From Phycisphaerae bacterium (GTDB lineage: Bacteria; Planctomycetota; Phycisphaerae; UBA1845), in the NCBI GenBank assembly GCA_963666835.2, contig CAXXGO010000006.1, forward strand, positions 1,728,001 through 1,792,000: 64,000 bases of DNA. Direction: 5' to 3'. The translations under genes and the position numbers were made by a program. Below are positions 1 to 64,000 of the stretch, piece by piece; the stretch's first letter is position 1; each line of letters starts with the position of its first letter. Below the pieces are notes generated by a model, which saw only the letters and a program-made list of their open reading frames with translations, searched no databases and was not told the origin of the DNA.

Positions 1-2
1 AG

Positions 3-848
3 TCGCGGTGGTGGGAGGTCTGGCTGGCGCCGCGGGCGGTTCGGGACGAGCGAGAACGGATGCGGTACCGAATGAGCTTGGTGCAGATGCAGACGCGGCT
101 CAAGAATCAGATTCACGCCATCCTGCATCGGCACGGGATCTTGCATGAGTTTTCCGACCTTTTCGGCCGGGCCGGCCGGCGTATGTTGGATGGTCTGGTA
201 ACGCCGAAGGATGAGACGCTTCGAGCCAGCGCGAAGGCTGCGTTGAAGGGGTATCTGCAATTGCTCGATCATGTGCGTCGCCAGATTGCACGGGTCACGC
301 GAGAAATTCGCCGGGAGCTCAAGAAGGATCCAAACGGCGAACGCTTGCGTACGATCCCGGGGATTGACGTGGTTTTGGCGTATACGATTCTGGCGGAGAT
401 CGGACGAATCAGCCGATTCCCAAACCGGAAACACTTGGCTTCGTACGCCTTGTTGGCTCCGCGCGCGGACGACAGCGGTGATGAGGACGATGAGACACCC
501 AAGGGGCGGCATGTGGGACGGATCGGTCGCCGTACGCTGAAATGGGCGTTTATCGAGGCCGCCCGCGGCGCAGTACGGAAGGATAAGCGTTTTCGGGAGA
601 TCTTTGACCGACGCACAGACGGGGGGAAGAAGGACCGCAATCGCGGCTACATCACCGTGGCTCACGATTTGACGCGTGTGGTACACGTGATGTGGAAAAA
701 GGAGATCGACTACATGGACGATCCGCCGGATCGTCCACGGACAGCATCAAAGAAACGCCGTCCGGCAAGAACGGCAAGGAAGCGACTTCGAAAGAAATCT
801 CGTCCGGGAACGGGCCAGCCCGAGGACCCTATGGTCGTTGCTGTCTGA
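3..848 (+). CDS. IS110 family transposase/recombinase (5'-truncated by window edge)
   Basis: Frame is open from position 3. It has LRTIPGID...AEIGRISRFPNRKHLASYALLAP..DSG (serine motif of the Tnp domain), G.RTLKWAFIEAA and VAHDLTRVVHVM, all typical of the Transposase_20 domain. Confidence 0.95.
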   Translation, partial: SRWWEVWLAPRAVRDERERMRYRMSLVQMQTRLKNQIHAILHRHGILHEFSDLFGRAGRRMLDGLVTPKDETLRASAKAALKGYLQLLDHVRRQIARVTREIRRELKKDPNGERLRTIPGIDVVLAYTILAEIGRISRFPNRKHLASYALLAPRADDSGDEDDETPKGRHVGRIGRRTLKWAFIEAARGAVRKDKRFREIFDRRTDGGKKDRNRGYITVAHDLTRVVHVMWKKEIDYMDDPPDRPRTASKKRRPARTARKRLRKKSRPGTGQPEDPMVVAV

Positions 849-1000
849 GAAGACGGCTCCAGGCCTCGTAGTAAATGGGCCGCCCGTACCGGACGAGATC
901 ATGCGACCCCGCGCCCGGTGTCCCATGGTGGCATCGGATCGACATCATGTTGTTATGTCGGCAGGCAAGCGGTAGCGCGAATGGATAGATGGACCGATCG
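797..1000 (+). ncRNA. Putative bridge/seek RNA of the IS110 element
   Basis: 11-bp stem 797-807/889-899, further stems 810-815/882-887 and 818-821/877-880, and an apical GAGA hairpin at 840-857. Loop segment 824-831 is the reverse complement of flank 1400-1407. Segment 981-988 is identical to the IS end 1395-1402. Confidence 0.75.
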
Positions 1001-1399
1001 AGAGATCTAGTCCGAACCGGTACACGGACGAGACAGATACGAGAAAGACACTGGGAAACGCCCGCGGGGTCGGGCTTTCCCGCCTACGGCGGAACTGGGG
1101 GCGCTGCCCCCAGACCCCCGGAGTTTATCGCTTTGGACCAAGAGCAGACTGCAGAACATATGATAAGAGGCGTCCACCAGCTACGATGGACGCCCCTGCC
1201 CTTGACCAGGTCGTCAAGAGTCTGCCCTCGGGTCTTGCGGGCGCTCGGGTCGCACTCCTGCGTTGCCCTACCCTCTCGCAAGACAACGCCAGGATAATCG
1301 GATTGACCCCAATCGAACAGCCCCGTTGCCTGCCGAATCAGCAAGCAGCCGGGCCGAATGGGAATGTTTTATACTTGACCGGGACATGCCTTTCATGGA

Positions 1400-1420
1400 T
1401 AGGGTCCGCTGTGCGGACCA
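1400..1420 (+). repeat. REP-like palindrome (G)TAG-GGTCCGC-TGT-GCGGACC, IS target site
   Basis: The 19-mer 1402-1420 recurs exactly at 1827-1845. A degenerate GTAG-preceded copy lies at 31272-31292. Confidence 0.75.
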
Positions 1421-1955
1421 CTGGAGTTTGGCACTTAACTAGTTAGCGCGATTGCTCTCCTTTCCGCGTTGGCGCGGCTGAAATCAGCCCGTTCACGCGT
1501 ACGCGATAGGTGGAGCCAGTGCCAGACTCCGTTCCGGGGACTTCGTGATGGACCATGGAGCTGACACGAAGTCGTTTGAACATCCGTCAATCATCTTGCA
1601 TCCCTGTCTCCCATGCTGTTCCGTACCTCAGGGCCCGTCCGTTTTGCCTGCCGAATCACGCCTTCGATCTCTAGTCGCAGGTCAATCGGGAGCGTGCCCG
1701 TTTTTCCGTTAGAGAAACCAGGCTCAAGATGCCGAAACCTGATAATACACGGGAAGTCCGGAATCTTTGCTCGACCCCCGGGCCCAACAGCCAGACTAGC
1801 TCTAGACAAAAAGGGCCAAAGTCCAGGGGTCCGCTGTGCGGACCAACCGACTTCAGGGAAACCGAGGCCCTCGGCCAAGTCAAAGAGGCACGGTCCGCCC
1901 GGTCGATAAGGCGGGGAGGTGCGTAAGGCTCACATGTCCAACTAAGGAGCTCAAC

Positions 1956-2279
1956 ATGTACGCCGCCATGATCTTCCCGGGTAGTGGCCCGCTGGTAATC
2001 CTCACCAGCCACACGGGGCTGGAAGACCCGGACCTGCTCAACCGCTTAGCCGCCAAGGGGATCTACAAGTTCATCGCCTTTCCGGTCCCGATCGAGACGG
2101 TCAAGGCGAAGTACGGCATTCACTTCGACATCGTCTGCAACTCTCTGGAGGAGACCGACGACCTTCGGGTATTGGACTTTGACGGTCGGCGGGCGATGGA
2201 GTTGCTGCCTTTCGACGTGCTGGGCGAGCCGATCTACCACACCGGCACGGTGGCCGCGATGCAGCCGGTACTGATGTGA
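1956..2279 (+). CDS. Conserved hypothetical cytosolic protein
   Basis: AAGGAG RBS at 1944-1949. GSGPLVILTS...KGIYKFIA...DLRVLDFDG resembles a widespread uncharacterised ~100-aa family. Confidence 0.8.
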   Translation: MYAAMIFPGSGPLVILTSHTGLEDPDLLNRLAAKGIYKFIAFPVPIETVKAKYGIHFDIVCNSLEETDDLRVLDFDGRRAMELLPFDVLGEPIYHTGTVAAMQPVLM

Positions 2280-2735
2280 CCGGCGGAGGGCAATCGGGAC
2301 CCGTGTTTGCGGTCGCGGGGGTCGTAGCGCGGTCACGGCGCCGCGCTCGTCATGCTTGACCGTCATCCGGGACGAGAACACGGGCGACCATGTCGCCCCC
2401 TAGCTCTGCGTCGCCTCTCCGAAACGCGGACCCCAAAACGGGCGGTCATTCGAGTACATGACTGGCGTGCGCCGGCTGACCATTCCGGGGCTTGCGGGCT
2501 CGGTTACGTAAGTGGTTCCACCTGCTGCCCGGACCCTCAGTTCCCTTTCACCACACCGCCGGCGCGGGCAAACACCGGCGTAATACAAGTTCTTGCGCAG
2601 TCAGACGGCTTGTTGCGGACGAGCGTATTGACTCCCTTGAGGCGTCAGTTGTGGAATAGGGGAAGTAGTTCGTTCGGATATCGTCGCAGCGCGCTCACCA
2701 AGCGGGCTGCTGGTTTCAAACTCGGAGATCCAACC

Positions 2736-3665
2736 GTGAGAGTAGTCCTTATTCTGAGCATCGTAGCTATTATGTTATCGGCGGGGCACCGTGTGGAAGC
2801 TGGGGTGGCGTTCAGTCGCGACCAAGACGTGATCTACGGGCACGATTACGGCATGGCGCTGACTATGGACGTGTTCACGCCGGAGCGTGACGCGAATGGT
2901 GCGGCCGTGGTCTTTCCCGCAAGCCTGGGGTGGGGTTCGAATCGCCGAGCACTTGAGATGATGCCGGTGACCGAACTGCTCAGCCGAGGGTACACGGTGT
3001 TTGTCGTAATGCACGGGAGCAAACCGAAGTTTACCATAACCGAAGTGATCGAGCACCTACACCGGGCCGTCCGGCACATCCGCTACCACGCGGAGCGGTA
3101 CAAGATCGATCCGGATCGGATCGGGGCTACCGGTGTGTCGTCTGGTTGTCATTTGGCGCTGATCCTCGGAACTGCCGGTCACAAGGGGAAGTCGCATCCG
3201 CGCGATCCGGTGGGGCGAGTCCACAGCGGAGTCCAGGCGGTTGCGTGCTACTTTCCGCCAACGGACTTCCTGAACTACGAAGCGCCTGGCCAGGATGCGA
3301 TCGGACGGGGGGCGCTGGAATACTACCGGTCGTGTTTCGATTTCCATGAGTTCGACAAGAAGGAGAACCGCTTTCAGCGAGTCACGGACGAAAACAAGAT
3401 CAAGGCGATCGGGCGAGACATCTCGCCGATTACCCATGTCTCCGCGGACGACGCCCCGACCCTGCTCATTCATGGCGAAGCCGATATGGTCGTGCCGATC
3501 CGGCAGGCGGAGACGTTCCTCGACAAGCTGGAAGCGGCCGGTGTTTCCGCGAAGTTGGTGGCAAAGCCCGAGGCTACCCATCTCTATGACGGCTGGGAGA
3601 ACGACATGAGCATCCTGGCGGACTGGTTTGACAAGCACCTCGGCACACCATCGAAGACCAAGTGA
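2736..3665 (+). CDS. Secreted alpha/beta hydrolase (esterase/lipase, BD-FAE-like)
   Basis: GTG start with GGAG RBS and a signal peptide. Nucleophile elbow GATGVSSGCH, LIHGEAD..VP and a C-terminal His. Confidence 0.9.
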   Translation: MRVVLILSIVAIMLSAGHRVEAGVAFSRDQDVIYGHDYGMALTMDVFTPERDANGAAVVFPASLGWGSNRRALEMMPVTELLSRGYTVFVVMHGSKPKFTITEVIEHLHRAVRHIRYHAERYKIDPDRIGATGVSSGCHLALILGTAGHKGKSHPRDPVGRVHSGVQAVACYFPPTDFLNYEAPGQDAIGRGALEYYRSCFDFHEFDKKENRFQRVTDENKIKAIGRDISPITHVSADDAPTLLIHGEADMVVPIRQAETFLDKLEAAGVSAKLVAKPEATHLYDGWENDMSILADWFDKHLGTPSKTK

Positions 3666-3911
3666 GCCCGGGCTGTGGTTGACTCGCACCGTGATGAAAG
3701 CGATCGCGAGCGGATTCACCCGACTCCGTTGCCACGACCGCCCCAAGGGCGGCTCATGTGCTGTTTGGCGCCTTCTCGCGAGTCGGCACCGGTGATGACG
3801 GGGGATACGTATGCCTTGAGGGTGTGACTGCCCGCCGTAAGACGCGACAGGAGCCAGCAATGAATCGGCGCACCGAGCTCGATCTTGATCTTGCTCATCA
3901 CACCTCTCACG

Positions 3912-4931
3912 CTATCCGGTTACCCGCACCACGCATCCCGGCGGCGATTCTTGGTTGATCTCAAAGCCCACGTCGAGAAACGCCGTTATGACGTCGATAT
4001 TCGTCTGGGCATGTCGAGACAGCCCCAGCGTGCGAAACGCTCCACCACCGGCCAGGGCGAGGGGGATAAGTAACTGATCGGTCAGATGCTCGCCGACCGG
4101 AACTCCCTTCGACAGGTAGCCCTGGGCTTCACCGGCCGCTTTGGCCGCGATGCTCTCCGCCCGCACATGCCGCTCGCCGAATCCGGTGACCACTTCGGTT
4201 ACGTGCTCGCTTTCGATTTCTATCGAAACGACGTTGCCCGGCCCGCACGAGTCGGTGACCTCTTCAACGATCAGACGGTCTTTGGTCAGCCCGAGCTTGC
4301 TGCCGATGACGCGCAGCTCGCGCTCCGCGATCTTGCGCGGCAGGTGGGCAACCATGGCCCGCGCCGTGACTCGCTTCATCTCACCTCGTTCGAGCAATTC
4401 GATCGGGACCAACGTCGCCGCTGGGGTGATTGTCACGTGAAACTCACCGCCCCCGGCCGGGTAGTACCCCGGGCGGATAATTGTTGCCTCAATTCTCGGC
4501 CCCATACGGTTGACCAACGGCAGAAACGACTTGACCAGGAAATCAAACGGCGGCGCCCAGGGATTGTGGGTGCCACCCTCCAAACGCAGGGTGGACGGCC
4601 CCTCGGCGCTCAGCAAAGCCGGCAGCACCGCCTGTAGCACGAGCGTGGCACTCCCCGCGGTTCCCACAGCGAAGTGATAGTCGCCGGCCCGAATCTCGCC
4701 GGGATCGAAGGTCAGCTCAGTGCTGCGCAACGACGCTCCGACGACCTTGGCACGTCCGATCTCTGTAGCCGCATTAACGGCCGTCAGATGTTGCCGCAGC
4801 AGCCCGGGCTTCTTGCGCCCGGCGCGGATGTTGTTAATCGTAAATGGCCGCCCGGTGACGAGTGACAGCGCCAAAGAAGTCCGCAACACCTGCCCGCCAC
4901 CTTCGCCTTGAGATCCGTCGATTGTGATCAT
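3912..4931 (-). CDS. rtcA: RNA 3'-terminal phosphate cyclase
   Basis: IDGSQGEGGGQVLRTSL, RKKPGLLRQHL, GGTHNPWAP, GYYPAGGG and EHLTDQL motifs. Confidence 0.97.
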   Translation of the reverse strand: MITIDGSQGEGGGQVLRTSLALSLVTGRPFTINNIRAGRKKPGLLRQHLTAVNAATEIGRAKVVGASLRSTELTFDPGEIRAGDYHFAVGTAGSATLVLQAVLPALLSAEGPSTLRLEGGTHNPWAPPFDFLVKSFLPLVNRMGPRIEATIIRPGYYPAGGGEFHVTITPAATLVPIELLERGEMKRVTARAMVAHLPRKIAERELRVIGSKLGLTKDRLIVEEVTDSCGPGNVVSIEIESEHVTEVVTGFGERHVRAESIAAKAAGEAQGYLSKGVPVGEHLTDQLLIPLALAGGGAFRTLGLSRHAQTNIDVITAFLDVGFEINQESPPGCVVRVTG

Positions 4932-5068
4932 GTGTATCTGCCGTAACCACTGCGATTCGCAGTGCTATGCACTGCATCCGCCTCACCAGTCTACCCGCAA
5001 TGGCCCTTGACAGGAACGGCTCAAGACGGCGGGGAAGCCTCCGATTAACCTGTGGGCGCTGCTTGGCA

Positions 5069-5788
5069 CTACGAGTCGAGGAACTTGTTCTGCAACCTAT
5101 CGACTACCCTGTCAGACATTCTGGGTGTGAAATCCGGTGACCTCGTAATGAACATACAGTCGAATGATACGGTTGGCGGTCGGAACTCGTCGCGATTGAA
5201 CATCCGTAAGGGTATCGAGCAGTCGAGTTCCTGTTCGGTGCTGCGCGTACTGTACTCCAGTGATGTGCCGCAGAATCGTCGCAAGTCCAGATAGCCGTCA
5301 GTGTACTTATCCGTCCATCTGTCCATTCCGATCGGGATATCTGGGCAATAGGCAAACACCTCCGGATGCGTCACGTAGTCGATTGAACCGACGAAGTCGC
5401 ACGCGATCGCATACAAGAGGAAGTCGCCCTGCCGGGGATTGAATTCGCAGAGCCGACTCGGACGCAGTGACCGTTCGATCGCGAGGAAATCCGAATAGAA
5501 CCGATAGCAGTCTTGCCCTATACCAAGATCCGCATGCGCGTCCAGATGGTACAAATGTACTGGTGATTGAAGCTCGGCTAGCGCATCGAGTATCTCTTCG
5601 TGCGTTTCAAACACCCGCCCAGGGATCCGCCGGTCAGAATTAAGGCCCAACCAGGTTTGCATGAAATCGACCACTTTTTCCGGACGCCAGGCCTCCACCC
5701 CCTCCGCGCGGCGTCCCGTCCGCACCAAAGGGCCGGTGGGAAGCGGATCGACGAACAGATCGATATCGATGTCCAGTACAGTGATCAT
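5069..5788 (-). CDS. UPF0489-like protein (arginase/deacetylase-like fold, uncharacterised)
   Basis: VLDIDIDLF, FETHEE, YHLDAHADLG and ITRSPDFTP motifs; GGAGG RBS upstream of ATG 5788. Confidence 0.75.
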   Translation of the reverse strand: MITVLDIDIDLFVDPLPTGPLVRTGRRAEGVEAWRPEKVVDFMQTWLGLNSDRRIPGRVFETHEEILDALAELQSPVHLYHLDAHADLGIGQDCYRFYSDFLAIERSLRPSRLCEFNPRQGDFLLYAIACDFVGSIDYVTHPEVFAYCPDIPIGMDRWTDKYTDGYLDLRRFCGTSLEYSTRSTEQELDCSIPLRMFNRDEFRPPTVSFDCMFITRSPDFTPRMSDRVVDRLQNKFLDS

Positions 5789-5820
5789 ATTGCCTCCGCG
5801 AGAGCCCTCAATCACGCGCA

Positions 5821-5997
5821 TCACCCGTTGTCCTTAATCACGAAACGAGCCCTCAGCTTCGCCACCTCGGTGGCGAGACCGGCCAGTTCCACGGAGTGTA
5901 CCACTTCGTTGAAATCCTTGTACGCCGCTGGGGCCTCGTCTCTGGGATATCGTCGGCAATTCGTCAGAATGTCCCCCGCCTCGAGCTCGGCTTCGAC
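5821..5997 (-). pseudogene. rtcB: C-terminal remnant of an RtcB-family RNA ligase
   Basis: DILTNCRRYPRDEAPAAYKDFNEVVHSVELAGLATEVAKLRARFVIKD matches the RtcB C-terminus (EAPxAYK). There is no upstream RtcB sequence. Confidence 0.85.
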
Positions 5998-6177
5998 CGC
6001 GTGCAGCTTGCCGATGTGCTGACGGTATGCCAAGAGTGCGGTACGCTCTCCGAAGCTGGTCGAAGCCTGTTTGCTGCTTCGCGGCAACGGCGGAAGAAGA
6101 CGAACGACGCCGACCGCCTGAGAAAGTACCTCAGCCGCTTTGGTATCCAGTGGTCGGACATCGCCGAGTCGATATGA
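5992..6177 (+). pseudogene. rtcR: C-terminal remnant of the sigma54-dependent regulator RtcR
   Basis: FDRVQLADVLTVCQECGTLSEAGRSLFAASRQRRKKTNDADRLRKYLSRFGIQW matches the RtcR C-terminal DNA-binding region. The CARF and AAA+ domains are missing. Confidence 0.85.
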
Positions 6178-6202
6178 AAGCCCTCTCCCCGGTCGAGCTG
6201 AT

Positions 6203-6871
6203 TCAACCACGTTGACTTCTGAGCTGCGCGAGCTTCCGCTGGAGTGGATGGAGGTACTTCTCCTTGTCTTCGTTGTTTCGGAATCCTATCTCTACCTCAT
6301 GGGCGAGCATCCATTCGAGAGCTTCGATCTGAATCTCGGTCAAGGACCGGTCTTTACGCTCGTCGAGCCAGCTTTCGATGGTGCTGGGGTTGAATAGTCT
6401 CGGCTCGAAGAACATCGGGCGTCCGTGCATCTGGCCATCCTGCCCGGTGCGATAGATGCTGCAAACAAAGTCGTCAGGAAACAGGAAGATCTGATGCTCC
6501 ATGATTGAAAAGCACGCGAGGCGGACTGAACACGGTAACGTCCGGCGGAGACAGATGGACTGCCGATCGTCATCCAGATGTTCAAGTAACTTCGGGAAGG
6601 CGGCCTTACCCAAGGCACGAAGCTGCTCAGCTGCTTCGTATGCAGGGACGCGAGGGTCTGTGGACGGCGTGTCCGGGGCGGGGGTGTAGATCGGCCGATC
6701 TGCCGCCGGTTGCGATGATAACGCCAGTTGCTCGATCAGCGAATCGATGCACTCGAGCTGCGCGGGTGTGCTCCCGCAACCGGCAATGTCTTTGTCCTGC
6801 GGTCCACAACCGGCGGCGAGCATACCGCAAACCACAGCGATAACGGCAGTCAGTCGTAGTCGATCGGTCAT
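6203..6871 (-). CDS. Hypothetical lipoprotein
   Basis: Hydrophobic N-terminus ending in the lipobox LAAGC; 222-aa ORF. Confidence 0.7.
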   Translation of the reverse strand: MTDRLRLTAVIAVVCGMLAAGCGPQDKDIAGCGSTPAQLECIDSLIEQLALSSQPAADRPIYTPAPDTPSTDPRVPAYEAAEQLRALGKAAFPKLLEHLDDDRQSICLRRTLPCSVRLACFSIMEHQIFLFPDDFVCSIYRTGQDGQMHGRPMFFEPRLFNPSTIESWLDERKDRSLTEIQIEALEWMLAHEVEIGFRNNEDKEKYLHPLQRKLAQLRSQRG

Positions 6872-7139
6872 AGTATGCCCCGGCCAATCTCCGCTTCCTT
6901 CGTCGCCACGACTCACGTATCATTGGCTGGCGGATTGGGGACGTGCGACATCCCCATTTGCTCCATACTTAATCGTAGTTGTGTCGCTCGCGAACTGCAA
7001 GCAAGGCTTTGGCGTATACATATTGGGAAGAGGCTCATCCAGGCCTGCGCCATTTCCCGTGAGTTATCGCGTCGCAAGTACGTCTCACCGCCTTGCGAGA
7101 ACAGGAGTCTTGCGTATGACACTCTGGTATCCTCGCGAC

Positions 7140-8627
7140 ATGCGCATTGCGCCGCAACTTGGTGCGAGTGTTCGGTATCCACCGGTCCGAAACTGTCATG
7201 CGTTGCTTCTCAATCCCTTCTACCCGAAGGACCCGCACGGAAGTTTCGGTAAGCACGTTCTTACGCCGACTCTGGCCCTCACCTCGCTTGCGGCCGTCAC
7301 CCCGGCCAATTGGAGTATCCGTTACTGGGATGAGAACCTCCTGCAAGGGGGGCCGCCGGTACATCCAATGCCGCAAGTCGTCGGGATCACTGTCCACCTG
7401 ACTTTCGCCCGGCGGGCCTACGAGCTCGCCGGTTGGTACCGACGAGGCGGGGCACGAATAGTCCTGGGAGGGCCGCACGTGGCCACATGTCCGCAAGAGG
7501 CGACCCCGCACGGCGATGCCATTGTCATCGGCGAGGGAGTGCAGGTCTGGCCGCAGATTCTACGCGACGTGGAGGCCGGTGTGCTTCGGCAGGTTTACCG
7601 GGGAGATTACCGACAACCGTATCGCGAAGACCCTCCGCCTCGTCGAGAGATTCTGCCGCGCGAGCAGTTTCTGACCACCACCAGCCTCATTGCTACTCGT
7701 GGGTGCAACAACCGGTGCGATTTCTGTTATCTGTCCACTGAGGGGCTCCGCGTTCCGTACCAGCGACGAGATGTTGCCCGGATCGTAGCGGAATTCGCGG
7801 CCGACGGGCAACCGTACGGGGTATTCACGGACAACAACCTGGGCTCCGATCGGGATTACTTGCGGAGTCTGTGCCGAGGCCTGCGCCCGTTGGGCAAGAT
7901 CTGGAGCGCCGCCGTGTCGTTGGACGTGACGGACGATCCGTCCCTGGTGCGTGAGATGGCTTCGGCGGGTTGCACGGGCGTCTTCGTCGGGTTCGAATCA
8001 CTAAATGACGAGAACCTGCGGTCGGCTCACAAACGTTCGCCCGGCGCGAGTGACTATAGTCGCCGCGTGCGAGTCTTCCGCGACTACGGTATCCAGGTGA
8101 ACGGGAGCTTCGTCTTCGGTTTCGACCATGACACGAGCGATGTATTCGCCGAGACCGTGGGGTGGATCGAGCGAAACCGCCTCGAGTGCGCGACGTTCCA
8201 TATCCTCACGCCGTATCCGGGCACGCCGCTGTTTCGCAGGCTGGATGCTGAGGGGCGACTGCTGCACAGGAACTGGGATTTGTACGACACGGCCCACGCT
8301 GTCTTTCGCCCCACGCACATGACCCCCGAGGAACTTGAGGAAGGCTATGGCTGGTGTTATCGCCGGCTGTTCTCTCATGCGTCCATCTGGCGTCGCCGTC
8401 CTGCCGACCGGCGCGCCGTGCTGCCGTATTTGGCGATGAGCTATCTGTACAAGAAGTCGAACCGTTTGTGGCACATCTTGATTCGACATCGGCTCACCGC
8501 GACGGTCTGGCGGCCACTTGTGGAGTGGACTCGTCGCCGTCACCTCCGGTTTCGCCGCCGGTTGGCGGATCCGGCGGTTCCAGCTCCCCGGTCAGTCGCA
8601 GGGAATCCCGTGAGCGCGGGAGTATGA
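7140..8627 (+). CDS. B12-binding domain radical SAM protein
   Basis: VLGGPHVATCP cobalamin-binding region, RGCNNRCDFC (CxxxCxxC), FVGFES, FGFDHD, TPYPGTPL. Start is approximate. Confidence 0.92.
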   Translation: MRIAPQLGASVRYPPVRNCHALLLNPFYPKDPHGSFGKHVLTPTLALTSLAAVTPANWSIRYWDENLLQGGPPVHPMPQVVGITVHLTFARRAYELAGWYRRGGARIVLGGPHVATCPQEATPHGDAIVIGEGVQVWPQILRDVEAGVLRQVYRGDYRQPYREDPPPRREILPREQFLTTTSLIATRGCNNRCDFCYLSTEGLRVPYQRRDVARIVAEFAADGQPYGVFTDNNLGSDRDYLRSLCRGLRPLGKIWSAAVSLDVTDDPSLVREMASAGCTGVFVGFESLNDENLRSAHKRSPGASDYSRRVRVFRDYGIQVNGSFVFGFDHDTSDVFAETVGWIERNRLECATFHILTPYPGTPLFRRLDAEGRLLHRNWDLYDTAHAVFRPTHMTPEELEEGYGWCYRRLFSHASIWRRRPADRRAVLPYLAMSYLYKKSNRLWHILIRHRLTATVWRPLVEWTRRRHLRFRRRLADPAVPAPRSVAGNPVSAGV

Positions 8628-8687
8628 CAGTGTTTCCACTCTAGCCCGGATTACTCATGACGTTCGCATGAATGCGCGTGGCTCGCT

Positions 8688-8761
8688 GTAGCGCCACCCC
8701 TAGTGGGTGGCGTCACGGAAACACAGCGTACCTATGCGCCAGGGACAAGCCCTGGCGCTAC
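8688..8761. repeat. REPIN-like inverted pair of GTAG-CGCC palindromes
   Basis: GTAGCGCCACCCCTAGTGGGTGGCG ... CGCCAGGGACAAGCCCTGGCGCTAC, i.e. two GTAG-led hairpins in inverted orientation. Confidence 0.75.
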
Positions 8762-8962
8762 ATTAATCCACGGCCTGCACTTTGCTTGGGTGAATAGTCC
8801 GGGCTGCGCCGCTTGAGCATCGTGAGGTTACTTGGATCACGAAACCGCCCTCGCCTCCAGCGCCGTGCCGGCGGGGCCTGTGACCTTGGCCGCTCGGAGA
8901 CGACAGAATACAATCGGCTCCTCGACAACAGCATCGGATATCGAGAGGGAGAGCAGAAACCA

Positions 8963-9442
8963 ATGGATGATCAGCTCGCAGAGCGTATTCAGCCGTTGAA
9001 GGTCATCATCTTGGCGATGGCCGGCGGGATGGTTGCGTTTGCCGTCGTGGCTGCGGTAGTCGCTAATGGCGAGTCCTTCAAGCCCGATGAGAAGGCCGGG
9101 CCGTTGCTGCTCGGAGTCCTCGGTCTATTGGCGGCAGGGGAATCGGTGGCATACGTTGTTCTTCGGCATGTGGTTCTGGCGAAGCTGAAGGCTCAGGAAC
9201 ATGGGGGCTCGTCGGCCGACCCGGCCAGTCGGATAGGCGAGGGCTTCAGCACGTTGACCATCATAGGCGGGGCCATGGCCGAGGGACTGGGCCTTTTCGG
9301 CGTTGTTATCTACTTGATCAGCGGCAACGCCTGGGGATTGGCGGCGGCGGGCGGGGCGCTCTTGGCAGTGCTGGCGCAGTTTCCCACACGCGCGCGGATT
9401 CGGTCCTTTACTTCGGCTGTTAGCGGGCAAATGGAGTTGTGA
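8963..9442 (+). CDS. Hypothetical membrane protein (about 4 TM helices)
   Basis: Purine-rich RBS, four hydrophobic segments and a C-terminal FPTR motif. Confidence 0.75.
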   Translation: MDDQLAERIQPLKVIILAMAGGMVAFAVVAAVVANGESFKPDEKAGPLLLGVLGLLAAGESVAYVVLRHVVLAKLKAQEHGGSSADPASRIGEGFSTLTIIGGAMAEGLGLFGVVIYLISGNAWGLAAAGGALLAVLAQFPTRARIRSFTSAVSGQMEL

Positions 9443-9835
9443 CGGCGGAACTTTGTGGCGCTTGGAGGGCGGGGGCGGGTTGCCGGCACCGACAACGCCA
9501 ACTGGGAATACGGGGGCCATGGGTCTGAGGGCCGCACGCACCGTTTGGCCTGCCGACCATTTCTTCTTGCCTAATGTCGGCTGGCTGCGAAGGCCCCGGA
9601 CACCACGTGCGAAACCGTGCAGGCTCTGCAATTGTTCTTGAAATCCGCACCCTGTTCAGTACAATTGACTCTCTCATCTGCGGGCCGGGGTAGATCTCGG
9701 CGCGCGATGGTGGTCGTATCAACTCGGCCTATCACTGTTGATAGTCGCCGGGGAAGCTGGTGCCGTATGCGATCGGGAGGCGCATCCGCGCATTTTGGCA
9801 TGTTCTGACAACACGGTCGGTCGGGGAGGTCGAGA

Positions 9836-11572
9836 ATGGATCGGGAGACTATTAGCGTAGCCTGCGGGTGCGGCGAGAGGCTTGGGTTTCCGGTATCGCG
9901 TGTCGGTAAACCGGCCAATTGTCCGGCGTGTAACCGCGGGATTCTGATCTTGGGAGAGGTGGACGCCGATGCCCGCGTTGCGCACGGGGCTTTGACGATC
10001 GTCAGCGGCCCCGGTGCGGTCGGAGAACAGCTTTGCCTTGTCGGCACGTCGGTTGTGGAGATTGGAAAACTGCCCGGATTGGGGCTGCGACTCAATGGGA
10101 AGCAGGTCTCTCGGAGACACTGCCGTCTCGTTCCTGTTGGTACGAACTGGCGCATCGAGGACAACAACAGCACTAACGGGCTGTTCGTAAACGAAGAGCG
10201 TGTAATCCGACACGATCTGTCGCACGGCGATTTGGTCCGCGTTGGTGATTACGAGCTGAGCTATATCAGTGCGGTTCGCGCCGGGCGGGATTCGGCCGGA
10301 TTAGACGATTCCAGCGCCGATGATGAGGGCGAGATCGAGACCTACGCCTTGGGCGGCAACCTCGGGGATCTGTATGCCCTTGCGGAGGGCGGCGAAGTAA
10401 TCGCAGAGCCCGAGCCATCTCACGACGGTAAGGACGCGTCCGTACCCGAAGAGGACGTGATATGCCCATCCTGCGAGAGGCGGATGAGGCCCGGGACGCA
10501 GATCTGCGTTGATTGCGGGATCGAAATCAAGACCGGCCGGAGCATAATCACCTCGCAACAAACCAATCTGGACGACATCTACGCCGGGGCGGAGGGCGTG
10601 ATTGGCTGGGCGAGTTGGCTGTTTCCGATCGGGCTATATCCGATCGCATCGGAGGCTTTCGGTTTGCGGAAGCCCTATGCTACGCGGGCAATCGCGATCA
10701 TCACCATTTTGGTAAGCGCGTGGTTCCTGGCGTACGAATGGTCCGGCTCTCCGCGGATGCAGACTATGAAGAACCTCATGCTCTGGCCGGCCGAGGGCGA
10801 GCTACCTGCCAGAGAATTAGCCGGCTGGTATGCCTATACCGGATACGGTGACAACGACGCTTTTCTCGAGGCGTGCTACATTCTGGAGGAGCGGGATCCG
10901 GAACTCACCGAAAACGAGATTGTCGTAGCGGCCCATCAGGCCCTTCGACCTGATCAGCAAGTCGTAGGCCGGTATCGCACTTCGCAACTGCTCACCCATG
11001 CATTCTTGCACGGCGGCCCGATGCACTTGATCGCGAATTTGATCTTCCTGCTGGTTTTCGGCTCTCGTGTTAATGCTCTCGTCGGCAACACGATGACCGT
11101 TTTGACCTACCCCGTGTTGGCGGCGATTGCGGGTCTGGCCTACTTGGCTTCAATACAAGGCGAACCGCCCACGCCGATGCTCGGTGCCTCCGGGGCGATC
11201 ATGGGGCTTGCCGGTATGTACTTCGTGTTCTTCCCCATGCACAAGGTACACATGGCCGCCTGGGCGCGGTGGGGGATCTTGGTCGGGTTCCACCTGTCGC
11301 TCAAGATGTGGTCGGTACGGGGGTTCTGGGTGGTACTGTTCTATATAGCGGTTGACATCTTCATGACGGCGCAAGGCGTCGACGACGGCACCGCCCATTG
11401 GGCGCATATCGGCGGTTTCGGAATCGGGGTTGCGGTGGGTCTGATTCTGCTGCTCACCCGTTCGGTGAACGGTCGCGGGGGCGATATTGTCTCGGCGTTG
11501 CTCGGCAAGACTGCTTGGCTGCTCGTGGGTCGCCCGCGCCAGGACGGCGGATTCGTCCAAACGCTTCCGTAG
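9836..11572 (+). CDS. Rhomboid intramembrane serine protease with N-terminal Zn-finger, FHA domain and Zn-ribbon
   Basis: CGCG...CPAC; FHA motifs IG, VSRRHC, STNGLFVN; CPSC...CVDCG; rhomboid motifs FLHGG.MHLIAN, GASGAI and HIGGF. Confidence 0.9.
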   Translation: MDRETISVACGCGERLGFPVSRVGKPANCPACNRGILILGEVDADARVAHGALTIVSGPGAVGEQLCLVGTSVVEIGKLPGLGLRLNGKQVSRRHCRLVPVGTNWRIEDNNSTNGLFVNEERVIRHDLSHGDLVRVGDYELSYISAVRAGRDSAGLDDSSADDEGEIETYALGGNLGDLYALAEGGEVIAEPEPSHDGKDASVPEEDVICPSCERRMRPGTQICVDCGIEIKTGRSIITSQQTNLDDIYAGAEGVIGWASWLFPIGLYPIASEAFGLRKPYATRAIAIITILVSAWFLAYEWSGSPRMQTMKNLMLWPAEGELPARELAGWYAYTGYGDNDAFLEACYILEERDPELTENEIVVAAHQALRPDQQVVGRYRTSQLLTHAFLHGGPMHLIANLIFLLVFGSRVNALVGNTMTVLTYPVLAAIAGLAYLASIQGEPPTPMLGASGAIMGLAGMYFVFFPMHKVHMAAWARWGILVGFHLSLKMWSVRGFWVVLFYIAVDIFMTAQGVDDGTAHWAHIGGFGIGVAVGLILLLTRSVNGRGGDIVSALLGKTAWLLVGRPRQDGGFVQTLP

Positions 11573-11740
11573 ACGCCGCGGTAAGAAGGTGTACTCGGCC
11601 GCATTTGCCCCGCTTTGACCATCACGGGGGACGCCGTAAACTTGAGCCACGAATGTGTGCGGCCTGTGGTTCTCGCCCGGGGTGAGGATTGAGCCGGCCG
11701 GGATTGGCGCGACCCAACGATTCGGCGGGGAGTTCACACC

Positions 11741-13780
11741 ATGCGTAATACAAGCAACACCGCGGCGGGGCACCAACGATGCCTGCGTGCTCTTTTGACC
11801 GTGCTCGCCTGCCTGGCCGCCATGATGTCCACGGCCGCGATGGCTCAGAGCGAGCCGGATCCGGCGATCCATGAGGACTCTGCACAGAAGGCCACCCACG
11901 ATCCCGTTGAGACCGACCCGGTTGAACGGGTGACGCCAGTGCAAGAGCCGGCCGCTCCCACCGCCGATCAAGCGGCTGCGGCCGGCCCGGACGTCAACAA
12001 ACCCAAGGACCCGAAGGACTATGGGTGGTTGGTCATGGCCCCGGCCATCGTGGCCATTCTTCTTGCAGTGGTCACGCGTCAGGTGGTGCTGGCCCTGGTA
12101 GTCGGCGTAGTGGTGGGGGCCTACATGTTCGTACCCTGCCTTCCGCCGGTCAGCCCGTACGCTGACGCGCATTCCGTAGTCGGCGGGTTTCGTCTCGCGG
12201 CCGAGAAGTACGTCATCGGGGCAATCCATGAACCGCCCGATGAGAACGCCGCCCATATCAAGATCATGATCTTCACCCTGGTGATCGGGTTTATGGTCGG
12301 GGTGATCGGTCGCAACGGGGGCACGGCCGGATTGGTCCGAATCGTGGCCGGGCGAACGGAGTCACCGCGTCGTAGCGGACTGACCGCTTGGGCGGCCGGT
12401 CTGGTGGTGTTCTTTGATGACTACGCTAACACGATGATCGTCGGTCCGACGATGCGGTCGGCGTTCGACCGGGTCAAGCTCTCGCGGGCCAAGCTGGCCT
12501 ACATCGTAGACTCCACGGCTGCCCCGGTAGCGTCGCTTGCTCTGATCGGAACGTGGGTTGGAGCGGAGATAGGTTTCATCCAGCTTGGGCTCGACAAGAT
12601 CAGCGCGAGCGCGACTCCGGAATTCCTCCTGAACGAGCACGGCAGCATGATCGATGGCATGCACGCGTTCATCGCCAGCCTGCCGTATCGGTTTTACCCT
12701 ATTCTGGCGCTCTTTCTGGTATTCGTCATCGCCTGGACCCGGCGCGATTTCGGGCCGATGAAGCGCGCGGAAGCCCAAGCCCAAACCGGCAAAGAGGACC
12801 GCCCTTATGAGTCTGCCGCGACTGATTCCGGTTCGAACGATGCCGACCAGCCGACGCCGCGCTGGTGGCTGGGTTTGCTGCCGGTGTTGGTGCTCGTAGG
12901 AGCGACGATTGCGATATTGGCGATCACCGGATACTCCACCGCCGACGGCGAGTCGGTGATGCAGCAGTCTAAACCCTGGTGGGAGAAGGCTCAGGAGATC
13001 TTGAAGGCGGGCGATTCGTACCTCTCCATCTTCTACGGGGCGATTCTCTCGGCGCTGGTTGCCGTCGTACTGACCGCGATATCGCGATCGTGCCGCGTGC
13101 GTGACGCTGCCGACGCCGGTCTGAACGGTATGGCCCGGATGTTCCCCGCGATTGCCATCCTCATCCTGGCCTGGGCGCTCTCGGCCGTGGAGCAGGATTT
13201 GCAGCTCGGGAAAGTCGTCGGAGGTTATCTTCAGGCCGCCGAATTCCCGGCCGTGTGGATGCCGCTGTCCGTGTTCCTTTGCGCGGCCGTGGTTTCGTTC
13301 GCCACGGGAAGCTCCTGGGGGACGATGGGGATCCTGTGTCCCATCACGGTTACCGTCACGGCTAAGCTCGCCGGCGGGTTGCCGGCCGAGCAGGGGCTGC
13401 CTTTGTTCTATGCGGCCGTGGGGAGCGTATTGGCCGGGGCGATTTTCGGCGACCACTGCTCGCCGATCAGTGACACCACCGTGCTATCTTCTATTGCGGC
13501 CGGGTGCCGGCACGAGAGCCACGTCTGGACGCAGCTCCCGTATGCGTTGGTGACCGCCATTGTTGCCATGGGTCTGGGTGACGTGCTGTGCAGCGTGTAT
13601 CACCAACCGTGGTACTACGGGCTCGTCGCCGGTGCGTTGGTCTTGCTGTTGATTGTTTTCGTTTTCGGCCGCCGCCCCCAACCCGAGCCGGAGCCCGAAC
13701 CGGTGGAGCCGCCGCCCCCGTCCCGGCCACAGGGCCTGGGTATGTGGGCCCGCGCCAACCGCCCGCAAGACCCTCAATAG
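11741..13780 (+). CDS. Na+/H+ antiporter NhaC family transporter
   Basis: FFDDYAN, KLAYIVDSTAAP, SFATGSSWGT and GDHCSPISDTT motifs. Confidence 0.93.
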   Translation: MRNTSNTAAGHQRCLRALLTVLACLAAMMSTAAMAQSEPDPAIHEDSAQKATHDPVETDPVERVTPVQEPAAPTADQAAAAGPDVNKPKDPKDYGWLVMAPAIVAILLAVVTRQVVLALVVGVVVGAYMFVPCLPPVSPYADAHSVVGGFRLAAEKYVIGAIHEPPDENAAHIKIMIFTLVIGFMVGVIGRNGGTAGLVRIVAGRTESPRRSGLTAWAAGLVVFFDDYANTMIVGPTMRSAFDRVKLSRAKLAYIVDSTAAPVASLALIGTWVGAEIGFIQLGLDKISASATPEFLLNEHGSMIDGMHAFIASLPYRFYPILALFLVFVIAWTRRDFGPMKRAEAQAQTGKEDRPYESAATDSGSNDADQPTPRWWLGLLPVLVLVGATIAILAITGYSTADGESVMQQSKPWWEKAQEILKAGDSYLSIFYGAILSALVAVVLTAISRSCRVRDAADAGLNGMARMFPAIAILILAWALSAVEQDLQLGKVVGGYLQAAEFPAVWMPLSVFLCAAVVSFATGSSWGTMGILCPITVTVTAKLAGGLPAEQGLPLFYAAVGSVLAGAIFGDHCSPISDTTVLSSIAAGCRHESHVWTQLPYALVTAIVAMGLGDVLCSVYHQPWYYGLVAGALVLLLIVFVFGRRPQPEPEPEPVEPPPPSRPQGLGMWARANRPQDPQ

Positions 13781-13868
13781 TGCGGAACGCGTGATTGGAC
13801 CGGCCAGCCCGTCCTGCTGAGGGCGGCGAACGCATCGTCTCCCCGAGGATTGCGGCGGTGAAAGCCGC

Positions 13869-15320
13869 TCACGAAGGAAGGACTATCGAGATGGTAAACG
13901 TGCCGCCGTCGTTTGTGGATACCGAAACCGATCCACCAAGCAACGCAACCAGCTTCTGGCACAATGGCAGGCCCAACCCGTAGCGCTTTTCACCGCGTTC
14001 TGTCGTTCGGGCAGCATCCCCGCGCCAGAATCTGTCGAATACTCGCTCCGCATCGGTATCCGCCACTCGACTTCCCGTGTTCTCAACGCGGAACTCGACT
14101 TGGCCGGCTGTCGAGTGCAGCGCAATCTCAATCCGCCCTCCGGCGTTCGTATAGGTAGTTGCGTTATCGAAGACGTTGCTGAGCACAAGCTGTATCTTCG
14201 CACGATCAGCGGAGACGGGACACGATTCCGGCAGTCGCAACGTTACCTCGATCCGGCGCTCGATGGCACACTCGGCGAACTGCGCCCAGCATTCTCTTAC
14301 CAGTGCGACCAGATCGACGCTTTCCCACGCTACTTCAAGCTGGCTGGCGTCTGCCCGGGCGAGTTCGAGGAGATTCTCGACCAAGCGCTGCATTCGTTGG
14401 CAGATGGCCAAGGCAGTAACCATCGCCTCTCGATACCCGTGTGCGTCACGGTTTCTCGACAGCGCGACCTCGAGCGTGGAGCGCAAGCCGGCCAGCGGGG
14501 TGCGCAGCTCGTGCGCCACATCCGCGGTAAGTCCTTTCTCGCGAGCGAAGGCGGTCTCGATACGGGCAAGCAGGTCGTTAAGGCGAGTGGTGATCGGGAG
14601 AAGTTCGCCCGGAGTGTTGCTGGCCGCCAGACGGTTTGACAGGTTGGTTTCGCCGATCGAAGCGATCTCGACGGCAAGGTCTCCCACCGGCCGAAGCCCC
14701 CGGCGAACGAACCACGATAAGACGCCTACTGCCACTAGTATGGCGCCGATACAACCGCATACCAAGAGAAGCCGGAGACGGCCCAACGTAGTGTCAATCT
14801 CGATCGAATCCCAGCCGACCACCAGCATTACCGTGAATCGTCCGCGGGTGCTGCCCGGCGGAGGGGGGGCGTACCGGTCGGATCCGGTTTCGTGCTCATC
14901 CGCAATCTCCCGGCGCGGAACGAAGGTCATTCCCACGAGGCGCCCGGGCCGACCATCGGGAAGACTCACGCTCCGATACGCCGGTGAGCCGTCCGGACCA
15001 CTCAACTGATCCAGATCATCCCCGTTTAAAGACGCGGATCGCCCGAGGACCTGCTCGGGTCCGGACCAGAACTGGAAGTACTCGGCGCGTTCTGACGGGG
15101 CGAACTCGGTCAGGCCGATCTCTTCAATCTCCAAATCCAGCCTACTGCCCTCCTGCTCCACCAGCGCCGCCAGAGAGCGGGCTTTGGAGCCGAGACTCGC
15201 GTCGAACTCCGCCCAAAGCGCGGCATGTACGACCCCGTACAGTACCAAAGCGGAAACGGAGAAGACCAGCCCGGTCCCCAGGGCGGTGCCGATCACCAAT
15301 CGCGCCCGCAGCGTCTTCAT
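13869..15320 (-). CDS. Sensor histidine kinase (2 TM, HAMP, HisKA, HATPase)
   Basis: ADVAHELRTPL, NVFDNA, FDRFWRGD and GLGL motifs. The ATG overlaps the regulator stop (TGATG). Confidence 0.95.
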   Translation of the reverse strand: MKTLRARLVIGTALGTGLVFSVSALVLYGVVHAALWAEFDASLGSKARSLAALVEQEGSRLDLEIEEIGLTEFAPSERAEYFQFWSGPEQVLGRSASLNGDDLDQLSGPDGSPAYRSVSLPDGRPGRLVGMTFVPRREIADEHETGSDRYAPPPPGSTRGRFTVMLVVGWDSIEIDTTLGRLRLLLVCGCIGAILVAVGVLSWFVRRGLRPVGDLAVEIASIGETNLSNRLAASNTPGELLPITTRLNDLLARIETAFAREKGLTADVAHELRTPLAGLRSTLEVALSRNRDAHGYREAMVTALAICQRMQRLVENLLELARADASQLEVAWESVDLVALVRECWAQFAECAIERRIEVTLRLPESCPVSADRAKIQLVLSNVFDNATTYTNAGGRIEIALHSTAGQVEFRVENTGSRVADTDAERVFDRFWRGDAARTTERGEKRYGLGLPLCQKLVALLGGSVSVSTNDGGTFTISIVLPS

Positions 15321-15994
15321 CAGTCGCATCGCCCCAACATATAGCCGTGTCCCCGCCGGGTATGGATCAGCTTCGGCTGGTCCGGTTGCTCGATCTTCTT
15401 GCGCAAGTGCCCGATGTGGACGTCGACCACGTTGCTCTCCGGATCGGAGTGGAAATCGTAGATGTGCTCCCAAATGGCGGTGCGGGAGACAACCTGGCCG
15501 GCGCGGGAGGCCAGGAACTCCAGGAGGGCGTACTCGCGGGCGGAAAGGGCAATGGATTTATCGCCCCGGCGGACGGTGCGCCCCGTGGTGTCTATCTCCA
15601 GATCTTCGACGCTGATGATGGGGTCTTTGTTGTTGTAACCGCGTCGAACCAAGGCCCGAACCCGGGCGAGGAGCTCCTGGAACGCAAAGGGCTTGACCAG
15701 GTAGTCATCCGCGCCGAGGTTGAGGCCCCTGACCCGGTCTTCGACGGTGTCCCGGGCCGTCAGGATGAGGATGGGTACGGCGCAGCCCTCCTGACGCAGC
15801 CGGCCGAGGATCGTGAGCCCATCGATTCCAGGCAGCATCAAGTCGAGTACAATGACGTCGTTCTCATTCGACCGAGCGTACCACAACCCCTCCTCGCCAT
15901 GGGCCGAAGTGTCGACCGCGAAGCCCGCTTCCTCCAACCCCTGTCGGAGGGCTTCCCGAAGGGGTCTGTCGTCTTCAATAACCAGCACGCGCAT
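15320..15994 (-). CDS. OmpR-family response regulator
   Basis: VIEDD, VLDLMLPGIDG, GADDYLVKPF and winged-helix LIHTRRGHGY. Confidence 0.96.
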   Translation of the reverse strand: MRVLVIEDDRPLREALRQGLEEAGFAVDTSAHGEEGLWYARSNENDVIVLDLMLPGIDGLTILGRLRQEGCAVPILILTARDTVEDRVRGLNLGADDYLVKPFAFQELLARVRALVRRGYNNKDPIISVEDLEIDTTGRTVRRGDKSIALSAREYALLEFLASRAGQVVSRTAIWEHIYDFHSDPESNVVDVHIGHLRKKIEQPDQPKLIHTRRGHGYMLGRCD

Positions 15995-16048
15995 GACAGC
16001 AACACCTCACGATTCTAGTGCCGTCTCCAGAAAGGTCGTTCAAGATCG

Positions 16049-16131
16049 TCCCCTCTTGGCAAGGGGGGATACAGGGGGGTCCATTCGTACGGAGAAGAAC
16101 CTCCCCCAGCCCCTCCTTAGTAAGGAGGGGA
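16049..16131. repeat. Intergenic palindromic repeat pair (CCCCTC...GAGGGG type)
   Basis: CCCCTCTTGGCAAGGGGGG and CCCCTCCTTAGTAAGGAGGGGA arranged as an inverted doublet. Confidence 0.6.
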
Positions 16132-16332
16132 GGCAGAAACGCAACTAACTTCTTGGGAACAGCACGAGTATATCATCGCCAGGCACCCGATTGCAGCAAT
16201 TGGCGGGCGGCGGCCCGGACGGACTCCGGGTCCAGGCTACTCAGTCGACTCTGACCTTCCGAGCAAGCCCGATCCGGACAACTTGGTGTCACGATACCCC
16301 GCCGGTTCTGGATCCACGACGACCCATCAGTA

Positions 16333-17055
16333 TTAATCGTTATCGTATCCGTCGTCGTCATCATCCTCATCTGCATCGTCCGGCTCTTCGATTACCCGGC
16401 CGGTCGGAAGGATGACCAGCTCCTTTTCGCGCCCGTCGACTTTCGCTTCGATCTCATACAATACGATCTTCTTCTCTACTACCACGGCCGCCCGCGCACC
16501 GAGGTACTTGGCCACAGCGTCGCGAACGGCTTTCGGGGCCTTATCGAGGGGGATCGTCTCCTCAGTTTCCAGCAATGTCCCGTCTGCGGTCACCGCGGCC
16601 TCGTGCTTGGCGCCGCCTTCGGACCACTCGGCTTCGAAGATCAGGACGCCGTGCTCGTTCTCGCGCTCCGCCTCGAGGATCTTCGCACCCCGGGCGAGCT
16701 TCTGCAGTGCCATTCGAGCGGGAGCCGGGATCTGATCAAACGTGATGTCCTCGTCTTCGTCCTCGTCTTCGATCTCGCGGGCGAGCACCGTCCCGTCGGG
16801 GGCGACTTTGATCTCGGTCTCTCGCCCGTCTTTGAGGAACTCCGCTTCATAGATTGTCTTTCCGTCTTCCGTCTCACGTTCGATCTCGGTGATCTTCACG
16901 CCCTGGGCCTCTTTCAGAATCGTCGCCCTGACGGCAGGTGGCACTTGGTCGAGATTGACGTTCTCCTCACCGGTGTCGCCCGCCCACGCGGCGAACGCCA
17001 TCACGCCAACCATGCCTGACCCGATCATCAACAGCGTTGTCTTGTTTAGCGTCAT
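16333..17055 (-). CDS. Secreted PepSY-like repeat protein
   Basis: Signal peptide (AAWA) and three repeats of LDQVP.AV...I.EIERE...YEAE...DGT. It lies upstream of the regulator/kinase pair, a common arrangement. Confidence 0.85.
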   Translation of the reverse strand: MTLNKTTLLMIGSGMVGVMAFAAWAGDTGEENVNLDQVPPAVRATILKEAQGVKITEIERETEDGKTIYEAEFLKDGRETEIKVAPDGTVLAREIEDEDEDEDITFDQIPAPARMALQKLARGAKILEAERENEHGVLIFEAEWSEGGAKHEAAVTADGTLLETEETIPLDKAPKAVRDAVAKYLGARAAVVVEKKIVLYEIEAKVDGREKELVILPTGRVIEEPDDADEDDDDDGYDND

Positions 17056-17244
17056 CACGGTCTCCTTGTAAGCAGTTGTGTTCTCGGCAGCGATACCGGC
17101 CCGCGCCGAACCGGGCTACCAGTACATCACCCACGAGTATAGGAACCTATTATGAACGGACGATGAAGGGGATAGGGTTCGCTTGATGAAAACGGCACTC
17201 GCGCGAGGGCCGGCGGATTCGGAATCTCTCGAGAGCCTGAGGTC

Positions 17245-18249
17245 ATGCGTTGGTTGAAGCTGCTGCGTCACGATCCGATCGCCCCGCTGATGGCGGTCGA
17301 CATCTCGGCCATCATGTATCACGTACGCCGCGACCTGCTCGAGGAGCGCGTCCCGCCCGTTCGCCGGCTCTGGGAATCGCCCGAGGTACAACGTATTCTC
17401 CGCCGGCAGAATCCGGACGGATCGTTCGAGTACCCCGGCAAGCGCGTCGTGCCGTACCCGGCGCACCACTATCCTCTGGTCGAAACGTGGAAGCAGATCC
17501 GCTTCCTCGTAGAGCAATACGGAACGAACCGCCGCCACGAGCCTACCCGGCGAGCGGCCGAGTACCTGTTCTCCTGCCAAACCGAGGACGGCGACATCCG
17601 GGGCTTCATCGGCAACCAGTACGCCACCTATTACACCGGCGCCATACTCGGCCTTTTGATCAAGGCCGGGTATGCCGGGGATCCGCGGATAAAGAGCGGC
17701 ATGCAGTGGCTTCTGGGGATGCGGCAGGACGACGGCGGCTGGACCGTGCCGATGATCACCGTCAAACTCAGCCGGGCCCAGCAGTATAGACTGACCACTA
17801 CCGCGGCGCCGCCCATCGAACCGGATCGCGCCAAGCCCTTCTCCCACAACTGGACCGGAATGGTCCTGCGGGCGTTCGTGGCCCACTCGCGGTACCGCAA
17901 GCGAAAGTCCACGTGCGTCGCGGCCGGGCTGCTCAAGGGCCGCTTCTTCAAGCCCGACGGCTACACGTCGTACAAGTCCGCGCACTACTGGACCACGTTC
18001 GCCTACCCCTTCTGGTGGAATAATCTGGTTGCGGCCATGGATACGCTTTCGACGATCGGATTATCCGCGGACGACCGCGACATGCAGCGCGGTCTTGACT
18101 GGTTCGTGGCCCACCAACAGAAGGACGGCCTCTGGTCTCTCGATCATCGAACAGCCGGACAATCCGCAGCCCCGCCGGCCAAAGCCACCCAGATGCGCGC
18201 GTGGGTCGCCCTCGCGATCTGCCGGATTCTCCGTCGATGCTGTGGGTGA
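17245..18249 (+). CDS. Hypothetical protein with prenyltransferase/squalene-cyclase-like (QW) repeats
   Basis: RQNPDGSF, CQTEDG, RQDDGGW and QQKDGLW repeats; FAYPFWW. Confidence 0.75.
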   Translation: MRWLKLLRHDPIAPLMAVDISAIMYHVRRDLLEERVPPVRRLWESPEVQRILRRQNPDGSFEYPGKRVVPYPAHHYPLVETWKQIRFLVEQYGTNRRHEPTRRAAEYLFSCQTEDGDIRGFIGNQYATYYTGAILGLLIKAGYAGDPRIKSGMQWLLGMRQDDGGWTVPMITVKLSRAQQYRLTTTAAPPIEPDRAKPFSHNWTGMVLRAFVAHSRYRKRKSTCVAAGLLKGRFFKPDGYTSYKSAHYWTTFAYPFWWNNLVAAMDTLSTIGLSADDRDMQRGLDWFVAHQQKDGLWSLDHRTAGQSAAPPAKATQMRAWVALAICRILRRCCG

Positions 18250-18373
18250 TTGTCCGAGCGGCCCAAGGTTGACTATCTCGTGAATAGTCGAATCTGTTCG
18301 GAGAAGAGAGTCCTCACGTCGGCACCGGAGGGGACAGTCTTTATGAACGTTATGCCAACTGGGTGTCATAATA

Positions 18374-18780
18374 TAGGCATGTCTTCGCGCGACACGCGCC
18401 GTTGCGGCAGGTCTCGTGCCTCGACCTGCCCTACATGATATGCCACCTAGGTGTCATAGGTCAACTTGTTGACCCGTGGATTCGCATGTTACCGGCATGT
18501 AGGCATGTCTTCGCGCGACACGCGCCGTTGCGGCAGGTCTCGTTCCTCGACCTGCCCTACATGATATGCCACCTAGGTGTCATAGGTCAACTTGTTGACC
18601 CGTGGATTCGCATGCTACCGGCATGTAGGCATGTCTTCGCGCGTCACGCGCCGTTGCGGCAGGTCTCGTTCCTCGACCTGCCCTACGGGACATGCCACCT
18701 GGGTGTCATGGGCCAACTTGTTGGTCCGTGGAGCGGCATGCTCTCGGCATGTAGGCATATCTTGGCGCGACGGGCGCGTT
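18374..18780. repeat. Tandem array of 126-bp units, each carrying one REP (BIME-like)
   Basis: Units start at 18374, 18500, 18626 and 18752 (partial). Each full unit contains GGCAGGTCTCGT(G/T)CCTCGACCTGCCCTAC. Confidence 0.95.
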
Positions 18781-18929
18781 TGGCACATACGCCGAAGGCG
18801 TTGAACAACAAAGTCCAGGGTAAACGAACCGGCGCAGCCGCGTAAGTGCCACCCTGGGTCACCGAGCCCCCTCCAGCACCACCCCCGAAGTGGGTTGAAC
18901 AACGGCGTTTCACTGCGCTCCACCCATGG

Positions 18930-20189
18930 CTACTTGCCTACGTTCCTTCGGGCTGGATCATCCCGGCAAACCAACTTTCCCTTTTTCATAACGAGGCGCA
19001 CGCAGTTACGGCCCGGTTCGTACAGCCAGCGGGCGTGGTTGGGGACGTCCAGGATCAGCAGGTCCGCCTGCATTCCTGGGTGTATCGCCCCGACTCGGTG
19101 AGATCGGGCAAGGACGGCGGCGGCATTGGCGGTGGCGGCGATCAGAGCTTCGGTCGGAGTCATACGCATCTGAACGCAGCCGATCGACATGACCAGCGGC
19201 AACGACTCGACCATCGCCGAACCGGGGTTGTAATCGGTGGCCAGCGCCACCGGCAGATCCGCTTCGAGCAACCGGCGGGCCGGAGCCTGCTCTACTCCCA
19301 AGAAGAACGAGCATCCCGGCAAAAGCACGGCCACCGTCCCGGCGGACTTTAGCGCAGCAATCCCGGCCTCGTCCACCGTTTCAAGGTGATCGGCGGAGAC
19401 GGCTTCGACCTCTCCTGCCAACAGAGTGGCACCACACTGGGTGATCTGATCGGCGTGCAGCCGTGGAGCGAGCCCGAACTGCCGGGCGGTGTTCAAGACG
19501 CGCCGGGACCGCTCAATATCGAAAGCGGTTCTCTCGCAGAACACGTCACAGAACTCGGCCAGTTTCTCGTCGCGAATCCGCCCCAGAACTTTGTCGGCAA
19601 ACATGGTGTCCAGGTACTCGTCAGGCCGATCGGCATACTCGACCGGCGTAGTGTGGGCGGCCAGGTAAGTGGCGACTAACTCGACCGGCTGCAGCTTGTT
19701 CAACCGCTGGATTACTTCCAGCATCTTCAACTCGTCGGCCACCGTAAGTCCGTAGCCGCTCTTGATCTCCACAGTGGTCACTCCCCGGCGTAACATGCGC
19801 TCCAGGCGGGGCAGAGTCAGGGCGATCAACTCGTCGTGACTCGCTTGGCGAACCGCCTCGACAGTGACCCGAATCCCGCCGCCGCTCTCCGCGATCTCCG
19901 CGTAGGACTTGCCTTCGATCCGTTGGACGAACTCCCGCTCGCGGGTCCCGGCGAAGACCGTGTGAGTGTGGCAGTCGATCAGCCCGGGGACGACGCAGCC
20001 CCCGGCCGCATCGATCGACTCGGTCCCCGCGGGCGCGTCCAGCTCCGCCTGTGGTCCGAACCACGCGATCAGCTCGCCGTCTATCAACATGGCGGCGTTT
20101 CTAATAACCGTTACCTCGCCCATTGAACGACCGGTTACGGGGCCCGGCGGTACGACGATCAGCTCGGCTATGTTCCGTATGGCTAACAT
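18930..20189 (-). CDS. hutI: Imidazolonepropionase
   Basis: PGLIDCHTH, GVTTVEIKSGYGL, DVFCE, SADHL and ATDYNPGS motifs; GAGGAGG RBS. Confidence 0.96.
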   Translation of the reverse strand: MLAIRNIAELIVVPPGPVTGRSMGEVTVIRNAAMLIDGELIAWFGPQAELDAPAGTESIDAAGGCVVPGLIDCHTHTVFAGTREREFVQRIEGKSYAEIAESGGGIRVTVEAVRQASHDELIALTLPRLERMLRRGVTTVEIKSGYGLTVADELKMLEVIQRLNKLQPVELVATYLAAHTTPVEYADRPDEYLDTMFADKVLGRIRDEKLAEFCDVFCERTAFDIERSRRVLNTARQFGLAPRLHADQITQCGATLLAGEVEAVSADHLETVDEAGIAALKSAGTVAVLLPGCSFFLGVEQAPARRLLEADLPVALATDYNPGSAMVESLPLVMSIGCVQMRMTPTEALIAATANAAAVLARSHRVGAIHPGMQADLLILDVPNHARWLYEPGRNCVRLVMKKGKLVCRDDPARRNVGK

Positions 20190-20362
20190 GCTCTGGGGGA
20201 CCTCCTCAATCACGATTTCTTCGTGCCGGCAACGCCGGGGCATCATAGCACGAATCGGCGGGCTGGTCCGCTGTTTGGTTGGAGCCGGTTTCTGAGTTAT
20301 CGTTCCGGGCGAAGATGCCGCGATGGAGCGGACTCTGTAAGGATAGGGCCAGGAGAATCGAA

Positions 20363-21349
20363 GTGTCTCGGCGGTTCTTGTTTGTTTCGCTCCCTCTGGT
20401 TGTGCTGGGGGTCGGGTGCAATCCTTCGGAGCGGGTTCATCCTGTGGCCGCCCCGAACACGGTTCGGGAGATTCCTTCGTTCTCGATTCCATCACTTCCG
20501 GACGGAACCGCCTGCGAGCGGTTCATCGCCATGGGGGATATGGGCACCGGACGACGCGATCAGTACCTGGTGGCTGAGAAGATGGCGGAGTGGGCCGAAG
20601 CCAACGGCCTGGATTTCATGGTCTTCCTGGGGGATAACATCCTTCCGAACGGAACACGGTCGGCCGACGACCCCCAATGGAAGACCAAGTTCGAGGACGT
20701 CTACGCCGATCCGGCGCTAGCCGTGCCGGTCTACGCGGTGCTGGGCAATCACGAGTATCGCGGGAACGTGCCGGCTCAGATCGAGTATGGGAAACGCAAC
20801 GCGAAGTGGAAGATGCCCGCGCGGTACTACACGTTCACGCGGACCCTTGCCGACGCCACCCGGGTACAGTTCTTCGTCCTGGATACCACGCCGATCGACA
20901 AACTTGAGCCGGAAGTGGACGAGCAGGTCGCCTGGCTCGACCGGGAACTGTCCGCCTCAGCGGCTCGATGGAAGATCTGCCTGGGACACCATCCGCTTTA
21001 TCACCACAACCCTCGCCACGAGCCTAATCCGCGTACGATTGCCAAGCTGGAGCCGCTGTTCACGAAGCACAAAGTTGATCTCTACATGGCCGGCCATCAT
21101 CATGCTCTTGATATGCTCAAGCCGATCAAGGGGGTGTACTATGTGGTCAGCGGTGGCGGCGGCGGACCGGACTGCGCCCGGGAGATTGCCTGGACCGATG
21201 GTTCATACTATGCAACCACCGGTGGCGGATTCGCCGCTCTTCGTATCAGTCGCGACGAGCTGGTTATTGAGTTCGTGCGGATGAACGGGCGGACGGAATA
21301 CGCTCACACCCTGGCGGCGCGACAAGAAGTGCCGAATCCGTCGCGATGA
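20363..21349 (+). CDS. Metallophosphoesterase (purple acid phosphatase/ACP5-like), probable lipoprotein
   Basis: GDMG, LGDN, LGNHE, GHHP and AGHHH motifs; AGGAG RBS, GTG start and LGVGC lipobox. Confidence 0.9.
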   Translation: MSRRFLFVSLPLVVLGVGCNPSERVHPVAAPNTVREIPSFSIPSLPDGTACERFIAMGDMGTGRRDQYLVAEKMAEWAEANGLDFMVFLGDNILPNGTRSADDPQWKTKFEDVYADPALAVPVYAVLGNHEYRGNVPAQIEYGKRNAKWKMPARYYTFTRTLADATRVQFFVLDTTPIDKLEPEVDEQVAWLDRELSASAARWKICLGHHPLYHHNPRHEPNPRTIAKLEPLFTKHKVDLYMAGHHHALDMLKPIKGVYYVVSGGGGGPDCAREIAWTDGSYYATTGGGFAALRISRDELVIEFVRMNGRTEYAHTLAARQEVPNPSR

Positions 21350-21567
21350 CGGCCCCTGTCCGGCAGTAAACGCCTCGAAGCAATCTTGCGCCGCTCCGAA
21401 GTTGGAGGCGGTGCCGTTCGATGAAGATCTGATACGCTACATCGGGGCAGGTCCTGGCAGACCGGCCTCGCGCATCGAGTCGGCTTACTCACCGGCGGTC
21501 ACACCACGTGCCGCGTTTGTTCCGGATGGCTGCCGGGGCCCCACGCCCGGCGCCGTATCGGCCTGGC

Positions 21568-22251
21568 TCAGGCGAACTCTACCGTGGAGGGTTCGCTCTC
21601 GTGCTCGATGTACCGATCGGTGAAAGAAGCGGCTTGGCCGTTCATCTCCTCGGCTACGTGGGCGAACCGCACGAGATCCGGAAGCGAGTTGGCCTGCATC
21701 TTCCTCATGGTGTTGGCCCGGTGAGCCTCGACCGTTTTCTGGCTGACGTGCAGCTCGGCCGCAATGGCTTTGTTGGGCAAGCCGTTCACGACCAGGTTCA
21801 TGACCTCTCGTTCGCGGCGGGTCAGCTTTCCGACGCGCGCCGAGATCACCGAACGGCAGGTATGCTCCGCCCGGTTGTGCCGATCCAGTTCCACGGCCTC
21901 GCGAATGCGTCTCAAGAGGACGTCGTTATCGAATGGTTTCTCGATGAAGTCGAGCGCCCCGCATTTCATGGCCCGGACCGCCGCGCGCACGTCACCGTAT
22001 CCTGTGATCACAATCACGGGAATCGAGGGCTTGCGGTTCACGACGTGTTCGAGCAGCTCGAACCCGCTCATTCCGGGGAGCCGCACATCGACAATCAGGC
22101 AGCCCGGCCTCGAGGGGTCTTGTCCCTCAAGGAAGTCTCGTGCGGTGGCGTAGGCTTCTACGGGATAACCCGCTGGCTCTATGAGCCAGCGCATTGCGTT
22201 ACGCACGTTCTCGTCATCATCGACGACGAAGACTGTTGATTCGGAGATCAT
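21568..22251 (-). CDS. FixJ/LuxR-family response regulator
   Basis: FVVDDD, IVDVRLPGMSG, DFIEKPF and LuxR HTH LTRREREV...KTVEAHRAN. Confidence 0.95.
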   Translation of the reverse strand: MISESTVFVVDDDENVRNAMRWLIEPAGYPVEAYATARDFLEGQDPSRPGCLIVDVRLPGMSGFELLEHVVNRKPSIPVIVITGYGDVRAAVRAMKCGALDFIEKPFDNDVLLRRIREAVELDRHNRAEHTCRSVISARVGKLTRREREVMNLVVNGLPNKAIAAELHVSQKTVEAHRANTMRKMQANSLPDLVRFAHVAEEMNGQAASFTDRYIEHESEPSTVEFA

Positions 22252-22936
22252 CAAGCACATCCTCCGTACCGAAATTGGCGAAGTGACAGATCACAACAGC
22301 CAATATGATCGACTCGTACATACCCTTAACACAATAGGGTATTTACCTCAATTAGCAAGTCGCCGCTCTCAAACCGCCGTAAGGCTGGACTAGGGGCCGC
22401 GACGTTGCGGGAAGCGGTTCGCTCTTCTGACGTTGCTGCGTTGGTTTCGCGAAAGTGCCTTTCTTGCGACACTAGACACTTTCACGCAAGACGAACCACG
22501 AAACCGGTCTCTTTGCGTGCAAGAGTGAGCGGTCCGGGGCATGCTCTTCCATCCTGACGCGACGGACTTCGGTTATCGAGGGACTTTCGGGCTCCCCGCC
22601 CGGTTGCCGAATGTGGTTGAGGCCCGTCCCAATGGGGAAAGGCTGCGAACGTCACTGGGGATTGACCGCCTGTTGAAGGGCGGTCCCGGTCGGGCGGCCG
22701 GGCAGCTCGCTTGTGCGGTAGCTGTAATTATGCGAGCTAAGGAGACACTCCGATCCCCCTGCAGCGAGCGTAACGCCGGACCTGTGAGGCGGTTTATCGT
22801 GACCCATCCGTTGCTCCACGCAGCTCCGCCGTTCGTCGATGATTATAGACAGGGGTCCATGAAAACAGCTTAGAAGCCGTATTGGTGGGGTCCCTGGTGG
22901 GCCAAGAACCCTCTTTTGCGTCCGAGCGAGCCTGTA

Positions 22937-24316
22937 ATGAACGTTCCTGAAAACCATGATGAGTTGGATTTCTCGGTGGAGCAACTTGGTCCACGAAAAG
23001 TCAAGTCACCGTACAGGCTGTGCCGGTACGTATCGGACGACGAGCGAACGCTCCACGACACGTCGGTGGAGTCGTGGCGCGATCCGGACCGAGCCTCTCG
23101 TCGAGAGTCATCTTTGGGCTTCGAGTTGGCCGGCCCGCGGGAGCACATCTACTTCGATGCGACCAAAACTCGCTGTGCGGTGGTGACCTGCGGGGGATTA
23201 TGCCCTGGTCTCAACGACGTGATCCGGGCGGTTGTTCTCCAGCTTTATCACCAATACGGCGTCAAGATCATCTACGGCTTCCGTTTCGGTTTCGAAGGGC
23301 TCATCCCTCGATACGGACACGAGCCGCTCATGCTCGGGCCTTCCACGGTGACCGACATTCACCGGCACGGCGGCTCGATCCTGGCATCGTCGCGCGGGCC
23401 GCAATCGCCGGAGGAGATCGTCGACGCCCTGGAGCGCCTGAACATCCAGGTGCTCTTTTGCATCGGGGGAGACGGGACGTTTCGAGGCTCCTTGGCAATA
23501 CACGATGAGGTCCGCCGACGCAATCTCAAGATCGGGATCGTGGGAGTCCCTAAGACTATCGACAACGACATCCCGTTTACCTCCCGGACTTTCGGGTTCG
23601 ACACGGCATGCGCCATCGCGGCCAATGCCATCATCGGGGCACACGCCGAAGCGACGGGGGCGTTCAACGGAATCGGCCTGCTTAAGCTCATGGGCCGGCA
23701 CGCCGGGTTCATTGCCGCTCACTCCGTATTGGCGAGCCGCGACGCCAACTTCGTGCTGGTCCCCGAGGTGGATTTCGAACTGGGCGGAGACAGTGGGTTG
23801 CTGACCCACCTTCTGCGCCGGGTGCAGACGCGTCAACATGCGGTAGTGGTAGTCGCCGAGGGGGCGGGGCAACACCTCTTCGAAGGGGATTCCGGGGCGA
23901 CGGATCCATCCGGAAACGTGCGACTTAAGGACATCGGAGTGTTGTTGCGGGATCGAATCACGCAATATATGAAAATGGTCGACACTCCCTGCACGCTCAA
24001 GTACATTGACCCGAGTTATCTGATCCGGTCGGCCCCGGCGACGGCGAGCGATGCCCTGTTTGCCGGAACGCTGGGGCAGATGGCGGCCCATGCGGCCATG
24101 GCGGGAAAGACGGGTATGTTCGTCGGGTTTTGGAACAACCACTTCACGCACGTCCCGATGGCCGCGGCGGTGGCGCGCACCAAGAGGCTCGACCCGCAGG
24201 GCAACTTCTGGCACAGCGTCGTTGAGTGTACCGGGCAGCCGCACAACATGACCAATCAGGTGGAGTGTTCGGAGAGTATGGAAGAGGATTTACTGGCGGA
24301 GTCGTTGTTGGCCTGA
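22937..24316 (+). CDS. pfkA: ATP-dependent 6-phosphofructokinase
   Basis: TCGGLCPGLN, IGGDGT (Gly indicates ATP type), PKTIDND, LMGR and KYIDPSY motifs. Confidence 0.93.
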   Translation: MNVPENHDELDFSVEQLGPRKVKSPYRLCRYVSDDERTLHDTSVESWRDPDRASRRESSLGFELAGPREHIYFDATKTRCAVVTCGGLCPGLNDVIRAVVLQLYHQYGVKIIYGFRFGFEGLIPRYGHEPLMLGPSTVTDIHRHGGSILASSRGPQSPEEIVDALERLNIQVLFCIGGDGTFRGSLAIHDEVRRRNLKIGIVGVPKTIDNDIPFTSRTFGFDTACAIAANAIIGAHAEATGAFNGIGLLKLMGRHAGFIAAHSVLASRDANFVLVPEVDFELGGDSGLLTHLLRRVQTRQHAVVVVAEGAGQHLFEGDSGATDPSGNVRLKDIGVLLRDRITQYMKMVDTPCTLKYIDPSYLIRSAPATASDALFAGTLGQMAAHAAMAGKTGMFVGFWNNHFTHVPMAAAVARTKRLDPQGNFWHSVVECTGQPHNMTNQVECSESMEEDLLAESLLA

Positions 24317-24456
24317 CGAGGTCGCCATTTCGTTGATTGCAGGTGCCTCCATCGTGGAACACTGTCCGGCGGAGGCGGGTTCTCTTTAGATAAACGGACA
24401 AGTGCCGGGTAGTACGGCGACGTACGCCGGACAAACCGCAACGGGAGTATTCTGTC

Positions 24457-26103
24457 ATGGAAATGTCTGAACTGGTTTGCGATTACGGGCTGGAGCATCT
24501 CGGCCTGACGAATCTGGGGGCGATTTACTGGAATAGATCGACGCCAGCTCTCTACGAGAACGCGATCCGGCAGTCCGAAGCGCAGATAGCGCATCTCGGG
24601 CCGCTGGTCGTGCGTATGGGGCAGCACACCGGACGTGCGGCCAAGGACAAATACATCGTTGACGAGCCGAGCTCGACGAACGACGTCTGGTGGGGCAAGA
24701 TCAACGTGAAGTACTCCGCGGAACGGTTCGATGTTCTGCACCGGCGAATGTGCTCTTACCTGCGCGGCAAGAAGGTGTTCGTGCAAGACTGCTATGCGGG
24801 CGCCGACGAGCAGTTCCGCCTCCCCGTTCGGATTGTCAACGAGTTCGCCTGGCATAACCTCTTTGCTCGGAATATGTTCATCTCCCAGCCGCGGGAGCGG
24901 GCGTCGTTTCGCAACTTCCGACCGGAGTTCTCCGTCCTGCAGTGCCCGAGCTTCCATGCCGATCCTGATGAGGACGACACCCGGAGCGGGACGTTTGTTG
25001 CCGTCAGTATTGCGAAGAAGCTGATTCTCATCGGCGGAACGGCGTACGGCGGCGAAATCAAGAAGTCTGTCTTCTCCGTATTGAATTACCTCCTGCCCCA
25101 ACGCGGGATTCTGTCAATGCACTGCTCCGCCAACGTCGGCCGGAAGGACCCGGACGACGTGGCCGTCTTCTTCGGTCTCTCCGGAACCGGGAAGACCACG
25201 CTTTCCGCTGATCCCAATCGTCTTTTGATCGGTGACGACGAACACGGCTGGTCTGATGAGGGTATCTTCAACTTCGAAGGCGGTTGCTACGCCAAGGTCA
25301 TCAACTTGTCACGAGAGTCGGAGCCGGAGATCTTTGATTGTACGCGCCGCTTCGGGACGATTCTGGAGAACGTCGCGATGGACCCGGCGCAGCGCATGGT
25401 CGATCTGAACGACGCCTCCATTACCGAGAACACGCGGGCCTCATATCCGCTTTCACACATTCCCAACATAGTGCGTTCCGGCAAGGCCGGGCACCCGCGC
25501 AATGTAGTCATGTTGACAGCCGACGCGTTTGGGGTCCTGCCGCCGATCGCCAAGCTTACGCCCGAACAGGCGATGTACCATTTCATCAGCGGTTACACTG
25601 CGAAGGTCGCGGGAACCGAAGCGGGTATCACTGAGCCTACGGCGACGTTCAGTGCGTGCTTTGGGGCGCCGTTTATGATCCGGCATCCCTCGGCCTACGC
25701 CGAGCTGCTGGCGGCTAAGCTCGTTAAACACAAGGCCGATTGCTGGTTGGTCAACACCGGGTGGACCGGCGGGCCGTACGGAGTTGGATCCCGGATGAGC
25801 ATCGAGGTGACCCGGGCTCTGCTCAACGCCGCTTTGGACGGGGCCTTGAGCAACGTGAAGATGGAAGTCGATCCGTTCTTCGGCTTCTCCGTTCCGCAAG
25901 AGGCGCCGGGGGTGCCGTCGGGTGTGCTGAATCCCCGTAATACTTGGGCCGATCCGCACGCCTATGACGAGCAGGCGAAGAAGCTGGCCGGGATGTTCCG
26001 GAAGAACTTCGAGCAATACAAGAACGATACTTCGGCCGAAGTCGCGGCCGCGGGCCCGTCGGTAGAGGGCAAAGCGGCCCAGCCGGCAGCCGCGGCGTAC
26101 TGA
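24457..26103 (+). CDS. pckA: Phosphoenolpyruvate carboxykinase (ATP)
   Basis: YGGEIKKS, MHCSAN, FGLSGTGKTTLS, IGDDEHGW and FNFEGGCYAK motifs. Confidence 0.98.
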   Translation: MEMSELVCDYGLEHLGLTNLGAIYWNRSTPALYENAIRQSEAQIAHLGPLVVRMGQHTGRAAKDKYIVDEPSSTNDVWWGKINVKYSAERFDVLHRRMCSYLRGKKVFVQDCYAGADEQFRLPVRIVNEFAWHNLFARNMFISQPRERASFRNFRPEFSVLQCPSFHADPDEDDTRSGTFVAVSIAKKLILIGGTAYGGEIKKSVFSVLNYLLPQRGILSMHCSANVGRKDPDDVAVFFGLSGTGKTTLSADPNRLLIGDDEHGWSDEGIFNFEGGCYAKVINLSRESEPEIFDCTRRFGTILENVAMDPAQRMVDLNDASITENTRASYPLSHIPNIVRSGKAGHPRNVVMLTADAFGVLPPIAKLTPEQAMYHFISGYTAKVAGTEAGITEPTATFSACFGAPFMIRHPSAYAELLAAKLVKHKADCWLVNTGWTGGPYGVGSRMSIEVTRALLNAALDGALSNVKMEVDPFFGFSVPQEAPGVPSGVLNPRNTWADPHAYDEQAKKLAGMFRKNFEQYKNDTSAEVAAAGPSVEGKAAQPAAAAY

Positions 26104-26265
26104 GGGAGTTTTGCTTCGGGGTAGGCGGCTTGGCCGGCAGAACCGCATAGAAAAAGACCGCCCGGGAGTGATGTTCACAACACCGCTACCGGGCGGTTCC
26201 ACGTTTGCAGACAGCCCGCGAGCCGGTCGAGGTCCCCGGAAGATGACACTCTGGTGACATCTCCT

Positions 26266-26836
26266 GTAGGGCACGATCGAGGCACGAGACCTGCCAGAAG
26301 AAGGCGAGCGTCGCGCGAAGACCTCGTAGGGCATGGTCGAGGTACGAGACCTGCCATCAAGGCCGCAATGGTCCGAGCCGCACGAAGAGGTGCCACCCAC
26401 GTGTCTCGCGGAACCAACCCGTCAGGGCGGCAGCTCTGCCCAGCCCGCGGCGTCAGCCGCGGGTTCGCGTCGTACGTCAACCCCAGCCCCGCCAGGGGCG
26501 GCACTTTGATACTCGAAGGGGGGCCCGACCTTCGCCAACGTGCTTCCGTTATGATGGTGAATCACGGGTGTCCGATCCAAACGTCGATGTTCTCTGCCGC
26601 CCGCAAGGGGCTTGGTGCGAAGCGGCCGCACGGTTTCCCCAGGCTTACGCCGTGGGGCTACAGGACCTGTCGCCCCAAGGGGCTTGGCTTGCGACACGAT
26701 CGAGGCACGAGACCTGCCAGAAGAAGGCGGGCGTCGCGCGAAGACCTCGTAGGGCACGGTCGAGGTACGAGACCTGCCACAATGGCGCCCGTCACGCGAG
26801 GACCACGGCAGGTCTCGTGCCTCGACCGTGCCCTAC
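26266..26836. repeat. Cluster of GTAG-GGCA REPs and a ~365-bp composite repeat
   Basis: REP copies at 26266, 26326, 26749 (+) and 26807 (-). Segment 26326-26690 is similar along its length to 31346-31710. Confidence 0.9.
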
Positions 26837-26865
26837 AAAAGGGGACAATCACATGTCAGGACGCG

Positions 26866-28233
26866 CTATTGACACTTGCAGCAGGATGGTCCGGACGGTT
26901 GCAGATCATCATAGGGACGGCGGAGCTTCTTCACTGCCGACTCGTAGCGGGCCCGGAAGGCGTGGGGGGTCAGCCCGGCCTCGGCGGCCAGGCCGGCCAA
27001 CATCGCCGGTGACTCGAAATCACGATCTTCGAGCCGGATCATATACGCTCGGGCGACGCTGTAGGAGTAACTATTGATGTCCACGAGGCGGATCCGAGCG
27101 CGATTCGTCTCCGGGGCGATCATGTCGTCGAAAGGTACCGGGACGAGGTTGTTGTCCTTGAGCGATACCATCACGCCCGCAGGAAGATCCCGCGTCGACT
27201 CCAACAGAAGCCGCACCCCGCCGTGTCCCAAATCCCGCGTGTACGCCATGTCGAAAGTTGTCGGCGGGGCGCAACGCATTTCGTACCCGAGAGTGTAGCT
27301 GACGATGGTCTCCCTCTTGCCTCGCTCACTGAATCGCTGCTGGAGTTCGTCCTTCAGAATCCGCGCCAGGGGCACCTCCGAGAGCCGCGGGTGACCGGCC
27401 GCATCCACCGGGACGTCGCGACCGAGCAACCGGGAGAGTTCCTCCTGGTCTCCGAGCTTGTACGCCAGCCCTTCTGCGAAGACGACGACTCCGTCATCGC
27501 GGCCCATCGCCCGCCGCTTGAGCATGGCCGCCTCGATAACGTCGACGATCTCCTTGATCGTAGTGGAACCGGGAAACTCCTCGGGAATCAGGGTGAGTGT
27601 CGCCCCCGCTGATTTGCCAATCCCCAGCGCAAGATGACCCGTGTTTCGTCCCATCGTCTCGACGATGTACCACCGCTTGGTAGTACGCGAGTCCTCCATC
27701 AGATTGGCCAAGATGTTCGAGCCGATATGTCGGGCGGTTGTGAACCCGAAGGTCGGCAATTCGCCCGGCAGCGGGAGGTCGTTGTCGATGGTCTTGGGCA
27801 CCAGCACGACGCGGATCTTGCCCTGGAATTGCTCCGCAATGAAACGCGAACTTAGCGCTGTGTCATCTCCTCCGATCGCCAGAAGGTGCGTGACTCCAAG
27901 GGCCTGGAGCCGCTGACAGACTCGGGCGACCTTTTGAGCGTCCGGCTCGACGACCGTCGAGGTGCGGAGCTTCTCCTTGTTGAGCAGGCTGGTCCGCGCA
28001 GTGCGCAGGATGGAGCCACCAGTGAAGTGGATCCTCCCCACGTCCCTGATGGTCAGTTCATGGACGTGATGCTCGGGGTCGAAGTCCTCGTCCGCCAAGT
28101 ACCGGAAACCTTCGTACATTCCCAGGACCCGAAGGCCGTTGTTGATGGCTTCGATCGTCGCTGCGCCTATAACCCCGTTAATCCCCGGGGCCGGTCCGCC
28201 ACCAACGATAATCCCCATCGTTGCGTGCATCAT
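26866..28233 (-). CDS. pfp: Pyrophosphate-dependent phosphofructokinase
   Basis: GGGPAPGIN, IGGDDT (Asp indicates PPi type), PKTIDNDL, TMGR and GYEMRC motifs. Confidence 0.9.
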   Translation of the reverse strand: MMHATMGIIVGGGPAPGINGVIGAATIEAINNGLRVLGMYEGFRYLADEDFDPEHHVHELTIRDVGRIHFTGGSILRTARTSLLNKEKLRTSTVVEPDAQKVARVCQRLQALGVTHLLAIGGDDTALSSRFIAEQFQGKIRVVLVPKTIDNDLPLPGELPTFGFTTARHIGSNILANLMEDSRTTKRWYIVETMGRNTGHLALGIGKSAGATLTLIPEEFPGSTTIKEIVDVIEAAMLKRRAMGRDDGVVVFAEGLAYKLGDQEELSRLLGRDVPVDAAGHPRLSEVPLARILKDELQQRFSERGKRETIVSYTLGYEMRCAPPTTFDMAYTRDLGHGGVRLLLESTRDLPAGVMVSLKDNNLVPVPFDDMIAPETNRARIRLVDINSYSYSVARAYMIRLEDRDFESPAMLAGLAAEAGLTPHAFRARYESAVKKLRRPYDDLQPSGPSCCKCQ

Positions 28234-28446
28234 GCTCAGTAGTCCTCCCGAAGACCCGCCTACACGTATCCACTATCGGCATCTGCTCGCGACAGCGAAA
28301 CCTCAGATTCGATCAGGGAATTCTGAGTTTGTTGGTGCCGCCGCAACGTAACCGGCCTTTTGCCTCGTATCCTCCGAGAGTTTATCGGCCCTTTGCGCGG
28401 GAAACGGGAATGCGTCTCGAGATGGAGCCCGCGATGGTCTCGGATC

Positions 28447-28480
28447 AAAAAGCGTGCCCGGACCGCCGTTGGTCCGGACG
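28447..28480 (-). terminator. Putative intrinsic terminator
   Basis: Stem CCGGACC 28458-28464 / GGTCCGG 28471-28477, followed on the minus strand by U5 (A5 at 28447-28451). Confidence 0.55.
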
Positions 28481-28885
28481 GGGTGGGCTCCGCCTCTGCG
28501 AGGAAGGGTCTCGAAGTCTACCGCGCCGTCCGGCCGCCGGACCCCCTCACCACGTGCGTTGCCTTTGTGGTGAGGAGCCGGCCTTAGACGCGGTGAGAAT
28601 CCGAGTTGAGCGACATCGCCCACCCCGAACCGGTCAATCCCAACGCGACACGAGGCGTTGCCAGGATGGGCTCCCCGGGATACCCGATCCCGGCAACGTC
28701 GCACGCTCGCCAGCATCCCTGTCTTGTCCACCAGGGCGGCCTAATTCGTCGACCTGGTGTACACGGAACGCGTCAGTCGCCTCTCGGGTGACCCCAACCG
28801 CCACCCCGGAGTCAGCGGCGGTCATCCTGGTTTGCCGCAGCTCGGACTCCGTAAGGGGAGGCCTCCATCGATTGACAACACGGCG
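28447..28885 (-). ncRNA. Candidate large structured ncRNA or leader, family unassigned
   Basis: About ten mutually compatible perfect helices plus a 7-bp pseudoknot, no credible ORF, an upstream sigma70-like promoter and a downstream hairpin with U-tract. Confidence 0.65.
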
Positions 28886-28886
28886 G

Positions 28887-28914
28887 ATTGTACAGTGGAG
28901 AGATGAAAGATCAA
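28887..28914 (-). promoter_or_regulatory. Putative sigma70 promoter
   Basis: Minus strand TTGATC (28914-28909), 16-nt spacer, TACAAT (28892-28887), in a locally AT-rich patch. Confidence 0.5.
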
Positions 28915-28926
28915 AGTCAACTTAAT

Positions 28927-28950
28927 AGGCTAACCTATACAGGTTAGCCT
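28927..28950. promoter_or_regulatory. Perfect inverted repeat, possible operator
   Basis: AGGCTAACCT-atac-AGGTTAGCCT. Confidence 0.45.
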
Positions 28951-29161
28951 GTGTAGGTGGTCTTCTTCCGATGGGGTAGACGGGATTGCTGCCGGTCGTC
29001 TGGAGGCATGTGGCTCGTTGCCTTGCTCGTGGCGGGGGGCGACCTACAATCGCCGCGTGCCGTGCAAGTTCTACTTGCTTCGTTGCGATGCTCAGACGCG
29101 CGATTCACGTCGTGCATCCGGGGTGGGAACCAGATTGACACTGAAAGCTCGGAGGCAGCTT

Positions 29162-30928
29162 ATGTTCGTTCGATTGCCGGCCGGTCTCGGCCTTCTACTG
29201 CTCGCTCTTGGCCCGTTGCCGGCGACACTCGCAGCAGACCGAGTTGCAGCTCCGGGGTGGCTGACCAAGTCGCAATGGTACCACGTGTTGGTGCCCCGCT
29301 TCTCCGACGGAGAGCCCCTCAACGATCCGACCGGCGTTCTACCGTGGCCTTCCCTGGCTGCTAAGGATTCCGGAAAGACGCCTGCGCCTGAGGCGGCGAA
29401 AGGAGAGAAGCGATTCGGTGGCGATCTTCAAGGCCTTCAGAATCGCCTCGGGTATCTCAAGGAACTGGGTGTGGATGTTTTGTACCTCTCGCCGGTGTTC
29501 ACCGCTCCGTCCGATCTGAAGTATGACTCGGCGGACCTGCGGCACGTGGACGGGGCCTTGGCGGTTGCGAACCAACCGGGGGATGTGGGCAAGGAGACCG
29601 CGGATCCGGCAACCTGGCAGTTTACGCCGAGTGACCGCCTCTTTCTGGGTTTCATCAAGCGAGCCCACGCGCAAGGTCTTCGGGTAGTCTTGGAGATCAC
29701 AGGTACGTCGGCGAGTCGAGAATCCTGGATGTGGCGCGACGTTGTCGCCAAGGGCGAGCGATCGGAATGCTCGAGCTGGTTCGACGTAGCCGATTGGGGT
29801 CCCCCGGTTCGCGCGCAAGTGGATGGAGGGCCTTCCCACGACGGCACGGTGCCGTTTAAGCGCAACGCGACGTCACTCGCGCCAGGTGTGGAGAAGTACC
29901 TCCTGGCCGTAACGCGGCGTTGGATGGACCCGGACGGGGACGGCAATCCTGTCGATGGGGTCGACGGGTGGGTGGTTCGCAACGCGTATCGGCTGGGGCC
30001 GGAGACTCTCGCCAGGTGGCAGAAGCTCGTGAAGAAGGTCAACCCGGCCGCGGTTCTGGTGGGCGACTATCGCGGCATGTCCGGAGCTTTCGGCACTTTC
30101 GGCACGAACCAACCCTTCGATGCGGTCGTGCAGGAGGAAACCGGGGCGGCTCTTCGCCGGTTCTTTTGCGAGGAGGCGAAGAAGGGCTACACGTCCACGA
30201 ACCTGCTTGTTGATTTGGACGTTCTGTTGAAGAGCCGGCGTGCGGAGGCGGGCCCGGTGGTGATCGATTCGATCGGCGGAACGAATGTCCCGCGGCTGTG
30301 GTCGGTCATTGAAGGCGGGGCGAGGCCGACAGACGGTAAGCCCGCTGCTTCGGTTCTTAGCCGATTCCGGTTGGCGATGGTCATGCACCAACTCTGTCTG
30401 CCGATGCCGCTGACCTACTACGGCGACGAGATCGGTCTGCCGGGCGAAGCGGACGGGCGGGATCCGATGTGGTGGCAGGGGAGTCCCGCAGACGGCAGCA
30501 ACGCCTATCGCCGGGACTTAGCCGCGCTTGCGCTGCAGCTTAACAGCCTCCGCGAGCGATTCGCGCCGCTGGCGTCGGGTTCGTTTCGCAAGGTCCTTGC
30601 CGACGAGAAGCAACGGGTGCTGGCGTTTGCACGGGCTTTACCGGGTGATGAGGTCATTGTCGTAATCAACTTCGGAGATACTCCGCAGCGCGTAAAAGTG
30701 CCAACAGGGTGTCCCGGACAACTCATCGGGGTGGTTACGCCGGAGCTGACTCCCGGCCCGCCGCACCCGTTCTTCAAGAACCGCGCGGCTGCCGAACCAG
30801 CCTCGGCCATTCCGCAGTTGCGGTTAGGCGGTAATCAGCAGTATGCCGACGAATCCGGTAATCTCTCCGTGTCCCTTAAGCCCCAGACTATTCGGCTATT
30901 GCTATTGAAAGGCAAGGGCGGATCATGA
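29162..30928 (+). CDS. Secreted GH13 alpha-amylase/neopullulanase-like protein with degenerate active site
   Basis: Signal peptide; WYHVLVPRFSDG, GGDLQGL..RLGYLKELGVDVLYLSPVF, WMDPDGDG...DGVDGW and YYGDEIGL. Confidence 0.88.
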   Translation: MFVRLPAGLGLLLLALGPLPATLAADRVAAPGWLTKSQWYHVLVPRFSDGEPLNDPTGVLPWPSLAAKDSGKTPAPEAAKGEKRFGGDLQGLQNRLGYLKELGVDVLYLSPVFTAPSDLKYDSADLRHVDGALAVANQPGDVGKETADPATWQFTPSDRLFLGFIKRAHAQGLRVVLEITGTSASRESWMWRDVVAKGERSECSSWFDVADWGPPVRAQVDGGPSHDGTVPFKRNATSLAPGVEKYLLAVTRRWMDPDGDGNPVDGVDGWVVRNAYRLGPETLARWQKLVKKVNPAAVLVGDYRGMSGAFGTFGTNQPFDAVVQEETGAALRRFFCEEAKKGYTSTNLLVDLDVLLKSRRAEAGPVVIDSIGGTNVPRLWSVIEGGARPTDGKPAASVLSRFRLAMVMHQLCLPMPLTYYGDEIGLPGEADGRDPMWWQGSPADGSNAYRRDLAALALQLNSLRERFAPLASGSFRKVLADEKQRVLAFARALPGDEVIVVINFGDTPQRVKVPTGCPGQLIGVVTPELTPGPPHPFFKNRAAAEPASAIPQLRLGGNQQYADESGNLSVSLKPQTIRLLLLKGKGGS

Positions 30929-30945
30929 CCCGTTAGGAGATTGAG

Positions 30946-31260
30946 ATGACGCGGCGATTATCGAGGATTGCCTCAGTCGTTGCCGCCGGTCTGTCGATCG
31001 GCGCATGTGACGCGTTCCTCTTCCCGCCGGTGTTGGAATACGACTCGGAGGCGTGTGCCGCGGTAGACGCACGACTCTCGGGATGGGGGTGGGGGTTTGG
31101 TCTTGCTCTGCCCAACCCGGCGTCCTTGTATTGCGGCGAACTTGGCGGCGCGTCCGGGCAGGATAGCGTTTGCGCTCTTCCTGACGGCACAGAGCAAGAC
31201 GAATGGGATCTGTTCTGCACCGATTGCCCAACATCGGGCTGGTGTGACTGGTATGAGTAG
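30946..31260 (+). CDS. Small lipoprotein with DUF333-like domain
   Basis: AGGA RBS, lipobox SIGAC and LPNPASLYCGELGG...CALPDGTEQDEW. Confidence 0.75.
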   Translation: MTRRLSRIASVVAAGLSIGACDAFLFPPVLEYDSEACAAVDARLSGWGWGFGLALPNPASLYCGELGGASGQDSVCALPDGTEQDEWDLFCTDCPTSGWCDWYE

Positions 31261-31345
31261 GATCCGAGCGAGTAGGGCCCGCTCCGCGGACCGCATTTGC
31301 TCCACGGGTCAGCAATTGCTCCATGACACCCGGGTCTTACCATTT

Positions 31346-31950
31346 GTAGGGCATGGTCGAGGCACGAGACCTGCCACCAAGGCCGCAGTGGCCCGGCTCG
31401 GACGAAGATGTGACACGCGCGTGGCTTGCGGTATTAGCCCGCCAGGGCGACAGCTCCGCCTAGCCCGTGGCGTGAGCCGCGGGATCGAGTCGCGCATCAG
31501 CCCTAGCCCCGCCAGGGGCGGCACTTCGATAACCGCATGGGTTCCGGCCGTCGCCAACGTGTTCCCCGCATGATGTTGAATCACGGGTGTCCGATCCAGA
31601 CCTCGACGCGTTCTACCGCCCGCAAGGGGCTTGGCGCGAAGCGACCGCACGGTCCCCCAGGCTTACGCCATGGGGCTTCAGGACCTGTCGCCCCAAGGGG
31701 CTTGCCCGACGGCACGGCCGAGGCACGAAACCCCGCCGAGAGGTGTGGCATGGGCAAGCGTAGCTCTCACGCAAAGCACTTTGCCGTACGCCTGGAGACT
31801 GCGCGCGTAAGGCACGGACGCTTGCAGCTTGCCCGTGGATGCGCGTCCCCCGGGTCAACAAGTTGACCTATGACACGCGATTGTCATCCGCCGCAATGGC
31901 GCGCGTTGGGCGAAGACCACGGCAGGTCTCGTTCCTCGACCATGCCCTAC
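31346..31950. repeat. Second copy of the composite repeat plus an inverted REP
   Basis: REP at 31346 (+), shared internal sequence with 26326-26690, and REP at 31921-31950 (-). Confidence 0.85.
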
Positions 31951-32026
31951 ACCCGGCTGCGACGCCCTACCTGTACGGTCGGGTGCCGGGTGGCATGGCT
32001 CACGCTTGCGTGACCATGGGGCGTTT

Positions 32027-32671
32027 CTATGGTGGCACCGGGTCTGCGCGGCGTTCCCACGTCTGCCGCCAGGGTGGCATTTGGTCGATCGTGATACCGT
32101 CCCACAAGCCTCGTCCGGTACGCCGGGCTTGCTTTTCGAGGTCCTTGAATTGTCGGTAGTAGTGATGTTTGAACCGATAGTCCGCGTAAGCGTACCCTTC
32201 CTCCAGCAGAACCTCATTGAACATCCGTCCGCCGGGCTCGAGATGAACGTACGCAAGCAGCCGCCCGTACTTGCCGCGGGTTCGCTGGGGCGAAAGGACG
32301 ACGCGTACGTTTCGACCGTCCAGCGATTCGTCCGCAAACGCTGACGCCTTTGCCCCAAAGTGCATAGCAGGGTGGGGGCCCTTACCGGTCTCCGGAGCGT
32401 CGACCCCCCAAAGCCGGATTCGCGTTACGGACTGGTCACCGTCAGGGGCGGCGATGTCGAAAGTGTCACCGTCCACTACGCGCGTTACGCGGAAGACGCG
32501 GTCATGATAGCGAGAATGGTCGTTGCCGCGCGGCAGGGCGGGTGCGGAGCGATCCCAGAATATCGCCGCCAACCCAACAATGGCAAGGCCGATGATCGCC
32601 GCGTGACGAAGGGGACGACGTGTAAATGTGATGGAATCCGGAAGCCGTCTTCGTCGTCGCGGGCGGAGCAT
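32027..32671 (-). CDS. Thermonuclease (SNase-like) family protein
   Basis: VTRVVDGDT, IRLWGVDAPE, KYGRLLAYV and EGYA motifs. The ATG overlaps the lysC stop. Confidence 0.92.
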   Translation of the reverse strand: MLRPRRRRRLPDSITFTRRPLRHAAIIGLAIVGLAAIFWDRSAPALPRGNDHSRYHDRVFRVTRVVDGDTFDIAAPDGDQSVTRIRLWGVDAPETGKGPHPAMHFGAKASAFADESLDGRNVRVVLSPQRTRGKYGRLLAYVHLEPGGRMFNEVLLEEGYAYADYRFKHHYYRQFKDLEKQARRTGRGLWDGITIDQMPPWRQTWERRADPVPP

Positions 32672-33903
32672 CAGTCGTCGGATCCGCGGGCACCCAGGCC
32701 AAAGGCATCGTGAACGCATCGCAGAGCGGCGGGGCCGTGCTGGCGATCCACGATGCAACTGGTGACGATTTCGCTTGTAGAGACATTCATGATGCTGATT
32801 CCCGCGGCGGCCAGAGTCTCGAACATGGTCGAGGCGATTCCGGCGTGCGTGCGCATCCCTACTCCGATCACACTGACCTTGGAAACCCCCTCATCAACTT
32901 CGACGCTATCGAGACCGAGTTCGACCGCGAGGCGTTCGCAGATAGCGCGTGCCGCATTCACGTCACTAGAGTTCGTAGAGAACCCCAGGCTGGCGCGTTT
33001 CCCGCCTCCGTAGACGTTCTGGACGATGTCGTCTACAAGAATGTGCTGGTCGGCCACCTCGGTGAAGAGCCTTGCCGCTACCCGCGGCGAGTTCGGTATT
33101 GCATTGAGCGAAAAGAACGCGAGGTCCTCCCGGAGCGTTACCCCCTGGACCGCAATAGCCTCCATTCCCGAAGTCTCGGCCATGATTAAGGTCCCCTTGG
33201 CATCGGTGAGTGAACTGCGCACATGGATCGGCACGTTGAACTTCTTGCCGAACGCGATGGCACGCGAGTGGACGACGCTGGCCCCGCTGGCCGCCATCTC
33301 CAACATGACTTCGTAGCTGATCTCGTCAATCTTGCACGCTTGCGGCACTACTCGCGGATCGGCCGCGTACACTCCGTCCACATCCGTATAGATCTCACAC
33401 ACTTCCGCACCCAGGACCGCTGCCAATGCGGTTGCCGTCGTATCCGAGGCTCCCCGGCCCAGAGTTGTTATCTCGCCGCTGGGATCGATGCCCTGGAAGC
33501 CGGCCACTATTACGATTTTCCCCGATTCCAGTTCGCGATCGATTCGGTCGCGGCTGATTCGCTGAATGCGGGCTCGGGTGTGGGTGCTGTCCGTTACCAG
33601 GCCGAGCTGTGCTGCCGTCAGGCTGATCGCGTGATGCCCCGTTGCGTGGATCGCCATGGCCATAAGAGCGATCGAAACCTGCTCTCCGGTCGTCAGCAGC
33701 ATATCCAGTTCGCGCTTCGGCGGGTCGGCACACACTCCCCGGGCAAGACCGACCAGCTCATCGGTCGCCTTCCCCATTGCCGAGACGACGAGGACCACGC
33801 GATGTCCCTCCAGCTTGGCGCGGATCGCGCGGCGCGCGGCGCGGTGGATCTTCTCTACGGTCCCCAAGCTGGTGCCGCCGAATTTCTGGATTACCAGGGA
33901 CAT
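32671..33903 (-). CDS. lysC: Aspartate kinase
   Basis: QKFGGTS, VVSAMG.ATDEL, VAGFQG, TTLGRG.SD, IYTDVDG and C-terminal ACT domains. Confidence 0.96.
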   Translation of the reverse strand: MSLVIQKFGGTSLGTVEKIHRAARRAIRAKLEGHRVVLVVSAMGKATDELVGLARGVCADPPKRELDMLLTTGEQVSIALMAMAIHATGHHAISLTAAQLGLVTDSTHTRARIQRISRDRIDRELESGKIVIVAGFQGIDPSGEITTLGRGASDTTATALAAVLGAEVCEIYTDVDGVYAADPRVVPQACKIDEISYEVMLEMAASGASVVHSRAIAFGKKFNVPIHVRSSLTDAKGTLIMAETSGMEAIAVQGVTLREDLAFFSLNAIPNSPRVAARLFTEVADQHILVDDIVQNVYGGGKRASLGFSTNSSDVNAARAICERLAVELGLDSVEVDEGVSKVSVIGVGMRTHAGIASTMFETLAAAGISIMNVSTSEIVTSCIVDRQHGPAALRCVHDAFGLGARGSDD

Positions 33904-33989
33904 GCCGGCAATGGTAGCGTGCTCGCGCACGGTTGGCGACAGAGTTACTACGGCCGATACGCCGCGAGAAGGTCAATTGGTTGGAATGG

Positions 33990-34619
33990 TCAAACAGGAG
34001 CAGACGGAATCTTCGTGGGGGCCGATTCCGCCTGTTGCGGCGCCGTCAAACGGGATGCTGCATGCCCTGCGGATAGCCGCATGAGGATCGGCCGGGTAAC
34101 ACCGGCGCGAGCCTGCTCCCGGCGGATCTGGCCAAAGAGCTTATCCAGCGGAAGCTCCCAGCGCCGCACGTCACCGGCATGCCCCGGTCGGGGCTCGTCG
34201 TGGAAGCGAATCTCGTCGTAGGCGCTGGTGGCCGCCAGCTCGATGTTCGTATCACCGGCGACATCGTCGCGATAGGCATGTCCCACCAGTCGCCAACCGG
34301 GGACCACGCGTCGGAGCATCTCCATCTGATGCAACACGACGACGTGCAGCAGAGCGTGGGGAGTCGGAGCGATGTGAACCGTAACCGATTCGTCCGCCCA
34401 CCGTTGCATCGCCCTCGTCCAGAAGGCGTCATCCAGCCAGGAAACGGTTTCGCCGTCCACGTCCGTCGCTTCGACCGTTAGTTCGATCGGGCCGGGGACG
34501 ATCCTCTCGCCCAATTTCCCCCGGCTGTCGAGCCCTACATGCACGCGGTTCGGTTCGACGGGCGGTCGGCGCAACCCTTGGGTAGCTCGACGGGCGGCTG
34601 CCTGGTCCTTCGTTTCCAT
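33990..34619 (-). CDS. Hypothetical protein
   Basis: 209-aa ORF with normal composition, collinear with lysC. Confidence 0.65.
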   Translation of the reverse strand: METKDQAAARRATQGLRRPPVEPNRVHVGLDSRGKLGERIVPGPIELTVEATDVDGETVSWLDDAFWTRAMQRWADESVTVHIAPTPHALLHVVVLHQMEMLRRVVPGWRLVGHAYRDDVAGDTNIELAATSAYDEIRFHDEPRPGHAGDVRRWELPLDKLFGQIRREQARAGVTRPILMRLSAGHAASRLTAPQQAESAPTKIPSAPV

Positions 34620-34937
34620 GATTCCACGACTCCATTCGTTGGTCACGGCTCTTCGCGCTCGTGATCTATTATCGGAGCAATACTCGCGAATACTTGATGC
34701 CAGCACTGAGAAACGCTGCTATGTACTTCGTTAGGACCCCCCGGCAATGGGTGGCTTGAGATGCCGTTGTGCACGTAAGCATATATGATTGCGGAGGTTA
34801 TGGCTCGTCCGGCGATGACGGTGTTTCTGGCCTTTTGGGGTGTAACGCGGTGAACGGTGATTGCCGGACAATCGAAACCCGCGAAAACTGATGTGAACAC
34901 GTTGTTTCGCCGGCCGTGGTTGGGAGGATCGGGCACT

Positions 34938-37076
34938 ATGCCAAGAGGCAAAGTCCAGAGGACGCTCGGACGTTTCGCGTCGCGCCGCTTGGTTGCTCTT
35001 GCGGCAACCTTTGGCGCGGTAATCGCGATCGGGTCGCTGGGTTGTGGTAGTATACTTGTTACCGCCGGGTTTCTCGGGGCGCAGGCCGACGATCTCAGGG
35101 CCGACGCCGGACTCACGCCGCTTACATTCGGAACTGACGGCGCGGCGTCGACGGCCGTCATCCTCAATGGAACCGCCTCCACCGCTCCGGGCAGCATCGT
35201 ATCGTACAAATGGATGATCGACGGCGCGCTCAGCGCCACGGGTTCCCTGGCCACGGTTGACTTACCGCTCGGAGAGCATGTGGTGATCCTCGAGATCATC
35301 GATGATCGCGGTCGGTCTGCCCAGGATACGATTTCGCTTTCGGTTACGGCGGCAACGCCCGAAGAGGTCAGCCTCACGGTCAGTTCGTCGGGTGAGGGAG
35401 AGACCTGGCCTGCGGCGGGGCTTACGACGTACCCGACCAACACGGCCGTCACGCTACGTGCTCTTCCCGGTGAAGGCTCCTGGTTTGCAGGCTGGACCGG
35501 GGATGTCGACACTGCTGAGCCGACGACCACCATTGTCATGGATAAGAACAAGTTGGTACAGGCAGAGTTTCTTCCGTTTGAGGACGGCGGGGTCCGGCGT
35601 CTCAATCTCCCGTGGTCTGTGGATGCCGCGTACCGGGTGTCTCAGGGCAACTTGGGTGATGGGAGTCACGAGGATCGGTTTGCCTGGGATTTCGCGATGC
35701 CGCTCGGGACGCCCATACTGGCCGGCAAAGGCGGACGCGTGGTCAGTACCAGCGATCCGGGTCTCCATTACGTGTTGGGGCTGACTGAGTTTGAAGATCC
35801 GAGCGCGTTTGTAACCGTCGATCATGGGGACGGGTTAATTGGGGTATACGGTTCGATCGACGAAGAGCGGCCGGCCGTTGTCCCGGGGCAATGGGTAGTC
35901 CGCGGGCAGGTGTTGGGCTACTCGGCGGACTCCGGTTTCTCCGGGCGCCCGCACGCCCACTTTGAGGTGACCGATCCGCTTGGCGGCACGATCTCGACCG
36001 GCTTTGAAGAGGTTAATCGTGCTGACAGCATTGCTGTTGAGGGCGACGTGCTCACTTCTCGAAACACCCTGGACGAAGCCCCGACTGAGAATAGCACTGC
36101 TTCGCTACTTGCTCCCGACGCTTTCGCGATCAATGACATTGAGCTGACGGGGGAAATGCCTCCGGCGCTTTTCTTCGAGACCGAGTGCGATTATGAGGTG
36201 GGCGGACGAGTGCTTAACGATAGGCAGCAGGTGTGTGTCGCCCTGGTCGATCCGGACTCCTTTGAGGTGGCGATGTGTGATTTGATCCCGGTTGAAGAGG
36301 ATGGGACGTTCACGATACCGTTCTCTTTCCCGCCGGAGATGGTCGGGCATTACTGGTGGGGGGTCATCAGCGGCGATGATGGCGCCGAGGGGGTCGTGCC
36401 GGTCTACGCTTGGATCTCCGAGCCGCTGGAGACCGCTGCCGATCCGGTCGCCCTGATTGACCCGCCGGATGATCCGAGTATTGACTTCCTCGGAAGCGGC
36501 GTTCTAAGTGGCTCGGGCAGTTTCTCGTCTCTCGGGCGGCCTTTGACATACCAGTGGGCGCAGGTTTCGGGGCCACCGGCCACCATTGCCGACCCGACCG
36601 CGGCTGAAACGGAGTTCACCATTGAGTTGGGTGCCGGAACGTCCCGGGTATCGTTCCAACTGGTGGTCTTCGACGGCGTGCGGTACAGCCTGCCGGATGA
36701 GGTTGACTTCCTTATGCCGGATACGTTTTTCGTCAGCCGGGTCGGGATTGCCGATACCATGTGCCCATCGCCCGATTCCTGTCCGCTGTTTGATCCACCT
36801 CCGGCGTTGGTTTCGTTTTCCACCGGTACGATTGTGGGTTGGCTAGAGTTGGTTGGGGTCGAACTGGGCGACGTTCTTACGTTCACGGTCGCCGATCCTG
36901 ACGGTGAGATAATCGGAACGAGTGAAGTCGCGATAATCACGGAGCCGGAGAGCATCAGTTTCTGGCGCTTGGCTTTGGGCTCGACGGATCTCGAACTGAC
37001 CCCCGGGCCGTGGACCGGCACCTTTGCCCGCAACGGTTTCCCCATCGCGACGGTCGAATTCCGGGCGATGCCTTGA
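34938..37076 (+). CDS. Exported M23 peptidase-domain protein with PKD-like and InlB B-repeat domains
   Basis: IVSYKW PKD-like segment, FAGWTGD B-repeat, SH....AWDFAMPLGTP, GQVLGYSADSGFSGRPHAHF and TYQWAQVSGP. Confidence 0.85.
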   Translation: MPRGKVQRTLGRFASRRLVALAATFGAVIAIGSLGCGSILVTAGFLGAQADDLRADAGLTPLTFGTDGAASTAVILNGTASTAPGSIVSYKWMIDGALSATGSLATVDLPLGEHVVILEIIDDRGRSAQDTISLSVTAATPEEVSLTVSSSGEGETWPAAGLTTYPTNTAVTLRALPGEGSWFAGWTGDVDTAEPTTTIVMDKNKLVQAEFLPFEDGGVRRLNLPWSVDAAYRVSQGNLGDGSHEDRFAWDFAMPLGTPILAGKGGRVVSTSDPGLHYVLGLTEFEDPSAFVTVDHGDGLIGVYGSIDEERPAVVPGQWVVRGQVLGYSADSGFSGRPHAHFEVTDPLGGTISTGFEEVNRADSIAVEGDVLTSRNTLDEAPTENSTASLLAPDAFAINDIELTGEMPPALFFETECDYEVGGRVLNDRQQVCVALVDPDSFEVAMCDLIPVEEDGTFTIPFSFPPEMVGHYWWGVISGDDGAEGVVPVYAWISEPLETAADPVALIDPPDDPSIDFLGSGVLSGSGSFSSLGRPLTYQWAQVSGPPATIADPTAAETEFTIELGAGTSRVSFQLVVFDGVRYSLPDEVDFLMPDTFFVSRVGIADTMCPSPDSCPLFDPPPALVSFSTGTIVGWLELVGVELGDVLTFTVADPDGEIIGTSEVAIITEPESISFWRLALGSTDLELTPGPWTGTFARNGFPIATVEFRAMP

Positions 37077-37327
37077 CGCCGTCGTGTGAGGGTGCCCCGT
37101 CCTTTGCCCTGTGTTATACGGCAGTAGAGAGAAAGCCGCGTAGAGGGGTGGAGGCAGCGTACACGCATCATGTCCCAGGCAAAGGGTGGGGAATCGATTG
37201 CTGAATGCGAATCCCCCTCGGATTACCGTCCGTCCCCCACCCATCCCGGCGGTGAGTCGGCACGGCTGTTCCAGCCCGGCAAACGCCGGGATGGCGGACT
37301 CGACTCCGCCGTGCGAGAAAGCCCAAC

Positions 37328-38521
37328 TCAGGTAGGATCGTTTTCCGCTCCTTTCCGGGATTGTCTTGGGACGGGTTCGACAGCCCGACCATTAGGCGGT
37401 CTGAGAGGAACCGCGGTCCATTCAAGAGCACAGTCTAAATACTCCGTGAACCCGGCATCGAGCGCGAGTTTGGCATCAGGGGTGAAGAGTACGTCCAGGG
37501 AGTGTATCGGCTTGATGCTCACAATCTCGGGATCGAAGACGGGAAGTACGGTCGGTTTGTCAGTTGGGAACACCAGCGGCACGCGTATGTGCTGATACTC
37601 TCCAGCACTCGTGGCTTTCATGTGAATATGTCCGGCAAGTGGGATCGGGAGCGATTCGCAGGAGACGAACACGGCGGAGAGGTACGTTCCGGGCTTACCG
37701 ACTGCCCGAATTTCTACAAGATCACGCACGTGCGCCATGAGTTGTGGAGTCTTAACGGGTTTTGCGAACTCCTCGACCGTTCCCGGTTCAATCAACAGCC
37801 GGACCGAGCGTGCGAAGGCCAGCTCCGGCGGCGGCAGATCTGAGCCGCATATGCGGATACCCGTTCCAGAACGCCCCGGCTTGTCGGTCGCAACGCAGGT
37901 GCCCGAGACCGCTACCTCGTGCGAGCCGATACCCAACGCCCCGACTCGGATACGAAAACGCTGCGTCCAGAGGTCGGCCGGATCGTCGAAGCTCTCCACG
38001 GTGAAGGAAGTGGGCTCGCCGTCTACCTCCACGCTCCAGTTCTTCACGGTGGGTGCAAACTGTGTGAACCGAAACCAACCGGTGCTCTCAACCGACATGC
38101 GGAGGCAGACGGACTCGCCGTCCGGGTGAGGGCTCGTGACTTCGAGCGGCGAGAGTAATACTTGCTGGCTGAGGAACGCGGCGGCCTCGGCCTGTGATAG
38201 TTTGCCCTCGCAGAACCTGGTCCGCCAAAGATGCTGCGGAGCCCAATCGACGCCCAGCCGGTCGAGAGCGAGGACCCAATCCGTCGGCAGCATGGCCTTG
38301 AAGTCGATCTCTCGGACGTAGTAGTACGACCCGACTATGATGAACAGGAAGGCTGCCAGCCGGGCGACCGTTCGGATGCGTCGCCGCCGTTGCGTCCTCC
38401 CCGGGGCAACGTCAAGTCCCTCCGATGGCACCTGACCTCCGCACTCTGGACAGATGCCGGGATCGACGGCGTATCCGCAGTGGGGGCAGTATCCCGTGGG
38501 CTTGTAGGGTGTGTTGACCAC
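37328..38521 (-). CDS. Hypothetical membrane-anchored protein with N-terminal zinc ribbon
   Basis: CPHCGY....ICPECG, then an Arg-rich segment and one TM helix. Confidence 0.75.
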   Translation of the reverse strand: MVNTPYKPTGYCPHCGYAVDPGICPECGGQVPSEGLDVAPGRTQRRRRIRTVARLAAFLFIIVGSYYYVREIDFKAMLPTDWVLALDRLGVDWAPQHLWRTRFCEGKLSQAEAAAFLSQQVLLSPLEVTSPHPDGESVCLRMSVESTGWFRFTQFAPTVKNWSVEVDGEPTSFTVESFDDPADLWTQRFRIRVGALGIGSHEVAVSGTCVATDKPGRSGTGIRICGSDLPPPELAFARSVRLLIEPGTVEEFAKPVKTPQLMAHVRDLVEIRAVGKPGTYLSAVFVSCESLPIPLAGHIHMKATSAGEYQHIRVPLVFPTDKPTVLPVFDPEIVSIKPIHSLDVLFTPDAKLALDAGFTEYLDCALEWTAVPLRPPNGRAVEPVPRQSRKGAENDPT

Positions 38522-38813
38522 GGAGTCATCTTACCGCCGCTGCGGTGGGCTTGGAACATCTGTGCGGCGACATGCACGTAAGAGACGTGACTGGATGTGC
38601 CCTGTTCGCCATAGTCAAGAGCCCGAGCCGGTTTCGTTCGGGTTGTTCCTCTCGGATGCGCTCCTGATATGAGCTGGTGACTGCCGAGCCTAGCTCACCT
38701 GGCGAGGGACGCTCAACGACTTCAGCGTCGCGGGATAACTTCCCCAGCGCAACGCTGCCTCCCCCTTCGATGAAGGAGGAGGCAGCGTTTGATCTCATCC
38801 GGGTAGGATTGGG

Positions 38814-41444
38814 TTACTTGGCGCCGGTTTCTCCGCGTTCTTCCGGGGAGACGTAGTGAATGACGGCCTGAGTTCGCCAAGCCTGCCCGTCAAACGTGGT
38901 GCGGCTTGCCGCGGACTTGTAGAAGTCGATCTTGCGCACCACGGGGGCGAGTTTACTGAGAATGCCTGACACTTTCGCTAATATCGGTCGGACGTTGGGG
39001 TCCGGCACGAAAGCTCCCATCATTCCCAGCATGGTAGCCCCGACTCCGATTCCCTCCGTCAGCTCCTTGCCCATATTACGTTGGTCCGTCAGAGAGACTC
39101 CGGCGAACGGCCCGGTCGGCACGATCAGCTCGCTCATCGCCTGGGCATTGGCCCGGATGTTCGGGTGGTCGCCTTTGGCCGTAGCCAGGCACAAAGCTAT
39201 CGCGTCGGTCGAACTGCTGAAGATCAGGTGTCCGTCGGCGACACCCCAGACAACGGGCTCGGGTGACATGCCGATGTAGAGGTTGTGGAACCCTTCGAGC
39301 TGCTCATGCGTAACCGGCGTTGTACGTACGTTGAGCATGGCCAGCATTGGGTTCTTCCCCGCGGCTTGGGTAAGTTGGGTCGTGAGGAACTCGAGGGCGA
39401 CGGCGATCTTCTCCCGGGCGGCTTGCTCGTCGTTCACCTTCAACATGAACACCGAACCGCCTTTATCCGCCAGGGTAACGTTGACTGAATCGCCCTGAAT
39501 CCACCCGATGATGTCCCTTCGCACATTCACGCCAACCTGTTCCTGAACCCCGGCCCACTTAGCGAGCAGCGTTTCACCCTTCGGCCCACCGTCCCGGATC
39601 ACACCTTCGATGAACTGGTAAAGCCCATCCAGGTCCGGTCCCCCGGCGACTGCGAACGACACGGTTTCCTGGGGTAGGTAACGGTCGAAGTCCGTGAGCT
39701 GCTGGTGTTTGGCCATTACGGGGTAGATGGGCATATCCTTGGCACCGGGAACCAGCATGGTGATGGAGTCGGTCTTTGCAGAGTAACCGTCGGTCGTCTC
39801 CACCATCGCCGAGTAGTCGATAATCCCTACGGTGTCCATAAGGGTGTCCAGGATGTGCGCAATCATGGCAATCTTGCGGTTCTCGCCGTTCTGAGCGAGT
39901 TCGCCCGCCTTCATGCCGGCCTGTTTGACCGCCGCTTGGTACCTAGGATGGTCGTGGAACTTCTTCCAGTCGGGGTCCTTGGAAATGTGCTGCGGGCAGT
40001 AGAAGCCCCCGTCTACCGCCTGCTCCAAGAAGTCCAGGGCTTTGTCGTCGTGTCCGAGCAGGGCGTGGAAACAGGCCAGACTGTAGAGCACCCGGGAATG
40101 ATCGGGCGCGAGAGCATGGGCCTGCTTGGAGAGTTTAAGACCCTGCTCGTAGTCCTTCTCTTCGTAGGCCTGATGAACCTGCAGCAACAAACTGAACGCC
40201 TCACCCTTCTTGGGACCGTTGATGATCACGTCCTCAGCGTGACTGCTCATGGCCAACTCGGCAGCTCGAGCCACAATCGCTTTGAACTTGGGATTGTCGT
40301 GAAGGCTCTGCAGGTCTCCGTCGGCGGCGATCTTGTTGGGCGCGTAGAACCCACCCTCAACTGCCTTCTTCAGCCAGCCGAGTGCTTCATCCTTATGGCC
40401 CAGCCGGGCGTTGAAACACGCCAGGTTGTACAGAACGATCGAGTCGTTCGGGGCGATCTCAAAGGCCTGCTCGGTCAGATCCAGGGCCTGCTGGATGTCA
40501 CCGCGGCCGTACGCCGCCATAGCTTTTCCGTTTAGCGCGTTTGCCTCAGAGCTGCCACCCGTGTTCTGGTAGGCATCCTCCGGGCCTTGCGCCATGCCCA
40601 GGAACATGTCGATGAACGTGCGGAACGGGTTCAGGAGCCTCTGAACGTCAATGAAGAACATGCTGTCTTCAGCGGGTGGGAGCTTGGCAAACGCCGACTT
40701 GAAACGCGGGGTATTCGCCAACGCGGTTTTCTTGCTGCTTCCATTCATGAGCCCCAGGACGTCTTCGAAAAGCTGCTCGCGCAGGGCGATGATTACCACG
40801 TCGTCATGCAGGGCAACGGAAAGATACAGGGGCGGAGCACCCGGGGCCATCCCCAGCATGTTCACGCTTGCTATCTTCACACCCACCTTCGTGGCCTGTT
40901 TCACTACCAGGACCTCGCCACCCGCGGCCGTGTTTATCTCGGCAACCAGTCCCTCGAGGATGTTCGTCAAACCGGTGTAGTTCTGCGCGGCTCCCTCGGC
41001 GCTGCCGCGAAACAGCAGCACCATATCGGGCATGACTATGGGGGGTTCCTGCTTGGAGATTTTCGTCGGAGGGGTCATCCGCTCCGTGAAGGCGGTCTCC
41101 CGTCCGCCGAGTTTCTTCCAGTCTACGCCGGCTACCAGTTCGGACACACGATTCTTGATCCGCTCCGCCTCGGCCACTTGCTCCGAGCCGAGCACGGATC
41201 CGACTAATCCCATTACATCCTCTGTGATGCCGGCTTCAGACAGGGCGTCAAAGACGTCTTGCCAGTACCGATCCAGAAACTCCCGCTCGGTGTTTGGGCG
41301 GGCGTTGTGGAAGAGATAGACGTCATCGGGTACGAACCGGGCGAGCGTGAACCCGTCGTCGGTTGCGGGTGACGCTACTACCAGCGCCGAACCGGCCAAC
41401 GCCAAGCCCAACGAGATGCTCAAGTAGAATGTGGCTGCTCTCAT
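38814..41444 (-). CDS. Secreted protein with duplicated TPR modules
   Basis: AAGGAG RBS, signal peptide and two related modules LYNLACFNARLG...AVEGGFY / LYSLACFHALLG...AVDGGFY. Confidence 0.85.
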   Translation of the reverse strand: MRAATFYLSISLGLALAGSALVVASPATDDGFTLARFVPDDVYLFHNARPNTEREFLDRYWQDVFDALSEAGITEDVMGLVGSVLGSEQVAEAERIKNRVSELVAGVDWKKLGGRETAFTERMTPPTKISKQEPPIVMPDMVLLFRGSAEGAAQNYTGLTNILEGLVAEINTAAGGEVLVVKQATKVGVKIASVNMLGMAPGAPPLYLSVALHDDVVIIALREQLFEDVLGLMNGSSKKTALANTPRFKSAFAKLPPAEDSMFFIDVQRLLNPFRTFIDMFLGMAQGPEDAYQNTGGSSEANALNGKAMAAYGRGDIQQALDLTEQAFEIAPNDSIVLYNLACFNARLGHKDEALGWLKKAVEGGFYAPNKIAADGDLQSLHDNPKFKAIVARAAELAMSSHAEDVIINGPKKGEAFSLLLQVHQAYEEKDYEQGLKLSKQAHALAPDHSRVLYSLACFHALLGHDDKALDFLEQAVDGGFYCPQHISKDPDWKKFHDHPRYQAAVKQAGMKAGELAQNGENRKIAMIAHILDTLMDTVGIIDYSAMVETTDGYSAKTDSITMLVPGAKDMPIYPVMAKHQQLTDFDRYLPQETVSFAVAGGPDLDGLYQFIEGVIRDGGPKGETLLAKWAGVQEQVGVNVRRDIIGWIQGDSVNVTLADKGGSVFMLKVNDEQAAREKIAVALEFLTTQLTQAAGKNPMLAMLNVRTTPVTHEQLEGFHNLYIGMSPEPVVWGVADGHLIFSSSTDAIALCLATAKGDHPNIRANAQAMSELIVPTGPFAGVSLTDQRNMGKELTEGIGVGATMLGMMGAFVPDPNVRPILAKVSGILSKLAPVVRKIDFYKSAASRTTFDGQAWRTQAVIHYVSPEERGETGAK

Positions 41445-41761
41445 GATTACAACTCCTTACCTCAGTGTGTCCCTGGCGAACCGTCGGGCCTGATTCCGCC
41501 GACAATCCGCTGCCGCCCCTTCGCTGCCGGTTTCTGGCCGGCAATGCCGAAGCGACTGTCCCCGCAGTACGGCGTGGCTCCACGCGACGCCTCTATAGGG
41601 CTAAGCGACGGCCCCGCACGGCGCGCCTCACAGGAACGCAGGATTCGGCACATCGGCAACCCAAGGGCGACGCCGGATTCGGTGGGTTAAGTGCATCCAC
41701 AGTGAAACTCTGCCGAGTGCCACCGTAAGATAGTCGACGGGAAAGGTCCGAAGAAGATCGG

Positions 41762-44700
41762 TCAATCTGCGCTTGTCTTGCCGCTGGGGGTTTCCGCCAA
41801 ACGCTGTCGCCACTCGGCAACCTGTGCCGGGCGGGGCCAGGATTCGTATAGCCGGATGATGCGAAGCAGCGCTCGGCGTTTTCGGCTGGCCGGCACGTGC
41901 CGGTTGCCTTCCAGGGCCGAGTATGCTTCCAACAGCAGAGGCTCGGCCTCTTCGACCCGGCCCGCCTGGGCGACGGCATTGCCGATCCGGCTTCTGATGT
42001 CTGCGATCAGCCAGTGTTCTTCCGCTAGCGTCTTCTGCGCTGTGGCCAGCCCCACGCGCAGAAGTGCCTCCGCTTCGGCAAAACGGCCCTGCTGAATAAG
42101 GTCGTCGCTGCGGCTGATAAACCGTGGCTCGGGTTGGACCCCGGGGATCAGGGTCGCGCCGAGCTGCATGCCCAGGGTGCCCCATGGTGCTTCTGCCACC
42201 GCGGCGAGATCGCCCGCCTCCACCAGGAAACGCGCGAGCTCATCCTCCAGCGCCGCCCGGCCGGAGGGCCCTCCGGCTTGCGACCGAGCAATTGCCAGGC
42301 GCTGCGTTGCGATTGCCTGCTCGAGGTCGTTGCTCAGGTAGTATGCGGTTGCCAGAGTCTCGAGGGTGTTAGCGTCGTTTCCGCCGTCCAAGTCGACGGC
42401 GCGCCGGGCTACGGGTAGCGCCGCCTCCGGATCCCGCAGGTCCGCCAGTTCGCAATTCAACAGCTCCCAAGCGTAGGCATGTGCTGCCAGGGCGCCGGCA
42501 CCCGGTTGTTCGGCGGCGCGGCGCAGGTGGGCGAGACGCTCGGTGATTAACGGTCGAGTCTCGTCGGTCTTCCCCTGCAGGCGCAGTACGCGGAGCAGAT
42601 CAGTCATGTGAGTCATCGTATCCGGATGGTCGGAGCCGAGGATTCGTTGCTCCGATTCGTAGGTCCGCCGGTAGAGAGTCTCAGCCGGCTCGTATTCGCG
42701 GCGGTCTTCGAGCAGCAGTCCGAGGTTGTTCATGGTGGCCGTCGTGCAGGGGTGTTCGTTGCCGAGAAGGCGTTGGCAGGTCTGCAGCGTCTCGCGCAAG
42801 AGGATCTCCGCTTCCGCGACCTTACCCAGTTCACGACACACCGCCCCCAGATGTCCTGCGGATTCCAAGGTGTCGATATGTTCCTCTCCGAGCATCCGGC
42901 GCTGGATTTCCCAAGTGCGGCGGTGGATGGCTTCGGCTTCCGAGAACCTCTCCGGCCCCCACAACGCCAGCGCCAGCTCGTTCATTGTCGCCAGGGTGTC
43001 ACTATGCGTTTCCCCGAGCACCCGGAGCTGCGTCTCCGCAGTTTGCCGGAGCAGCGCCTCGGCCTCCGCGAAAGCGCCCTGCACTCGCAACAACCCGGCC
43101 AAAGCGCGATTGGATCGCAGGGTGTCCGGATGCTCATCGCCGAGCAGTTTGCGCCGAAGGGCTTGTGCGGCCCGCAAGTGTCCTTCCGCGGCTTCGTAGA
43201 TCCCCAGGGCTTTGTAGGTCTCGCCAAGTGTCACACGAATAGCAGCTTCCACTACCGGCTGCTCGGCGAGTTCGCCTTCGTCGATCTTCCGGGCAGATTC
43301 ATCCAGAACATAACGCACGGAAACCTCGCGCCCCAGGGCTTTTCTGGGGTCGACCGATCGGAGCATCTCTTGCAGGAACCGACTTACCGTTGCGGACGTG
43401 GCGGCCTCGGTCCGGGCGGCCCGCGCGTGGGCTTCCGCCAGCTCGCGCTGCGCCTTTTCGGCGGTGCGGGCTTGGGTGGCTTGAATGAACCCCAAGGTCG
43501 CCAGTGCCAGTCCGACCAGCAACGCCGCGGCGGCGGTGGAGCCGGCGAACACGGCCAGGCGATGGCGCCGGACGAACTTGCGCAACCTATGGCCGGCCCG
43601 CGGAGGTCCGGCGACGATCGGTTCATCACCCAGGTGTCGCTCTACATCATCCGCCAAGTCCTTGGCAGTAGCGTAACGCCGGGTACGGTCCTTTTCGATC
43701 GCCGTCATGACGATCCAGTCCAGATCGCCGCGAATCAGCCGAGATAGCGCCGCCGGTTCCACGTTGCGATTCCGGGCAATTTCAGCTCCATCTCCGGCGG
43801 TGGTCAGCGTTGCGAGTTTGCTTGATGGTGTCGGTGGTTCCATCTCTCGGATGATCCGCCGAATCTCGTCGAAGGAAGCCTCCCGGAAGGTCTTCCGTTC
43901 AAACGGGGTCCGGCCTGTCAATAACTCATAGAGCAGCACGCCCAGCGAGTAGACATCCGTTCGCGTGTCCACATCCAGCCCGCCGATATCGGCCTGGTCC
44001 GGGCTCATGTATTCAGGTGTGCCCAGGAACTCCCGGAACCCCGTGAACAGCGTCTTCTCCGTCAGCCGCTGGCTGGTTGCCTTGGCGATTCCGAAGTCGA
44101 TCACCTTGGGGATAGGTTTGTTGTCGTGCAACGCCACCAACACGTTGCTCGGCTTCAGGTCGCGGTGGATGATACCTTTCTGATGGGCATGCTGGACCGC
44201 ATGGCATACCGGGATGAACAGCTCCAAACGCTCCCGTGGCGTGAGCTTGTTTCTGTCGCAGTACTCGGTGATTGTCACCCCGTGGACCAGCTCCATGACG
44301 AAATATGGCCGGCCGGTCTCGGTAGCTCCCGCGTCGAAGACCCGAGCGATGTTGGGGTGGTCCATCAGGGCCAACGCCTGCCGCTCCGCCTCAAACCGCG
44401 CGATTACCTGCCGGGTATCCATTCCGTGTTTGATGATCTTCAGCGCGACCTTGCGGGAGACGGGTTCCTCTTGCTGAGCCATATAGACCGTGCCGAACCC
44501 GCCTTCGCCGATCTCCTGGAGGATCTTGTATCGGCCGATTCGCGTTCCGGTCACCTCGCCGATCGTGGGGACTTCGAGCGTGGCGTCAGGATCCAACGGA
44601 GGCGTGTCGAGGAAGGAGCCCACCTTACTGTGGGCGGTCAGCAGTTCGCCAACCTGCCTGCGCAGGTCGGCGTCCGTACCGCAGGCTTGGTCGAGGTACT

Positions 44701-44779
44701 CGTTGCGCTCCTCCAACGAGTCGATCTCCAGAGCCGCGTTGAAGAGCTGCTCCAGTCTCTGATGATTCGGCCTAGCCAC
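41762..44779 (-). CDS. Serine/threonine protein kinase with TM helix and TPR repeats
   Basis: IGEGGFG.VY, VALK, HRDLKPSN, DFG and GTPEYMSP motifs, then LGxEHPDTL repeats. Confidence 0.96.
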   Translation of the reverse strand: MARPNHQRLEQLFNAALEIDSLEERNEYLDQACGTDADLRRQVGELLTAHSKVGSFLDTPPLDPDATLEVPTIGEVTGTRIGRYKILQEIGEGGFGTVYMAQQEEPVSRKVALKIIKHGMDTRQVIARFEAERQALALMDHPNIARVFDAGATETGRPYFVMELVHGVTITEYCDRNKLTPRERLELFIPVCHAVQHAHQKGIIHRDLKPSNVLVALHDNKPIPKVIDFGIAKATSQRLTEKTLFTGFREFLGTPEYMSPDQADIGGLDVDTRTDVYSLGVLLYELLTGRTPFERKTFREASFDEIRRIIREMEPPTPSSKLATLTTAGDGAEIARNRNVEPAALSRLIRGDLDWIVMTAIEKDRTRRYATAKDLADDVERHLGDEPIVAGPPRAGHRLRKFVRRHRLAVFAGSTAAAALLVGLALATLGFIQATQARTAEKAQRELAEAHARAARTEAATSATVSRFLQEMLRSVDPRKALGREVSVRYVLDESARKIDEGELAEQPVVEAAIRVTLGETYKALGIYEAAEGHLRAAQALRRKLLGDEHPDTLRSNRALAGLLRVQGAFAEAEALLRQTAETQLRVLGETHSDTLATMNELALALWGPERFSEAEAIHRRTWEIQRRMLGEEHIDTLESAGHLGAVCRELGKVAEAEILLRETLQTCQRLLGNEHPCTTATMNNLGLLLEDRREYEPAETLYRRTYESEQRILGSDHPDTMTHMTDLLRVLRLQGKTDETRPLITERLAHLRRAAEQPGAGALAAHAYAWELLNCELADLRDPEAALPVARRAVDLDGGNDANTLETLATAYYLSNDLEQAIATQRLAIARSQAGGPSGRAALEDELARFLVEAGDLAAVAEAPWGTLGMQLGATLIPGVQPEPRFISRSDDLIQQGRFAEAEALLRVGLATAQKTLAEEHWLIADIRSRIGNAVAQAGRVEEAEPLLLEAYSALEGNRHVPASRKRRALLRIIRLYESWPRPAQVAEWRQRLAETPSGKTSAD

Positions 44780-44850
44780 CGTACCGTCCCCGAGGATTCT
44801 ACCGTAATCCCGCGCTTTCCTGAGCCGCGGTCTGCCCGGCGCGCGGGATT

Positions 44851-45417
44851 CTATCGCGAATCCTCGTCTTCGCCCATTTCTTTTAACAGCCACGCCCGGG
44901 CGAATGCCCAGTAGCGGTCGGCCGTGGCCCGCGACACGCCGAGCAGCTTGCCCGCCTGTTCGACGGTCAAACCGGCGAAGTAGCGGAGCTTGACCAGATC
45001 AGCTTTGACCTGGTCCGCGCGGGACAGTTTCTCCAAAGCTTCGTCCAGGGCGATCAGATCGGTCGGGTCGGACATGACAATGGCGTCGGCCTCGTCGACC
45101 TCACGTTTGCGCAGGCCCCCACCGTGTTTCAGCCGGGCCTTGCGCCGCGCGGATTCCACCAGGATCCGCCGCATGGCCTCGGCCGCGGCGGCGAAGAAAT
45201 GGACACTGTTCTCCCAGTGCTCCGCCTCGACGCCGAGCAGACGCAGGTAGGCCTCGTGGACCAGGGCGGTGGCTTGCAGCGTTTGCCCCGGGCGCTCGCG
45301 GGCCAGCTTGCTTGCGGCCAGTTGGCGCAGCTCGCGGTAGACGGCCGAGAGCAGCCTGTCGGCCGCGCGCTCGTCGCCCTTCTCTGCTTCCCGGATTAAG
45401 CGGGTGACGTCTTCCAC
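44851..45417 (-). CDS. ECF sigma factor, TIGR02999 (planctomycete-type) family
   Basis: VY.ELR.LA, TLQATALVHEAYLRL, AMRRILV, LRYFAGL and WAFARAWL motifs; directly upstream of the kinase. Confidence 0.94.
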   Translation of the reverse strand: MEDVTRLIREAEKGDERAADRLLSAVYRELRQLAASKLARERPGQTLQATALVHEAYLRLLGVEAEHWENSVHFFAAAAEAMRRILVESARRKARLKHGGGLRKREVDEADAIVMSDPTDLIALDEALEKLSRADQVKADLVKLRYFAGLTVEQAGKLLGVSRATADRYWAFARAWLLKEMGEDEDSR

Positions 45418-45555
45418 CTGCAATCTCGCCGTCCACGGTATCTTAAGACTCTATCGACATCATACGCGATCCGCCGTTGAAATCGAAAGCACGTTGTGTC
45501 GGAGCCAGGGGGGCGGTGAACGACCAGGTGGCCCATGGCTTTAGCCGTGGGGGAT

Positions 45556-45998
45556 GCCCATACGCAACTTCGCCTATGTCGCACGAGGCCGGCGTTAAGC
45601 CCCTTGGGGCGACAGCTCCTCCAGCCCCACGGCGTAAGCCTGGGGGATCGTCCAGACATTCCGAATCCAGCCCCTTGTGGGCGGCACACCCTCTACGCGA
45701 CATGCGCCTTCGTGGCAGGTCTCGTGCCTCGACCATGCCCTACGAAGTCTTCATGCATCGCGCGCCTATACGGCAGGACGCCCATACGCAACTTCGCCTA
45801 TGTCGCACGAGGCCGGCGTTAAGCCCCTTGGGGCGACAGCTCCTCCAGCCCCACGGCGTAAGCCCGGGGGATCGTCCAGACATTCCGAATCCAGCCCCTT
45901 GTGGGCGGCACACCCTCTACGCGACATGCGCCTTCGTGGCAGGTCTCGTGCCTCGACCATGCCCTACGGAGTCTTCATGCATCGCGCGCCTATACGGC
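45556..45998. repeat. Direct tandem duplication of a 224-bp REP-containing unit
   Basis: Units start at 45556 and 45780 and are near identical. REPs at 45714 and 45938. Confidence 0.95.
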
Positions 45999-46067
45999 CG
46001 GTCTCGTGCCCAGACCGTGCCCTCACAACTGGTGCTGTTGGCGTATCCGTGGTAGGAAGGGCCGAAC

Positions 46068-46622
46068 ATGAATAAGCGAATCGTAGACGAAAGCATCGAC
46101 GCCCCGAATAGTGTGCTACGCACGTACACGGCGGCGGCGTTGTCTGTTGCTCTGCTGGCTCGCTGGTTTGAACAGGACTCGGGGTGTTGGTTTGCTCTGG
46201 CCTTGTTCGCGGCCGCGCCGATCGGTGGGGTAGTCTACCTGCATTACCGTGTAGGGCGCGAGCATACGCACTTGCGGTGGCGGTGGAGGATTTCACTGTC
46301 CGGTCTGAATGTCGTGTGCTGTGTCATACTCTTTAGCGGCCAAGGTGCCGCCCCACGCCTCGACTTGAGTGATTTGGTTGCCATCCTTATTTTGAGCCTG
46401 GCCGGTGGAGGGGCGACGCACCTGATCGGGCTAGTCGTGGGTTTGGTTGCGGACTTGTTTATGGATCGCGTACGGCGATTCAGGGAGCCACACGAATGCG
46501 GGACATGCGCGTACGATCTTACGGGGAATACGTCCGGGACCTGTCCGGAGTGTGGGAGTTCCGTCCCGCGGTATCTGCGGGCTTGGCTGGAAGAGACAAA
46601 CGATCGAAGTGCGTCCGAGTGA
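46068..46622 (+). CDS. Hypothetical membrane protein with C-terminal zinc ribbon
   Basis: Several TM segments and CGTCAYDLTGNTSGTCPECG. Confidence 0.75.
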   Translation: MNKRIVDESIDAPNSVLRTYTAAALSVALLARWFEQDSGCWFALALFAAAPIGGVVYLHYRVGREHTHLRWRWRISLSGLNVVCCVILFSGQGAAPRLDLSDLVAILILSLAGGGATHLIGLVVGLVADLFMDRVRRFREPHECGTCAYDLTGNTSGTCPECGSSVPRYLRAWLEETNDRSASE

Positions 46623-46909
46623 GACTGCCTGAGGTGATGATTGTTGACGGGCGGATTGCGACAGAGAGCGGTGCTGCCGGCACTGAGGGCACAGACTCTT
46701 ACGCGACGCGGGCTTTCGTAGCAGGTCTCGTACCTCGACGGTGCTCTACGAGGTCTTCACGCATCGCGGGCCTTCGTCGCAGGTCTCGTGCCTCGACCGT
46801 GCCCTATGCAATCCGTCCCCCACCCATGCCGGCGGCGGGGCGATACGGCGATTCCAGCGCGCCAAACGCCGGCATGAATGGGGCACCCGGCCGGGACATA
46901 TCCTTGTCA

Positions 46910-47404
46910 TTACTCCGGGCATGCTCCGATTACTAACGGCTCGGTCAATTGGAGAATGTCGTATTCCGGATAGTCATAATCCGTTAGCATCTCCGCGGTT
47001 ACGGTTATCTCGAACGTCTGCTCGCAGCCGTCGTGCGTAACCACCAAGTGGACTTCATCCGGCACAGGGTACTCGGGAACCACAACCTCCGAAGAGAATG
47101 GATTGGGGCATCTGCCGAGCTCATCGGCTCCAAGGTGGACCTGAAAGGTCCCGTCCCGCCAAGTGAAGTTTTCGTCGCTTAGCTGGTGAGTCCCCCCTGC
47201 CCCCGTCTGCTCGCCGGCAGTCCAGGTGTAGGCGCTGACCTCGAAACTCCCCAATGTGATCGTGGCATCCGCCTCGACTCTGCCACGAACCAACATTTGC
47301 GCCGAGATGAGCGGGCACGAGCAACAAGCTGAACCGGACACCAGCCCGATAGCACCTATAACCACGACCATTACCGCGGCTTCTATTCGATTCGTTGTCC
47401 TCAT
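46910..47404 (-). CDS. Hypothetical exported protein, paralogue 2
   Basis: Signal-like N-terminus with Cys; clearly similar to 47596-48099. Confidence 0.8.
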   Translation of the reverse strand: MRTTNRIEAAVMVVVIGAIGLVSGSACCSCPLISAQMLVRGRVEADATITLGSFEVSAYTWTAGEQTGAGGTHQLSDENFTWRDGTFQVHLGADELGRCPNPFSSEVVVPEYPVPDEVHLVVTHDGCEQTFEITVTAEMLTDYDYPEYDILQLTEPLVIGACPE

Positions 47405-47595
47405 TGCCAGATCCTCAGAATGCATGCTTAATCCTCTGCGTGACGCGCGCTTTCGCGGCAGGTCTCGTACCTCGACCGTGCCCTACGCAACTTAAGGACC
47501 GCAATCCATCCCCAACCCATGCCGGCGGCGGGGCGATGCGGCTATTCCAGCGCGCCAAACGCCGGTATGGGGCACCCGATCGGGACATATCCTTG

Positions 47596-48099
47596 TCATC
47601 CCTCCGGGCACGCGCCGATCACCAAGGGCTCCGTCAGTTGGAGAACGTCGTCTTCCGGATAGTCGTAGTCCGTGAGCATGTCGGCCGTTACCGGTATCTC
47701 GAACGTATGCTCGCAACCGCCGTGAATAACGACCAAGTGGAGTTCATCCGGAACCGGATACTCGGGAACCTCAACGTTCTCGGAGAATGGGTCGTCACAG
47801 ATGGCCACGCGGTCAGATGACGCAAGAAACACCTGAAAGGTCCCGTCTGCCCAAGTGAAGTCGTCGTCACTATACGATGGTCGTGTCGCTCCGTCCCCCG
47901 TGTAGTTACCATCAGTCCATGTCATGGCACTAACGTCGAAGTCACCGAGCGTAATGGCGCCGTCTACTTGTAGGGCACCGCGAACAAGCATGCCGGCGAA
48001 CGTAAGCGGACAGGGGAAACACGCCGCCCCTGACCCCAAGCCGATGATACCCACGGCCAAGAGCATGGCCGCTACCTCAATGCTCCTTCTCTTCTTCAT
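47596..48099 (-). CDS. Hypothetical exported protein, paralogue 1
   Basis: Shares MLVRG, FTW.DGTFQV, PEYPVPDE.HLVV and MLTDYDYPE.D.LQLTEPLVIGACPE with 46910-47404. Confidence 0.8.
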   Translation of the reverse strand: MKKRRSIEVAAMLLAVGIIGLGSGAACFPCPLTFAGMLVRGALQVDGAITLGDFDVSAMTWTDGNYTGDGATRPSYSDDDFTWADGTFQVFLASSDRVAICDDPFSENVEVPEYPVPDELHLVVIHGGCEHTFEIPVTADMLTDYDYPEDDVLQLTEPLVIGACPEG

Positions 48100-48155
48100 C
48101 TTCCGTACCTCATCAAGCATCCTGCTGCTTTCAGCCCAGCAGGGTATAATCCCAG

Positions 48156-49450
48156 TTACTGCCCACGCTCCAGCAAGCTCACCGGTGGGCAGACGCCGGG
48201 ATTAGCGCTCCGAAATTCATCCGCGAACCAGTTGCCGATACGATACGTCTCGCGAGTCTGATCCAACGCTCCACACGAGTGGGCCATTTCGTGGAACATG
48301 GTGTCTGCACATTCGCATTGGTTAGTCCCAGGTTCGCAGAACCACATGGGCGAACCGCCAAGGCTACATCCTCCGGCTGGACCGAGTGGCTCACAGGGGC
48401 CGCAGCTACTCACCGTCGCGCAACTGATCCGTGTCCGGCGGAAGTGTGAGCCGCCGCAGCCGAGGCGGCCTTTCATGCACTTCTTGAACGCCAGGGTGAC
48501 GTCCGGGATCTTGTCGATCTTCTCGTATACGCTGGACAGGTTATCGATGCACGGGGGTGTGCTGCCCTCGCAGCTTTGACCCGGGCCGTCGTTGACCAAG
48601 GGACCGTCACACTGGTATGCATGCGGAGGTGTATAGGGAATCATCATGTCCAAGATGGACGTGACCACCTGCCCGATGATATTGCCGATCAGAATGAATG
48701 TGTTGCCCAGGCTCAGACCCCGAGGGTCATTCTGACGGTCCAGCAACTGACAGTGGAGCATCGCCTCGACGGCGTCGTGAAAGCCCGACTCCGACGTAGG
48801 ATCCTCCCAGACGCCCTCCGCAGGCGAATACAACCAGCCCCCGGACACCGGAGGGTCACCGGCCGTGGTCGTCAAAGTGCCGTAGACTGCCAGCCCGCTC
48901 GGAGTGACCGAGACCGTAAGCTCCAGCGTGCGGGTTACCGAGCCCTCGGTAAGCTGCACGACCGCGTCGACCGACGAGCCCCAACTCTCGAACACCGCGG
49001 TAACCGTGCCCGTCGCCACGAGCAACCCGCCCTCCGACACCAGCACCGGCGCCGTGCCGGTCAGGTCCGCATGAATCGTCGCCTCGCCAACTTCGAGACT
49101 ACCGCTGGTTAAGGCGAAATCCACGTCGGCCCACGCGAAGTAATCGGCGAGGTGCTCGATCCGATCGTATTGCCCCGGGGGACCGGGGTCCGCAACTGCC
49201 GGCCCGCAGTGCAGGTTTCCCATCTCATCCCGGTAGCACCCGTCGATGCTCCGATCGCTTCCCAGGTAGATCGGAGCCGCCTGTGCCCACGCGGTGCTAG
49301 GCATGGCGAGAACCACGCCAAGCCCGGCGACCAGCGCCGTTTTCACAAGGGCGGCAGTGCGTCCCCCCCCCCCCCCCTGATTAAAGGACGAAGACCCGTT
49401 TGCCCGCCCCGGCGCATCGCATCGCCAGCCGTAGTGCGACGCACATTCAT
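48156..49450 (-). CDS. Secreted protein with Cys-rich C-terminal HEXXH domain; likely start is out of frame across a G15 tract
   Basis: Signal peptide ...LAMPSTAWAQ and C-terminal FHEMAHSCG. ATG 49450 with AAGGGAG RBS is in another frame. C15 at 49363-49377. Confidence 0.7.
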
Positions 49451-49653
49451 GACCTGTACTCCCTTCTGTTGGGCCGCTGTTCGAGTGAACCAAGCGATGG
49501 GATCGGCGGGCCCGCCCGCGGCCTCCAAGTTCGCGCCCGCTGTGTACCTGAAAAACATACCCGTGCCCACGGGGGATGTCAAGTGCGAGTTTTGCGTCGC
49601 CGTGTAGGCATCAGGGCAAGCGCGATTATCACGGTTGCGGTCCAGACGGATCA

Positions 49654-49741
49654 GTAGGGCAGTGTCGAGGTACGAGACCTGCCGTGACCTTTGCGCGGCG
49701 CGGGCCTTTGTGGCAGGTCTCGTGCCTCGACCGTGCCCTAC
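49654..49741. repeat. REPIN-like inverted pair of GTAG-GGCA REPs
   Basis: 49654-49683 (+) and 49712-49741 (-). Confidence 0.85.
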
Positions 49742-49926
49742 TTGGACCGCGGCGGTTGGGTTGCAGCGATCGCCTCGCGTTTGCCCGTCTGTCAAGCCGG
49801 GCGTAGAGTTGCGGTGATCCGGGGAGGATCGATCCGAATGGGCGCGGTGCCGTAGACCACGCGGGCCGGACAGACGTTAACGGCACGGACGCGTAGTCCT
49901 ATGTGGGGAATGCAGAAGGAGGTCAC

Positions 49927-51315
49927 GTGAAATCGAGTAAGGTCTCTGGGCGAGTGTTTCTGGGATTGGTGATTCTCGGAATGGTCGGCGGGTGTCTGCG
50001 GCCCGCGACGGACCTTGACCTGCTGGACCGCGGTATTGTCGGCGAGGTCATGATGCACAGCGAGCTGGCCGGCAATCTCCGGGCTTTGTGTGTGCCGGGA
50101 GGGCGGCTTAGTGGGTCGCCGAACGGGCACCAGGCGGAGGAGTACATGGCCGGGAAGCTCCGTGAGTACGGCCTGCGTAACGTACACCTCGAGCCGTTTG
50201 AGATGACTAGCTGGCAGGACCGCTCGACTACGGTCACCGTCCTGGGCGATCCGCCGGTGGTGCTCGAGGGGGCGTTGTCGTTGGGCAACTGTCTGAGCAC
50301 TCCGCCGGGTGGCGTCACGGCCGGACTGGTTGATGTCGGAAAGGGCACGGAAGAGGAGTTCGAGCGAGTTGCCGAGGAGTTGCCCGGCAAGTTTGCTTTG
50401 GCGCGTGAGGGCGGTTCGCATCGAAGCCGCAAGATGAGTTTCGCCCTGGCCGGTGGAGCTGCGGGGCTCGTGCATGTGTCACGATTGGAGGATCGGGCGC
50501 GGGTGGGTCAGTGCCATCCTGAACCCCGACCGGAACCCGGGGTGGTGGTTACCGGAGCCGATGGGGCGGCATTGGCGAAACGCCTGGAGGCGGGCGAGGA
50601 CGTTACCATCAACGTCGAGATCGAAGCCCAAGTCTGGGATGCTACGCCGAACAACGTTGTGGCCGAGATTCCCGGAGTCGGATCATTGGCGGACGAGTTG
50701 GTCATCATCGGCGGGCATCTGGATAGCTGGCACTTGGCCGAGGGGGCGATTGACAACGGGAACGGGAGCGTTGCGGTTTTGGAAGCCGCCCGAGCCCTGG
50801 CCGCGGCCGACTGGCAGCCGCGGCGTACGGTTCGCTTTGTGTGGTTCATGGGGGAAGAGCACGGCCTGCACGGCAGCAGGGCGTACGTGAAGGCTCATTG
50901 CGATGAAATGGACCGCGTGGTGGCGATGATCAATGTCGACATGCCCGGCGCTCCGCGGAGTCTGTATACGTTCGGCCATCCGGAGCTCGATCCGTTCTTG
51001 AAGTCCGTGCAGGCGGACTTAGCCGGGTTCGAGATATCTCCCGAAATAGGCAACGCTTCCTGGACTGCCAGCGATCACGCGGCGTTCATGAAGCAGGGGG
51101 TCTGCGCCTTGTCACTATCCGGCGAGCTCGGTCCGGGAGTGAAGTTCTATCATTCCAACGGTGATATGTACGACGTGGTCGACCGCCGGGGCACTACCCA
51201 AGCGGCCGCGGTGCTGGCGATTCTCGTTCGCCGTCTGGCGGATGAAGTTCCTCGACCCAGTGAACGGTTCGACCCGGTCAAGCTCGCCGAGGAAATGGGT
51301 TGGGCGGACGAGTAG
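49927..51315 (+). CDS. M28 family metallopeptidase with PA domain, probable lipoprotein
   Basis: AGGAGG RBS, VGGC lipobox, GGHLDSW, GAIDNGNG, GEEHGL, NVDM, SDH and YHS motifs. Confidence 0.92.
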   Translation: MKSSKVSGRVFLGLVILGMVGGCLRPATDLDLLDRGIVGEVMMHSELAGNLRALCVPGGRLSGSPNGHQAEEYMAGKLREYGLRNVHLEPFEMTSWQDRSTTVTVLGDPPVVLEGALSLGNCLSTPPGGVTAGLVDVGKGTEEEFERVAEELPGKFALAREGGSHRSRKMSFALAGGAAGLVHVSRLEDRARVGQCHPEPRPEPGVVVTGADGAALAKRLEAGEDVTINVEIEAQVWDATPNNVVAEIPGVGSLADELVIIGGHLDSWHLAEGAIDNGNGSVAVLEAARALAAADWQPRRTVRFVWFMGEEHGLHGSRAYVKAHCDEMDRVVAMINVDMPGAPRSLYTFGHPELDPFLKSVQADLAGFEISPEIGNASWTASDHAAFMKQGVCALSLSGELGPGVKFYHSNGDMYDVVDRRGTTQAAAVLAILVRRLADEVPRPSERFDPVKLAEEMGWADE

Positions 51316-51522
51316 ACCGCGCGGACAGGCTTGAGACGCGAACTCCAACGCCATGCGTGTCTTTCGAGGATCCGGTTCGCTCCGGCGCCCTCGTTTCCTG
51401 CCTGGTTCTGCTTCCTGGCGAGTAAACTTCGTGAAGACTATAATACGGCCTAACGGCTCTTCCGGTGTTCTGTCTGAAAGGCAACGAGAGGGGCTTGCAC
51501 TGGAATACGGAGTTGCCGGACC

Positions 51523-52635
51523 ATGAAAAATCAACCGCCGCTACCGTCGCATTACGCGAAGCTGACCGATGCCGAGTTAACGGCAGCTATCGGGGAACGC
51601 AAGAAGGCCTTGGGAAGGCGGCTTGTCATTCTGGGCCATCACTATCAGCGGGACGAGGTGATTCAGTTTGCGGATTTCGTCGGCGACAGCCTGAAGCTCG
51701 CCCAGGTCGGTGGCGCTCAGGCGGATGCCGAGTTCATCGTATTCTGCGGCGTACACTTCATGGCGGAATCCGCCGATATTCTCACCCCGCCTTCCGTAAG
51801 CGTCATTCTGCCGGATCTGGGCGCCGGATGCAGTATGGCAGATATGGCCGAACGAGACCAACTCGAAGATGCGTGGCGTTTTTTCGCAGGAGAATGCGAG
51901 GAGAATCTCATCCCCGTCACTTACGTCAACTCGTTGGCATCTATCAAAGCGTTCTGCGGGGCTAACGGCGGTGCGTGTTGCACGAGCGGCAACGCCCGGG
52001 CGGTTCTGGAGTGGGCGTTTCGGCAGGGCGGCAAGGTTCTGTTCCTTCCGGATCAACACCTCGGCCGCAACACCGCCTATGCCATGGGGATTACGCTTGA
52101 CGAGATGGCGCTGTTCGATCCCGCACTTCCCAACGGCGGGCTTACCGCCGAGCGGGTGCGGGCTGTGAAGGTCCTGCTATGGAAGGGCTATTGCGATGTG
52201 CACGGCCTGTTTACCGTTCAACAGTGTGAAGACATTCGCCGCAACGAGCCGGATCGCAAGATCATCGTGCATCCCGAGTGCGCGTGGGAGGTAGTGCAAC
52301 AGGTGGATCTCGCCGGCAGTACCGAGTTCATCATCAAGACCGTCAAGGAGGCTCCGTCCGGGAGCAAGTGGGCGATCGGCACAGAGACTAATCTCGTGGA
52401 GCGGCTCCGCAAGACATTCCCGGATCAATCCGTCATGTCGCTGGCGGGCATCCAGTGCCTTTGCACGACCATGGGACTGATCGACCTGCGGCACTTGCTC
52501 TGGGTGCTCGACGAACTCGCGGGCGGCAACGTCGTCAATCGGATTACTGTGAAAGAGGATACACGGCAGTCGGCGCTCGTTGCCCTGGACCGCATGCTGG
52601 CCAATGTTCCTGCCGCCCCCGCCGCGATCAAGTAG
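51523..52635 (+). CDS. nadA: Quinolinate synthase
   Basis: ILGHHYQ, FCGVHFMAE, AGCSMA, YVNS, FLPDQHLG, VHPEC and GST motifs. Confidence 0.97.
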   Translation: MKNQPPLPSHYAKLTDAELTAAIGERKKALGRRLVILGHHYQRDEVIQFADFVGDSLKLAQVGGAQADAEFIVFCGVHFMAESADILTPPSVSVILPDLGAGCSMADMAERDQLEDAWRFFAGECEENLIPVTYVNSLASIKAFCGANGGACCTSGNARAVLEWAFRQGGKVLFLPDQHLGRNTAYAMGITLDEMALFDPALPNGGLTAERVRAVKVLLWKGYCDVHGLFTVQQCEDIRRNEPDRKIIVHPECAWEVVQQVDLAGSTEFIIKTVKEAPSGSKWAIGTETNLVERLRKTFPDQSVMSLAGIQCLCTTMGLIDLRHLLWVLDELAGGNVVNRITVKEDTRQSALVALDRMLANVPAAPAAIK

Positions 52636-52684
52636 GGGGGCTTCCGGAAAAGCCGTGGCCCGCTCAACTTCCTGGAGGCCCTCC

Positions 52685-53230
52685 GTGGATAACGATATCG
52701 CTGAAGTCATCTTCACCAAGGAGGCAATCAAGACTCGGATCGGTGAACTCGCCCGGGATATAACTAACGAGTATTCGGACGTTGCGGGGACCGGCATAAC
52801 CGTCGTTACAGTGCTGAACGGGGCGTTTATCTTCGCTGGGGACCTGATTCGGCGCCTGCCGATCAAGACCCGGATCGGGATGATCACCGTGTCCAGCTAC
52901 CCCGGTAAGAGCACCGCTTCCCAGGGTGCCAGCTTGGAGTCGTCAGTTCTACCGGACTTACGCAACCGGGATGTGTTATTGGTCGATGATATCCTTGAGA
53001 CCGGTAGGACCCTTCGGCTTGTCCAGGACCTGGTACGCCGGGCGGAGCCGTCGAGTTTGCGGACCGCAGTCCTCTTACGGAAGGGGACTAAGGCCCCCGA
53101 GGATGTGCCGGTCGAGTATATCGGCTTTGATGTCGACGATCGTTTCGTGGTCGGCTACGGCCTGGATTACGATGGCCTCTATCGTAACCTGCCACATATT
53201 GCGGTCTTAAGACCGGAGCTGTACCACTAG
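52685..53230 (+). CDS. hpt: Hypoxanthine phosphoribosyltransferase
   Basis: GGAGG RBS and GTG start; VLNGAFIF, VSSY, LLVDDILETG.TL and FVVGYGLDY motifs. Confidence 0.95.
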   Translation: MDNDIAEVIFTKEAIKTRIGELARDITNEYSDVAGTGITVVTVLNGAFIFAGDLIRRLPIKTRIGMITVSSYPGKSTASQGASLESSVLPDLRNRDVLLVDDILETGRTLRLVQDLVRRAEPSSLRTAVLLRKGTKAPEDVPVEYIGFDVDDRFVVGYGLDYDGLYRNLPHIAVLRPELYH

Positions 53231-53241
53231 GAGCATCTCTC

Positions 53242-53841
53242 GTGAGCGGGTTGTGGATACCGGATATTCGGACGTCCTCGTGTGCTGCGGTTATGTCCGA
53301 TGCGCCGTCACATGCTCGCAAGGTGGTCACCGATTGGTCAACCCTTCCCGGTGGGATCGTGGATGGCGGCGAAATAGTCTTACTGGCCGTAAAGCCGTCC
53401 ATGTGGAGGCCGGTCTTGGACTCCGCCGCATGGTTGGTCACGTGCTGGGTTCTGGCGGCCGTGATTGGTGTCATGGGCACGCCGATCCCCGGCATGTCTC
53501 TGATGGTGACGGTTCAGGCGGTGCTGTTTGTCGGATTCGCCGGGCTGGCCGTGGCCTTCGTCCGCTGGGCTCCGATGTGGTATGTCCTGACCAACCGGCG
53601 CGTTCTTGACGTTCAAGGAGTGCGTGCCCCGCGAATAGCCTCGTGCCTGCTGATCGATGTTCGCAACACGTACCTAAACAGCACGTCCACCGAGAGGATG
53701 GCCGGGCTGGGGACGATCACTTTCGTTACGGACCTTCCCGACGAATCTCCGCGTGCGTGGCAGTCGATCGCCAGGCCGGAAGAGGTTCACGATCGAATCC
53801 GGCGCGCTATCGAAAACGCCATCGACCAACAGGGCGTGTAG
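53242..53841 (+). CDS. Membrane protein with bacterial PH domain
   Basis: Two TM helices, then YVLTNRRVL...ERMAGLGTI.F. Confidence 0.75.
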   Translation: MSGLWIPDIRTSSCAAVMSDAPSHARKVVTDWSTLPGGIVDGGEIVLLAVKPSMWRPVLDSAAWLVTCWVLAAVIGVMGTPIPGMSLMVTVQAVLFVGFAGLAVAFVRWAPMWYVLTNRRVLDVQGVRAPRIASCLLIDVRNTYLNSTSTERMAGLGTITFVTDLPDESPRAWQSIARPEEVHDRIRRAIENAIDQQGV

Positions 53842-53917
53842 GCGCAGATCATCCTGTAACGCAGGCTTCCAGCCTGCTCTCCTCAAACAAGCCTGGGCAA
53901 TGGAAAAAGATCCTGCC

Positions 53918-54325
53918 CGACCATGTCCTACAGGAGGCGACACGTGGGTGGCATGGGCCAACTTGTTGGCCCGTGACATGACATGATGTCGACATGTCTT
54001 GGCGCGATAGGCGACATTGTGGCAGGTCTCGTGCCTCGACCATGCCCTACACCCGCGTGCGTTGCCGGGTGCCGGGTGCCATGGTCCACGCTCGCGTGGC
54101 CATGAAGGGCTGCAGTCTCGTCGGGTCAGCGGACGGTTACCGGAATCGCGCGAAGACGCCGGCAGGTCTCGTTCCTCGACCGTGCCCTACGGGAGGCGAC
54201 ATGTGCGTGTCACGGACCAACTTGTTGGCCCGTGAAATGTCATTATGTCGACATGTCTTCGCGCGATAGGCGACGTTGTGGCAGGTCTCGTTCCTCGACC
54301 GTGCCCTACACCCGCGTGCGTTGCC
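53918..54325. repeat. REP cluster with ~259-bp periodicity, related to the 126-bp units at 18.4 kb
   Basis: REPs at 54021, 54161 and 54280. Shared linker CCAACTTGTTGG.CCGTG...CATGTCTT.GCGCGA. Confidence 0.85.
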
Positions 54326-54507
54326 CCACAGGGACGTCGGCGCTACGCACAGCGTTATTCGTTATTCTGGAAGCAGGATGCCTGCGCTGCGCTACGCGGG
54401 GCTTCTGCCCGACTTCCTTTCGGAGCGCACCAAAACCGTCGGCCTTACAAAGAAGTCAGGCTCCCCCGACGAGTATCCCGGAGACGATACCAGCCGCCTC
54501 GAAAGAT

Positions 54508-55773
54508 CTACGTCGTACTCGGTTGAGCGTCTGTCTGGTTCGCAGTCTTGCCGCAGCAACCAACCTTGCCGGCCGAGGTCGTCTTCGTCGCGGCTGCACA
54601 AAGTGCCTGGTCGACGTCGGCGATGATGTCGTCAACGTTCTCTATCCCAACCGACAGACGTACCAGACCATCCGTGATGTTGGCCTGCCGCCGGGCTCCC
54701 GCCCCCATCGAGGCGTGGGTCATGCTGGCCGGGTGCTGGATGAGCGACTCGACCCCGCCGAGGCTGACCGCCAAGCCGCAGAGTTTGACGGCATTCATCA
54801 TGCGGCGACCGGCTTCTACTCCGCCCTTCAGGCCGAATGCGATCATGCCTCCCGGTCCGGACATCTGCTTGAGGCCGATCTCGTATTGCGGATGGCTCTT
54901 CAGGCCGGGGTAGCGAATCCACTCGAGCGCCGGATGGGCGGCGAGATGCTCTGCCACCTTAATGGCATTTTGGCAGTGCCGTTCCATCCGCAAGGGCAGA
55001 GTCTTGATGCCGCGATGGACCAGGAAGGACTCCATCGGCGGCAAAACGCCGCCCTGGTGGTTCAGCAAACGCCTGAACATGGCGTACTGCTCCTGGTCTT
55101 TGGCGACGATAACCCCGCCGACGACATCGGCGTGCCCGTTCAGGAACTTCGTCAGGCTGTGCACGACCACGTCGGCTCCGTGCTTGAACGGTTGCTGAAG
55201 GACGGGGCTCATAAAGGTGTTGTCTACTACGGTTACGGCGTTGTTTTCGTGGGCAATGTTGCACACGGCTTCCAAGTCGGTCATTACGAGCGTCGGGTTG
55301 CCCGGAGTTTCCACGTAGATGACCTTCGTGTTCGGCCGCATGGCCTTCTTCACCGCTTCGAGGTTTGAGGTGTCTACGATTGTAGACTCGATGCCGTAGC
55401 GCGTGAGCACGGTCTTGAGCAGCGTACACGTTGGGCCGTACACCGCATCGCTGCCAATCATGTGATCGCCGCTCTGCAGCAGCCCGGTCAGCGCCGTGTG
55501 GATGGCGGCCATGCCGCTTCCGCAAGCCAGCGATCCGAAACCGCCCTCGAGAGCCGCGATGCACTTCTCGAGCGCTACCACCGTGGGGTTGCCCATCCGC
55601 GAGTAGATGTAGCCGTCTCGCTTCCCGGAGAACAGATCCGCACCCTGCTCAGCGTCTTCGAAGGTGAACGTGGAGGTCTGGTAGATCGGCGGAACGACGG
55701 GCCCGAAGGCGTAGTTATCGACTCCCGCATGAACCGCCAACGTATTAGGGGACGAGTAATCCTGGTGTGACAT
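54508..55773 (-). CDS. PLP-dependent Cys/Met metabolism enzyme, methionine gamma-lyase-like
   Basis: PPIYQTSTF, YIYSRMGNPT, SGMAAI, VDNTF, HSLTKFLNGHAD, AVSLGGVESL and RLSVGIE motifs. Confidence 0.93.
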   Translation of the reverse strand: MSHQDYSSPNTLAVHAGVDNYAFGPVVPPIYQTSTFTFEDAEQGADLFSGKRDGYIYSRMGNPTVVALEKCIAALEGGFGSLACGSGMAAIHTALTGLLQSGDHMIGSDAVYGPTCTLLKTVLTRYGIESTIVDTSNLEAVKKAMRPNTKVIYVETPGNPTLVMTDLEAVCNIAHENNAVTVVDNTFMSPVLQQPFKHGADVVVHSLTKFLNGHADVVGGVIVAKDQEQYAMFRRLLNHQGGVLPPMESFLVHRGIKTLPLRMERHCQNAIKVAEHLAAHPALEWIRYPGLKSHPQYEIGLKQMSGPGGMIAFGLKGGVEAGRRMMNAVKLCGLAVSLGGVESLIQHPASMTHASMGAGARRQANITDGLVRLSVGIENVDDIIADVDQALCAAATKTTSAGKVGCCGKTANQTDAQPSTT

Positions 55774-56192
55774 TCCGAACAGCCTTTCTTCGTGGTTGGT
55801 TTGAAGGCGGGGCAAAAACCCCTGATCCGATGCCCGTCCCACTGGGGAGGGCGACGTCCAGTGCGCGCTACTTTTTCCCAATCCAGCAGCATTAAGGCTC
55901 CTGCAAGATGCGTGCCGCAAGATCCCCTTCGGGTGTTCGGTAGAAGGCCGGCTCGCGCGGAAGCTCCCCTCGAAAGGCCCTCTCAGGCCCAAGAACTGCT
56001 GATAATGCCGTGCGGCGGCCAAACGTCCGGTCTGCTAATATGTCGACTATAATAGTCGTGAATCTTGACGGATATGTGCGATATAGGGCGCTCGCAGCTT
56101 GGTGCGGGGCTCAAGGTGACGTTTCGCGTGCCGGGTCGTGGCTCTGGGTTTACGCGAGATGGAGGGACTATCTTGCACTACCGCGGACCCGG

Positions 56193-57689
56193 CTACGGCG
56201 TGGCGTAGTGGGGGAGGTGCTTCTGGATCGTGTTGATGAGTTGATGCCGATTGATCGGCTTGCTGCAGTAGTCAACACAACCTGCGTCAAGGCATTTCTG
56301 CCGGTCGGTGTTCATAGCATGCGCCGTCAGGGCGATGATCGGTAGCTTCACACCCTCGTGTCGAAGAAGCCGGGCGGCTTGATATCCGTCCATCACCGGC
56401 ATTTGCATGTCCAACAAGATCACATCGAACGGGTTCCCGGTGTCGCGCGCCGCAAGAGCTGCATCGGCGGCGAGCTTTCCGTTCTCCACGGCAGTGATCT
56501 TAGCCCCAACCTTTCTGAGGATTCCCGTTATGAGGACTCGGTTGGTGGCGTTGTCTTCGGCGAGCAGGATGCGGCAGTCAAGCCTGACGTCTTCCGGATA
56601 GGTTGGGGCCGGTGCGGCGCGCGTGATTCTGGCGGTTGCCGGATCGTTCAGCATCCTGATGCCATCAATCGGACCGGCAGCGAGCGTCACCTTGAAACAA
56701 CTTCCTTCACCGGGCCTGCTCTCGACCGTGATGTCGCCGCCCAGCATTTCGGCCAGACGCTTGCTGATCAACAATCCCAGACCCGTGCCGCCGAATCGTC
56801 GTGTCGTTGACGTGTCCGCTTGCACGAAAGCACGAAACAGCCCGGAGATCTGTTCATCGGACATTCCCAGGCCCGTGTCAATCACATCGAAGCTCATGGT
56901 CATCTGATCGGAGCTGTCGACGTGGGATCGGGCGACCAGTCGAACTGACCCCTTCTCTGTGAACTTGATGGCATTGCCCGTGAGATTGACCAGGATCTGC
57001 TTGATTCGCGTCGGATCACTCGTAATCTGCTCCGGTATTGGGGTGGTGTACTCGGTCTTGAGTTGGAGGTTCTTGGCGTCGGCTCGTACCTGCATGAGTG
57101 CTTTGACGTCCTCCAAAATCTCAAACGGGGAGCAGCTTATACGCTCGGTATCAAGTTTGCCGGCCTCGATCTTAGAGATGTCCAGAATGTCATTGATGAT
57201 CTGCAGCAAGTGCTCGCCATTTCGGCGGATCGTGTTGATGGCGTCGGTTCTCTCAGATTCACTCAACGTCGGATCCAGCAGATTGTCTGCGAAGCCGAGG
57301 ATCGCGGTCATCGGAGTGCGAATCTCGTGGCTCATGTTCGCCAGAAACTCGCTCTTGGAACGGGCGGCCTGCTCCGCCGCCAGGGAGGCCGCTTTGAATT
57401 GTTGCATGGCCTCCTCCGTTGCGGTCCGGGCTTTTTCGAGTTCGATGGCCTGCTGCTTGAGAGTCTTTGCCTGAGTCTCGGCAAGTTCCTTGGTGGCGAC
57501 GAGGTCCCTGGTACGTTGGGCGACGACGTCCTCCAGAGCCAGAGCTCGTTCGAACACGCCGAAGGCGGAGGCGCCGGATGCCAGCCCGTGCTCAACGCGA
57601 TCCATGAGCGTGTTGTTTGTGCGGCGCAGCCGCTCGATCTCTCTTTCGAGCCGGGCGATTCTCTCCAGATGGGTTTCGCCTTCGCTCAT
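56193..57689 (-). CDS. Cytoplasmic hybrid histidine kinase/receiver protein
   Basis: N-terminal coiled coil; FLANMSHEIRTPM, NAIKFT, GGTGLGL and receiver LLDMQMPVMDG. ATGA overlap with the FIST gene. Confidence 0.95.
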   Translation of the reverse strand: MSEGETHLERIARLEREIERLRRTNNTLMDRVEHGLASGASAFGVFERALALEDVVAQRTRDLVATKELAETQAKTLKQQAIELEKARTATEEAMQQFKAASLAAEQAARSKSEFLANMSHEIRTPMTAILGFADNLLDPTLSESERTDAINTIRRNGEHLLQIINDILDISKIEAGKLDTERISCSPFEILEDVKALMQVRADAKNLQLKTEYTTPIPEQITSDPTRIKQILVNLTGNAIKFTEKGSVRLVARSHVDSSDQMTMSFDVIDTGLGMSDEQISGLFRAFVQADTSTTRRFGGTGLGLLISKRLAEMLGGDITVESRPGEGSCFKVTLAAGPIDGIRMLNDPATARITRAAPAPTYPEDVRLDCRILLAEDNATNRVLITGILRKVGAKITAVENGKLAADAALAARDTGNPFDVILLDMQMPVMDGYQAARLLRHEGVKLPIIALTAHAMNTDRQKCLDAGCVDYCSKPINRHQLINTIQKHLPHYATP

Positions 57690-58813
57690 TTGTGGGTCCC
57701 AAGCGCAACACCGGTAAGGGTCTGATTGACGTGCAGGCCGTTGAACTGTTCGCCGTATGTGTTGAAGCCGAACATCTTCATGTCCTCGACAACCTTGCCC
57801 ATCGGCATCACCATATCCCGATCGAGAAGCTCGAGACGGCGATAGAAGCAATCGAAGCCCAGCGTGACGACATGGTTCGGCACTACTGCTTCGATAGCAC
57901 GGCGCTGGCGTTCGGTTTCCTCCACGATGTCCAGTGCTCGCCCCAGACGCATGACAATCCCCTCTTCGATCGCGCAGAACATACTCAGGCTTCCATCCGG
58001 CTCGGTGCGGCGGACGCCGCGCGCGTAATGGTCGGACCCGACCGGCAGCAACAGCGGGTTCTTCGAAGCGTGGATCGCGTTGAATTCACCACACGTTATC
58101 CCCGTCTGCTCCAGGTAGTACTCAGCCGGAGAGATGCCATCGATCTCGAGCAAGCGGCGGTTCTCCGGATCGGCCCGGGTGACGACAAACCGGGTGTCGC
58201 ACGGCGTGAAGTTGTCGGTTTTGAAGACCAGGCAGGGGAGCGACGTCTGGACCAACGTCAAGACTGCGGCATTCGTGCGAAACTGCCCGTCGACCAAGAC
58301 CCGTGTCTCTATTAGCTGGCCTGATTCGCCGGCCGAGCCCCCGGCGATCGGAATGCCGTCCAACGCCCCATAGAGTAAAGAGGCGACGAACTCCTGCCGA
58401 TCGCAGAGTCCGTCGATGAGCGTCAAACCGAAACGCCTTTCCTCGGGTCCACACGGTCCGAGGGCTTCCGAGAGCCGCGTTTTCAACTCCAATGCCGCAT
58501 TGCTGTCAAAATCACGAACATCCGGGATGGGCTCCTGCACCACCCGCATCTCCGGCGAACTCAGGCTTGCTCCCGCCAGCCCGCCTTCAACGTACCCATA
58601 ACCCGGCACGACTTCTCCGGCGGTAGTACAAGCCAGCACCGGACATTCGTACGACTCGCTGATGCCGCGGGCCAGTTCATCCAGGTCATACTTCGGCGAG
58701 CAGAAGATCAGAACGCAAGAAGGCGATGGCTGGGCGATCCTCTCGCCAACCTCCTCGAGGGCTGAACGCGTATCATCCACCGCAGTCCACGCGCATTTGA
58801 AGTCCAAAGCCAT
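57686..58813 (-). CDS. FIST-domain sensor protein (NosP-like)
   Basis: FCS..YD, CTTAGE, LIDGL, GGSAG, FCAIEEG, FDC..R and GFNTYGEQFNGLHVNQT motifs. Confidence 0.92.
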   Translation of the reverse strand: MALDFKCAWTAVDDTRSALEEVGERIAQPSPSCVLIFCSPKYDLDELARGISESYECPVLACTTAGEVVPGYGYVEGGLAGASLSSPEMRVVQEPIPDVRDFDSNAALELKTRLSEALGPCGPEERRFGLTLIDGLCDRQEFVASLLYGALDGIPIAGGSAGESGQLIETRVLVDGQFRTNAAVLTLVQTSLPCLVFKTDNFTPCDTRFVVTRADPENRRLLEIDGISPAEYYLEQTGITCGEFNAIHASKNPLLLPVGSDHYARGVRRTEPDGSLSMFCAIEEGIVMRLGRALDIVEETERQRRAIEAVVPNHVVTLGFDCFYRRLELLDRDMVMPMGKVVEDMKMFGFNTYGEQFNGLHVNQTLTGVALGTHK

Positions 58814-59426
58814 GTCAGCTCCGATCGTTCATAGAGTACCTGGGGAGTCCAGTGGGACTGGCGCAGCCCGCAATTGCCGCGGCTCGCACAGCGGGTTTCG
58901 CCGCACGCACCTCATTCATAGCCTATCGATTAAGCAGTAAGAGGGCTGAAGCAACTATGACCGCGCAGACCCGGACTACCGGAGGCCGGCGGTTTGTCGG
59001 TTAGCGAGGACCCTCCCTCGGCAGACCGTAATGTCCCATGTTATCAGTTACTGGGGCTTACCCGACCCACGTGACGCCGCTACAGAATCCCCGGCCTAAG
59101 GGGAAGGGAAACCCTTATGATGGCCGGGCGAACCAACGGGCAGTTGCCGGCGGGTCCGCGAGCCGAAGGCGCCTGTCGCAGCCGTGATATCCGCTGGAGG
59201 CTCGCCAAGGGGCGATCGCAAGGGTGGCCTCTTGCAGATCCACCGGGAGTCCTCGTTGACCGGGAAACGTGACGTCGCCGGCCGTGATTCGCCGCGGGGT
59301 GTCGGTCGGCAACGTGCCTGCTATAATGCGCGCGGTCGGTTGGATACGACGGGGCCGGTCCTTCGTGTTTGCCTGCGACGGGGGAGCACCGGACGATCAC
59401 CGTCACAGCCGGTCGAGTTTGGGATC

Positions 59427-59500
59427 GCGCTCGTAGCTCAGTTGGATAGAGCACCGGTTTCCTAAACCGGGGGTCGCAGGTTCGAGTCCTGCCGGGCGCA
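59427..59500 (+). tRNA. tRNA-Arg(CCT)
   Basis: Acceptor GCGCTCG/CGGGCGC, D arm GCTC-AGTTGGATA-GAGC, anticodon arm CCGGT-TTCCTAA-ACCGG, T arm GCAGG-TTCGAGT-CCTGC. CCA is not encoded. Confidence 0.97.
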
Positions 59501-59614
59501 TTGTAAACCCTGTTATTATAATACTTTACGCGAGTCCGCTGTCGCATTGCTGTCGCGCGCGGACGATAAGAGGCTTTTATTGCCGGCCTCCCTGCCCGAC
59601 GGTATACTCGAGGC

Positions 59615-60718
59615 ATGGGGCGTAAACGTCGAGCTTGGCTGATGAACGGAACGGGCAAGCGGGTCATCCGCGGCAGGACCATGCCCGGGTACTGTGTGGA
59701 ATGGCGGGAGTCCGGTCGGCATCGGACCAAGGTGTTTACTCTCAAGAAGATGGCCACACAGTTCATGCGGGCACTGACTGAGCGATTCGAACGAGAGTCA
59801 GCCGACGGTCTGTTGCCCGTGACGATGCGAGACGCTAGCCGGGAGTATCTGCTGTCAATCGAGACGCTCAGCGACTCCGTCAAGGGCGAGTACGCGACCA
59901 TGCTCGGACTGCTTGCTGCTCAGGTTGGTCAGGATAGACCAGTCGCCAGGGTGACGACGGCTGACATCGAAGAGTACCTGCGAGCGCGATCGACGTGGAA
60001 CCGGAAAGGGGAGACCCGCAAGACCAGTGAGTCGACGTTGGCAAAGCACTACAGCTACCTCCGCCGGTTCTTTCACTGGGCGGCGAAGCGGGGTTACTGC
60101 ACCGGAACACCCACCGAAGGCGTTACGGTAAAGCCGGTTGCCGGCGCGAAGGAACTGGCGGCGTTGCCGACCGACGAGGACATCGCCCGGCTCATCGACG
60201 CCATAGACGACACGCGGATGAAGGTCGCCGCAATGATCGGGTTGACGACGGGACTTGATCGGGGAGTTGTTGCCAGCCTCAAGGCTCAGCACTTCAACCT
60301 CGGCGAACGGACGATTACAGCGCAACGACGGAAGACCCGGCGGAGCAACCCAGGCAATCTGGTTGTGCCGATCCATGGCGCGTTGATTACTCCTCTCCGC
60401 CAGCTATTCGATCGAACTTTGCCAGCAAGGCCGCTGTTTCCGGGCTACATGTTTCGGGCGTGGTATCGCAATGCTCGCCAAGCTGCTGGAGCCCCCTGGA
60501 CTGAGTTGACGGTAGCTGATTTCCGGAAGATCGCGTCCGGGCGGTCGCAGCGGGTGATGCCGTTGACGTCGGTCCAGCGGATGTTGGGGCACAGCTCTGC
60601 ACTGACGACATCCCGTCACTACTCACCGGTAGACCCCGCAGCTCAGCAAGCGTTCGACAGACTGACTCTACCGATACTTGAAGATACTCCGCCAGAGACT
60701 CAACCGAAATCCGCATAG
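59615..60718 (+). CDS. Tyrosine recombinase/integrase with atypical catalytic motifs
   Basis: SAM-like LRRFFHWA; TTGLDR, RRKT, VPIH, ADFRK and VQRMLGHSS.LTTSRHY. Confidence 0.9.
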   Translation: MGRKRRAWLMNGTGKRVIRGRTMPGYCVEWRESGRHRTKVFTLKKMATQFMRALTERFERESADGLLPVTMRDASREYLLSIETLSDSVKGEYATMLGLLAAQVGQDRPVARVTTADIEEYLRARSTWNRKGETRKTSESTLAKHYSYLRRFFHWAAKRGYCTGTPTEGVTVKPVAGAKELAALPTDEDIARLIDAIDDTRMKVAAMIGLTTGLDRGVVASLKAQHFNLGERTITAQRRKTRRSNPGNLVVPIHGALITPLRQLFDRTLPARPLFPGYMFRAWYRNARQAAGAPWTELTVADFRKIASGRSQRVMPLTSVQRMLGHSSALTTSRHYSPVDPAAQQAFDRLTLPILEDTPPETQPKSA

Positions 60719-60848
60719 GCCGTTTGGTTCGGCCTTTGAGTTTGCCGGCTCGCATCATTCGCCGGATTGCCGGCTGGGAGAGCCCGGCTACGGCCCCGGC
60801 TTCCTCCGCGGAGATCACGGATTCGTAGACAAGGTGGCGTTTCCTCAT
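60387..60848 (-). CDS. HTH_17/excisionase-like protein; C-terminal part antisense to integrase
   Basis: ISAEEAGAVAGLSQPAIRRMMRAGKL...RISVESLAEYL. ATGA overlap with the upstream gene. Confidence 0.6.
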   Translation of the reverse strand: MRKRHLVYESVISAEEAGAVAGLSQPAIRRMMRAGKLKGRTKRPMRISVESLAEYLQVSVESVCRTLAELRGLPVSSDGMSSVQSCAPTSAGPTSTASPAATARTRSSGNQLPSTQSRGLQQLGEHCDTTPETCSPETAALLAKFDRIAGGEE

Positions 60849-61348
60849 GGGCCCACCCCCTCGAGTTCATCGGCCTCCCGGAAGAGCCTGTCGGCCTCGG
60901 CGGGGTCTGTGTCCATGAGTTGCACTGCTCGTTGCCGGAGTGTCCGGGATTCGCTCGGTGGGCGAAGGGGGACGAGTCGGAGGCTCTGGGCCTCGATCTC
61001 GGCCAGGACGGCTACCAATGCCGCGACCTCGGCCCGGGGGCGTGACGCCTCATCGTCCGCCTCGCGATTGGCCACGTACTTCTGCCACATCTGCCGGAGC
61101 CCAAGCGCCATCTTCGGGTGGCCGAGCGAGTGGATTCGCTCGAGCAGCGTATCCAGCACTTCCCGGGGATTCTCGAGGATTGCACGCATCTCGCCCTCGG
61201 AGGCCTTGGTCCGGGCTCGAAGGGTGGACGTCAACGATCCCTTCGGTCGACATCGGAGCCGTCCGTCGCGGATGAACAGCTCGATGCCGTTCGCGGCTAG
61301 ATCAACGAGCAACGACATCGCCGGAGTTGTGATCCCGTCGACCACCAT
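60845..61348 (-). CDS. Hypothetical protein with TubC-N-docking-like N-terminus
   Basis: LLVDLAANGIELFIRDGRLR..P motif; translationally coupled to the primase gene (TAATG). Confidence 0.7.
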   Translation of the reverse strand: MVVDGITTPAMSLLVDLAANGIELFIRDGRLRCRPKGSLTSTLRARTKASEGEMRAILENPREVLDTLLERIHSLGHPKMALGLRQMWQKYVANREADDEASRPRAEVAALVAVLAEIEAQSLRLVPLRPPSESRTLRQRAVQLMDTDPAEADRLFREADELEGVGP

Positions 61349-63795
61349 TAGACCTCCTCCGAATCGTCGTCGTCATCAACCTCAGCCTTCGGCTCCGTGG
61401 GATCCCGGTCTTTGGTGAGCTCTCTATCCTCGGTGACAGCAGTGACAGGTGACACTACCTTGTTCTTGGGATCGTCAGCAGGGGTAGTGTCATCGCTTTC
61501 GCCCGTTTGCGACGTAGTGTCACCATTCCCACTCTCGGTCGCGTTGTCCAAGAGGGAATACCGGACCTGCGATCCTCCCCCCCGGGGTCCGGACTTGATG
61601 TCCTTGACCTTGGCCACCCCCGTGTCGACCAGTTCCTCCAGGGCCGCCTTTGCGGCTGCCGAGTTCTTGTAGACGCGTTTCAACCTGCCGCGTATGACCA
61701 TCCTGGTCGTGACTGATCCACCCTCGCCCCGGATGAACTCGATCAGCGCAGCTTTCTGCTTTGAGACGTCAACTTCATCGTACCTGTCGGGGACGACCCT
61801 CAACGCTTCGAGAATCCGCTCATGCTCGTAGGCAAACCAGTCGACCAGGTCGGTCGCATTTCGCATGCTCTCAACGTCGATGGAGTTACTGCCAACAGGA
61901 ATCTCCTTCGACGCCTTGCGGACTGCCCAGAAGATCAGTGCGAGACGAAGTGCTATTTCCTCCAGTTTCACAAGGCCTGCTTCGGTGACTTCGTCGAGTG
62001 CAGCATCCTGCCGGACAGCGTGGCGGTCGAAGAATCGCCACCACGCAGATTCAGCCTCTTTAGAGAAGGGTATCTCTCTCGGCCATGCTCGCCCTCGCTT
62101 GTTTCGCCGGAGTTCGAGATCCAGCAGTGCGCGGACCGCCTTCTCGTAGCATTCCCGTACGCCAGAATCTACGTCTGTTGGCCGCTGCCGTTTGCCCGAC
62201 GGGGGCATAACGAAGAGCCAGCGAGACAAGAACCCACTCTCGAGTAGCTCGGGGGTCATCAATCGGCGGAGTGTTCGTGGCTGCACAGTCCCCAGAACCG
62301 ACACCGCGGCTCCGGACACGCGAATCCGTGGCTTGCTCACCCGATCAACGGACAGGACTCTACCATGCCAGAGTTCGATCCAGTTCTGAGCATCGCCCCC
62401 CTTGCCGTTGCGGTACTTGTTGAGGTCATGGAAGAACCCGGAGACTTCGTCACGCAGAACCACGACACCGCGAGGTTGTTTCTGCAGAATCTGCGCAACC
62501 ACTTCGACGGTCACATCCGAGATTACGTGTCGACTTTCGATTGGCTCCGGCGGCTCCTTGGGCCGGTCGCCCTTCCTACCGCCGCGTTCCCATTCCTCAA
62601 CCGCAGCCTTCCATCGGGCCATGTCCTCGGCGTGCTTCCGCTTTGCCCGCCTGTGTTCCTCTTGTGCTTCGTCCTCGACATCCTGCAGTATCTGTGTCGC
62701 CAACCTAAAAGCCGGGCTCTTTCGGCATCCACTTCGTGCGATGGCGGCCCCCCAGAGGATTGGCGGAGCTTTCCACTCGTTCGTGCATCGCAGTTGCGCC
62801 GTCATCCCCAGTGCGGTGCCGCACGTGACCAGGGCGGGGACCGCGACGAGGGCCGGGTCTATTCCGATTGCCCTGCCGCCCTCTACGGCCAAATCGCGAA
62901 TCACTGTCGGAAGCAACTCGACCGGGAACGGCTTCCATGCCATCGCCCCTGGCGAGTCTTCGTCCTCGACCTCGGTGTCGTTCACCATCTTCAGCAGCTC
63001 AGCTCGGGTTTCATCATCAGAACGGCCGGACTTGCGGCGGGCCTCGACGAACTGCACGGAATCCCCTTTCGCCGGAAGGTCGGGCAGGGCAATCGTCTTG
63101 ATTACGGGGCGAGGTTCCAGCTTGTTCAGCAGCCGGAAGACATCATCGCGATACCGCTCACCATCCCGGTCATTGTCGGGCAGAATCACGACCCGCTTGT
63201 CGCCAAGTGGGGACCAGTCCGTCTTGCTGGCCGCTCGGCTTCCACCCGAGCTTGTCGTCGCGACGAGGCCCAACTTGCGCAGGGCGTCGGCGGCCGGTTC
63301 ACCCTCGGTTACGAACACGAGATCCGCGTTGCGCAAGTCCGGCAGGCAGTACAGCGGTCTCGGTCCAGGCATGGCCTTGATCTGCCACCCGGAGCCAATC
63401 CGGGCGATGGGGCGGATGTCCTTTCCCCCGTTTCTCAGATCCCAGCGAATCACCATTCCAACGGGCTCGCCGTCTGCATCGCGATACGTCCATTTCGCCG
63501 ATGCCTTCCCGAGAGTCCGTTCCATCGCTCCCACCGCGGCATCGGAACTGTCGAATTGCGTTTGCGCGGGCTTTTCTCCCTCGGTCCGTTTGTTTGCGGT
63601 AGCCCGCGGCTGGTCGTTTCGCAAGAAAGTAGTGCCCCCGTCGTCAGGATTGGTCTTGTGACGTCGATATCCCGGCGGCGGCTCGTCTGATCGCATGCAC
63701 CGGATCGCGCTCCCGTCGACCGTTCGCCCGCACCAATCGGGCTTGCCGCACACTATGCACGGAGCAGCGCGGGTGACTTCTTGCCAGTCGCTCAT
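61348..63795 (-). CDS. Zn-binding TOPRIM primase-like protein fused to DUF3987 (YfjI-like)
   Basis: CIVCGKPDWC; VTEGEPAAD and ILPDND.DG (TOPRIM); PFPVELLP, SGCRKSP, RDEVSGFF, GTVQP and GFLSRWL. Confidence 0.88.
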   Translation of the reverse strand: MSDWQEVTRAAPCIVCGKPDWCGRTVDGSAIRCMRSDEPPPGYRRHKTNPDDGGTTFLRNDQPRATANKRTEGEKPAQTQFDSSDAAVGAMERTLGKASAKWTYRDADGEPVGMVIRWDLRNGGKDIRPIARIGSGWQIKAMPGPRPLYCLPDLRNADLVFVTEGEPAADALRKLGLVATTSSGGSRAASKTDWSPLGDKRVVILPDNDRDGERYRDDVFRLLNKLEPRPVIKTIALPDLPAKGDSVQFVEARRKSGRSDDETRAELLKMVNDTEVEDEDSPGAMAWKPFPVELLPTVIRDLAVEGGRAIGIDPALVAVPALVTCGTALGMTAQLRCTNEWKAPPILWGAAIARSGCRKSPAFRLATQILQDVEDEAQEEHRRAKRKHAEDMARWKAAVEEWERGGRKGDRPKEPPEPIESRHVISDVTVEVVAQILQKQPRGVVVLRDEVSGFFHDLNKYRNGKGGDAQNWIELWHGRVLSVDRVSKPRIRVSGAAVSVLGTVQPRTLRRLMTPELLESGFLSRWLFVMPPSGKRQRPTDVDSGVRECYEKAVRALLDLELRRNKRGRAWPREIPFSKEAESAWWRFFDRHAVRQDAALDEVTEAGLVKLEEIALRLALIFWAVRKASKEIPVGSNSIDVESMRNATDLVDWFAYEHERILEALRVVPDRYDEVDVSKQKAALIEFIRGEGGSVTTRMVIRGRLKRVYKNSAAAKAALEELVDTGVAKVKDIKSGPRGGGSQVRYSLLDNATESGNGDTTSQTGESDDTTPADDPKNKVVSPVTAVTEDRELTKDRDPTEPKAEVDDDDDSEEV

Positions 63796-63998
63796 CAATC
63801 GTTCTCCCTGTCGCGGCATGTTGGTGGGTGACTGATGTTCCAGTGGCTGAGGTACTTCTCCATGCTCCGCCGCTCGAGTCGTTCGATGAGCTGCGCTTGT
63901 TTGAATTCGCCGGGACTGATGTGGCGAGTGATGCACTCCTCTGCCAGCTCTCGGAGCTTCCTTGGCGGGATCGCGTCAACGTCGACCGATCCGCCCTC
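63795..63998 (-). CDS. C-terminal end of a phage-type protein (5' part outside window)
   Basis: Open frame EGGSVDVDAIPPRKLRELAEECITRHI... ends in TGA overlapping the primase ATG. It resembles the ends of Topo VI-A-like TOPRIM phage proteins. Not in the ORF track because it lacks a start. Confidence 0.6.
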   Translation of the reverse strand, partial: EGGSVDVDAIPPRKLRELAEECITRHISPGEFKQAQLIERLERRSMEKYLSHWNISHPPTCRDREND

Positions 63999-64000
63999 AA

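What the first reader, a model, noticed from the sequence alone, without database searches (positions are those of the whole stretch)
28447..28885. Unassigned ~430-nt two-domain pseudoknotted RNA with its own promoter and terminator
Seen (plus coordinates, RNA on minus). Domain 1 is closed by 28870-28876/28633-28639 (7 bp) and 28823-28830/28661-28668 (8 bp). The second helix encloses hairpins 28797-28802/28817-28822, GTCACC-CGAGA-GGCGAC, 28729-28735/28753-28759 and 28675-28681/28687-28693; hairpin 28641-28646/28655-28660 lies between the two closing helices. Loop 28807-28813 is perfectly complementary to 28845-28851, forming a 7-bp pseudoknot across the second helix. Domain 2 is closed by a 10-bp stem 28479-28488/28618-28627 with inner helices 28520-28525/28589-28594, 28545-28553/28567-28575 and 28528-28533/28537-28542. 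TTGATC-16-TACAAT lies upstream and a hairpin plus U5 downstream. It is single copy in the window, unlike the REPs, and has no credible ORF. I see no hallmark of RNase P, tmRNA, SRP, T-box or common riboswitches. Inference: a novel large ncRNA, or a complex attenuator for pfp, whose start is ~215 nt past the terminator. The GTCCGG/CCGGAC segment could pair with the terminator as an antiterminator.
Basis: partly seen in the sequence, partly recalled or inferred. Interest (0 to 1): 0.85.

Follow-up and report, generated by a model that had tools for sequence, protein, structure and literature searches.

The report
Orphan structured RNA behind regulated promoter
A planctomycete-group bacterium carries what looks like a free-standing, heavily folded non-coding RNA gene of about 430 bases behind a switchable, possibly metal-sensing promoter; it matches no catalogued RNA, but no relative and no transcript could be found, so it remains a candidate.

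Summary
The stretch is unusually helix-rich: 72 nested bp in perfect helices, reached by 2 of 500 shuffles and 0 of 1,768 single-copy windows outside called genes; domain 2 folds at z -4.4. Rfam has no match, and RNase P, tmRNA, SRP and 6S lie elsewhere in this Phycisphaerae genome. The domain-1 pseudoknot fold is unproven; energy models prefer a rival fold. The pfp-attenuator idea fails: pfp has its own family-wide promoter element and no shared neighbourhood. New: two tandem 14-bp palindromic operators sit just upstream of the -35. They are unique in the genome, resemble DtxR/IdeR boxes, and recur in the same layout in two relatives, once beside a LuxR gene. No homologue was found in 100 family, 200 class and 400 phylum genomes or in phage, plasmid, viral and metagenome collections, whereas the 6S control was found in 5 of 5. 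Verdict: probably a real, regulated, lineage-restricted structured RNA; covariation and expression are untested. The scan's look-ups showed no look-alike on other DNA.

The parts
28939..28952 (.). Operator-like palindrome 1 (ACAGG-CTAA-CCTGT)
   Evidence: the tandem pair is unique in the genome
28925..28938 (.). Operator-like palindrome 2 (ATAGG-TTAG-CCTAT), DtxR/IdeR-box-like; its 10-bp core ends 8 nt before GACTT, as in G270 and G235
   Evidence: the only 12-nt exact run shared with the published DtxR 19-mer in the genome; rank 10 genome-wide with a matrix built from other sites; layout in relatives
28909..28914 (-). -35 hexamer TTGATC
28887..28892 (-). -10 hexamer TACAAT; start of transcription inferred near 28880
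   Evidence: the start is inferred
28447..28881 (-). Candidate stand-alone non-coding RNA, about 435 nt
28633..28876 (-). Domain 1, closed by 28870-76/28633-39; internal fold ambiguous
28807..28851 (-). 28841-50 can alternatively pair 10 bp with 28596-605 in domain 2
28479..28627 (-). Domain 2: 10-bp closing stem, long irregular stem (28588-605 with 28510-526) and 9-bp apical stem; the best supported part
   Evidence: pair probabilities 0.97-0.99 for the three helices tested; z -4.4, reached by 2 of 222 single-copy control windows
28447..28479 (-). Intrinsic-terminator-like hairpin and U5; a second strain has 4 more bases in its loop, stem strands unchanged
28273..28280 (-). pfp's own conserved promoter element (GCCGATAG), 47 nt before the ATG; not part of the RNA
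26866..28233 (-). PFK-family gene (pfp), downstream neighbour
   Evidence: PF00365
29162..30928 (+). Alpha-amylase-family gene, divergent neighbour, with its own TTGCTC/TACAAT at 29023-29050

Best explanation
A free-standing non-coding RNA gene. A sigma-70-type promoter is switched by a dimeric regulator bound to two adjacent 14-bp palindromes upstream of the -35, an activator-type position. The regulator is most likely the genome's DtxR/IdeR-family Fe/Mn sensor, otherwise a LuxR-type HTH protein. The promoter yields a ~435-nt transcript that ends at the hairpin-U5. The RNA folds into two compact domains and acts in trans through its shape (binding or sequestering a protein or metal, as a scaffold or sponge), not by reading into pfp and not mainly by pairing with mRNAs. 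Shown: helices, helix excess, promoter/operator/terminator sequences, lack of coding signal, independence from pfp. Inferred: transcription, the regulator, the domain-1 topology and the mode of action.
For: Helix excess. Only sigma-70-like site in 2.5 kb. The tandem operator is found once in 6 Mb. The box-N4-box-N8-GACTT layout recurs in G270 and, with a weaker first box, G235, from other genera. Related palindromes precede the DtxR genes of G000 and G265. Tandem boxes upstream of the promoter mark IdeR activation (passages of PMC9132128, and bioRxiv 10.64898/2026.07.13.738276). A 4-base insertion in a second strain shifts the 142- and 234-codon frames and leaves the terminator stem strands intact. 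mRNA-target scores are no better than shuffled RNAs, which favours a shape-based role by elimination only.
Against: No homologue in any search, whereas the 6S control was found in 5 of 5; large functional RNAs are usually conserved at family level. The one substitution seen breaks a G-C pair of the 28753-59/28729-35 helix, and the variant's MFE refolds without the local terminator hairpin. The DtxR reading is weak on several tests. The match is 12 of 19 to the full consensus, a level 1,122 sites reach. No clear box lies before four ferritin-family genes or the second feoB. The single-box pattern matched 8 of 101 genomes while its reversed control matched about 55 by my count of rows. The G235 copy sits behind a LuxR-family gene. 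My own stricter promoter-terminator filter listed 29 of 2,328 region-strands and did not list this one.
Confidence: 0.45

Rival explanations
1. Non-functional or decayed sequence: a GC-rich relic of a mobile element or hairpin repeats, inserted between two unrelated genes and folding by ancestry or chance. The operator and promoter would be left over from a lost gene or serve the amylase.
For: No homologue. pfp was not found beside the amylase in any of 29 amylase loci with 1.5-kb flanks. The single SNP breaks a pair.
Against: No second copy or partial relative in the genome. Helix score above all 1,768 single-copy control windows. Promoter, operators and terminator bracket the folded part exactly.
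Confidence: 0.25
2. Metal-regulated base-pairing small RNA (RyhB-like iron-sparing role) using C-rich single strands such as 28852-62 or 28498-509 against ribosome-binding sites.
For: DtxR-like operators; anti-Shine-Dalgarno-like C-rich stretches; top predicted targets include motB-like and cysteine-synthase-like starts at -26 and -25 kcal/mol (names recognised from sequence, not tested). RyhB logic from a passage of PMC11672702.
Against: 5 of 25 shuffled RNAs reach the same top scores. Boxes lie upstream of, not over, the promoter, so the sign would be opposite to iron-sparing RNAs. The RNA is long and heavily paired.
Confidence: 0.15
3. Riboswitch or attenuator controlling read-through into pfp.
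For: Same strand, 214 nt upstream; three segments can pair with the terminator.
Against: Those folds cost 9-14 kcal/mol. pfp has its own conserved promoter element (26 of 30, control 1 of 27). No such leader upstream of pfp in relatives.
Confidence: 0.07
4. Structured mRNA for a small protein (63 codons at 28825-28634, or a type I toxin-like peptide).
For: The 63-codon frame spans most of domain 1 and is untouched by the 4-base insertion.
Against: Codon score -0.058; no Pfam family; Atlas hits of 0.76 only; no hydrophobic peptide in the three frames (by eye).
Confidence: 0.05

Closest known systems
raiA motif RNA (ModT; Rfam RF03072)
   Same: Stand-alone ~200-250-nt domain closed by P1, with a 7-bp pseudoknot at its core and nested multi-stem junctions (passages of PMC11751092); function unknown.
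   Different: No Rfam hit although RF03072 is in release 15. In raiA the 5' half of pk-1 is the P3 loop and the 3' half a junction; here the order is reversed. No UGAAA turn near the 5' end. No planctomycete name was found in the raiA supplements. There is also an extra 150-nt domain.
ROOL, GOLLD, OLE (large ornate RNAs)
   Same: Large, multi-domain, helix-rich, non-coding, no known function (passages of PMC12286853).
   Different: No Rfam hit, shorter, no phage or tRNA-island context in the 13 kb examined, and no covariation available.
6S RNA
   Same: Domain 2 is a long irregular rod with a closing stem and an asymmetric bubble.
   Different: The genome's 6S lies elsewhere and is conserved in 5 of 5 relatives; the 6S model does not score this locus at E <= 10.
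Fur/DtxR-regulated small RNAs (RyhB type) and IdeR-activated bfrA/bfrB promoters
   Same: Metal-repressor-type operator in the promoter; tandem boxes upstream of the promoter as at bfrA/bfrB.
   Different: Far larger and more paired than RyhB-type RNAs; no significant mRNA targets; the regulator is not proven.
RNase P RNA
   Same: 28841-50 and 28596-605 can pair as a 10-bp helix whose strands resemble the P4 strands seen in the RF00010 alignment.
   Different: No bulged U and no GAAAG context; the helix has probability 0 in the ensemble; the genuine RNase P is elsewhere.

Membership tests
any Rfam 15 family | covariance-model score at the gathering threshold | tested here: not met
   window at gathering: tRNA only; region at E <= 10: three chance hits of 15-17 bits
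raiA motif | RF03072 match and the ~51 conserved positions | tested here: not met
   by-eye comparison with the sequence shown in the PMC10861870 supplement gives only short scattered resemblances
raiA motif | pk-1 from the P3 loop to the P5/P6 junction | tested here: not met
RNase P / tmRNA / SRP / 6S | fills the single housekeeping slot and matches the model | tested here: not met
   found elsewhere at 285, 162.9, 53 and 36.4 bits
large ornate orphan ncRNA (as a kind) | structure far above chance | tested here: met
large ornate orphan ncRNA (as a kind) | covariation and conserved unpaired bases across homologues | tested here: inconclusive
   no homologue found; one SNP in one strain breaks a pair
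large ornate orphan ncRNA (as a kind) | expressed as a discrete RNA | not testable with these tools
   only DNA-type contigs were available to lay
riboswitch / attenuator | conserved position 5' of the same gene class and no separate downstream promoter | tested here: not met
DtxR/IdeR regulon | DtxR-family regulator in the genome | tested here: met
   PF01325 + PF02742 + FeoA, upstream of feoB
DtxR/IdeR regulon | operator matching the regulator's own sites | tested here: inconclusive
   for; against: (control)
base-pairing sRNA | accessible seed with better-than-chance mRNA targets | tested here: not met
   5 of 25 shuffles as good; gene starts were predicted crudely
REP / MITE | multiple copies, terminal inverted repeats | tested here: not met

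The most novel reading that the evidence does not exclude
A new class of large pseudoknotted RNA that a DtxR/IdeR-type sensor switches on when iron or manganese is plentiful, in the way IdeR switches on ferritin genes, and that itself binds or buffers the metal or a metal-handling protein: an RNA counterpart of a storage protein.
Probability: 0.1. Interest if true: 0.9.

Novelty: new member of a known kind. Interest (0 to 1): 0.5.

Why it matters
Large structured bacterial RNAs without a known job (raiA, ROOL, GOLLD, OLE) are prime candidates for new RNA chemistry. My searches turned up none described from Phycisphaerae (paper searches; scan look-ups). This candidate has something those families mostly lack, a readable operator, so its inducing signal can be tested directly. 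Until a homologue or a transcript is found it is a single-genome candidate.

Tried and rejected
Homologue searches, all without a credible hit. blastn: 200 class genomes, 18 with 20-45-nt hits; 100 family genomes, 24 with short hits, best E 1e-3; 400 phylum genomes, 6 hits of at most 39 nt. Sequence-only model of domain 1: 38 of 100 family genomes gave weak hits; the best (E 1e-5) is the antisense of a chaperonin gene; 5 close genomes gave noise. Structure model of domain 2: 0 of 100, 0 of 150, 0 of 5 with lax filters, nothing below E 1.6 in 63 neighbour loci. Both models rest on one sequence, so distant relatives can be missed. Phages and plasmids: E >= 1. Metagenome pattern: 0. pfp-anchored loci: 2 and 4, all 57-75% identical, none with the RNA. 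Of 82 weak-hit loci given, only those over 2.9 kb were tested (number not printed); 4 lacked a long covering frame, and the only clearly intergenic one was read and lacks the rest. No RNA holder listed among public runs. Permuted tmRNA, RNase P paralogue, 6S, HDV-like, glmS, HEARO/omegaRNA and CsrB-type sponge were considered from recalled motifs. The first three are excluded; the others had no Rfam support. Palindrome-driven dimerisation: 11 palindromes of at least 6 nt against 9.2 expected, and a 10-mer in half of the shuffles. The RNA downstream of the G270 tandem box is unrelated and not specially folded. Supplements were searched only for PMC10861870; bioRxiv supplements could not be seen and might hold unlisted RNA motifs.

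Full report
Setting. The window is C6:1728001-1792000 of a 6.0-Mb, 92% complete genome. Its pfp relatives are titled Phycisphaerae. The finding lies in a 928-nt gap between a PFK-family gene (26866-28233, minus) and a divergent alpha-amylase-family gene (start taken at 29162).

Observation. All 11 helices given by coordinates are perfect Watson-Crick pairings. TTGATC-16-TACAAT is the only sigma-70-like site in 2.5 kb; the terminator-like hairpin is one of two such sites, with 1.5 expected. The stretch is single copy. The five overlapping frames tested score negative on a genome-trained codon model, which is weak for short genes. The 63-codon frame has no Pfam family and only 0.76 Atlas hits. 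Folding is beyond chance: z -2.64 overall, -2.4 for domain 1, -4.4 for domain 2; 2 of 222 scored single-copy windows, of 279, reached -4.4. A fold-independent count, the best nested set of perfect helices of at least 6 bp, gives 72 bp against 46.9 +/- 7.6 (2 of 500 shuffles; 0 of 1,768 single-copy windows outside called genes, of 2,882 cut). On that count the genome's RNase P, tmRNA and 6S are reached by 3, 15 and 13 of 40 shuffles, but their MFE z-scores (-7.4, -4.4, -3.6) are stronger than this RNA's -2.3.

Fold. Domain 1 is not. ViennaRNA prefers another fold, in which the knot helix is the base of a nested hairpin and a 12-bp helix 28687-98/28656-67 forms: -218.3 against -200.4 plus -10.7 before a pseudoknot penalty. 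The knot's 5' strand can also pair 10 bp with domain 2. Only covariation or probing can decide.

Known families. Rfam 15 gives nothing. raiA and HEARO are in that release (passage of PMC11701678). ARAGORN found no tmRNA, which suggested a permuted tmRNA, but a standard tmRNA, RNase P, small SRP and 6S all lie elsewhere. raiA is the closest in outline, a P1-closed domain with a 7-bp pseudoknot, but the knot's order is reversed and the conserved turns are missing (passages of PMC10861870 and PMC11751092; supplement hits).

Relatives. None was found. blastn over 200 class, 100 family and 400 phylum genomes (overlapping samples) gave only short chance-level hits. Single-sequence models gave 0 of 100, 0 of 150 and 0 of 5 for domain 2, and for domain 1 a best hit antisense to a chaperonin gene. 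Phage, plasmid, viral and metagenome searches were blank or chance. The same blastn found the genome's 6S in 5 of 5 relatives at E 4e-9 or better, so this is not a family-wide conserved RNA. No other genome of its genus was among those searched. A second strain, one sample of another study, differs here by G>T at 28734, which breaks a G-C pair next to a loop, and by 4 bases added in the terminator loop, which shift the 142- and 234-codon frames. That variant's MFE loses the local terminator hairpin, showing how flat the landscape is.

Not an attenuator. pfp relatives occur in 92 of 100 family genomes. In the loci fetched the upstream neighbours vary and none resembles the RNA. A YCGATAR element lies within 260 nt of the start in 26 of 30 loci (1 of 27 control windows) and 47 nt before the ATG here. 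Antiterminator folds cost 9-14 kcal/mol. pfp was not found beside the amylase in 29 amylase loci.

The promoter. Two adjacent 14-bp palindromes (28952-28939, 28938-28925) end 10 nt before the -35. AGGYTARCCT occurs 5 times in the genome, twice here, and the tandem only here. One other family genome of 100 has the strict tandem (G270). A blast with that locus found G235, and both repeat the layout box-N4-box-N8-GACTT; the N8-GACTT part was not in the pattern that found G270. The boxes resemble the DtxR consensus (recalled, then seen in a passage of PMC7762939): box 2 holds the genome's only 12-nt exact run of it, though only 12 of 19 overall, a level 1,122 sites reach. The genome has a DtxR-family gene before feoB, with a related palindrome in its promoter. 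G265 has one before its DtxR gene. A matrix from five sites that exclude this promoter ranks box 2 tenth genome-wide. In mycobacteria tandem boxes upstream of the promoter mark activation of iron-storage genes (passages). Against: no clear box before four ferritin-family genes or the second feoB; a single-box pattern rang in 8 of 101 genomes, far fewer than its reversed control; the G235 copy follows a LuxR-family gene and precedes an Lnt-N membrane gene. I put DtxR-type control at about 45%, LuxR-type at 25% and other or none at 30% (judgement).

Mechanism. Predicted mRNA targets were no better than 5 of 25 shuffled RNAs, and palindromes are not enriched. By elimination the best reading is a regulated, stand-alone RNA that acts through its fold (0.45). 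Rivals are a relic or chance fold (0.25), a pairing sRNA (0.15), an attenuator (0.07) and a small-protein mRNA (0.05).

Novelty. Paper searches and scan look-ups showed no description of this RNA. It would be a new family of a known kind, the orphan structured bacterial RNAs. With one genome and no transcript the interest is moderate, 0.5. Papers were seen as passages or listings only; none was read whole.

Noticed in passing
L065:1501-1683 (G000 C6:1879357): A 6S RNA that scores below Rfam's cut-off (36.4 vs 46.4 bits) but is conserved in 5 of 5 relatives; the Rfam model under-calls Phycisphaerae 6S.
   Followed up: partly
L056:1501-1855: A standard tmRNA (162.9 bits) that ARAGORN missed.
   Followed up: partly
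window 28273-28280 and L066-L097: Conserved YCGATAR promoter element upstream of pfp across the family, often about 50 nt before the start: a possible lineage-specific -10 or sigma site.
   Followed up: partly
L100:1499-1570 and L327:1480-1545 (minus): A shared promoter type (two 14-bp-spaced boxes, then GCGACTTG), once behind a solo LuxR-family gene and once before at least 340 nt without a credible ORF at a contig end.
   Followed up: partly
G000 C6:1344408-1359224 (L098, L132): dtxR-feoA fusion and feoB followed by several secreted-protein and prepilin-like ORFs on the same strand; possibly one metal-regulated unit.
   Followed up: no
L263:1480-1800: G056: TTGACC-17-TATAAT with a perfect TTAGG-N4-CCTAA box over the start site, before a short His-rich ORF.
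   Followed up: no
window 22916-26103: A second PFK-like gene and a PEP-carboxykinase-like gene face pfp, forming a small central-carbon cluster (names recognised from sequence, not tested).
   Followed up: no
window 26100-26860 and 31300-31860: Non-coding stretches whose shadow ORFs repeat the same phrases, consistent with the REP-like repeats noted earlier for this genome.
   Followed up: no
G000 C6:1320413-1320508: tRNA-Sec is present.
   Followed up: no
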